Shown here: one piece after another, positions 1 to 32,584 of the stretch
How the letters are laid out: the number at the start of each line of letters is the position of its first letter
Numbering within the stretch: the first letter of the stretch is position 1
Origin: an uncultured archaeon
GTDB taxonomy: Archaea > Asgardarchaeota > Heimdallarchaeia > Heimdallarchaeales > Kariarchaeaceae
Direction of reading: 5' to 3'
DNA: 32,584 bases
NCBI GenBank assembly: GCA_964645535.1
Contig: CAZYCQ010000012.1
Location: forward strand, 31,521 to 64,104
The notes under the pieces: generated by a model
What the model saw: the letters and a program-made list of their open reading frames with translations, nothing else
Databases searched by the model: none
Told to the model about the DNA's origin: nothing
Position numbers and translations under genes: made by a program

Positions 1-959
1 TCATTAACATCACCATTGCTTTTTTGGGAGTGGCAACCACACTGATCAAAATTGCCAGTCAATTCAATCCCGATATCCGCCCTGAATCTCCTATTGAAGA
101 GATGTCTGCCACCATCGGTTGGATATTGATCCTTTTTCTTGTTCCAATTGTTCTCACTCCGATTATTCCTGTGGTCTGGGCAATGGAGGATCTTAGGCTA
201 AAGGCTTGGCACAAAAAAAAGAAGGTGAATTGGAGGGTTGCAGACAAATATCGGGTAAAGTTCAATAGTTTCATTGCTGTAGGAGCCGTTACAGCAGGCT
301 TAACTTTATCCCAAAACCCTAATCTCTCTTTTTTGGACAATGCCTTCCTCTTTGTCTCGCTTCTTGGAAATGGAATGATCCTTCTAACTTTCCCTCTCTC
401 ATTGCTTGTCGCAGCATATTACCTTTATTTCCGTGGAGAAATCACCGAAAAGACCCTTAAAAGGTTGGATGTTCCTACAGCAATGACTGAGCTCATTTTT
501 GATGTGGAAAAATACAAGACCATGAGCAAAAAACTTGAATTTTACGAGAAAGAAGAAGCCAAAAGGTTGCAAAGAGAAAAAAGGGCAAAAAAGATGGCCG
601 AACGCCGGAGCAAGGTTGCAGGCATTTTCAAGAACCCATTCGGACGGAACAAAGCCATTTCTTCCCCAGATTCTGATGTTTCAGACCTTCCACCGTCAGA
701 TGATGTCATTGCCCTTGAAAATGAGGGTTTTTCTGAAGCTATAGAAGTGGAACACGACGATTCACCTGTAGAAAATAATCCTCCTACCAAAGCGACCTCA
801 TCTAAAGAAAATAAAGAAAGAAAAGTTGTATCAGCTCTGAAAGCTCCTCCGCGTGTAGCCAAGAACTTCTTGGGTACATTGGGTTCAAAAGGTAAAAGTG
901 GGCTTGGAAAAATAAGAAAACCCTTTAGAAAAGAAAGTGATCCTGATGAAAATTCCTGA
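1..959 (+). CDS. Multi-pass membrane protein of unknown function, 5'-truncated by the window, with charged coiled-coil and disordered C-terminal tail
   Basis: The frame is open from position 3 with no stop before 24, so the true start is probably upstream. It has several hydrophobic segments (e.g. IGWILILFLVPIVLTPII), then a K/E/R-rich helix and a low-complexity S/D/E/P/K tail. Confidence 0.7.
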   Translation, partial: INITIAFLGVATTLIKIASQFNPDIRPESPIEEMSATIGWILILFLVPIVLTPIIPVVWAMEDLRLKAWHKKKKVNWRVADKYRVKFNSFIAVGAVTAGLTLSQNPNLSFLDNAFLFVSLLGNGMILLTFPLSLLVAAYYLYFRGEITEKTLKRLDVPTAMTELIFDVEKYKTMSKKLEFYEKEEAKRLQREKRAKKMAERRSKVAGIFKNPFGRNKAISSPDSDVSDLPPSDDVIALENEGFSEAIEVEHDDSPVENNPPTKATSSKENKERKVVSALKAPPRVAKNFLGTLGSKGKSGLGKIRKPFRKESDPDENS

Positions 960-1058
960 TTTTCTCCGGTAGGGATGGCGGATTGGGGGAATTCGCTGTA
1001 TAGCTCAAATAGAATTTCTTTTTAAGGTCTTTGTCTAACAGTAATATGAAACATCACC

Positions 1059-3008
1059 ATGATAAATGCAAATGGAAGCTCATCAATCTTGGATATCGAT
1101 TTCCACGATACCAGTGAGATCAGTGTTCCACCGAAACTAATTGACCAAGTCTTGGGTCAGGATAAAGCTGTCAGAATAATTCGGAAGGCTGCCCTTCAAG
1201 GAAGACACGTCATGCTCATCGGGGAACCTGGCACTGGTAAGTCCCTCTTAGGTGCTGCGACAGCCGAACTTCTCCCAAAGGATACTTTGGAAGACATTCT
1301 CGTCGTAGCGAATCCAAAAAATCCCAATAATCCTCGAATAATTACTTTACCTTCAGGAGAAGGGAGGGCAAGGGTTGAAATTGCTCAAGAAAGAGCAAGA
1401 AAGCAGGAAAGCACAAAAAACCTCATTGCAATCCTTATACCTCTTTCTTTGATTTTTCTCTTTGGTTTATTGTCTGGATGGGAGGTCAATGCGCTCATAT
1501 GGGCCACTTTGGTTGCCCTGTTCGCCTTCATGGTACTGAATAGTGTACGAGGGAGGAGTGAATTCTTAGTTCCCAAAATCCTTGTGGATACCTCGCAATC
1601 AGATACCGCACCATTTGTTGATGCAACTGGTGCCCATAGTGGTGCGCTTTTGGGAGATGTCCGACATGACCCCTTCCAATCAGGAGGGTTGGGAACGCCT
1701 GCTCATGAACGAGTTGAAGTAGGTCTTATCCATAAGGCCAACAAAGGTATTCTCTATATTGATGAAGTGGGGACTTTGAATATCAAGACTCAACAGAAAC
1801 TTTTGACTGCCCTTCAAGAAAAGAAATTCCCTATCACCGGACAAAGTGAACTCTCTTCTGGTGCAATGGTTCGTACTGAACCAGTTCCTTGTAACTTCAT
1901 TTTGATTGCCGCGGGCAACCAAGAAACGATAAGGAACCTACATCCTGCTTTGAGGTCCCGGATCCGAGGACAGGGTTACGAAATCGTCATGGAAACAACC
2001 ATGGAAGACAATATGGCAAATAGGAGAAAACTTGCCCGTTTTGTCTCTCAAGAAGTTGCAAAAGACCATAAGATTCCTCATTTCACGAAGGCTGCTGTCG
2101 AGCAGGTCATTTTTGAAGCTCAGAGGAGAGCCGGAAGGCCCAATTCACTCACTCTTCTGCTGAGGGATCTTGGTGGTCTGGTAAGGACCGCTGGAGATTT
2201 GGCGGTAGAACGTGGCCATGCCTTGGTGACTGCACAGGACGTTCTTGATGCACGACACCTTGCAGTAACATTGGAAAACCAACTCAGCCTCCAACTCCTT
2301 GAAGCAAGAAAAGACTACGAACTTTTCGAGGTCAATAAGGGTATGGTTGGGCGAGTCAATGGGTTGGCAGTCTACGGAAACAGTGCTGGTTCCGTCATGC
2401 CAATTGAAGCAGCTATCACTCCTGCTTCCATGATTGGCGCTGGAAGAATCTATGCGACAGGTCAACTCAGAGTTATTGCTAGAGAATCCGTCCAGAACAT
2501 TTCTGCATTGGTCAAGACTTATCTAGGAAAGGACATTGCAAATCACGACATTCATATTCAATTCGTTGGAGTCCATGGTGTGGATGGAGATTCAGCTTCA
2601 ATCACTATCGCCACCGCCATAGTGTCGGCCATTGAAGACGCTCCCGTCAGACAAGATACCGCAATGACAGGATCTCTTAGTGTCCGAGGTCAAGTTCTTC
2701 CAATTGGAGGTGTGACCTACAAAGCTGAAGCTGCTGCAAGAGTGGGTATCAAACGGGTCATTATTCCACATCAGAACCTCAAGGACTTGAAGCTTGATCC
2801 ACAGTTTGCTGACAAGCTCGAAATCATCCCAGTCAAATCATTTGATGAGGTTCTGCGTGCTGCATTAATCCCTGAATATAGTTATGTTGCAGACAAGTTT
2901 GCGACCAAATACAATAAAACTGAAAAGAAGCCAATCAATCCACCTGAAGAGGATGATTTGGTTATTGTCAAGGGAAGCAAAGAAAATCATTCCGTTCCCA
3001 CAGCCTAA
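1059..3008 (+). CDS. lonB: Archaeal ATP-dependent protease LonB (membrane-anchored)
   Basis: N-terminal IDQVLGQ, Walker A GEPGTGKS, two TM helices inserted in the AAA+ domain, GALLGDVRHDPFQSGGLGTP, Walker B LYIDE, catalytic Ser in DGDSAS and Lys in IGGVTYK. TATA-like TTTTTAAG at 1019-1026. Confidence 0.97.
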   Translation: MINANGSSSILDIDFHDTSEISVPPKLIDQVLGQDKAVRIIRKAALQGRHVMLIGEPGTGKSLLGAATAELLPKDTLEDILVVANPKNPNNPRIITLPSGEGRARVEIAQERARKQESTKNLIAILIPLSLIFLFGLLSGWEVNALIWATLVALFAFMVLNSVRGRSEFLVPKILVDTSQSDTAPFVDATGAHSGALLGDVRHDPFQSGGLGTPAHERVEVGLIHKANKGILYIDEVGTLNIKTQQKLLTALQEKKFPITGQSELSSGAMVRTEPVPCNFILIAAGNQETIRNLHPALRSRIRGQGYEIVMETTMEDNMANRRKLARFVSQEVAKDHKIPHFTKAAVEQVIFEAQRRAGRPNSLTLLLRDLGGLVRTAGDLAVERGHALVTAQDVLDARHLAVTLENQLSLQLLEARKDYELFEVNKGMVGRVNGLAVYGNSAGSVMPIEAAITPASMIGAGRIYATGQLRVIARESVQNISALVKTYLGKDIANHDIHIQFVGVHGVDGDSASITIATAIVSAIEDAPVRQDTAMTGSLSVRGQVLPIGGVTYKAEAAARVGIKRVIIPHQNLKDLKLDPQFADKLEIIPVKSFDEVLRAALIPEYSYVADKFATKYNKTEKKPINPPEEDDLVIVKGSKENHSVPTA

Positions 3009-3011
3009 AAT

Positions 3012-3365
3012 ATGCCTCTTTTTGAGGTAATGTGCATGGCCGCATCCGGTTACTATCGGCAAACTGAACTTTTTTTCACATATCTTATCGAAGGTGAAGA
3101 AGACATTGACTTTGCAGAGCTTGATTTACGCGCTCATGACCTGATTGGGGATCTTAACGCAATAGAACCCAATAGGGATGTAAGTTTTGAGCTTGATTAT
3201 CTAGGTGTTGGAGGTGAGGCCGAGTTTCTCTTTGGATTCAAGAGGGCATGGGATGATCGAGAAAGCGATCTTCTGGATTATCTTGATGAAGTGCAGAAAA
3301 CCATTGAGAATGGTCTCCCTGTCATCGTTTCGGAAAGGCAGACCATCAGCATTGTTCCCGTCTGA
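3012..3365 (+). CDS. Small acidic hypothetical protein, possibly ferredoxin-like (beta-alpha-beta-beta-alpha-beta) fold; true start may be ATG 3030 or 3036
   Basis: Starts 3 nt after the lonB stop. GAGGT SD-like motif at about 3024-3028 precedes ATG 3036. Natural-looking amphipathic pattern, strongly acidic. Confidence 0.7.
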   Translation: MPLFEVMCMAASGYYRQTELFFTYLIEGEEDIDFAELDLRAHDLIGDLNAIEPNRDVSFELDYLGVGGEAEFLFGFKRAWDDRESDLLDYLDEVQKTIENGLPVIVSERQTISIVPV

Positions 3366-3406
3366 TCCCTCTGAGAGAGAAAACCGAAAGTATTTTTTCA
3401 TCCGAG

Positions 3407-3414
3407 TTTAAATA
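3407..3414 (+). promoter_or_regulatory. Putative archaeal TATA box (TTTAAATA) for the zinc-ribbon gene and its leader
   Basis: Matches the archaeal TATA consensus in the 3366-3534 intergenic region. It would place the TSS near 3435-3440, just 5' of the structured leader. Confidence 0.5.
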
Positions 3415-3441
3415 CCCAATTCACCAGTAAGAAACAGTGGC

Positions 3442-3529
3442 TCACTGAGAGTGACTTCACCGAAAGTATTCCGCCCCGCACAAATTCCCGATGTATATCC
3501 TACCACGGGGCGAATACTTCGGAAGGTGA
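3442..3529 (+). ncRNA. Putative structured 5' leader / cis-regulatory RNA
   Basis: Small hairpin TCACT-GAG-AGTGA (3442-3454). Long imperfect stem CCGAAAGTATTCCGCCCCG (3460-3478) pairs with CGGGGCGAATACTTCGG (3506-3522). TCACC (3457-3461) is complementary to the SD-like GGTGA (3525-3529). Confidence 0.5.
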
Positions 3530-3534
3530 TTATC

Positions 3535-3774
3535 ATGAAAGAAAAAATAATGTCCGAAACCCAACAGTTCTCTCCTTCTTTTGAAGAAGTTCTCAAAACG
3601 GTTCTCGAAATCCTGGAAATGAATCTCGAAGAAAATGGCATTCATCCATGCTTCAGTTCTCCCATCGAGGTGGATGATCCCTGCAAAAATTGCGGAAACA
3701 ATTTCATCACAGAACTTTATGCACTTGGTGCTTTTGCCTGTCTTGAATGTGGAAGATTACTTGAGAGTCAATAA
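3535..3774 (+). CDS. Small protein with C-terminal TFIIB/TFB-type zinc ribbon
   Basis: ATG 3535 is preceded by AGGTGA (alternative ATG 3550). CKNC-x15-CLECG has TFB zinc-ribbon spacing. N-terminal acidic amphipathic helix FEEVLKTVLEILE. Confidence 0.7.
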   Translation: MKEKIMSETQQFSPSFEEVLKTVLEILEMNLEENGIHPCFSSPIEVDDPCKNCGNNFITELYALGAFACLECGRLLESQ

Positions 3775-5169
3775 TGCTTCTTTTTTCATCATCTTTCCCA
3801 AATCAAAAATGCTTTCAATGGCAAGTAGTTCACCAAGTTCCTTGTTTGTACTCAGGATATCCTTGTCCGATAATTGGGTGATCGAATATTTTCCAAGTGA
3901 CGCAGTAAGCAACTGTGTCTCAACCTTAATTCCTTCAATGAAATTTCTGATTAGATGTATGGATTGCTTCGATGGCTTTCTTATTTTTGAAACTAGTTCT
4001 CCGATGAGCTTATTTCTGTACATTTCTTTTCCGATGTAATGTTCCGCAAATCGAAAGCTGTAACCTGCGATCAGGAAAGGTCTTCCCATTGCAATTCCGT
4101 CGAGTCCCAAAGCTCTTGTTTTAACGACATCACTTCCTGTAGTCATTCTTCCCGAGAGGACAACACTTACTCGCGGGTTCCGTTCCTTAAAGCGCTTGGC
4201 AATGGCCGCACATACGACTGTTGGAAGGCCGACATGTTGTAGTGCTACCGACGGGCTCATTCCTGTTCCTCCTTCTTTGCCGTCAATGGTAACACAATCA
4301 ATTGCAGCGATTTCCGCAATTTCCAGAACTCTTTCCAAATCACGATAAGGTCCGGTTTTCAACCAGATTCTTGCTCTAGGATAATCATTCTTGAGTTTCA
4401 ATAACCTGTTTTTCAAAATTTCTTCTGTGAAGATATCTGGTGCTGAATGCCTTTCATAAAATTCCTGTTCTACCTCAAGTGGATCTGGATGGATGTAATA
4501 TGTCTCCCGCATTTCCAAGGCTTTTTTCCTGTCAATTATTTTTTCTCCTCCCATCCCCGCCTTTGCACCTTGACCTGCCTTGACCTCGAATGCGATGAGT
4601 CCTTCCTCAAAGTATTGTTTAAAATCGGGATCGGAATAAATTTTGTTCCACAACTCATTAGCCGCATCTTCTTCATTCTGTTGTATGACAACACCACCTG
4701 TGCCTCGAAAGCTATCAAAGTATGCTAGTATTCGTTCTTTCAGGGATGGCTGTTTGGGATCTTTGCGAACATCATATCCCCATGTCGCTGCGACGTTTTC
4801 CCCTATTCCATAAATAATTCCTTCGGCAGCACATGCCCTAGCTGCAAAAGGTGCCAATCTGTTCCATACCTCTGGACTTCCCATGGATGCTTGAATCAGT
4901 GGGATTGATGTTCTAAACCCACCTATCTCACATGAAAGGTCTACATCAAAGAAAACAGGTTCCCTCACCAGCAATTCAATGGCCTTTTCCAACCGCAGAG
5001 GTGTGAACTGGGGTGGAATTATCAGAATATCATCCAAGGTCGGAAACCTTGTGGTAATTTTTGTGATGTCTGCTCCCATGATCGAAAGGCGAGATGTGTC
5101 TGATTGTTTTGGATAGATCATTCTTCTGCCATGGCGGGCTCGTTCGATAATTGATCTGTACGGATACAT
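3757..5169 (-). CDS. FMN-binding glutamate synthase (GltB domain 2)-like TIM-barrel oxidoreductase
   Basis: Motifs QASMGS, IGENV, EVKAGQGAKAGMGG, RHSAPD, VTIDGKEGGTG, HVGLP, SGRMTTGSDVVKTRALG and MGRPFL. Likely start is ATG 5169 (MYPYR) with a GGTGAT SD-like motif just after the asnA stop; the ORF track extends to 5244. Confidence 0.85.
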   Translation of the reverse strand: MYPYRSIIERARHGRRMIYPKQSDTSRLSIMGADITKITTRFPTLDDILIIPPQFTPLRLEKAIELLVREPVFFDVDLSCEIGGFRTSIPLIQASMGSPEVWNRLAPFAARACAAEGIIYGIGENVAATWGYDVRKDPKQPSLKERILAYFDSFRGTGGVVIQQNEEDAANELWNKIYSDPDFKQYFEEGLIAFEVKAGQGAKAGMGGEKIIDRKKALEMRETYYIHPDPLEVEQEFYERHSAPDIFTEEILKNRLLKLKNDYPRARIWLKTGPYRDLERVLEIAEIAAIDCVTIDGKEGGTGMSPSVALQHVGLPTVVCAAIAKRFKERNPRVSVVLSGRMTTGSDVVKTRALGLDGIAMGRPFLIAGYSFRFAEHYIGKEMYRNKLIGELVSKIRKPSKQSIHLIRNFIEGIKVETQLLTASLGKYSITQLSDKDILSTNKELGELLAIESIFDLGKMMKKEALLTLK

Positions 5170-5177
5170 ACCATCAC

Positions 5178-6296
5178 CTATGGGGTAAACATACCTGGAA
5201 TCCTTGGATACGGGAGCGTCATATAGATGGACGGAAGTCCACAAAAATAGCGGACTGTTCTTTCAAGACCAATTCCAAATCCCGCTGTAGGTTTTCCATG
5301 TCGTTTGAGAAATTCGAGATACCATTGGTATTTCTGGAGACTTTCTCCACTTTCCTTCATCCTTGGAATTACTTTTCTGACATCATATTCTCTAGCGGCA
5401 CCGGAGATTGCTTCCCCATAGCCGAAGGGAAAAATCAGATCAAAATCCATAAGATATCCTGGTTTATCTGGATACTCACGATCATAGAATCCTCGTGCGC
5501 CCTTTGGATAATCATGGATGAAAAACGGTTCTTCATGGAGTGTGGAAATCAACCACTCATATTCCCATGGGATTTCTGCCTTGGGTTGGATGTTTTTTGG
5601 TTTAATTCCAAAAACCTCCCTGATTTTTTGAACAATTTCCGGATTTTCATCTAGTTTTGTCTGAAGCAACTCAACGATATCGGCATGAGTATACCGTTTG
5701 AATTTTCCTTTGATTTTTGGGACTTCCTTGAATGGGATCAGTCCCCTTTCTTCCCCTTTGTCCCCAAAGTGTTTCCAAATGGGTTGTAACAGCTCTTCAT
5801 GTTGAGCCATTGTTTGATGAAGGTATGTCACCAATCCTTCAGCAACGTCCATTGCCACGAAATGGTCAGCATCCACTATTTCTAGGTCAACCTGAACAAA
5901 TTCCACAAGATGCCTATCCGTGCTTGCAGTTTCAATAGGTTCAAGCCTCAAGTTATCTGCAAAGAAGAATATTTTCCCGTCTTTTCCTGCCATCTGTCTT
6001 GAAATGCTGAGAAGTTGCTTATACAAGATTGCACTGCTCATGAATTTGTATGTTGTCCCATAAAATCCAATTTCTACCTGTTTTGCACCTCTGATGCCTG
6101 GATCTGTGACTGGGCCAATCAATGGCGGTTTGAATTCAAGAAATCCTTCTTTTCGAAGATAATCCCTCATATATTGACTGATGAGGTCATAAGCTTCGAA
6201 TATCTTCTGAATAACTGGTTTTCCGATTGCCTGTCCAATATCTTCTTGGATTGATGCAAGGTGGTCTTTTTGAGTGTTATTCTGAAGTGTTTCCAT
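5178..6296 (-). CDS. asnA: Archaeal ammonia-dependent asparagine synthetase A (AsnRS/AspRS catalytic-domain paralog lacking the anticodon OB domain)
   Basis: Class II aaRS motifs: GFLEFKPPLIGPVTDPG (motif 1), LRLE...RHLVEFVQVDLE (motif 2) and AGFGIGLER (motif 3). Also MSSAILYKQ and GEAISGAARE. No N-terminal OB fold. Confidence 0.85.
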   Translation of the reverse strand: METLQNNTQKDHLASIQEDIGQAIGKPVIQKIFEAYDLISQYMRDYLRKEGFLEFKPPLIGPVTDPGIRGAKQVEIGFYGTTYKFMSSAILYKQLLSISRQMAGKDGKIFFFADNLRLEPIETASTDRHLVEFVQVDLEIVDADHFVAMDVAEGLVTYLHQTMAQHEELLQPIWKHFGDKGEERGLIPFKEVPKIKGKFKRYTHADIVELLQTKLDENPEIVQKIREVFGIKPKNIQPKAEIPWEYEWLISTLHEEPFFIHDYPKGARGFYDREYPDKPGYLMDFDLIFPFGYGEAISGAAREYDVRKVIPRMKESGESLQKYQWYLEFLKRHGKPTAGFGIGLERTVRYFCGLPSIYMTLPYPRIPGMFTP

Positions 6297-6375
6297 ATTT
6301 CCCTATTTTCATTGATAAATTTAAATGTTTTCTAATATTGTGTTTATTAATTTGTATTATGTCTATAATTGATCA

Positions 6376-6395
6376 TAAAAATTGGAAAATTTCCA
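6376..6395 (-). terminator. Inverted repeat plus T-run just downstream of cdc6 (possible terminator or operator)
   Basis: TGGAAA-A-TTTCCA at 6383-6395 is a perfect inverted repeat. On the minus strand it lies 5 nt after the cdc6 stop and is followed by ATTTTT. Confidence 0.35.
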
Positions 6396-6400
6396 GATCT

Positions 6401-7603
6401 CTATGCCCTGATTTTCTTTTTGATTGCTTCTTCTACCCGTTCCTTGACAATAATTGCAGGAATGTCATGGAGGGTGATAATTGATCTTCTCCCTCTCGAT
6501 CCATCTGGCATGGGTTTTACCTGTGTAACCACTATTCCCAATTGGGCAAGGTTATCCAAATAGATCCGAAATGTTGCCTTCGATTGTCCTTTTAGCTGAT
6601 ATGTCTCACAGTACATTTTATAGACTTGATATGCTTCATTAATTGTTGTTTGAACAACTCCTCCACCTTTTGAAAGAATCGTTGCAATGGAAAGGGCAAC
6701 CACCAGTTCATTAATCTTCAGATCATTAAACACATCCGGTCGGAGTTCAGGATAGACTTCATTTTTTGCTGCCCTGACAAATTCCGGAGTAATTATGGAT
6801 GACTTTTTGGCGTTGGCAATCATGCCGCATCGAAGCATAATTTCAATTCCATGTCTAGCATTTCCTGTTGTGGCAGCAATGTCCACAATCATGTCCAAAA
6901 CCTCGTCACTAATGACCCCCGCATAGAAGCCCAATTGTGCACGATATCTGAGGATGGTCTCCAATTGTTCCCGAGTGTATTTGGGCATATTGATCTGATC
7001 TTGCACTCTACCCGACAAATGCGTATTGAGCATTAACGACCACTGTTGTCTGCGGGTTATGATAATTATTGAGACCCTTCCTTCACCCGGAGGGAACAAT
7101 TCATTCATGTGAATCAATCCAAGAATATCTTCTCCCCTAAGCATCCCTGCTTCGTCAATTGTTAACACGATCCGTTTATTTTCCCTTGAAAGTTTCTTTG
7201 CAAGCATTTCCATCATTTCCTCATCGCTGAAACCTCTTCCTTGGACATTTGTGAAACCGTCTGTCACAAGTCTTCTAAGTATTGATGTCTTAGTTCTGAA
7301 AGAATGGCAGTTGACATATTGGGTATCCAAGTTGATGTTCAATGATTCAGCATAACTTTTCAAATCCTTGGTGATCCTTTTGGCCAAAGTGGTCTTACCA
7401 ACGCCTGCTGGACCAATGATGGCAATGTTTACTGCTACTGGTCGGAACGGATCCAATAGAATGGAAAGAGCTTCAACCATTCTCGTTTGTTCATCTTCCC
7501 TTCCCGGCATCTCATCAGGAACAAATTCTGGAGTTAGTGTAAAGCGATCCTTGAAAACCGAATCAGTTGAGTATTTCTCGAATAGGTTCGTCAATACTTC
7601 CAA
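6401..7603 (-). CDS. cdc6: Cdc6/Orc1 replication initiator
   Basis: N-terminal FVPDEMPGREDE, Walker A GPAGVGKTT, YVNC, Walker B LTIDEA, YTREQLETILRYR, sensor-2 GNARHGIEIM, and a C-terminal winged helix (YLDNLAQLGIV...GSRGRRS). Confidence 0.96.
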   Translation of the reverse strand: MEVLTNLFEKYSTDSVFKDRFTLTPEFVPDEMPGREDEQTRMVEALSILLDPFRPVAVNIAIIGPAGVGKTTLAKRITKDLKSYAESLNINLDTQYVNCHSFRTKTSILRRLVTDGFTNVQGRGFSDEEMMEMLAKKLSRENKRIVLTIDEAGMLRGEDILGLIHMNELFPPGEGRVSIIIITRRQQWSLMLNTHLSGRVQDQINMPKYTREQLETILRYRAQLGFYAGVISDEVLDMIVDIAATTGNARHGIEIMLRCGMIANAKKSSIITPEFVRAAKNEVYPELRPDVFNDLKINELVVALSIATILSKGGGVVQTTINEAYQVYKMYCETYQLKGQSKATFRIYLDNLAQLGIVVTQVKPMPDGSRGRRSIITLHDIPAIIVKERVEEAIKKKIRA

Positions 7604-7693
7604 TAGGTCAAACGAAAATAAAAAGTAATTGGAGAGATGATTAAAAGTGAATTAAAATTGAATTAAATTTGTGTCTTTGGGGGTTGACTGATG

Positions 7694-8644
7694 TTATTTT
7701 TCATTTTCGTAACTCCTGATGTTTTTGCCCACTTTTTCATAAGGGATGGTAAAGGTGAACCCATCAAAGGTAAACAAGGTCTTTGTAATGGCATTTGCCA
7801 ACTGCTTTTCTTTCTTGAAGTTCAACAATTGAGGTCCAATATGTGTCAGAAGTGTAATATCTGCTCTTGCCAACTTGCCTATGGTTGCAGCATCCTTGAC
7901 GGTTGAATGCTCCCTTTCTTGACCTACAAGCTCTTCGTCTGAAGGATATGTGGCCTCATGAATCAAAACATCGCATCCTTTGGCAAACTCCGCAAGTTCC
8001 GGATTGAACTTTGTATCTCCAGAATATACAATTGATCTTCCCTCACGTTCTGGGCCTATGATGTCTTCAGGTCTTACGACAGTTCCATTCTCAAGGACAA
8101 TTGGTTTTCCCAACTTCAGGCTTTTCCGTTCTTTGTTTGGCACATTATATTTATCTAGGATCTCCGCATTCCATTTTCCAGGATATGGGTCTTCCTGCCA
8201 TCTAAAGGAGAGTGCATTATTGAAATGCAATGCTTTCATGGTCAAAAGAGTGTATCCTTTACCCTTGAATTTTTCACCCGGTGAAAGGGTGATCACTTCC
8301 AAAGGATAATCAACTCTTACTTGAAGAGCGACAAGGAGCATTTCAAGGATTTTCTCGAATTTTGGTGGTCCAATGACGGTAACTTTCTCCTTTCTATCCA
8401 AAAGGTTAAGGGATGCAAGAAGTCCTCCAATTCCTTGATAATGGTCGGGATGATTGTGGCTGATGGCAATGGTGATTTCCTTCCTTATGGGAACCTTGAA
8501 TTTTCTGAGGTTGTATTGGGCTCCTTCTCCCACATCAAAAAAAAACACTCCATTTTTGTGCCTAACTGCAATCGAAGATTGAAATCTATTCACTGGGGGT
8601 ATCGCTGCTCCAGTCCCTAGAAACGTAATTATAATGTCATTCAT
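7694..8644 (-). CDS. rnz: Ribonuclease Z (tRNA 3' processing, metallo-beta-lactamase fold)
   Basis: FLGTGAAIP, FDVGEG, SHNHPDH (HxHxDH), exosite segment, YSGDT, DVLIHEATY, HST and LTH motifs. Confidence 0.95.
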   Translation of the reverse strand: MNDIIITFLGTGAAIPPVNRFQSSIAVRHKNGVFFFDVGEGAQYNLRKFKVPIRKEITIAISHNHPDHYQGIGGLLASLNLLDRKEKVTVIGPPKFEKILEMLLVALQVRVDYPLEVITLSPGEKFKGKGYTLLTMKALHFNNALSFRWQEDPYPGKWNAEILDKYNVPNKERKSLKLGKPIVLENGTVVRPEDIIGPEREGRSIVYSGDTKFNPELAEFAKGCDVLIHEATYPSDEELVGQEREHSTVKDAATIGKLARADITLLTHIGPQLLNFKKEKQLANAITKTLFTFDGFTFTIPYEKVGKNIRSYENEK

Positions 8645-9647
8645 TTGATATCAACCTTACTCTCCGAGTCAAATTCTTATGGACGTAAGAATCTGCTTCC
8701 ATTAATATTTTCCATTGTTTCGGCAACTCTGGAAGAAGGTTGTTGGGTAATGCGAAGGCAAGTTCCACCTTTTCGTGGACATTTTTTAACCATTCATGAA
8801 CCAATTGGGCAGGCTGTCGTCCTGAGGTGGTTGTCTGAATTGCATATGGTGGATCGCAGACCATTTTCCTGAAGCTTCCTTTTCTGAATGGAAGGTGAAA
8901 GGCATCTCCCATGACAAGTTGGGCAATCTGATCATACCCAATATGCTTAAAATTCTCTTGCGCTTGGCGGACGATCCTCCTATCTAGCTCAATGCCAACG
9001 GGAGAAGCTTCAATATCGACTAATTCCAATAATAGTCCACCATGGCCGCAGAATGGATCTAAAACCCATTCCCCTGGTTCAGGAATTACTAAATTAGCCA
9101 TCATGCGTGCAAAAACTGGCTTCATTGCGCCTCCACGAAAATGAGGAAGGTTTTTCGGTGCTTTCCAGTTGTAATCCTTTCCTTTTTGTACCATTAGCAA
9201 TTCTGCCAGGATAATTCCTCCTTCCCACAACACGATATGGATGGATATGGCCGGGTTTTTCAAATCCACCTTCCAGCCTGGGTTTCTCATTAAAAAGGCA
9301 CTTCCCACCTCTTTTTCAATTTCTGATGTTTTTAGTTCTTCAAAGCATGGTTTATCTAATCTCTTTGCTTTAACGGCAAAGGTCTTTTTTTTTGGATGTT
9401 GATCGAATTTCTCCAATGCAATCCCTATTTTGTCTATATCATAGGTCTTCCATTCTTCATGAACCCTGAACACTAACCTAGCTGCTCCACTTTTTCTAGC
9501 CTTTTTGAGAATGGCATTGAGGTTTCCCTCAACTGTGAAAATATGGTTGTTTTTCCATCTTATCTTGTCCCCGAACAACCTTATGGTTTCGTTCCTTGCC
9601 AAAGAGGGATGCTCTTGGGATAGGCTTACTAGGAATAGCTCCATCAA
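8637..9647 (-). CDS. trm11: THUMP-domain tRNA (guanine-10, N2) methyltransferase, Trm11/TrmG10 family
   Basis: THUMP (TFAVKAKR...VDLKNP), AMKPVFARMMANL, VLDPFCGHGG and DPPY motifs. Overlaps the rnz start by 8 nt. Confidence 0.88.
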   Translation of the reverse strand: MMELFLVSLSQEHPSLARNETIRLFGDKIRWKNNHIFTVEGNLNAILKKARKSGAARLVFRVHEEWKTYDIDKIGIALEKFDQHPKKKTFAVKAKRLDKPCFEELKTSEIEKEVGSAFLMRNPGWKVDLKNPAISIHIVLWEGGIILAELLMVQKGKDYNWKAPKNLPHFRGGAMKPVFARMMANLVIPEPGEWVLDPFCGHGGLLLELVDIEASPVGIELDRRIVRQAQENFKHIGYDQIAQLVMGDAFHLPFRKGSFRKMVCDPPYAIQTTTSGRQPAQLVHEWLKNVHEKVELAFALPNNLLPELPKQWKILMEADSYVHKNLTRRVRLISNE

Positions 9648-9689
9648 GTCTCATTACCACAATAATCTTGGCTTACTAAAAGGATGGGT

Positions 9690-10589
9690 TCAAGTCTCTT
9701 TGGCAATGAGAAAATGGACGATGTCCTCAGCTATATCAATCTTCGAAATGGGAGAGGGAACTGTCGTTGTTGCAGCCACTGCTCCGTTTCCCATCTCAAT
9801 CATTTGATCGACTGAATCTGTTCCAAAAGCATGAGAGACCATTACTATTACCCTTTGCACTCCTTCAAATTTGAGGTGGTTAATAACCTGTACCAATGAT
9901 CTTCCCGTAGCCATGATATCATCAATCAAAATCACATTGTCCTTCAGTTCAGAAAGTCCTGCATCTCCGATTAATGAAACATCTCCCGTTTCAGGGTCTC
10001 TATGCTTAAGGAAGTAATTGTAGTTTACCCCTAGCTCTCGAGCCAAGGCTTCGGCTCTGTACTTTGCTCCTTTGTCTGGCGCTAGTACAATCCAATTTTG
10101 ATCGATATTCGCATTTGTTTTCACAAATGTCGCCATTGATTTAGTTGGAAGGAGATTCGTGACCTTAAGTGAACTGGGGCTTAGGCTGATAACCTCTGGA
10201 TTATGGATGTCAATTGTAATTAACTCCCTGATGCCCGAAGCATTGGCCAAATGGAAAACTGTTTGAATGCTGACTGCTTCTCCACCTAATATTTCCCGAT
10301 CTGCTCTTGCATAGCAAAGATAGGGTGTGACTGCCCGAATGTCTGTAATCCCTCTTTTTTTGAGTGTGAACGCAAGATTAAGCAAATTGAACAGGTGGGT
10401 TTCTTGAGGCTGGTAAAGCGATTGGACAAGGATGACTGAATCATCATCAAATTCCGGAATGCGGATGTATGTTTCACCATCCGGAAATCTTCTGATGATT
10501 GGTTGAACGATCGGAAAGTTAAGACTTTCATGAAGTGAATCTGCAAGATTTCTTCCGGTTTCTAAAGGGATGATAGTTGTCACAATCAA
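9690..10589 (-). CDS. prs: Ribose-phosphate pyrophosphokinase (archaeal-type PRPP synthetase)
   Basis: RFPDGETYIRI, PYLCYARADR, TIDIH, LAPDKGA, KHR and the PRPP-binding loop VILIDDIMATGRS. Confidence 0.95.
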   Translation of the reverse strand: MIVTTIIPLETGRNLADSLHESLNFPIVQPIIRRFPDGETYIRIPEFDDDSVILVQSLYQPQETHLFNLLNLAFTLKKRGITDIRAVTPYLCYARADREILGGEAVSIQTVFHLANASGIRELITIDIHNPEVISLSPSSLKVTNLLPTKSMATFVKTNANIDQNWIVLAPDKGAKYRAEALARELGVNYNYFLKHRDPETGDVSLIGDAGLSELKDNVILIDDIMATGRSLVQVINHLKFEGVQRVIVMVSHAFGTDSVDQMIEMGNGAVAATTTVPSPISKIDIAEDIVHFLIAKET

Positions 10590-10685
10590 GTTGAATTGAG
10601 AAACTGATTACATAAATCCAATGGTATGAATAATTGTTTCTGCATTTAGCTAAACCTTTTTACGAAATCTCCATTCAAGGAAGTC

Positions 10686-11765
10686 GTGTTAACTGATCTT
10701 GCTCACACCTATCCAGAAGAAGACAAAAGAGGCAAATTTCTCTTGGATCTTGGTCGTTATCTGCAAACCCTTTCAGAGGATGATATAGTATTCGCCACAC
10801 ATGCTCATTGTACTGACGGAATGGTTGCCGCCTCCATGATACGTTATGCTTTTCCCCATGCCAAAATAGTTCCGATTGGGTATTGGTTTCTCAATGATCC
10901 TCTAGCTTCTTCACTCAAAAAGATCAAATATACAGGAATTATCGACCTTGCGCCATTCAATGAGCTTCCCACAGAATTTTGGGTAGATCACCATCTTTCT
11001 GCAATGAACAACCGAATCAATGCAAAAAAGATTAGATTTGATGTTGACGGAGATTCAGGATCATATCAACTTCTTCTAAGTGGTTTCCTTCCTGAGCTTC
11101 CTGATTATCTCATTGAGCTGGCAGTTCTGACTAGAATAACGGACACGGCAAGCTATACCATACTTCCCCCTTATGAACCAGAAGAATCATTTACTGAACT
11201 TCTCCAATATCCTTTTTCTTATATCGATGACCTATCTAAGGTTGAACTTCAAATCCAGCGAAAGGCTTACCTTCTTGATGATGCAGTGGCTACCTCCTTT
11301 GATTTTTGGGAGTGGCAGAATCTTGTAAATGAATTTGCATCTTCTGGATTTAACGCAATTTCCAATAGACTGGACAAGATCAAAGAAATACGAGATGGAA
11401 GAAAGGTTGCCTTCAATATGGTAAAGGAAATGCCTATTTCTGATTTCGTAGCATTCATTGTTCCAGACGAAAAATATGATGTTTTTGCAATTCGCAGGTA
11501 TCTTTTGGCAAAAGGGCCTAAAGCAGTCGTTTCCCTTACGGAAGGGCATAATGGCTATCGCATCTCGTTAAGAAGAGCAAAAAATCTTTCTCCGGAATTT
11601 TCTTCCAAAATCCAATTGAACCAACTTGCAGAACAATTGAATGGTGGAGGACATGCAGCCGCATCTGGAGGCTTTTCTAAAGATTTGGAATATGCAATTG
11701 ATACCATGCGAAATTGGGCTGAGGAAAAAGGACTTAAATTTATCCAAATTGATTTGAGAGGCTAA
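10686..11765 (+). CDS. DHH/DHHA1 family phosphoesterase (NrnA/oligoribonuclease-like)
   Basis: THAHCTDG (motif I), IIDL (II), WVDHH (III), ITDT (IV), ISLR and GGGHAAASGG (DHHA1). All catalytic motifs are intact. Confidence 0.88.
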   Translation: MLTDLAHTYPEEDKRGKFLLDLGRYLQTLSEDDIVFATHAHCTDGMVAASMIRYAFPHAKIVPIGYWFLNDPLASSLKKIKYTGIIDLAPFNELPTEFWVDHHLSAMNNRINAKKIRFDVDGDSGSYQLLLSGFLPELPDYLIELAVLTRITDTASYTILPPYEPEESFTELLQYPFSYIDDLSKVELQIQRKAYLLDDAVATSFDFWEWQNLVNEFASSGFNAISNRLDKIKEIRDGRKVAFNMVKEMPISDFVAFIVPDEKYDVFAIRRYLLAKGPKAVVSLTEGHNGYRISLRRAKNLSPEFSSKIQLNQLAEQLNGGGHAAASGGFSKDLEYAIDTMRNWAEEKGLKFIQIDLRG

Positions 11766-11823
11766 TTTCAAAAAAACTTGCCCTGAGCCAAAAGGGATTA
11801 AAACCCCCTGTAAACGTGTCATT

Positions 11824-13473
11824 GTGGATTCTTCCTCGGTTATCGATCTAATAACAAAAAACCAACAGTCTCTGACTTTCAAACCCTCTGTTTCCGCCAT
11901 TTTCTATAAGATGCTTGGCTTGACATTAGGGATATTTTTTATTTTCTCTAGTTTAGTTGTTGGCTTTCTTTTCCAAACACCTCAATACGCCCAATTTTTC
12001 TTCAAAGAAGGTATTTCTTTCCTTTTTTTGGGAATCTTCAGTTTTCTTGCAAGCTTTCGTTTCTTTCGACTTCCATTTGGGAGCTTGTCTATTACTCCTG
12101 AGGGAATTATCTACCGGAAGGCATTAATCAAGAACATTTATTTTCCTTTTGAGGAATTGAAACTTGTTGAAGTAACTGAAAACTCGTCTGTTTTCTCCTT
12201 TCTTTTAGGTACCAGATATGAGATCAATATATTTACCTTGAACCATTCACTCTCCCTTAGCTCGCGGTACTTCACAAATGGTGCCAAACTACAAGAAATT
12301 GCGTCTTTATTGAGCATATTCTATGATGATTCCCTGATCCGATTTTTCACCAAAAGGAAGCGCCAACCTATATTCCGGAAATTGATTACAGATCCCGGCG
12401 GGTTTGTAGGATTTGCTTTAATGCTTGTCATTCTGTTCTTTTATTTGTGGGGAGCGTTTTCCCATATTGTTTTCCCTCCCTTTAATTTCTCAGTTCCCAA
12501 GGCCGGCATTCTCAAAAATCCTACCTATCAATTTGCTTTCGATGACCGATATCGCGAACTTGCTATTGATCGCCCTCCAGATTCTGAATTCTGGTTTGGT
12601 ACCGATTTCGTTGGAAGGGACATTTTTTCAAGGTTGGTTTATTCAACATTCTATACAATTACAGTTGTATTCATAGGTGCCCTAATCCCGACAGTTATTG
12701 GTTCATCTCTGGGTATTCTTTCAGGGTTCTTTGGAGGGCCAACAGATAAAGTTCTCCAATCCTTGGCGGATTCGCTTATGCTGATCCCTCCTTTTGCTTT
12801 GTGGATGTTTGCAATAGCCCTTCCAAGGGATCTGTTCAAATTCGACCTTTTTGGGAACCCTCAATTGCATTTTGAATATACACTTCCTGGTGCATTTTAT
12901 TTTCAGGCCTTTGTCATTTTAGGAGGACTTTATTGGGCTATGCCATTTCGGGTGGTACGACAAGAGGTTCTATCAATAAAGGAGGAAGAGTTTGTTCAAG
13001 TGCAATTCGTTCTTGGATCTTCAAATTTTCGGATACTTCGCAAACATATCATTCCCAATCTCCTCCCTCCGATTATTATTATGCTTCTGACATTATTCAT
13101 TGAATTCATTGTGGTGGCCGTTTCAATCTCCATCGCAATAGGGCTTGAAGGGGATCTTATTTGGGGCTCTGACATTAGTAGACGATTGGATCCGGGCTAC
13201 TATAAGCAGACTTTGGAAGACTATTTCCTTTTATGGTCGACCTTATGGATCGGTACAACCATTTTCGGGCTCTCCCTCTTTACGGATGCCTTAAAGGATG
13301 CCTTGGATCCGACAGCACGAACCTTTGAACCTGAAAACATCAAGAAAATTCCTCCTGCCGAGCTTAACGATGAAGAACGGATCATTCTTTCCAAGGCGGT
13401 TGAGATGGTGTTAAAGGGGGAAAAACTTGTTTCATTGACTGATCCTTTACTTATGGAGGTGACCGAAAAATGA
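11824..13473 (+). CDS. Oligopeptide/nickel-type ABC permease (OppC/DppC family) fused to an N-terminal 2TM + PH-like domain
   Basis: FWFGTDFVGRDIFSRL, EAA-like loop EEEFVQVQFVLGSSNFRILRKHIIPN and DALKDALDP. It carries an extra ~180 aa N-terminal region with LSITPEGIIYR...FPFEELKLVEV. Confidence 0.85.
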   Translation: MDSSSVIDLITKNQQSLTFKPSVSAIFYKMLGLTLGIFFIFSSLVVGFLFQTPQYAQFFFKEGISFLFLGIFSFLASFRFFRLPFGSLSITPEGIIYRKALIKNIYFPFEELKLVEVTENSSVFSFLLGTRYEINIFTLNHSLSLSSRYFTNGAKLQEIASLLSIFYDDSLIRFFTKRKRQPIFRKLITDPGGFVGFALMLVILFFYLWGAFSHIVFPPFNFSVPKAGILKNPTYQFAFDDRYRELAIDRPPDSEFWFGTDFVGRDIFSRLVYSTFYTITVVFIGALIPTVIGSSLGILSGFFGGPTDKVLQSLADSLMLIPPFALWMFAIALPRDLFKFDLFGNPQLHFEYTLPGAFYFQAFVILGGLYWAMPFRVVRQEVLSIKEEEFVQVQFVLGSSNFRILRKHIIPNLLPPIIIMLLTLFIEFIVVAVSISIAIGLEGDLIWGSDISRRLDPGYYKQTLEDYFLLWSTLWIGTTIFGLSLFTDALKDALDPTARTFEPENIKKIPPAELNDEERIILSKAVEMVLKGEKLVSLTDPLLMEVTEK

Positions 13474-14579
13474 GACTATGGTTATACATTCTCTTTAGAA
13501 TACTTTTCATGGGAATCCAGTTGTTTGGAATTTCAATACTGCTATTTCTTATCTATGCATTCATGAACTATGATCCTGCTCTTGTTCATAATTTTCTTGC
13601 GCCTCCTGAAATCCGTGATCAACTGATAAAGAATGAACAGGAATTATTGGGCACGGGTATCCCCTATGATCAGCAATTCTGGAATTTCTGGCGGGGTTTG
13701 GTTTTTGGTGACTGTGAAACTATGGGGGAGGTTTTTTCCAAAGGTGCATCATGCAACCACACGTTTGGAGTGGGATGGGAAGGCGAAGCCTTCGGCAGAC
13801 CTATTGATGGTTTAATCATTGAGGGGACATTCAATACGATGGTTCTCTTTCTTTTCTCCTTCCTAATTTTTGTAATTGTTGGAATCTCTGCTGGTATTGC
13901 CGCAGGGCTCAAGCCAAATGGACTTTTGGATTTCTCAATCCGTATAATTGCCAATCTTTTTGTTTCTGTTCCTTCGATCATCTTTGCAATCTATGCGCTC
14001 AGGATTTCACTTGATCCATCAGTCGGTCTTCTCAGCAGAGATTTTTCAAACAGGCATGAAATCCAAAAACTGAATTTTTACAGTTACTTCCGTGATCTAC
14101 AAACATCTATTCGCATAGATGCCTTGGGTTCTGATCAATTTGCATACAAGGGTATAGAGGGTGTTGAAAAGTTCTGGATTCCTGTCATGGTTTCCGGGTT
14201 AATCTCCTCGGTTTTCCTCTTTCGATTGGTAAGGGGTCTCATCCTCAAAGAAACCCGTATGCTTTATGTCCGGACGGCAAAAGCCAAAGGATTGACACCA
14301 CGTCAAGTAATTGTCCGTCATATTTTCCCCAACATCTTCCCAAAAATTCTGAATGCAATTGCTGTTACGATACCTGCCGCAATTACAACAACGGCGATGG
14401 TTGAATTCGTATTCGACTTCAGAGGGTTGGCTAGGTTGATGGTGGTTTCGGCTCGGGTTGTTGACATTCCGGTTTTATTGGCGGGGTCATTAGTTCTTTC
14501 TTTTCTTACGATGATTATTGTCATTATCTTAGATGTAGGTAGCATTATGCTTGATCCTAGGAGGAGGTTAAATGAGTAA
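13470..14579 (+). CDS. Oligopeptide/nickel-type ABC permease (OppB/DppB family)
   Basis: YILFRI...DPA N-terminus, EAA loop YVRTAKAKGLTPRQVIVRHIFPN, VEFVFDFRGL and C-terminal LDPR. ATGA overlap with the upstream gene. Confidence 0.9.
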   Translation: MRLWLYILFRILFMGIQLFGISILLFLIYAFMNYDPALVHNFLAPPEIRDQLIKNEQELLGTGIPYDQQFWNFWRGLVFGDCETMGEVFSKGASCNHTFGVGWEGEAFGRPIDGLIIEGTFNTMVLFLFSFLIFVIVGISAGIAAGLKPNGLLDFSIRIIANLFVSVPSIIFAIYALRISLDPSVGLLSRDFSNRHEIQKLNFYSYFRDLQTSIRIDALGSDQFAYKGIEGVEKFWIPVMVSGLISSVFLFRLVRGLILKETRMLYVRTAKAKGLTPRQVIVRHIFPNIFPKILNAIAVTIPAAITTTAMVEFVFDFRGLARLMVVSARVVDIPVLLAGSLVLSFLTMIIVIILDVGSIMLDPRRRLNE

Positions 14580-15150
14580 TCGATACAAGATCGCATTGCA
14601 CAATTTCCAATATCTGGATGGGATTGCTTTATCCTTGTTCCTAACCACTGTTATAGGCTATTTCCTTCCATTTGCAGAAATCACCGCCTCCTCAAATTTA
14701 GGATCAAAGGAATATCGAGTCTATCTTTTTAAAATTGAAACTACAGATGGAAAATTAGGTGAAATCTCCGACATATTGATGTTCTTTTCTTTGTTGGTGC
14801 TAGGAACCTCCGCGCTTTATCTCGTTCTGCAAGTCACTCCCTTTGGAGAAGGGTTTATCCCAAAGTTCTTGGTCACTTGGTCTTCAATTTTCTTCCTCTT
14901 CCAAGTCTTCCTCGTTTCATCTAATATTGACAGTTTGTTCCATGAACCATGGTATCTTTCTCAGGGTCAATTTTCCTATTTCCAATCGATCTATACGGTT
15001 ACTGTCTCTTTCGCATTCACCTATTACATCACTTGGGTCACTGTTTTTGTCATACTATTTACACCATTTAAGGGATTTTTTGTCTCCACTGCAAGGCTTG
15101 TTTTGAAATTTATCTCGAAGAGGAAAAATCCAGAAGGCATAGTCACATAG
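14572..15150 (+). CDS. Four-TM membrane protein of unknown function
   Basis: Four hydrophobic segments with a beta-rich loop after TM1. Overlaps the upstream stop by 8 nt, consistent with the same operon. Confidence 0.7.
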   Translation: MSNRYKIALHNFQYLDGIALSLFLTTVIGYFLPFAEITASSNLGSKEYRVYLFKIETTDGKLGEISDILMFFSLLVLGTSALYLVLQVTPFGEGFIPKFLVTWSSIFFLFQVFLVSSNIDSLFHEPWYLSQGQFSYFQSIYTVTVSFAFTYYITWVTVFVILFTPFKGFFVSTARLVLKFISKRKNPEGIVT

Positions 15151-15323
15151 TTGATCAAAGCCGTCTGATTGAATATCTGTATGAATCACATGAATGTTGA
15201 ACAATTCATTTTTTTTCTAGTGTACATAATGGTGAAACTCTTAATATAGTTGAACCAAAAGCGGATAGCAATCACTCGCCATTTAGCGAAGGAAAGTCAA
15301 CTTAATTTAAGGAGAACGATTAA

Positions 15324-17420
15324 ATGCGAAGAAGATGCACTACTTGTGATGGCAAAGGCTATATCGAGCACGTAACGACATGTGATAAATGTGGAGGGTT
15401 TGGCACTACCAAATTCACCGAGGGTCCTGGTTCAAAGAACGAGAAAAGTGCCAAATGCCCCGAATGTAATGGTGCTGGGAAATTCATAGAAAAAGAAATC
15501 TGTCCAGATGATTGCGATAATGGTTATCTTTACTACTGCGATTTCTGTGGAAAAGAAATTGGTGAAAACGACGATAACGTCTGTGAAACCTGCAAAGAAG
15601 ATCCATATGTGATCCGATTCATCAGACCAATTGCCAAGGAATATCTTAACCAAAAAAGAGCTGTCGCAGCTGTGGTTACAAAAGTAGATCGTGATACGGT
15701 TCATGTTGATCTCGGAGCTGGTCTTAAGGGTCGTTTCAAGACAGGTCAATCAAGAATCTTCCGACCTGGACAACTGTTGCCCGTTCAAATCAAGAAACAA
15801 GTTGATCCCAACAAAGATTGGCTTTACTATGTCGTTCCGGTCAGACAGAAAAACTTCAAAATCAAAGTTGTTCATGCTGAGGTTCCACCTCGATCTATTG
15901 CAGAGTTCAAAGCAAAGGGTGTTGATCATGTTACTGGGAAGTTCATTGGCCAAATTGTCCACGTCAAACGGTTGAGAAAGGGACCTTCATTCTTTACTCT
16001 ATTGGATTCTTCTGGTGAAACGATTGTTGGAACAGCATTTGGCATGGGTGGACGCCCAGCCTATCCAAAATATGACCGGGGTGCAATTGTTGAGGTTATT
16101 GGGGAGATGACTCTTTACAAGGGTCAAGAGAGATTTTCAATTCACTCATTCAAGCCAGTTCCTTACGAAGAAAGGCAAAAACTCTATCGAGAACTTGCTG
16201 AAGTGGTTTTGAGGAAGAACAAAAAGATACAGGATCTTGAACTTTCTGTCCAGACAGAGAATTTCAAAAAATTCGAAGGCGAAATCAAAGAAGCTGCGGT
16301 TATGATACGTGAGGCAATCATCTCTGGAAGAAACGTCATGCTAAAGTATAACTCATCAAGCGTTGATTCCACGGTTGCAGCATATTCCCTTGATTTTGCA
16401 CTTAGGGGATTTCTCCGTTCCAGAGGAAAGAAAGCAAGTGAATTCCGCCACTTCATTCGAAGAATGCCTTTGAAGGGCAATGTATATGAGACTGCAGATA
16501 TCATGAGGGATGTCTCTTTCATCTTGGACGGTCCTGTTCCCGGTGACAGAATGCCTTTGGTAGTTCTTCTGAACGCAGGCTTTTCGAAGGAATCACTTCC
16601 TGCATATGCTTTTGCAGAAATCTACGACCTTCCTGTTATCTCGGTGTCTCATTTGGGTTCCGATCCTGAAGTCAGAGAAAAGGTGCATCTCGTGGGTGCA
16701 GAGAATAGAGTTCACGAAACAAACATTTCAGTTTCTATGCTTGCTTATGAAATTTCCCGATTTGTCTTGGCTGAATATGATTTCAATTTCCAATACCTAC
16801 CCCTCATTGGAGCAACACATACTCGTGCCGAAGGAGAAGAATATGCAAAATACCTTGAAATGCTTAATGCCAACGAAGAGGCAATTATGGATGAAACCGG
16901 GGTCAAGACAGCAGCTACCGCATTGGAATATGTTCTGTTCGGTTTGAGGTTCAGTGATGGTGGCGAAACAATCAGGGATCTACTAGGTATTGGAAGACGA
17001 CGTGAAAGTGGTCTTGATTTAGCAAAATCATTGGCAACCTTGGCAAATGAGACTACAGAAACGGCCGTCAAGGTGATCAAGGAATATGCAACCGTTGAAG
17101 AGATAGGGTCATTGAATGTCCATTTCCTTGACTTGGAGAAATATGCCCCGCGTTTTGAATTCCCATCTCATGGCGGTTTGGTAACTGCATTCCATGATAC
17201 CTTGGAAGGTGAGGCAATGACTGTCGGTGTCGGATATGACTATCTGATTCTACGTATTTCAAGTGAAAATCTTGATTTCGACAAGATCCTCCAAGGTCTC
17301 AAAGAAAAGCTACCCAATGCCATGATCCAAGGGGGCGGCTATGAATCCGTCGGAAGCATAAAATTCTTACATGGTCTCCAAAGCGAAGTTCTGACCGCTC
17401 TTAAGGAATTGATCGCTTAG
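15324..17420 (+). CDS. Archaea-specific RecJ-like protein (COG1107: DnaJ-type Zn finger, S1/OB folds, DHH/DHHA1), catalytic motifs degenerate
   Basis: CxxCxGxG repeats (CTTCDGKG, CDKCGGFG, CPECNGAG), an S1-like domain, OB fold with TAFGMGGRPAYP, and C-terminal IQGGGYESVGSIKF. AAGGAG SD upstream. Confidence 0.88.
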   Translation: MRRRCTTCDGKGYIEHVTTCDKCGGFGTTKFTEGPGSKNEKSAKCPECNGAGKFIEKEICPDDCDNGYLYYCDFCGKEIGENDDNVCETCKEDPYVIRFIRPIAKEYLNQKRAVAAVVTKVDRDTVHVDLGAGLKGRFKTGQSRIFRPGQLLPVQIKKQVDPNKDWLYYVVPVRQKNFKIKVVHAEVPPRSIAEFKAKGVDHVTGKFIGQIVHVKRLRKGPSFFTLLDSSGETIVGTAFGMGGRPAYPKYDRGAIVEVIGEMTLYKGQERFSIHSFKPVPYEERQKLYRELAEVVLRKNKKIQDLELSVQTENFKKFEGEIKEAAVMIREAIISGRNVMLKYNSSSVDSTVAAYSLDFALRGFLRSRGKKASEFRHFIRRMPLKGNVYETADIMRDVSFILDGPVPGDRMPLVVLLNAGFSKESLPAYAFAEIYDLPVISVSHLGSDPEVREKVHLVGAENRVHETNISVSMLAYEISRFVLAEYDFNFQYLPLIGATHTRAEGEEYAKYLEMLNANEEAIMDETGVKTAATALEYVLFGLRFSDGGETIRDLLGIGRRRESGLDLAKSLATLANETTETAVKVIKEYATVEEIGSLNVHFLDLEKYAPRFEFPSHGGLVTAFHDTLEGEAMTVGVGYDYLILRISSENLDFDKILQGLKEKLPNAMIQGGGYESVGSIKFLHGLQSEVLTALKELIA

Positions 17421-17481
17421 TCTCTCTTTTCCTCATTCAATAATTGGTAAACTATAATAATCCCTGATTTTTAACATCGAT

Positions 17482-17994
17482 GTGGTCAACTATTTCACAG
17501 AACTTGTCTATGGATTCATTTTCATGATGCCTGCGTTTTGGGCAAATGCAGTTCCCGTTTTTGTTGGTGGATTGGGTCCTATAGACAGAGGGATAATGTT
17601 TTTTGATGGAAAGCCGCTCCTTGGAAAGAACAAAACAATAGGTGGCTTACTCGCTGCTGTCATTGCAGGAGGAATGGCAGGAATAGCGTTGTACTTTTTC
17701 TTTCCCAAAATTTGGGAACCTTTCCCAATTTGGATGGGATTTCTACAAGGATTTGGCGCTATGGTGGGAGATGCCTTCGGATCGTTCTTGAAACGAAGAA
17801 TCAACCTTAAACCCGGTGGACCGTTCCCAATAATGGATCAAATCGGTTTTATCATTTTTGCTTTTCTTTTTGTTGCTCCTTTTGTAGGGCTCAATATTAC
17901 TTGGTTTGTTCTTGTTTCCCTCACTGCTCTGGTTCTGCATCTTGTTGCAAACATTTTTGCATATAAGATGGGTTGGAAGGACGTTTGGTGGTGA
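17482..17994 (+). CDS. carS: CDP-archaeol synthase (CDP-2,3-bis-O-geranylgeranyl-sn-glycerol synthase, DUF46)
   Basis: PAFWANAVPV, GPID, DGKPLLGKNKT, GDAFGSFLKRR, PIMDQ and C-terminal AYKMGWKDVWW, in a multi-TM protein. Confidence 0.93.
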   Translation: MVNYFTELVYGFIFMMPAFWANAVPVFVGGLGPIDRGIMFFDGKPLLGKNKTIGGLLAAVIAGGMAGIALYFFFPKIWEPFPIWMGFLQGFGAMVGDAFGSFLKRRINLKPGGPFPIMDQIGFIIFAFLFVAPFVGLNITWFVLVSLTALVLHLVANIFAYKMGWKDVWW

Positions 17995-18002
17995 ATATTT
18001 CA

Positions 18003-18560
18003 TCAGGCCAAATCATGAGAATAAAGAATTGTGTGTTTAGCTCCCTGCGGGAAAAGATCGGATTTGTAAAAGTTTATGGTTTGAATCTCAATTTCCTTGA
18101 AAATATCGAAATCGAGCCATTTTGCAACTAGTTTACTCGGATTCCCCCTACGAATTCTAGCAACCGTCAAATGGGGGATGAATTTATTCTTCTTTTTGAA
18201 TTTGACGCCTTCCAATGTTTCAGTTATCTGATGATATAGCTCAGCCATCTTCTCATTGCCCTCTTCATCAAGTCCAAGAAATAGTACCCTTGCCGAGTTT
18301 GGTTTGTTTGGTGGGAAATAGTTAGGAACTGCAATTCTTACCTTAAATTTGGGAAAGGAAACTCTGGATATTGCCTCGATTATTATCTTTTGCTTCATTT
18401 GAGGAATGTTACCAAAGAAATGTGTGGTAATATGATAAGATTCCGGTCTTGTAATTGAAATTTTTATGTTTTCTTTGAGATTTTCAGAAGAAAGAAATTC
18501 TGCTGCTTCCTTGAAAGGGGGAAATGGGATCGCTATGAAACATCTGTCCAACTTATCCAT
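18003..18560 (-). CDS. thpR: RNA 2',3'-cyclic phosphodiesterase / 2'-5' RNA ligase (2H family)
   Basis: N-terminal RCFIAI, two HxT motifs (YHITTHFFG and FIPHLTVAR), ARVLFLG and YKSDL...GAKH. Confidence 0.92.
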   Translation of the reverse strand: MDKLDRCFIAIPFPPFKEAAEFLSSENLKENIKISITRPESYHITTHFFGNIPQMKQKIIIEAISRVSFPKFKVRIAVPNYFPPNKPNSARVLFLGLDEEGNEKMAELYHQITETLEGVKFKKKNKFIPHLTVARIRRGNPSKLVAKWLDFDIFKEIEIQTINFYKSDLFPQGAKHTILYSHDLA

Positions 18561-18599
18561 TTCAGTTCAATCCTGTTTCCCTTCGCCAACTTAAAAAAA

Positions 18600-19205
18600 T
18601 TGATTTTCCGAAATTCAAAAGTGGGGAAATCTAAACCAAGCACCGTAATAATTGGGGTCACCGGCCTTCCAGCCTCAGGCAAGAATGAATTTGGCGAAGT
18701 TGCCAAACATAAAGGGTTCAAACAAATCATCATGGGTGACGTGATCAGGAATGAATGTATCCGCAGAGGTCTGGAACCCACTCGAGAGAATAGCAACAAG
18801 ATAATGATTCAGTTGAGGAAAGAGGAAGGAGATGGGATCGTAGCCCAACGAGTTCTTCAACAAGTCAGGGATTTACTCGAAAAGGGAGAAAACCTCATTC
18901 TAATTGATGGTCTCCGCTCTCCTGAAGAAGTACAGCTATTCCGCGAACACTTTCCTAACTTCAAGGTCATTGCCATTCATGCAAGTCCAAACGTTCGGCG
19001 GGCAAGGACATTAAAACGTCAACGGAATGATGATTCCACTTCTGAAGAGGCATTTCGTGAACGGGATGAAAAAGAACTGGAAGTTGGCATAGGGAATGTC
19101 ATAGCCTTGGCTGATTATCTTCTCTCTCCACCAAACAATCTCCAAGCTGCAAGGCATTTATTCAAAGAATTTCTGAACCATCTAATGGCTGGGGAGGTGA
19201 ATTGA
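18600..19205 (+). CDS. UPF0200 / dephospho-CoA-kinase-like P-loop nucleotide kinase; probable start GTG 18621
   Basis: IIGVTGLPASGK, MGDVIR, LIDGLRSPEEV, AIHAS and RDEKELEVGIGNVIALADY. Confidence 0.85.
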   Translation: MIFRNSKVGKSKPSTVIIGVTGLPASGKNEFGEVAKHKGFKQIIMGDVIRNECIRRGLEPTRENSNKIMIQLRKEEGDGIVAQRVLQQVRDLLEKGENLILIDGLRSPEEVQLFREHFPNFKVIAIHASPNVRRARTLKRQRNDDSTSEEAFRERDEKELEVGIGNVIALADYLLSPPNNLQAARHLFKEFLNHLMAGEVN

Positions 19206-19206
19206 A

Positions 19207-19716
19207 TTGTATATTACCTGCGAAGCACGACTTAACGAAACTGAAAACGAGGAGAAAGTGCGGAAACTTCTTTCATTTCTTGTCAATGGGGAAATAAAGA
19301 AAGAAGAGAGATCTGACGGTACCTATCTGATCATACTGACCACTGACGAGGATTCTCTTGGGAACTTTTATGAAACAATACGAACACAGCGGTTGCTCGA
19401 CACCATTCGCACAAGGATGTTGAGAAACAAGGAATATGAGGGGATGACAAGCCTTTACTTTAACAGACAAGCACTATGGGGAGGTAAACTTAGTCTTGTC
19501 GATTTTGAGGATAATCCGCCTCTGGGTCCTGTTCTTCTCCAGATTGTTGCCGGTGAAAATGAGAATATAAATGAAATTATCGACAAAATTGCCCCACAAA
19601 CCTACAAGGGAAAAGAGCTTACCGAAGAAGAATGGAAAGAGGTCAAAAGGAAAGAAGCAGAGCGGCGAGCAAGAGAAAAAGCCAAATCATCTCGAAAAAA
19701 CCGCAATGGCGGCTAG
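19207..19716 (+). CDS. UPF0201 (DUF54) archaeal RNA-binding-domain protein
   Basis: ETENEEKV, QRLLDTIR, YFNRQA and PPLGPV. GGAGGTGA SD. This family is the usual neighbour of UPF0200. Confidence 0.82.
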   Translation: MYITCEARLNETENEEKVRKLLSFLVNGEIKKEERSDGTYLIILTTDEDSLGNFYETIRTQRLLDTIRTRMLRNKEYEGMTSLYFNRQALWGGKLSLVDFEDNPPLGPVLLQIVAGENENINEIIDKIAPQTYKGKELTEEEWKEVKRKEAERRAREKAKSSRKNRNGG

Positions 19717-19761
19717 ATTTTTAGTAATCTATTAATTTCTGAAGATTTCAGGGAAATTAAC

Positions 19762-21486
19762 ATGGGCGTAAAATTTCGTGTCTCATTTCCTGACAAAAAA
19801 GAACACTTCATTAGCGTTGAAATGCTCTTTGAAGCTCCTTGTGACCAACCAATTCTTGAATTGCCTTCATGGACTCCTGGATCATATCTGATTCGGGAAT
19901 ATGCTAGGCATATCATGCACTTCCAAGCAAGGGCTGAAGGAAATCCTGTATCTTGGAGAAAAATAGCCAAGAACAATTGGGAATTGGATGTGAAAAAGGG
20001 CACCAATGTACAAGTCTCATACAGGGTTTATTCTTTTGAGATGACTGTAAGGACAAATTACATTGATGATTATCTAGGTTTGATTAACGGAACTGCTACC
20101 TTCTTTTATATTTGTGAACGTGAAAAAGAAAAGAGACCTCTAAAGAAAATCTCAATTGAATTGCAAATTGATCCTGGCGAATTTCATGTGTTTACAAGCC
20201 TAAAGCAGCAAGGATCCTCGTATCTCGCTAAAGATTATGATGAGCTCTATGATTCTCCTATAGGTCTAGCCGTGGATGAATATTTGGACCTTGAGGAATA
20301 CACAGTTGAGGGAATTCCCTGCCGATTGGCACTCATTGGAAAAAGAGGAAATCATCAAATCAGTCAGTTAGCGGAAGATCTTCGCCGTATACAAGAAACA
20401 TCTCACAAACTATTCGGAGAGCTTCCATATGATCACTATCTCTGGTTGCTTTATCTTCGAGAATCTGGCGGTGGTGGACTAGAGCATAAATTTTCAAATG
20501 TAAGCATTGCCCCTCGATGGAATTTCAGGAAAAGGGAAAAATATCTTGACGTTTTGCGGTTAGAATCGCACGAACATTTTCATGTGTACAATGTGAAACG
20601 TATCCGTCCAAATGCCTTCATACCTTATGATTATGACAAAGAGGTCTATACTACCTCACTTTGGATCGCGGAGGGGTTGACAAACTACTATGAAAAGAAG
20701 ATTCTGTTGTATTCCGGAATCTATTCAATTGAAGAATATGTCGATGCGATCGAAAAATCAATAAACAATTATCTAGGTATCCCTGGAAGATTTGAAACCT
20801 CATTGGCCGAATCAAGTTTTGATGCGTGGATAAAACTCTATCGTCCCAATGAGAACTCTCCAAACTCTGTCATAAGCTATTATCTTAAAGGTGGATTGGT
20901 TGGATTGCTGTTTGATATCGAAATTCGAGATAAGAGTGAATGGACCCAATCATTGGATGACGTTTTCAGAGGTCTGTATAAACTGTACAAAAAAGATCCA
21001 AATTGGGGCTATCAAGAAGATGAATTCCCCACATTGGTCGAACAGATCACAGGTGTGGACGTAAATCCTCTTTACCAAAAATGTGTTCATGGAGTTGACG
21101 AATTGCCATTTTCTGAATATCTTGAAAAAATTGGGATCCAAGTCAAGGAAGAAGAAATCCCGTGTACCAATCTATTCGGAATCAAATTTGAACCCAATTC
21201 AACCAAAATAAAATCTATTTTGACGGGAAGCCCTGCGTTAGATGCGGGACTGTCTCCTGGCGATGAAATTGTTTCCTTGGCGGGTTTTCGATTTTCGGAA
21301 AAGAAAGCGGAGGAAATGATCCAATCACATGAAGATGGCAAAAAACTTGATATCACTTTCTTCCATGATGGTGTTGAAATCCGTTCACAAATTAGGAATG
21401 TGCAGAGAGAGAAACGCATGAAACTTCTCATCCCAAATGGAAATTCAAGTGCCCATGAGCTATTAACTAATTTCTCATCAATCTGA
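19762..21486 (+). CDS. M61 family glycyl aminopeptidase with C-terminal PDZ domain
   Basis: LPSWTPGSYLIREYAR, GGGLEH, HEHFHVYNVKRIRP (HExxH), LWIAEGLTNYY, SFDAWIKLYRP, ISYYLKG and PDZ GSPALDAGLSPGDEIV. Confidence 0.95.
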   Translation: MGVKFRVSFPDKKEHFISVEMLFEAPCDQPILELPSWTPGSYLIREYARHIMHFQARAEGNPVSWRKIAKNNWELDVKKGTNVQVSYRVYSFEMTVRTNYIDDYLGLINGTATFFYICEREKEKRPLKKISIELQIDPGEFHVFTSLKQQGSSYLAKDYDELYDSPIGLAVDEYLDLEEYTVEGIPCRLALIGKRGNHQISQLAEDLRRIQETSHKLFGELPYDHYLWLLYLRESGGGGLEHKFSNVSIAPRWNFRKREKYLDVLRLESHEHFHVYNVKRIRPNAFIPYDYDKEVYTTSLWIAEGLTNYYEKKILLYSGIYSIEEYVDAIEKSINNYLGIPGRFETSLAESSFDAWIKLYRPNENSPNSVISYYLKGGLVGLLFDIEIRDKSEWTQSLDDVFRGLYKLYKKDPNWGYQEDEFPTLVEQITGVDVNPLYQKCVHGVDELPFSEYLEKIGIQVKEEEIPCTNLFGIKFEPNSTKIKSILTGSPALDAGLSPGDEIVSLAGFRFSEKKAEEMIQSHEDGKKLDITFFHDGVEIRSQIRNVQREKRMKLLIPNGNSSAHELLTNFSSI

Positions 21487-21558
21487 AGTGTGTGTGCAAT
21501 TTTCATATTTTTGATGGTGATCTTCTGTTTATTTGATGAATTGTTCGAAAAATGGAAT

Positions 21559-21635
21559 TTTGTCATGTTGCATTACTTAGTCACAAAATATTTTATGAAT
21601 GTGAAACAATTGGAATTCCCAAAAATTTGTCATGT
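21559..21635. promoter_or_regulatory. Operator-like arrangement upstream of the plsC-like gene
   Basis: TTTGTCATGT occurs at 21559-21568 and 21626-21635, flanking the near-palindrome TCACAAAATATTTTATGA (21581-21598, one mismatched pair). Confidence 0.35.
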
Positions 21636-21753
21636 CTGGATTTTTTATAATTAATTTTCAGTACATTGTTTCGTTTTTTCTCGAATTTTCTTTAGTTTGG
21701 AAGATTGTAAATCCAAGGCAATTTTTAAATTAATATATGTTCCTGAATCAAAC

Positions 21754-22554
21754 ATGGACAATGTAGGTGATTCCCAACCTAAATATAAGTATGGAATAAT
21801 TGGAAGAATTTTTGGAATTGTTGATCGACCCCAAACTAGAAAGGTAGGAATCACTGAAACTTATGAGTACAAATATACCACTTCTAGATTAGCATACTAT
21901 CTCATTGGGATGTTTGCAATTGTTTTGGCTAGAATATTTTGGCGATTTAGGGTGGAAGGAAAAGAAAATCTTCCAAAAAATCTTCATTGTGTTTTCATGC
22001 CTAACCACGTTTCACATTTAGACAGCTTTGCAGTGGCTATTCCTCTTTACCCCAAACGTCCAATTCATTTCATTGCAGATGAAAAGCTGTTCAAAAACCC
22101 AATTTTCCGTCGACTTGCACCTCATGTTAATGTCTTCCCTGTCAGAAAAGGAGCAAAACAGGTTGGGGTCGTCAAGTACTCTGAAAAAATTGTCCAAAGA
22201 GGGGGAACTCTTCTGTGGTATCCTGAGGGTCAACGTCACAAACAACCTTGGTTGAACAAATGCAATCCCGGAAAAATCGGAAGTGGTTGGCTAGCCATCG
22301 AAACAAAAGTTCCGATCATCCCTGTCTTTCTAAGAGGACCAGAGATCGCAATGCCTGTTGGTAAAAGCATTACATGGGGCAGAAGGTTCCGATCAATTGA
22401 AATTCTTGTGAAATACGGTAAGCCTGTCTATCTTGATGACCTTCGTGCACTTCCACCTTCAAAAGAGGTTGCCCAAGAGGCTGTCAACAGAATCATCAAT
22501 GCAATTGAAGAATTAAGGACTGAAGTAGATTCCCGGGCTACAAAAAGCAACTAA
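21754..22554 (+). CDS. plsC: Lysophospholipid (1-acyl-glycerol-phosphate) acyltransferase, PlsC family
   Basis: Catalytic NHVSHLD (NHx4D), FIADEKLF, FPVRKG, YPEGQR and VPIIPV blocks. Likely start is ATG 21754; the ORF track starts at 21697. Confidence 0.88.
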   Translation: MDNVGDSQPKYKYGIIGRIFGIVDRPQTRKVGITETYEYKYTTSRLAYYLIGMFAIVLARIFWRFRVEGKENLPKNLHCVFMPNHVSHLDSFAVAIPLYPKRPIHFIADEKLFKNPIFRRLAPHVNVFPVRKGAKQVGVVKYSEKIVQRGGTLLWYPEGQRHKQPWLNKCNPGKIGSGWLAIETKVPIIPVFLRGPEIAMPVGKSITWGRRFRSIEILVKYGKPVYLDDLRALPPSKEVAQEAVNRIINAIEELRTEVDSRATKSN

Positions 22555-22607
22555 ATATTATGGACTGTTGTTTTAAGTTTAAAAAATGGAAACCAAGTAT
22601 CGAATTA

Positions 22608-23792
22608 ATGACAAAAAGTCTTGGTGTGAAAAAGGCAATTACTCCGTATATTGTCATTGTTATCGTTAGTACAGGCCTATTCATGGTGGGGTTCAAAATC
22701 GATGAGAATCAAACGTCCAATTCTTTTAACCAAGACTATTTGAAAGTTCAAAATGCCACAAGGTTGACAGATCAAACTCGGGATGGTTTCATTGATCGAA
22801 TAGAATTGGAAGTTCAAACAGGATCAAAAGGTGTTATCCTTAAAGACGTCATATTATATGCAGAAGGACAAGAGAACCAATGGACATTTGAAAAGCCCTA
22901 TTCGCTCCCATCTCGTGAACTGTCCAAGATCGTAATTCTCTCTCAAAATGAAACTAATCAAATCGATAGTTTAGTTGAGACCGAAATTTTTGTCATTTAT
23001 TCACTTTTGGGTCAGGATCGCCCCTTAGTAACAAATTTTGCGTTCATTACGCCATATGTTGAACCAGGTACATCTTATGTCTTTGGAATTTTTTTTGAAC
23101 CTGGCAAATCCACGGGATTGGTGGGTCCTAATCAATCTTTGGTTCTCCAAGCAACATTGGCAAAAAGGATAGTTGAGCTAGATGATAATTTTGGTGTACG
23201 GATTATTAAATCACAGGACGTTCTGAGGGCTTTTATTGAACAAGTCACAACATCCGCTCGGGAACGCTATCTAATTTTTGTTCAAGACAAGATCCCGAAG
23301 TTTCTTCTTTCCCAAAGTGAAACACCTAGGACAAGACTTGGTGAATATTTCGATGGGGGTGGTCATTTGCTTTTTGTTGGCGGAAGACCTCTCTTTGAAA
23401 CCTATTCTTCAGAAGGCGATGTATCCTATGCAGATGCTGTGGAAAGGGTTTTTGATCTCCCTCGAATAATTGGATCTACCTTAATTTCGGCAAGGTCTGC
23501 CTTTATTCATACATTTGAAAATTCAACAAATGTTGTTCAATCATATTATCACCAAGCATCGAATCCCGTGATCAAATCCTATTTGGAATTGCAAAACATT
23601 AGCTACCGAGCTTATGGTGCAAGCAAGAATTTTGAATTTCTAGAACCGGTCATTCTGTTTTTCCCTTCGGCAATGGCTACTTTTGCCTATTCGGGAATAA
23701 TCACCCCTGACCAAATTCAGATGGTAATCGAGAATTCCCTGGGTTTACTTAGAGTCATGGTATTTGAGTGGAGCCAAAAAGGAGGCGTTTAA
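22608..23792 (+). CDS. Surface protein with class III (type IV pilin/archaellin-like) signal peptide
   Basis: MTKSLGVKKA/ITPYIVIVIVSTGLFMVGF resembles archaeal prepilin cleavage motifs. A beta-rich domain follows, then an alpha/beta domain (YFDGGGHLLFVGG). TTTAAAAA at 22578-22585 fits a leaderless start at ATG 22608. Confidence 0.6.
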   Translation: MTKSLGVKKAITPYIVIVIVSTGLFMVGFKIDENQTSNSFNQDYLKVQNATRLTDQTRDGFIDRIELEVQTGSKGVILKDVILYAEGQENQWTFEKPYSLPSRELSKIVILSQNETNQIDSLVETEIFVIYSLLGQDRPLVTNFAFITPYVEPGTSYVFGIFFEPGKSTGLVGPNQSLVLQATLAKRIVELDDNFGVRIIKSQDVLRAFIEQVTTSARERYLIFVQDKIPKFLLSQSETPRTRLGEYFDGGGHLLFVGGRPLFETYSSEGDVSYADAVERVFDLPRIIGSTLISARSAFIHTFENSTNVVQSYYHQASNPVIKSYLELQNISYRAYGASKNFEFLEPVILFFPSAMATFAYSGIITPDQIQMVIENSLGLLRVMVFEWSQKGGV

Positions 23793-25364
23793 ATGTCAAG
23801 ATCACATATTACGTATTTTCTTATTCTTTTGTTTATATTTTCATTTTCTCCCCATTATTTTAATTCAGATGCAAACAGTCAACTGAAAGGAGATATTCTG
23901 CCTACAGATCCAAAAATAGATGGAGTTCCAGACAATATCTGGGATCCGGTTCCCAATATTGAAACTGAATTTGATTTCCTTGGATTGACCGTTCCCTTTG
24001 AGATTCGTCTTGCATATTTCAAATCATCATTGTATATCTTGGCAGATCTGTTCGACACCAATTCCATCGATAACTCGACTGCTTTCAGGATGCTATTTGA
24101 TTTGGATGAAAGTTCCAGCCTGACCCAAGGAGATCTTCTTGTTGAAATCAGCATTTTCTCTGGTTCCACTAATATTACAGTAGGGAAATTCCAATCAACA
24201 GGTAGCTTCAATCTTACCAATATGCCGAATTTCGCTCGTACCAAAATTCAATATGATACCGACAGATGGGTTGCAGAAATCCAACTGGTAACCTACAATG
24301 ACCAAGACACATTTGTTGCACGAGAAAGTTTAGTCAGTGTATTTTCTTATCAACGAGTGGAAAATGGCCAAATCCATATTGACTCTGCTTTTGACAATGA
24401 TATGGAGGTTGACTTGTTATCTGTGGGATCTTGGGAAACAATGAGTCCCATTACCTTCCCTCCTTTTGATGCCATTATTTCGGTTTTTCACGCAGGTATT
24501 GAAAAAATTACTAGTGGTGCAACTTTGGTTAAAATTGTGACTTACATTTCATTTGGTACTACTGGACCAATTGAAGACATACGCATTGTTCTTAGATCTC
24601 CTTTGCCAATCCAGGCATTCACTGGCATCTCCAGCGAAATTATAGCCAACAGCTTGCTTCAAAGATATTCCATAACTGTAACTGCCCGAGAAGCTCCAGA
24701 AGGAGGGATTATTCGGTTGACATATTTCCTCAATACTGTAAATAGAACAAGTGACCATCTAGTTTGGGAGCCTTTGAATATCAGTTATTACAATACCGTT
24801 AATCAATATACGACCTTGCTTGCTGGTGATAAATTGGCTCTGGATTTTACAGGAGTCAGTGCTCAAAATCCAGTCAGCAATGGAAGCTCACTTCTTGAGC
24901 GATACAACATCACTGTGACAGAGAATGATTTTTCCCTTCTAGACACTATCTTCCCTACGTTTTATCGGAATCTTGTTCTTGATATCATCGGTGTTCTTTT
25001 GATTGTATTTGGTTTGACAATCCTGCGTTCGTGGTGGATTACAGGAAAAGAACTGGATCGCTTCAGAAAGAAAGGAGAGCAATTGATCATCAAATCAGTC
25101 CAAATGCTTGGCCATGAAAACCCAGAACTTGCCAAATCATTTGTAAGACGAGCATATCTGGACTTGCAGGACTCACTCAATAAATCTCGTTACAAGTTTC
25201 AATACAGGGTTTCAAAACCTGAGGATATTTCTTTCCATTGGACTGAATTCCTCTTCAATTTGGAAAAGAGGTTAAAGGTTTACTACCAGAATCATAACCT
25301 TTATGATGAGGCTTTACAAATGATCTTTTCGAATTTCGATCTCTTTCATGGCGAAAATGAGTGA
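23793..25364 (+). CDS. Secreted, C-terminally membrane-anchored protein with N-terminal CBM9/DOMON-like domain
   Basis: Signal peptide; PKIDG...W, IRLAY...LYILAD..D, FRMLFD and WVAEIQL pattern; many N-x-S/T sequons; TM LVLDIIGVLLIVFGLTIL; cytoplasmic tail. The start abuts the upstream stop (TAAATG) with a GGAGG SD. Confidence 0.65.
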   Translation: MSRSHITYFLILLFIFSFSPHYFNSDANSQLKGDILPTDPKIDGVPDNIWDPVPNIETEFDFLGLTVPFEIRLAYFKSSLYILADLFDTNSIDNSTAFRMLFDLDESSSLTQGDLLVEISIFSGSTNITVGKFQSTGSFNLTNMPNFARTKIQYDTDRWVAEIQLVTYNDQDTFVARESLVSVFSYQRVENGQIHIDSAFDNDMEVDLLSVGSWETMSPITFPPFDAIISVFHAGIEKITSGATLVKIVTYISFGTTGPIEDIRIVLRSPLPIQAFTGISSEIIANSLLQRYSITVTAREAPEGGIIRLTYFLNTVNRTSDHLVWEPLNISYYNTVNQYTTLLAGDKLALDFTGVSAQNPVSNGSSLLERYNITVTENDFSLLDTIFPTFYRNLVLDIIGVLLIVFGLTILRSWWITGKELDRFRKKGEQLIIKSVQMLGHENPELAKSFVRRAYLDLQDSLNKSRYKFQYRVSKPEDISFHWTEFLFNLEKRLKVYYQNHNLYDEALQMIFSNFDLFHGENE

Positions 25365-25473
25365 ATCTGATCAATTATTTTATACGAAAAAAATAAATTT
25401 CAAGTCAATATCGATTTAGATTTAAAGCACATAATTCAACGCATCCTAAACAATACCTTGTAGAGGGAATAAC

Positions 25474-26787
25474 GTGAAAGACTTTGATGTAATTGTGGTT
25501 GGAGCCGGAGTAGGAGGATGTGCCGCGGCAATCAAACTTGCCCAACTCGGCAAGAATGTGCTGTTGCTTGAACGAGGACAACCTGCGGGATCCAAAAACC
25601 TCTCTGGAGGGGTTCTTTGGGGAAATGACCTCGCTGAAATTATTCCCAATTGGCAGTCCGAAGGACCTGTTGAACGGTTTGTTCTGAACAAGAAGGTTGG
25701 CTTCCTTTCAGAGAAAGATGCTACTGTGATTGATCTTCATTTCAATGATTGGGATAAACCTCCATACAATGGTTCGATTGTTTTAAGGGCTAAATTTGAT
25801 GAGTGGTTGGCGAACCAAGCTAAAGACAATGGTGTTACTGTTCTTGACGGCATCACTGTTGACAGACTTCTTGTTGAAAATGGGAAGGTTGTCGGAATTG
25901 AATCCCAAAAGGATGCTGTGAAGGCTCCTATCACAATCATCATGGACGGTGCCAACTCAAGGCTTACTTTGGAGGCAGGACTGAGAAAGGAAAAGAAGAT
26001 GAGTGATGCAAAATCAAAATTCATGCTTGGTCTTAAGGACGTCCTGCGTATGGACAAGGAAACCATAGAAGAAAGATTTGCATTAGGTGAGAAACAAGGT
26101 GTTGCCGGTGAGTTTGTTCTTGGCAACATTCCTGGAAAAGTGAAAGCGGGTGGTTTCTTTTATACTAACCATGACAGTATCAGTTTAGGTGTTGTTGTCC
26201 ATCTGGATTCCCTTACTTCATCTGACAGAACCTATAGGGTTCTTGAAAAATTCAAAGAGCATCCATATATCCAAAGACTGATCAAAGACGGGGATTCCAT
26301 TGCCCCTCTAAAGGAATATGGCGCAAAACTTATACCTGAAGCGGGTTACAACATGATGCCACAACTTTACGGGGATGGTTTCCTTGTAGGGGGTGACGCG
26401 GCAGGATTTGTGTTTTCCAACGGTCTTGTTATTCAAGGAATGAACTATGCAATCAAAAGTGGCATACTTGCTGCCGACGCTGCCTCAAAATCGCTTGATA
26501 GAAATGATTACTCCAAAGCTTCACTTAAGTCCTACCAAAAACTTCTTGAAAATTCATATGTTCTAAAGGATCTCAAGAAATTCAGGAACGTTACAAGGAT
26601 GACGAAAAACGAAAACCTCTTCAAGAAGTATCCCCATGCTATTAATGCTGGCTTCAAAACTGCTTTGACTGAAACGGGACAACCCAAAGAGAAACTGTAC
26701 AAGACGATTTTAGGATCCTTCAAGAAGAGTGGTGTGGGACTGCTCACGCTCATGAAAGATGCACTGCGAGGAGGTACTCAACTATGA
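25474..26787 (+). CDS. fixC: FAD-dependent ETF:quinone oxidoreductase-like protein, FixC family
   Basis: DVIVVGAGVGG, LERGQPAGSKNLSGG, RAKFDEWLA, GFFYTN, EYGAKLIPE and GDAAG...GMNYAI. Confidence 0.9.
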   Translation: MKDFDVIVVGAGVGGCAAAIKLAQLGKNVLLLERGQPAGSKNLSGGVLWGNDLAEIIPNWQSEGPVERFVLNKKVGFLSEKDATVIDLHFNDWDKPPYNGSIVLRAKFDEWLANQAKDNGVTVLDGITVDRLLVENGKVVGIESQKDAVKAPITIIMDGANSRLTLEAGLRKEKKMSDAKSKFMLGLKDVLRMDKETIEERFALGEKQGVAGEFVLGNIPGKVKAGGFFYTNHDSISLGVVVHLDSLTSSDRTYRVLEKFKEHPYIQRLIKDGDSIAPLKEYGAKLIPEAGYNMMPQLYGDGFLVGGDAAGFVFSNGLVIQGMNYAIKSGILAADAASKSLDRNDYSKASLKSYQKLLENSYVLKDLKKFRNVTRMTKNENLFKKYPHAINAGFKTALTETGQPKEKLYKTILGSFKKSGVGLLTLMKDALRGGTQL

Positions 26788-27104
26788 AGAAATTCAATGA
26801 CATGGAAGAAGATACAGGTCCAATCAAAAACAAACTAGGGGTCTTGACCTATAAGACAGATTCTGAAGAAAATGCACATATCGTGGTTGATGGATCAATT
26901 TGCGATACATGTCCCCATCATCTCTGCATTTCAGGATGTCCTGTTCGTTGTTTTAACTTCTTTGAGATCGATGGAAAACCCAAAATGGTTTTTCAGTATG
27001 AAGATTGTATCGAATGCGGGACTTGCGATATCATGTGCGATCAAGGTGCGGTTAAATGGTCCCTTCCTCGTGGTTCATTTGGAGTTGCATATGAAGAGGG
27101 TTAA
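26784..27104 (+). CDS. fixX: FixX-like ferredoxin
   Basis: CDTCPHHLCISGCP and YEDCIECGTCDIMC, plus the W..PRGSFGV.Y tail. GGAGG SD. Overlaps the fixC stop. Confidence 0.9.
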   Translation: MKKFNDMEEDTGPIKNKLGVLTYKTDSEENAHIVVDGSICDTCPHHLCISGCPVRCFNFFEIDGKPKMVFQYEDCIECGTCDIMCDQGAVKWSLPRGSFGVAYEEG

Positions 27105-27191
27105 TTGCTGAAATGTGAAAAGAGCATTCGATATTTTACACCTTAATAGTAATGGATTTATGACGGCAATTGAAGTTAAAACGAGGGCAAA

Positions 27192-28130
27192 TTGCGAAAG
27201 GTCGATCAAAAGTTTGATTTGCAGTATCTCTATCAAGTCATTCAAAAAAATGGCTTCAAGGAAATCATTTCAATTGAGTTAATAAAAAACGACTATTTTT
27301 CACTACTTTATCTGATTAATGATGAATTTATGATCGAGTTTTCAAAAACCCCTTCTGTTTCAACTGATTTCAAAACAATGGTTGGCCTTTACCGCTACTA
27401 TTCCAAATCCGTAAAGGTACCTCGAGTGCTAATATATGATCAATCCAAAAAAATTGTCCCTTTTGTGTATGCCATTTTCAGAAAACCTCCCGGAGTGTCG
27501 TTGTGCAGTATCTGGAATGGTCTGGATAATGAAACACGAACTATGGTTCTTCACCAGACTTTTGCAGAAATCAAAAAGATAAATCAGCATTCTCCCTCCT
27601 TTCTGAATAGACCGAACTATATTTACAATTATTCGAAACGAAAATCGAGTATCCATAAGCTAACTTCAAGATGCCTCAAGTCAAATCTCTCGCATGGAAC
27701 GAAAACAAAGATCAAGAATTATGTACGTGAATACCTTCCCCTGCTAAGAGAGGAGACCCTAGTTCCAACTTACGGTCTCTTCAAATTCGATTACGTATTT
27801 ATTGATCACAAAACGGTGACTGGTTTAACAGGATTTAACAATTTGATCATTACATCAAATGATTATCTTCTTGAATCACTGTTCAGAATGGCAAGTGATT
27901 TTCTTCAAGCGCCTTTTTCCCGATGCTATGCAGATCCTAAGGCAAAGTTGGGATTTGACCGCCTTTTGGAAATTGTTGAGGATGAGCTTCCAGAGATTTT
28001 TCAATATAGGGATTTCGAAAAAAGATTAGGACTTTATCTGCTTGAAAGATCAATGAAACATTATTTGAAATCCAATAATCATGGTTCAATAAGGCAGGAG
28101 ATTGAGGATATCCTAGAAATTTTCGGTTGA
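27192..28130 (+). CDS. Aminoglycoside-phosphotransferase/choline-kinase-like fold protein with degenerate catalytic motifs
   Basis: VKVPRVL.YD, Y.IFRKPPG..L...W..L and EIKKIN match the APH layout. LVPTYGLFKFDYVFI and VTGLTGF align to the HGD..N and IDF motifs but lack the Asp residues. Confidence 0.6.
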   Translation: MRKVDQKFDLQYLYQVIQKNGFKEIISIELIKNDYFSLLYLINDEFMIEFSKTPSVSTDFKTMVGLYRYYSKSVKVPRVLIYDQSKKIVPFVYAIFRKPPGVSLCSIWNGLDNETRTMVLHQTFAEIKKINQHSPSFLNRPNYIYNYSKRKSSIHKLTSRCLKSNLSHGTKTKIKNYVREYLPLLREETLVPTYGLFKFDYVFIDHKTVTGLTGFNNLIITSNDYLLESLFRMASDFLQAPFSRCYADPKAKLGFDRLLEIVEDELPEIFQYRDFEKRLGLYLLERSMKHYLKSNNHGSIRQEIEDILEIFG

Positions 28131-28149
28131 ACGATCTTATGAAACTAGG

Positions 28150-29730
28150 GTGAAAAATATGTCTTCCTTATCTCCCCACTCAAGTAAATACAAAATCTAC
28201 GGATTTGTTTTTTTTGGGATTTTTATCGCAGGTGTGATTACCATCAAAATTATTGAGAATTGGACATGGATTGATTCTATCTATTTTGTGATTGTAACGA
28301 TTTCTACTGTAGGGTATGGTGATATTACTCCTACAAGACTCATCTCTAAAATTGTTTCAATAATCCTAATTACAACTGGCATTTCGACTTTTGCTCTTCT
28401 ATCACAAGAAGTCCTTGATGCAATTGTCCAGAGGCGGATACGGAGATCCCTTCTTCCTAAGGAACCAATCGATGAAAAGGATCACATCATTCTTGCAGGT
28501 TATTCCTCAATTGGATCAAGAATTGCTGAAATTCTTAGAGACCGAGGATTCAATGTATTGGTTGTAGATAAAGATGAAGATAGGATAAATGAAGCCCTTT
28601 TTGCAGGTTTTTCGTCAGTCAATGCCGATATCAGCCAAATCAAGACACTTGAAATCCTTTCCATTACCAATGCTTTTGCCTTATTTCTTGCATTGAATAA
28701 CGATAACATCACCACAAAGACAACAATATTGGCAAAAAACCTAAACCCCAATATTAAGGTCTATGCAGAACTGGATAATCCGTCTTCCGAAAAAATTATG
28801 GCGCTAATTGATCTTGACAAAGGTGTCTCTCTTCCACATGTTTCCAGTATTGTCCTAAACCAGCAATTTTTCCATATTTCGATGCTCCAAATGCTAGAAC
28901 AATTTTCCGAAACACCCAATTCTGATTTGCTCTATTTGGCGGTTGAACCAAAATTTAATTACAATAACTTCGACAATTTCATTCTTGGAAAGGTCTCTAT
29001 TCGTACAGGGACATTTTATCCTAAAGATTCTCCCACCTTTGATATCGCTGCAAGATACGATTTTGTTGTCACTCCGGTTGATTTATTCGACCAGGATCAG
29101 ATATTGAGAGGAATCAACAATTGGGAAAGATATGACCAAGTTGTTTTTGGTGGATTCAATGAATTGTCTAGGCATATTTTGGAAGAATTGAAACTGGAAA
29201 ACAAACGCATTGTGATTTTTTGTGAGAATGAAGAGGAATTTCTCGAAGCTCGTGAGTATGGATCCATTAATGTAATTTGGGAAGCTGAAACAGCAATACA
29301 AACTATCCAAAATTATGTTCAACGACATGATTTCATCATAAGCAATTTTTCAGATGTCACCAATGATCTTTTGTTTGTATCAACTGTCAAAAAAATAAGC
29401 CCTAATTCCCATGTTGTCCAAATTGTCAAGTATGATGAAGAAACAGAAGTTTTCATCATTGCTGGAGTTGAAGCTGTCATTACGCCCCAAAGAACTATTT
29501 CATCATATCTCGTGAATCATTTCCTAAAAGATCTTGGTCTTCCACCTTCATTTGTCTTCGCCAATGGTCATCTTTTTGAAATTGATGGACACCAATTCAA
29601 CCGAAAAATTCGGAACCTGATCAAAAACCGAAAAGGAAAGATCTTATTGATTCTAAGGGATGGGAAGGAGATTCCAAAAACTTCCTCAATTGACCGCAAT
29701 GACAAGATAATCATTTTTCTTCCAGAATGA
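28150..29730 (+). CDS. 2-TM potassium channel with tandem RCK (TrkA-N) domains
   Basis: W.WIDSIYF and selectivity filter TISTVGYGDITP. RCK1 is HIILAGYSSIG...VVDKD; RCK2 is VVFGGFNELS...AGVEAVITP. Confidence 0.92.
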   Translation: MKNMSSLSPHSSKYKIYGFVFFGIFIAGVITIKIIENWTWIDSIYFVIVTISTVGYGDITPTRLISKIVSIILITTGISTFALLSQEVLDAIVQRRIRRSLLPKEPIDEKDHIILAGYSSIGSRIAEILRDRGFNVLVVDKDEDRINEALFAGFSSVNADISQIKTLEILSITNAFALFLALNNDNITTKTTILAKNLNPNIKVYAELDNPSSEKIMALIDLDKGVSLPHVSSIVLNQQFFHISMLQMLEQFSETPNSDLLYLAVEPKFNYNNFDNFILGKVSIRTGTFYPKDSPTFDIAARYDFVVTPVDLFDQDQILRGINNWERYDQVVFGGFNELSRHILEELKLENKRIVIFCENEEEFLEAREYGSINVIWEAETAIQTIQNYVQRHDFIISNFSDVTNDLLFVSTVKKISPNSHVVQIVKYDEETEVFIIAGVEAVITPQRTISSYLVNHFLKDLGLPPSFVFANGHLFEIDGHQFNRKIRNLIKNRKGKILLILRDGKEIPKTSSIDRNDKIIIFLPE

Positions 29731-29787
29731 CAATCTACCTTGTGTTCCTTGAAATGACTTAAGAGAGAATTCAATCATGGAAGCATA

Positions 29788-31245
29788 TTGACAAAAGAAA
29801 TCGATGCAGATCCAGATGATTGGGAAGAATTGAGGCAATCTCTGCACAAATCTGTTGACGATATGGTGAATTGGCTTAAATCGATCAGAGAACGCAAGCC
29901 ATGGCAACCTATCCCGGAACCTGTCAAAAATCATTTTACCTATGAATGGGGCGACAATGGTCGCAACCTAAACGATATTTACGATGAATTTATTGAATTT
30001 GTTCTTCCTTATCCTTCCGGAAATATTCATCCAAGATATTGGGGATGGGTAAATGGGACAGGAATCGCCCATGATCTTATTGTTGAACTGTTGATCGCTA
30101 CCATGAATTCAAATGTCGGTGGAAGAGAACACATTGCAAACTATGTTGAAAGACAAGTTCTGAATTGGTACAAATCCTTGTTCGGGTTCCCAGAAAACAG
30201 TTCTGGAGTATTGACGACTGGATGTTCTGTTGCAAATCTGATTGGGCTGACAGTGGCTAGAACTGCCAAACTGGGTGAAAAAATCCGTGAATTGGGACAA
30301 GCCAAAATGATTCAGCCGATATATTATGGATCAAACCAAGTCCATAGTTCTATTTACAAAGCCCTTGAAATCATAGGAGTTGGCAGAAATCACTTTAGGG
30401 CAATTAAGACGAACAAGGACTATTCAATTGATACTGCGGCACTTGAGGAACAACTTCAAATTGATTTGCAGCAAGGTTTAACGCCAATATGTTTGATTGG
30501 AAATGTGGGAACCGTGAACACAGGTGCAGTGGATGACATAGCTGAATTGGGAAGGATTGCGAAAAAGTACGGACTGTGGTTGCACCTTGATGCTGCCTTT
30601 GGTGCCGCCCTGAAACTCACTCGTCTGAATCATTTGGTGAAGCATCTGGATTTGGCAGATTCCATCGCCTTTGATTTGCACAAATGGTTCTATATTCAAT
30701 ATGAGATCGGTTGCATCTTGGTGAAGGATGAAAAATTCCATCGGAAGGCTCTTTCCTTAAGACCGGATTACCTTGCGGAACAGAAACGTGGAGCAGGTTC
30801 AGGTGGACGATGGTTTACCGAATATGGTCTTCAACTATCAAGGAACTTCAAGGCATTGAAACCTTGGTTTCTTTTGCAATTGATTGGAAAAAGGAAATAT
30901 AGTGAGCTATTGAACAAGAATTTGGATCAAGCTCAATATCTTACCTCTCTGATTGAACAATCCGACCATCTTCAACTGATGTCTCCAACAATTACAAATG
31001 TTGTATGTTTTCGATTTTATAAGCAAGGTCTCACTGAAAACTCATTGGAAGATCTTAATCAAGAAATACTTCATCTACTTCATGAAGAGGGAGTCGCAGT
31101 TCCATCTTCAACTCGATTGAAAGGAATCTTCACATTACGAGTTGCAATTGTCAATCATAGATCACGGAAAGATGATTTCAATCTCCTTGTCGATGAAGTG
31201 GAACGGATAGGGCTGAATCTTCTTGAAAAAGGATTATTTAGATGA
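29788..31245 (+). CDS. Group II PLP-dependent amino acid decarboxylase (aromatic-L-amino-acid/glutamate decarboxylase family)
   Basis: HPRYWGW, GVLTTGCSVANL, HSS, GTVNTGAVD, WLHLDAAFG, DSIAFDLHKW (PLP Lys) and QLSR.FKALK. Confidence 0.93.
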   Translation: MTKEIDADPDDWEELRQSLHKSVDDMVNWLKSIRERKPWQPIPEPVKNHFTYEWGDNGRNLNDIYDEFIEFVLPYPSGNIHPRYWGWVNGTGIAHDLIVELLIATMNSNVGGREHIANYVERQVLNWYKSLFGFPENSSGVLTTGCSVANLIGLTVARTAKLGEKIRELGQAKMIQPIYYGSNQVHSSIYKALEIIGVGRNHFRAIKTNKDYSIDTAALEEQLQIDLQQGLTPICLIGNVGTVNTGAVDDIAELGRIAKKYGLWLHLDAAFGAALKLTRLNHLVKHLDLADSIAFDLHKWFYIQYEIGCILVKDEKFHRKALSLRPDYLAEQKRGAGSGGRWFTEYGLQLSRNFKALKPWFLLQLIGKRKYSELLNKNLDQAQYLTSLIEQSDHLQLMSPTITNVVCFRFYKQGLTENSLEDLNQEILHLLHEEGVAVPSSTRLKGIFTLRVAIVNHRSRKDDFNLLVDEVERIGLNLLEKGLFR

Positions 31246-31555
31246 AAAGCTTGTCAATCCCTGAAAAAAGAACACCAAGAATGGCGATTTCATCATCAGA
31301 TATAAAATCATCCAGTTCTGCCATGGAAACAGTTTCATCTTCCAATTTTTCAAGTATCCTTGCGACTTTCTTTTGATCCTTATCCGCAAGCAATGTTTCC
31401 TTTTCCTTGATATAATCCAAGATTTGCGAGATTCCTTTTTCAGTAATGTCAATCAATATCTTTTCATCATTTGTGATTATTCCATCCCTCATTGCTGCCT
31501 TTTGGACCCTTTGAAGGATATATGTGAGCCTGTTCGTTAGCTCATCGGGTTGCAT
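31238..31555 (-). CDS. Small helical acidic protein with two D-x-x-I-[TS]-x-DE motifs (TerB/EF-hand-like)
   Basis: AAMRDGIITNDEKILI and AELDDFISDDEIAIL form an internal repeat. Convergent 8-nt overlap with the decarboxylase. Confidence 0.65.
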   Translation of the reverse strand: MQPDELTNRLTYILQRVQKAAMRDGIITNDEKILIDITEKGISQILDYIKEKETLLADKDQKKVARILEKLEDETVSMAELDDFISDDEIAILGVLFSGIDKLFI

Positions 31556-31654
31556 AATAAAATTGGGGTTTCTGACTTAATAGCTGTATTGTTTATTGTT
31601 TAGTACAAAAAAGAAGACCTGAGGAATATAATCAATGAAGATCAATTTCTATTT

Positions 31655-32509
31655 GTGCTCTTCGAATACTGGATTATGTTCCCAATCTCAATTCTAATAG
31701 CCACGATTGCCATGACGTTTGGAATTGGTGGGGCTGTATTTTTTGCACCGACGTTCATTCTTCTATTCCCGATGATGGGTCTCACACCTCTGAGTCCTGC
31801 TGATGCTTTTGGAGCAGCATTACTAACCGAACTTGCAGGTTTTTCATCAGGTCTTCATGCTTATCTCAAGAAGAAAACAATCGATTATGGAACCGCCAAA
31901 TTTTTTATTAAAGTGGGTGTTCCTCTTTCAATTTTAGGAACAATTTTTAAGCGATTGGTTCCTGATTGGTTTCTGATTGTAATTTTCGCGTTAATGATGT
32001 TTACATTGGCGATTTTCATCTGGAAATCCATGGATGAGGTTCATCTGAGTGAGAACTATCAATGCATATTCCACAAGAAAAAAATTGTGGGAGCCGATGG
32101 AATATCCCATCATGTTTGTGTAAACCATGACACAATTGCTGCTTTTAGTGTAATGGGAGGAAGCCTACTAACAGGCATGATCTCTGTGGGAATTGGAGAA
32201 ACAGTAGTCTCCAATTTGCGGGGAAGATTCAAAAATCCCCTCCCAGTGGTGGCTGGAACTTCAGTCATCATTGTGGTTGCTGTTGTTCTTGCTTCATCAG
32301 TTACTGATATACTTCTTGTAGGCATGGATTCTATACCTTGGACTTTGGTAATGTTTACTATTCCTGGCGTAATAATAGGAGGTCAAATTGGTGGTCGACT
32401 TTCAGGAGCTTTGAAGGCATCCACTGTAGAGAAATCAATAGTGGTTATCTTTCTGGTAATTGGAAGTTTAATGACCTTAACATCCTTGAGAAAGTTGGGG
32501 GTCATTTAA
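31655..32509 (+). CDS. Sulfite exporter TauE/SafE (TSUP) family membrane transporter
   Basis: GIGGAVFFAP, two-repeat multi-TM architecture, GMISVGIGE, AGTSV and PGVIIGGQIG. Confidence 0.9.
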   Translation: MLFEYWIMFPISILIATIAMTFGIGGAVFFAPTFILLFPMMGLTPLSPADAFGAALLTELAGFSSGLHAYLKKKTIDYGTAKFFIKVGVPLSILGTIFKRLVPDWFLIVIFALMMFTLAIFIWKSMDEVHLSENYQCIFHKKKIVGADGISHHVCVNHDTIAAFSVMGGSLLTGMISVGIGETVVSNLRGRFKNPLPVVAGTSVIIVVAVVLASSVTDILLVGMDSIPWTLVMFTIPGVIIGGQIGGRLSGALKASTVEKSIVVIFLVIGSLMTLTSLRKLGVI

Positions 32510-32584
32510 CCTGTAATTTAAAATCTCGATGCTTTGCTTTTAATCATGGATATTAGCTCTCCAAGCGCCCAACCATTTCTTGAC

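Follow-up and report, generated by a model that had tools for sequence, protein, structure and literature searches.

The 169-nt stretch located directly upstream of a gene for a 79-aa zinc-ribbon protein, in the heimdallarchaeial DNA studied here (the window, 32,584 nt in full), raises the question of whether its repeated motif works in RNA or in DNA. The preliminary description had favored an RNA switch occluding the Shine-Dalgarno (SD) sequence and had named DNA operator sites as the alternative. This alternative was supported by the finding of dispersed boxes positioned at promoters. Based on the sequence comparisons reported below, the region would probably be the promoter of a mini TFB-type zinc-ribbon gene, with two DNA operator boxes and a genus-specific hairpin in the 5' untranslated region (5' UTR).

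The elements that had been described are present in the sequence, namely the two direct copies of the motif, the two CTGAGAG, the mini-hairpins, the TATA box, and the SD (Table 1). The inverted copy (AATACTTCGG, the reverse complement of CCGAAGTATT) was also found, but it is one A short of the box and has no conserved equivalent in relatives.

Table 1. Features of the zinc-ribbon gene leader and its surroundings in the window, and of the DNA-repair cluster on contig C83 of the same genome (locus L080).
Feature	Position	Strand	From predicted TSS (3436)	Remarks
LonB gene	1059-3008			Upstream flank
117-aa ORF	3012-3365			Directly 3' of lonB
Mini-hairpin CTCT-GAG-AGAG	3369-3379
CTGAGAG, two copies	3371-3377; 3445-3451
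Box 1	3373..3395	-	about -63..-41	Plus-strand sequence GAGAGAGAAAA-CCGAAAGTATTT; ACTTTC hexamer and Sulfolobus-like orientation on the minus strand; TATA 11-12 nt downstream
Direct copies, ACCGAAAGTATT	3383-3394; 3459-3470
T6 run	3393..3398	+		Right after box 1 core
BRE-like CCGAG, then TATA box TTTAAATA	3402..3414 (TATA 3407-3414)	+	TATA about -29..-22
Predicted TSS	3436..3437	+		A/G of conserved c/AGTGG, 21-22 nt past TATA
Small 5'-terminal hairpin TCACT-GAG-AGTGA	3442..3454	+		Predicted; overlaps purine-rich half of box 2
Box 2	3447..3471	-	about +12..+36	Plus-strand sequence GAGAGTGACTTCA-CCGAAAGTATTC; initially transcribed region
Long stem, 5' arm	3460..3478	+		Overlaps box 2 core
Long stem, 3' arm	3506..3522	+		Includes imperfect inverted copy 3513-3522
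Hairpin formed by the long stem			about +25..+87
SD-like AGGTGA	3524..3529	+	about +89	Outside the stem
Start codon ATG	3535	+	+100
79-aa protein gene	3535..3774	+		C-terminal TFB/TFIIB-type zinc ribbon
Convergent GltB-like gene, then AsnA-like gene				Downstream flank
Orc1/Cdc6 gene	6401-7603			2.9 kb away
C83 DNA-repair cluster	4682-9259	-		Boxes at 5671 and 9329
C83 Rad51-like gene	4682-5653	-
C83 847-aa family-B polymerase	6008-8551	-		Motif A SLYPS; LTDS replaces catalytic DTDS
C83 232-aa protein	8561-9259	-		Sub-threshold Rad51 match

The purine-rich BRE side lies upstream of the TATA box, which suggests a rightward promoter. Its transcript would start at the A/G given in Table 1; in the four loci of genus g1 the spacing of this predicted start was the same and its sequence similar. 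The gene controlled by this promoter is most likely the zinc-ribbon gene, whose product matched Pfam Zn_Ribbon_TF with an E-value of 9.5e-5, below the gathering score. Box 1 reached a position weight matrix (PWM) score of 29.9 against a control maximum of 17.8, and box 2, with a score of 30.9, was the top site genome-wide. The T6 run could serve as an oligo-T terminator for the lonB/117-aa operon, whose end is at 3365, and T4-T5 runs occupy the equivalent place in genomes G002 and G001. Small hairpins analogous to the 5'-terminal one, with other sequences, occur in these two genomes. The acidic 117-aa ORF also has the same position in both, and it belongs to no Pfam family.

Orthologues of the zinc-ribbon protein were found in G001, G002, and G003 (the rest of genus g1), in G007 (genus g5), and on two metagenome contigs. 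The alignment revealed a common order in all seven orthologous loci (box 1, 11-13 nt, BRE/TATA, about 21 nt, start region, box 2). The cores of both boxes were invariant in the seven loci and 76-79 bp apart, and the BRE/TATA block, (C)AGGAG-TTTAWATA, was near-invariant, with the remaining sequence diverging. The AGTGG-like start region before box 2 was conserved in the four genus g1 loci. G003 and genus g5 have no lonB or 117-aa gene upstream, yet they keep box 1, and in g5 a divergent methyltransferase gene begins about 60 nt from it. Box 1 is therefore independent of a lonB read-through transcript, which speaks against the earlier proposal that the upstream copy competes for pairing on such a transcript. 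The distance from box 2 to the ATG was 75, 83, 91, 77, 37, and 31 nt across the orthologous leaders, with only 20-30 nt separating them in g5 and the metagenome loci. The leader lengths differ by non-multiples of three, and the leader is therefore non-coding. An N-terminal extension or uORF (GTG at 3451) was rejected on the same grounds, as the box 2-ATG distances conserve no frame.

The box spans about 23 bp and reads GAGAGAG-N3-A-CCGAAAGTATTC, or GAATACTTTCGG-N-CTCTC on the opposite strand. The exact 12-mer core CCGAAAGTATTC occurred 32 times in 12 genomes of the window's family, against 0 for the reversed control, and 41 times against 5 in 12 genomes of a second family of the class (f7). 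The copies were nearly all intergenic in both families, and the box was found dispersed across the whole order plus a sister family. The logo showed that conservation reaches 11 nt upstream of the core (GAGAGAG-N3-A) and stops sharply past it. When the window's own genome was scanned with the PWM, about 9 sites scored above every control (both boxes of the window on C12, two sites on C132, and sites on C39, C55, C83, C31, and C35), and C83 carried a second, weaker site. The sites occur in both orientations relative to the neighboring genes, some of them with no same-strand gene downstream. Only the 12-23-nt box recurs between loci, the flanks being unrelated.

We have compared the folding potential around 47 box sites with that of shuffles and of the reverse complement. 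No excess folding was detected before or after the sites (mean z of -0.46, equal to that of the reverse complement), and we rejected the motif as an arm of a general RNA hairpin, given that surplus structure was missing on either side. The dispersal, the intergenic position, and the lack of a general hairpin would point to a site in the DNA that a protein binds rather than to an element of the RNA. Many dispersed genomic copies had been named beforehand as evidence against an RNA element; such copies exist for the box, whereas the whole 169-nt stretch is single-copy in the 3.6-Mb assembly. This last result also led us to discard a MITE or whole-element repeat. A CRISPR-like reading of the 76-77-bp periodicity was likewise abandoned, the units carrying a conserved TATA box and the triple seen in G006 having arisen by tandem duplication of one promoter unit. 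We also dismissed the motif as an alternative BRE/TATA or TFB-paralog site, since the 14-21 nt between its core and the TATA box are too many for contacts by the helix-turn-helix of TFB.

Several loci presented peculiar box arrangements. The G006 triple (L055, G006:C81, 780-1043) consists of three boxes with 76- and 77-bp spacing, generated by tandem duplication of the whole box/TATA/start-region/box unit. These boxes precede a gene for a 238-aa membrane protein with a C-terminal CxxC...C motif, and their start region (GATGGCTC...CTGAGAG) is similar to that of the window. In the same genome, a box pair with 74-bp spacing abuts the 3' end of a NAD synthase gene and has about 1 kb of AT-rich, ORF-free DNA upstream (L060, G006:C328, 500-1400). 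Two boxes 34 bp apart, each following its own perfect palindrome (GTGTCCCA-N-TGGGACAC-like), are located 13 nt upstream of a 495-aa ORF that gave no Pfam match (L099, G084:C95, 1440-1560). Finally, four f7 loci (L092, L094, L096, and L097, in G084 and G086) carry an exact box copy inside IS605/TnpB (Cas12f-like) elements, within the conserved element end, at 57 nt (L092, L094, and L096) or 115 nt (L097) upstream of a tnpB-type ORF, the short ORF of L092 having had no Pfam scan. This box may be a damage-linked transposon promoter.

The long GC stem, which had been described from the window, was the dominant predicted helix of the leader, with a minimum free energy (MFE) of -33 to -46 kcal/mol and z-scores of -2.6 to -3.0 against dinucleotide shuffles. 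MAFFT did not align the 3' arms in register, and the covariation of the stem was tested by a duplex-versus-shuffle comparison. In each of the four genus g1 genomes, a 13-nt segment starting in the core of box 2 can pair strongly with a complementary sequence downstream, with duplex energies of -14.7 to -17.0 kcal/mol versus about -6 to -7.5 with shuffled downstream sequence (P of 0.002-0.0035 per genome; Fisher combined P of about 1e-7). The arms differ between these genomes (CGCCCCG, CGCCC, CCCC, and CUGCCUUGG). Such differing arms represent compensatory change, and the hairpin is therefore under selection in genus g1, where its loops (26-43 nt) are not conserved. The covariation in homologous loci proposed as a check was thus found in the four genus g1 genomes, but the downstream stem is absent from the sister genus g5 and from the two metagenome loci. 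In these, the AAGUAUUC segment pairs instead with an upstream GGGAGUGCUU-like sequence. Both GAGUGCUU (upstream) and GAAUACUU (downstream) are complementary to AAGUAUUC, so that alternative pairings are possible, and all orthologous leaders were more stable than shuffles (z of -1.9 to -3.9).

The function originally assigned to this stem, occlusion of the SD, was not supported. In relatives the stem stops 5-12 nt before the SD-like sequence, and the sister genus lacks it. The pairing of UCACC with GGUGA, which had also been described, does appear in the MFE structure of the window, but it is absent from the relatives. As judged from this comparison, the long GC stem is an element of its own, a 5'-UTR hairpin specific to the genus, and not an SD mask. 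An Rfam scan with permissive E-values returned as best hit an unrelated viral pseudoknot (E of 0.21, 19.9 bits versus a gathering score of 50), in agreement with the previous statement that the leader matches no known riboswitch. Scanning the element for tRNA/tmRNA with ARAGORN gave nothing. Readings by eye of CUGAGAG...CGAAAG as a hammerhead (CUGA...GAAA), K-turn, or C/D box were rejected, as the core nucleotides they need are missing from the orthologues.

The genes adjacent to the box were then considered. In the window's own genome, contig C83 carries one box directly upstream of a Rad51-like gene and a second directly upstream of an operon composed of the genes for a degenerate, RadA-like 232-aa protein and an 847-aa family-B polymerase. 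Among the other genomes, the box stands beside RadA in three genomes of two families (L029, L091, and L106), beside PolB (L041) and RadA-like paralogs, and beside genes for UvrA, a Rad50/SMC-like ATPase, and an RPA-like OB-fold protein. It also adjoins an SF2 helicase (three genomes) and a divergent TFB paralog (three families); the TFB paralog of the own genome retains a degenerate box at the equivalent place. Neighbors with non-repair or unknown functions were an M20 peptidase, DUF411, a CMD-family protein, a methyltransferase, and 431-aa and 631-aa proteins, for which PDB sequence searches were uninformative. No strong box was found in the own genome at the full-length RadA homologues, UvrA, RPA, or the helicase; regulon membership therefore varies between families. 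Two groups of leaders also share further sequence. The long leaders of L091 and L029 (RadA) and of L100 (RPA-like) have a second conserved element in common, GAAACCTAACGCGA, and the helicase leaders (L089 and L107) share another conserved block. Both are possible further regulatory elements.

This set of neighbors recalls the DNA-damage-response element (DDRE, 5'-A(N)TTTC-3') of Sulfolobales, which is bound by Orc1-2 (PMC6061795, PMC5817253, PMC12490963). In Saccharolobus islandicus, damage-responsive promoters share the consensus 5'-AATAGTTTCRGWDTACTCWS-3' at -23 to -55 from the ATG, which includes the Orc1-2-bound hexamer ANTTTC, and the Orc1-2 regulon of Sulfolobales includes tfb3, dpo2, and homologous-recombination genes (PMC6061795). 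In Sulfolobus acidocaldarius the hexamer, found before BRE/TATA at -44..-39, has the form ACTTTC at upsE and upsA (PMC5817253). The reverse-complement consensus of 57 Heimdall sites, AATACTTTCGGTTAACTCTC, agreed with AATAGTTTCRGWDTACTCWS at 18 of 20 positions, one of the mismatches being the N of ANTTTC. Single sites matched at 12-18 of the 20 positions, all in one register, and the agreement extended to positions outside the 12-mer that had served as search query. Random genomic 32-mers gave at least 17 matches in 5.5e-5 of trials. Both window boxes carry ACTTTC on the minus strand, and the hexamer was in the same register in 57/57 collected sites.

The placement of the box was also informative. 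At the RadA, UvrA, Rad50, RPA, helicase, and TFB-paralog promoters of relatives, it precedes the TATA box by 3-10 nt in the Sulfolobus orientation. About 14 sites lie 40-76 nt from the start codon, a distance in keeping with short-leader or leaderless genes. The window departs from this arrangement: box 1 precedes TATA in inverted orientation, and box 2 lies past the predicted transcription start. No ups or ced genes were present among the box neighbors examined. The likeness of the 20-bp consensus across phyla could reflect convergence.

By analogy with Sulfolobales, the three Orc1/Cdc6 paralogs of the own genome are the regulators to consider. One, encoded on a contig other than the window's, is clearly Orc1-1-like (335 bits to 2qby_A) and the other two are divergent; none of the three clearly belongs to the Orc1-2 (1w5s) clade, and none has a box upstream of its gene. 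A C50a-type Orc1 paralog was found 3-9 kb from the box-linked TFB paralog in three families, a proximity that makes this type the better candidate, as a lead. The paralog encoded in the window was rejected as the regulator: its gene has no box upstream, it shares synteny with the mini gene in G002 alone, and it has no clear orthologues in f7, where the box is abundant. On contig C50 (L081), an archaeal SRP RNA (3266-3581; Rfam RF01857, 99.8 bits) adjoins the divergent TFB paralog (11454-12485) with its degenerate box, and two Orc1/Cdc6 paralogs (8071-9348 and 17025-18236) lie within 10 kb.

Other explanations have to be weighed against a damage-related operator. The boxes might bind a transcription factor serving other purposes, such as general stress or the cell cycle, with a merely convergent likeness to the DDRE. 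Such a factor would account for the many neighbors that are not repair genes (M20 peptidase, DUF411, CMD-family, methyltransferase, and others) and for the full-length RadA homologues, UvrA, and RPA of the own genome standing without boxes, and the neighboring lonB may point to a stress response. We nevertheless consider it unlikely: the consensus match at 18/20 positions falls in one register, and random sequence reached 17 or more in 5.5e-5 of cases; RadA, Rad50, UvrA, RPA, helicase, PolB, and TFB variants recur beside the box in three families; and these neighbors mirror the Orc1-2 regulon of Sulfolobales.

An RNA switch, thermometer-like or dependent on read-through, would gate the SD through alternative structures built from the motif copies and the stem. 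The compensatory changes of the stem in four congeners, the folding of the orthologous leaders beyond shuffles, the UCACC/GGUGA pairing of the window, and the alternative pairings of AAGUAUUC with GAGUGCUU and GAAUACUU are all compatible with it. It becomes very improbable when one considers that box 1 lies upstream of the conserved TATA box and is kept where no co-directional gene is upstream, that the SD is outside the stem in relatives, and that g5 leaves just 20-30 nt between box 2 and the ATG. Moreover, the motif occurs at loci without a same-strand gene downstream, no general hairpin follows it, and Rfam yielded no match. Hardly credible, in our judgment, is a mobile or selfish repeat (a MITE or IS end) or an array of replication-origin ORB elements near the Orc1 gene, even if four f7 copies reside inside IS605/TnpB elements, the Orc1/Cdc6 gene of the window is 2.9 kb away, and ORB elements are likewise long, asymmetric, and flanked by G-strings. 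The copies share no more than the 12-23-nt box between unrelated flanks and are orthologously conserved at fixed promoter positions. The boxes form about 7 or more dispersed loci per genome, too many for origins; their copies are direct and not inverted around an AT-rich unwinding element, and a clear Orc1-1-type initiator is encoded on another contig. The origin reading was also rejected from the GC skew, which tracks gene orientation only.

The reading that we prefer is therefore that of a promoter with two operator boxes. The box would be the heimdallarchaeial counterpart of the Sulfolobales DDRE (A-N-TTTC), bound by a sequence-specific regulator that, by analogy, may be an Orc1/Cdc6 paralog. 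One regulator would act on both boxes and place the zinc-ribbon gene under common control with DNA-repair genes. Box 1 would work from where activator sites usually lie, activation being a guess, and box 2 might serve as a brake through repression or feedback, also a guess. DNA damage as the inducing signal and the sign of the control are guesses as well. In the RNA, the GC stem would sequester the 3' half of box 2 and not the SD, and would probably tune mRNA stability or translation. Several observations go against this explanation, among them the lack of strong boxes at the full-length repair genes of the own genome, the Orc1/Cdc6 genes with neither an upstream box nor a clear place in the Orc1-2 clade, and the greater distance of the hexamer from TATA than in Sulfolobus. 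The boxes of the window are inverted relative to the arrangement at repair genes, so their effect is not readable by analogy; in addition, the membership of repair genes differs between families and several neighbors are unrelated or of unknown function.

A broader scenario, drawn by analogy and to our mind nearer to doubtful than to probable, is that the Orc1-type damage circuit, not known outside Sulfolobales (asymmetric DDRE upstream of BRE/TATA, damage-controlled truncated TFB, PolB2-like polymerase, and recombination genes), is ancestral to TACK and Asgard archaea. An Orc1/Cdc6 paralog of Heimdallarchaeia would then read a homologous DDRE at RadA, Rad50, UvrA, RPA, helicase, PolB, and TFB variants, and the 79-aa protein, gated by the two boxes that bracket its promoter, would correspond to TFB3 in function. 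The box offers a concrete handle, being a 23-bp element with a defined consensus whose targets are dominated by DNA-repair and basal-transcription genes. It also provides a plausible link to the only genetically dissected archaeal DNA-damage network, that of Orc1-2/TFB3 in Sulfolobales. If this link is true, damage-responsive control by the ORC family would predate the TACK/Asgard split, which bears on the uses of ORC/Cdc6 proteins and TFIIB-like factors before eukaryotes. For the annotation of the locus, a candidate new riboswitch is removed and a promoter architecture put in its place.

Compared with known systems, the window resembles RNA thermometers and other SD-sequestering leaders in that a stable hairpin directly precedes the SD within a long 5' UTR. 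It differs from them in that the SD and the start codon lie outside the conserved helix, the structure is genus-specific, and the motif also occurs outside the transcript. The repetition of a short box at one promoter has a parallel in the aCcr1 boxes of Sulfolobus cell-division promoters, which include gar1-tfb2 and at which boxes near or after the TATA box repress (PMC9976878; bioRxiv 10.64898/2026.09.06.749720). These boxes are present in two or three copies, also at a TFB-paralog promoter, but their motif is unrelated, their regulator is an RHH protein, and their regulon concerns the cell cycle and not repair.

The TFB3 of Sulfolobales is a damage-induced truncated TFB, and the study describing it found truncated TFBs only in Crenarchaeota (PMC6101594). 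The 79-aa protein is likewise very short, combines a four-cysteine TFB-type zinc ribbon with a helical segment, and has a promoter with DDRE-like boxes. Its domain order is reversed relative to TFB3, with the helix first and the ribbon last, and it is likened to TFB3 as a possible functional analogue.

The closest parallel is the Sulfolobales DDRE itself. Literature searches combining Orc1-2 with Asgard, or using the motif string, retrieved no description of the box, the motif string giving only primers. The box would be best filed as a DDRE-like operator in a new phylum, with no earlier description found. It differs from its Sulfolobales counterpart by its occurrence in an Asgard phylum, by a longer core (12 nt invariant, about 23 nt in total), by a hexamer lying about 10 bp, or one helical turn, further from TATA, and, at the window locus, by two inverted boxes bracketing the promoter. 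The two elements are alike in being non-palindromic, in containing ACTTTC, and in sharing 18 of 20 consensus positions. At repair-gene promoters, both immediately precede BRE/TATA and share one orientation, and both are linked to a truncated or variant TFB, to a PolB with a degenerate catalytic motif, and to recombination genes.
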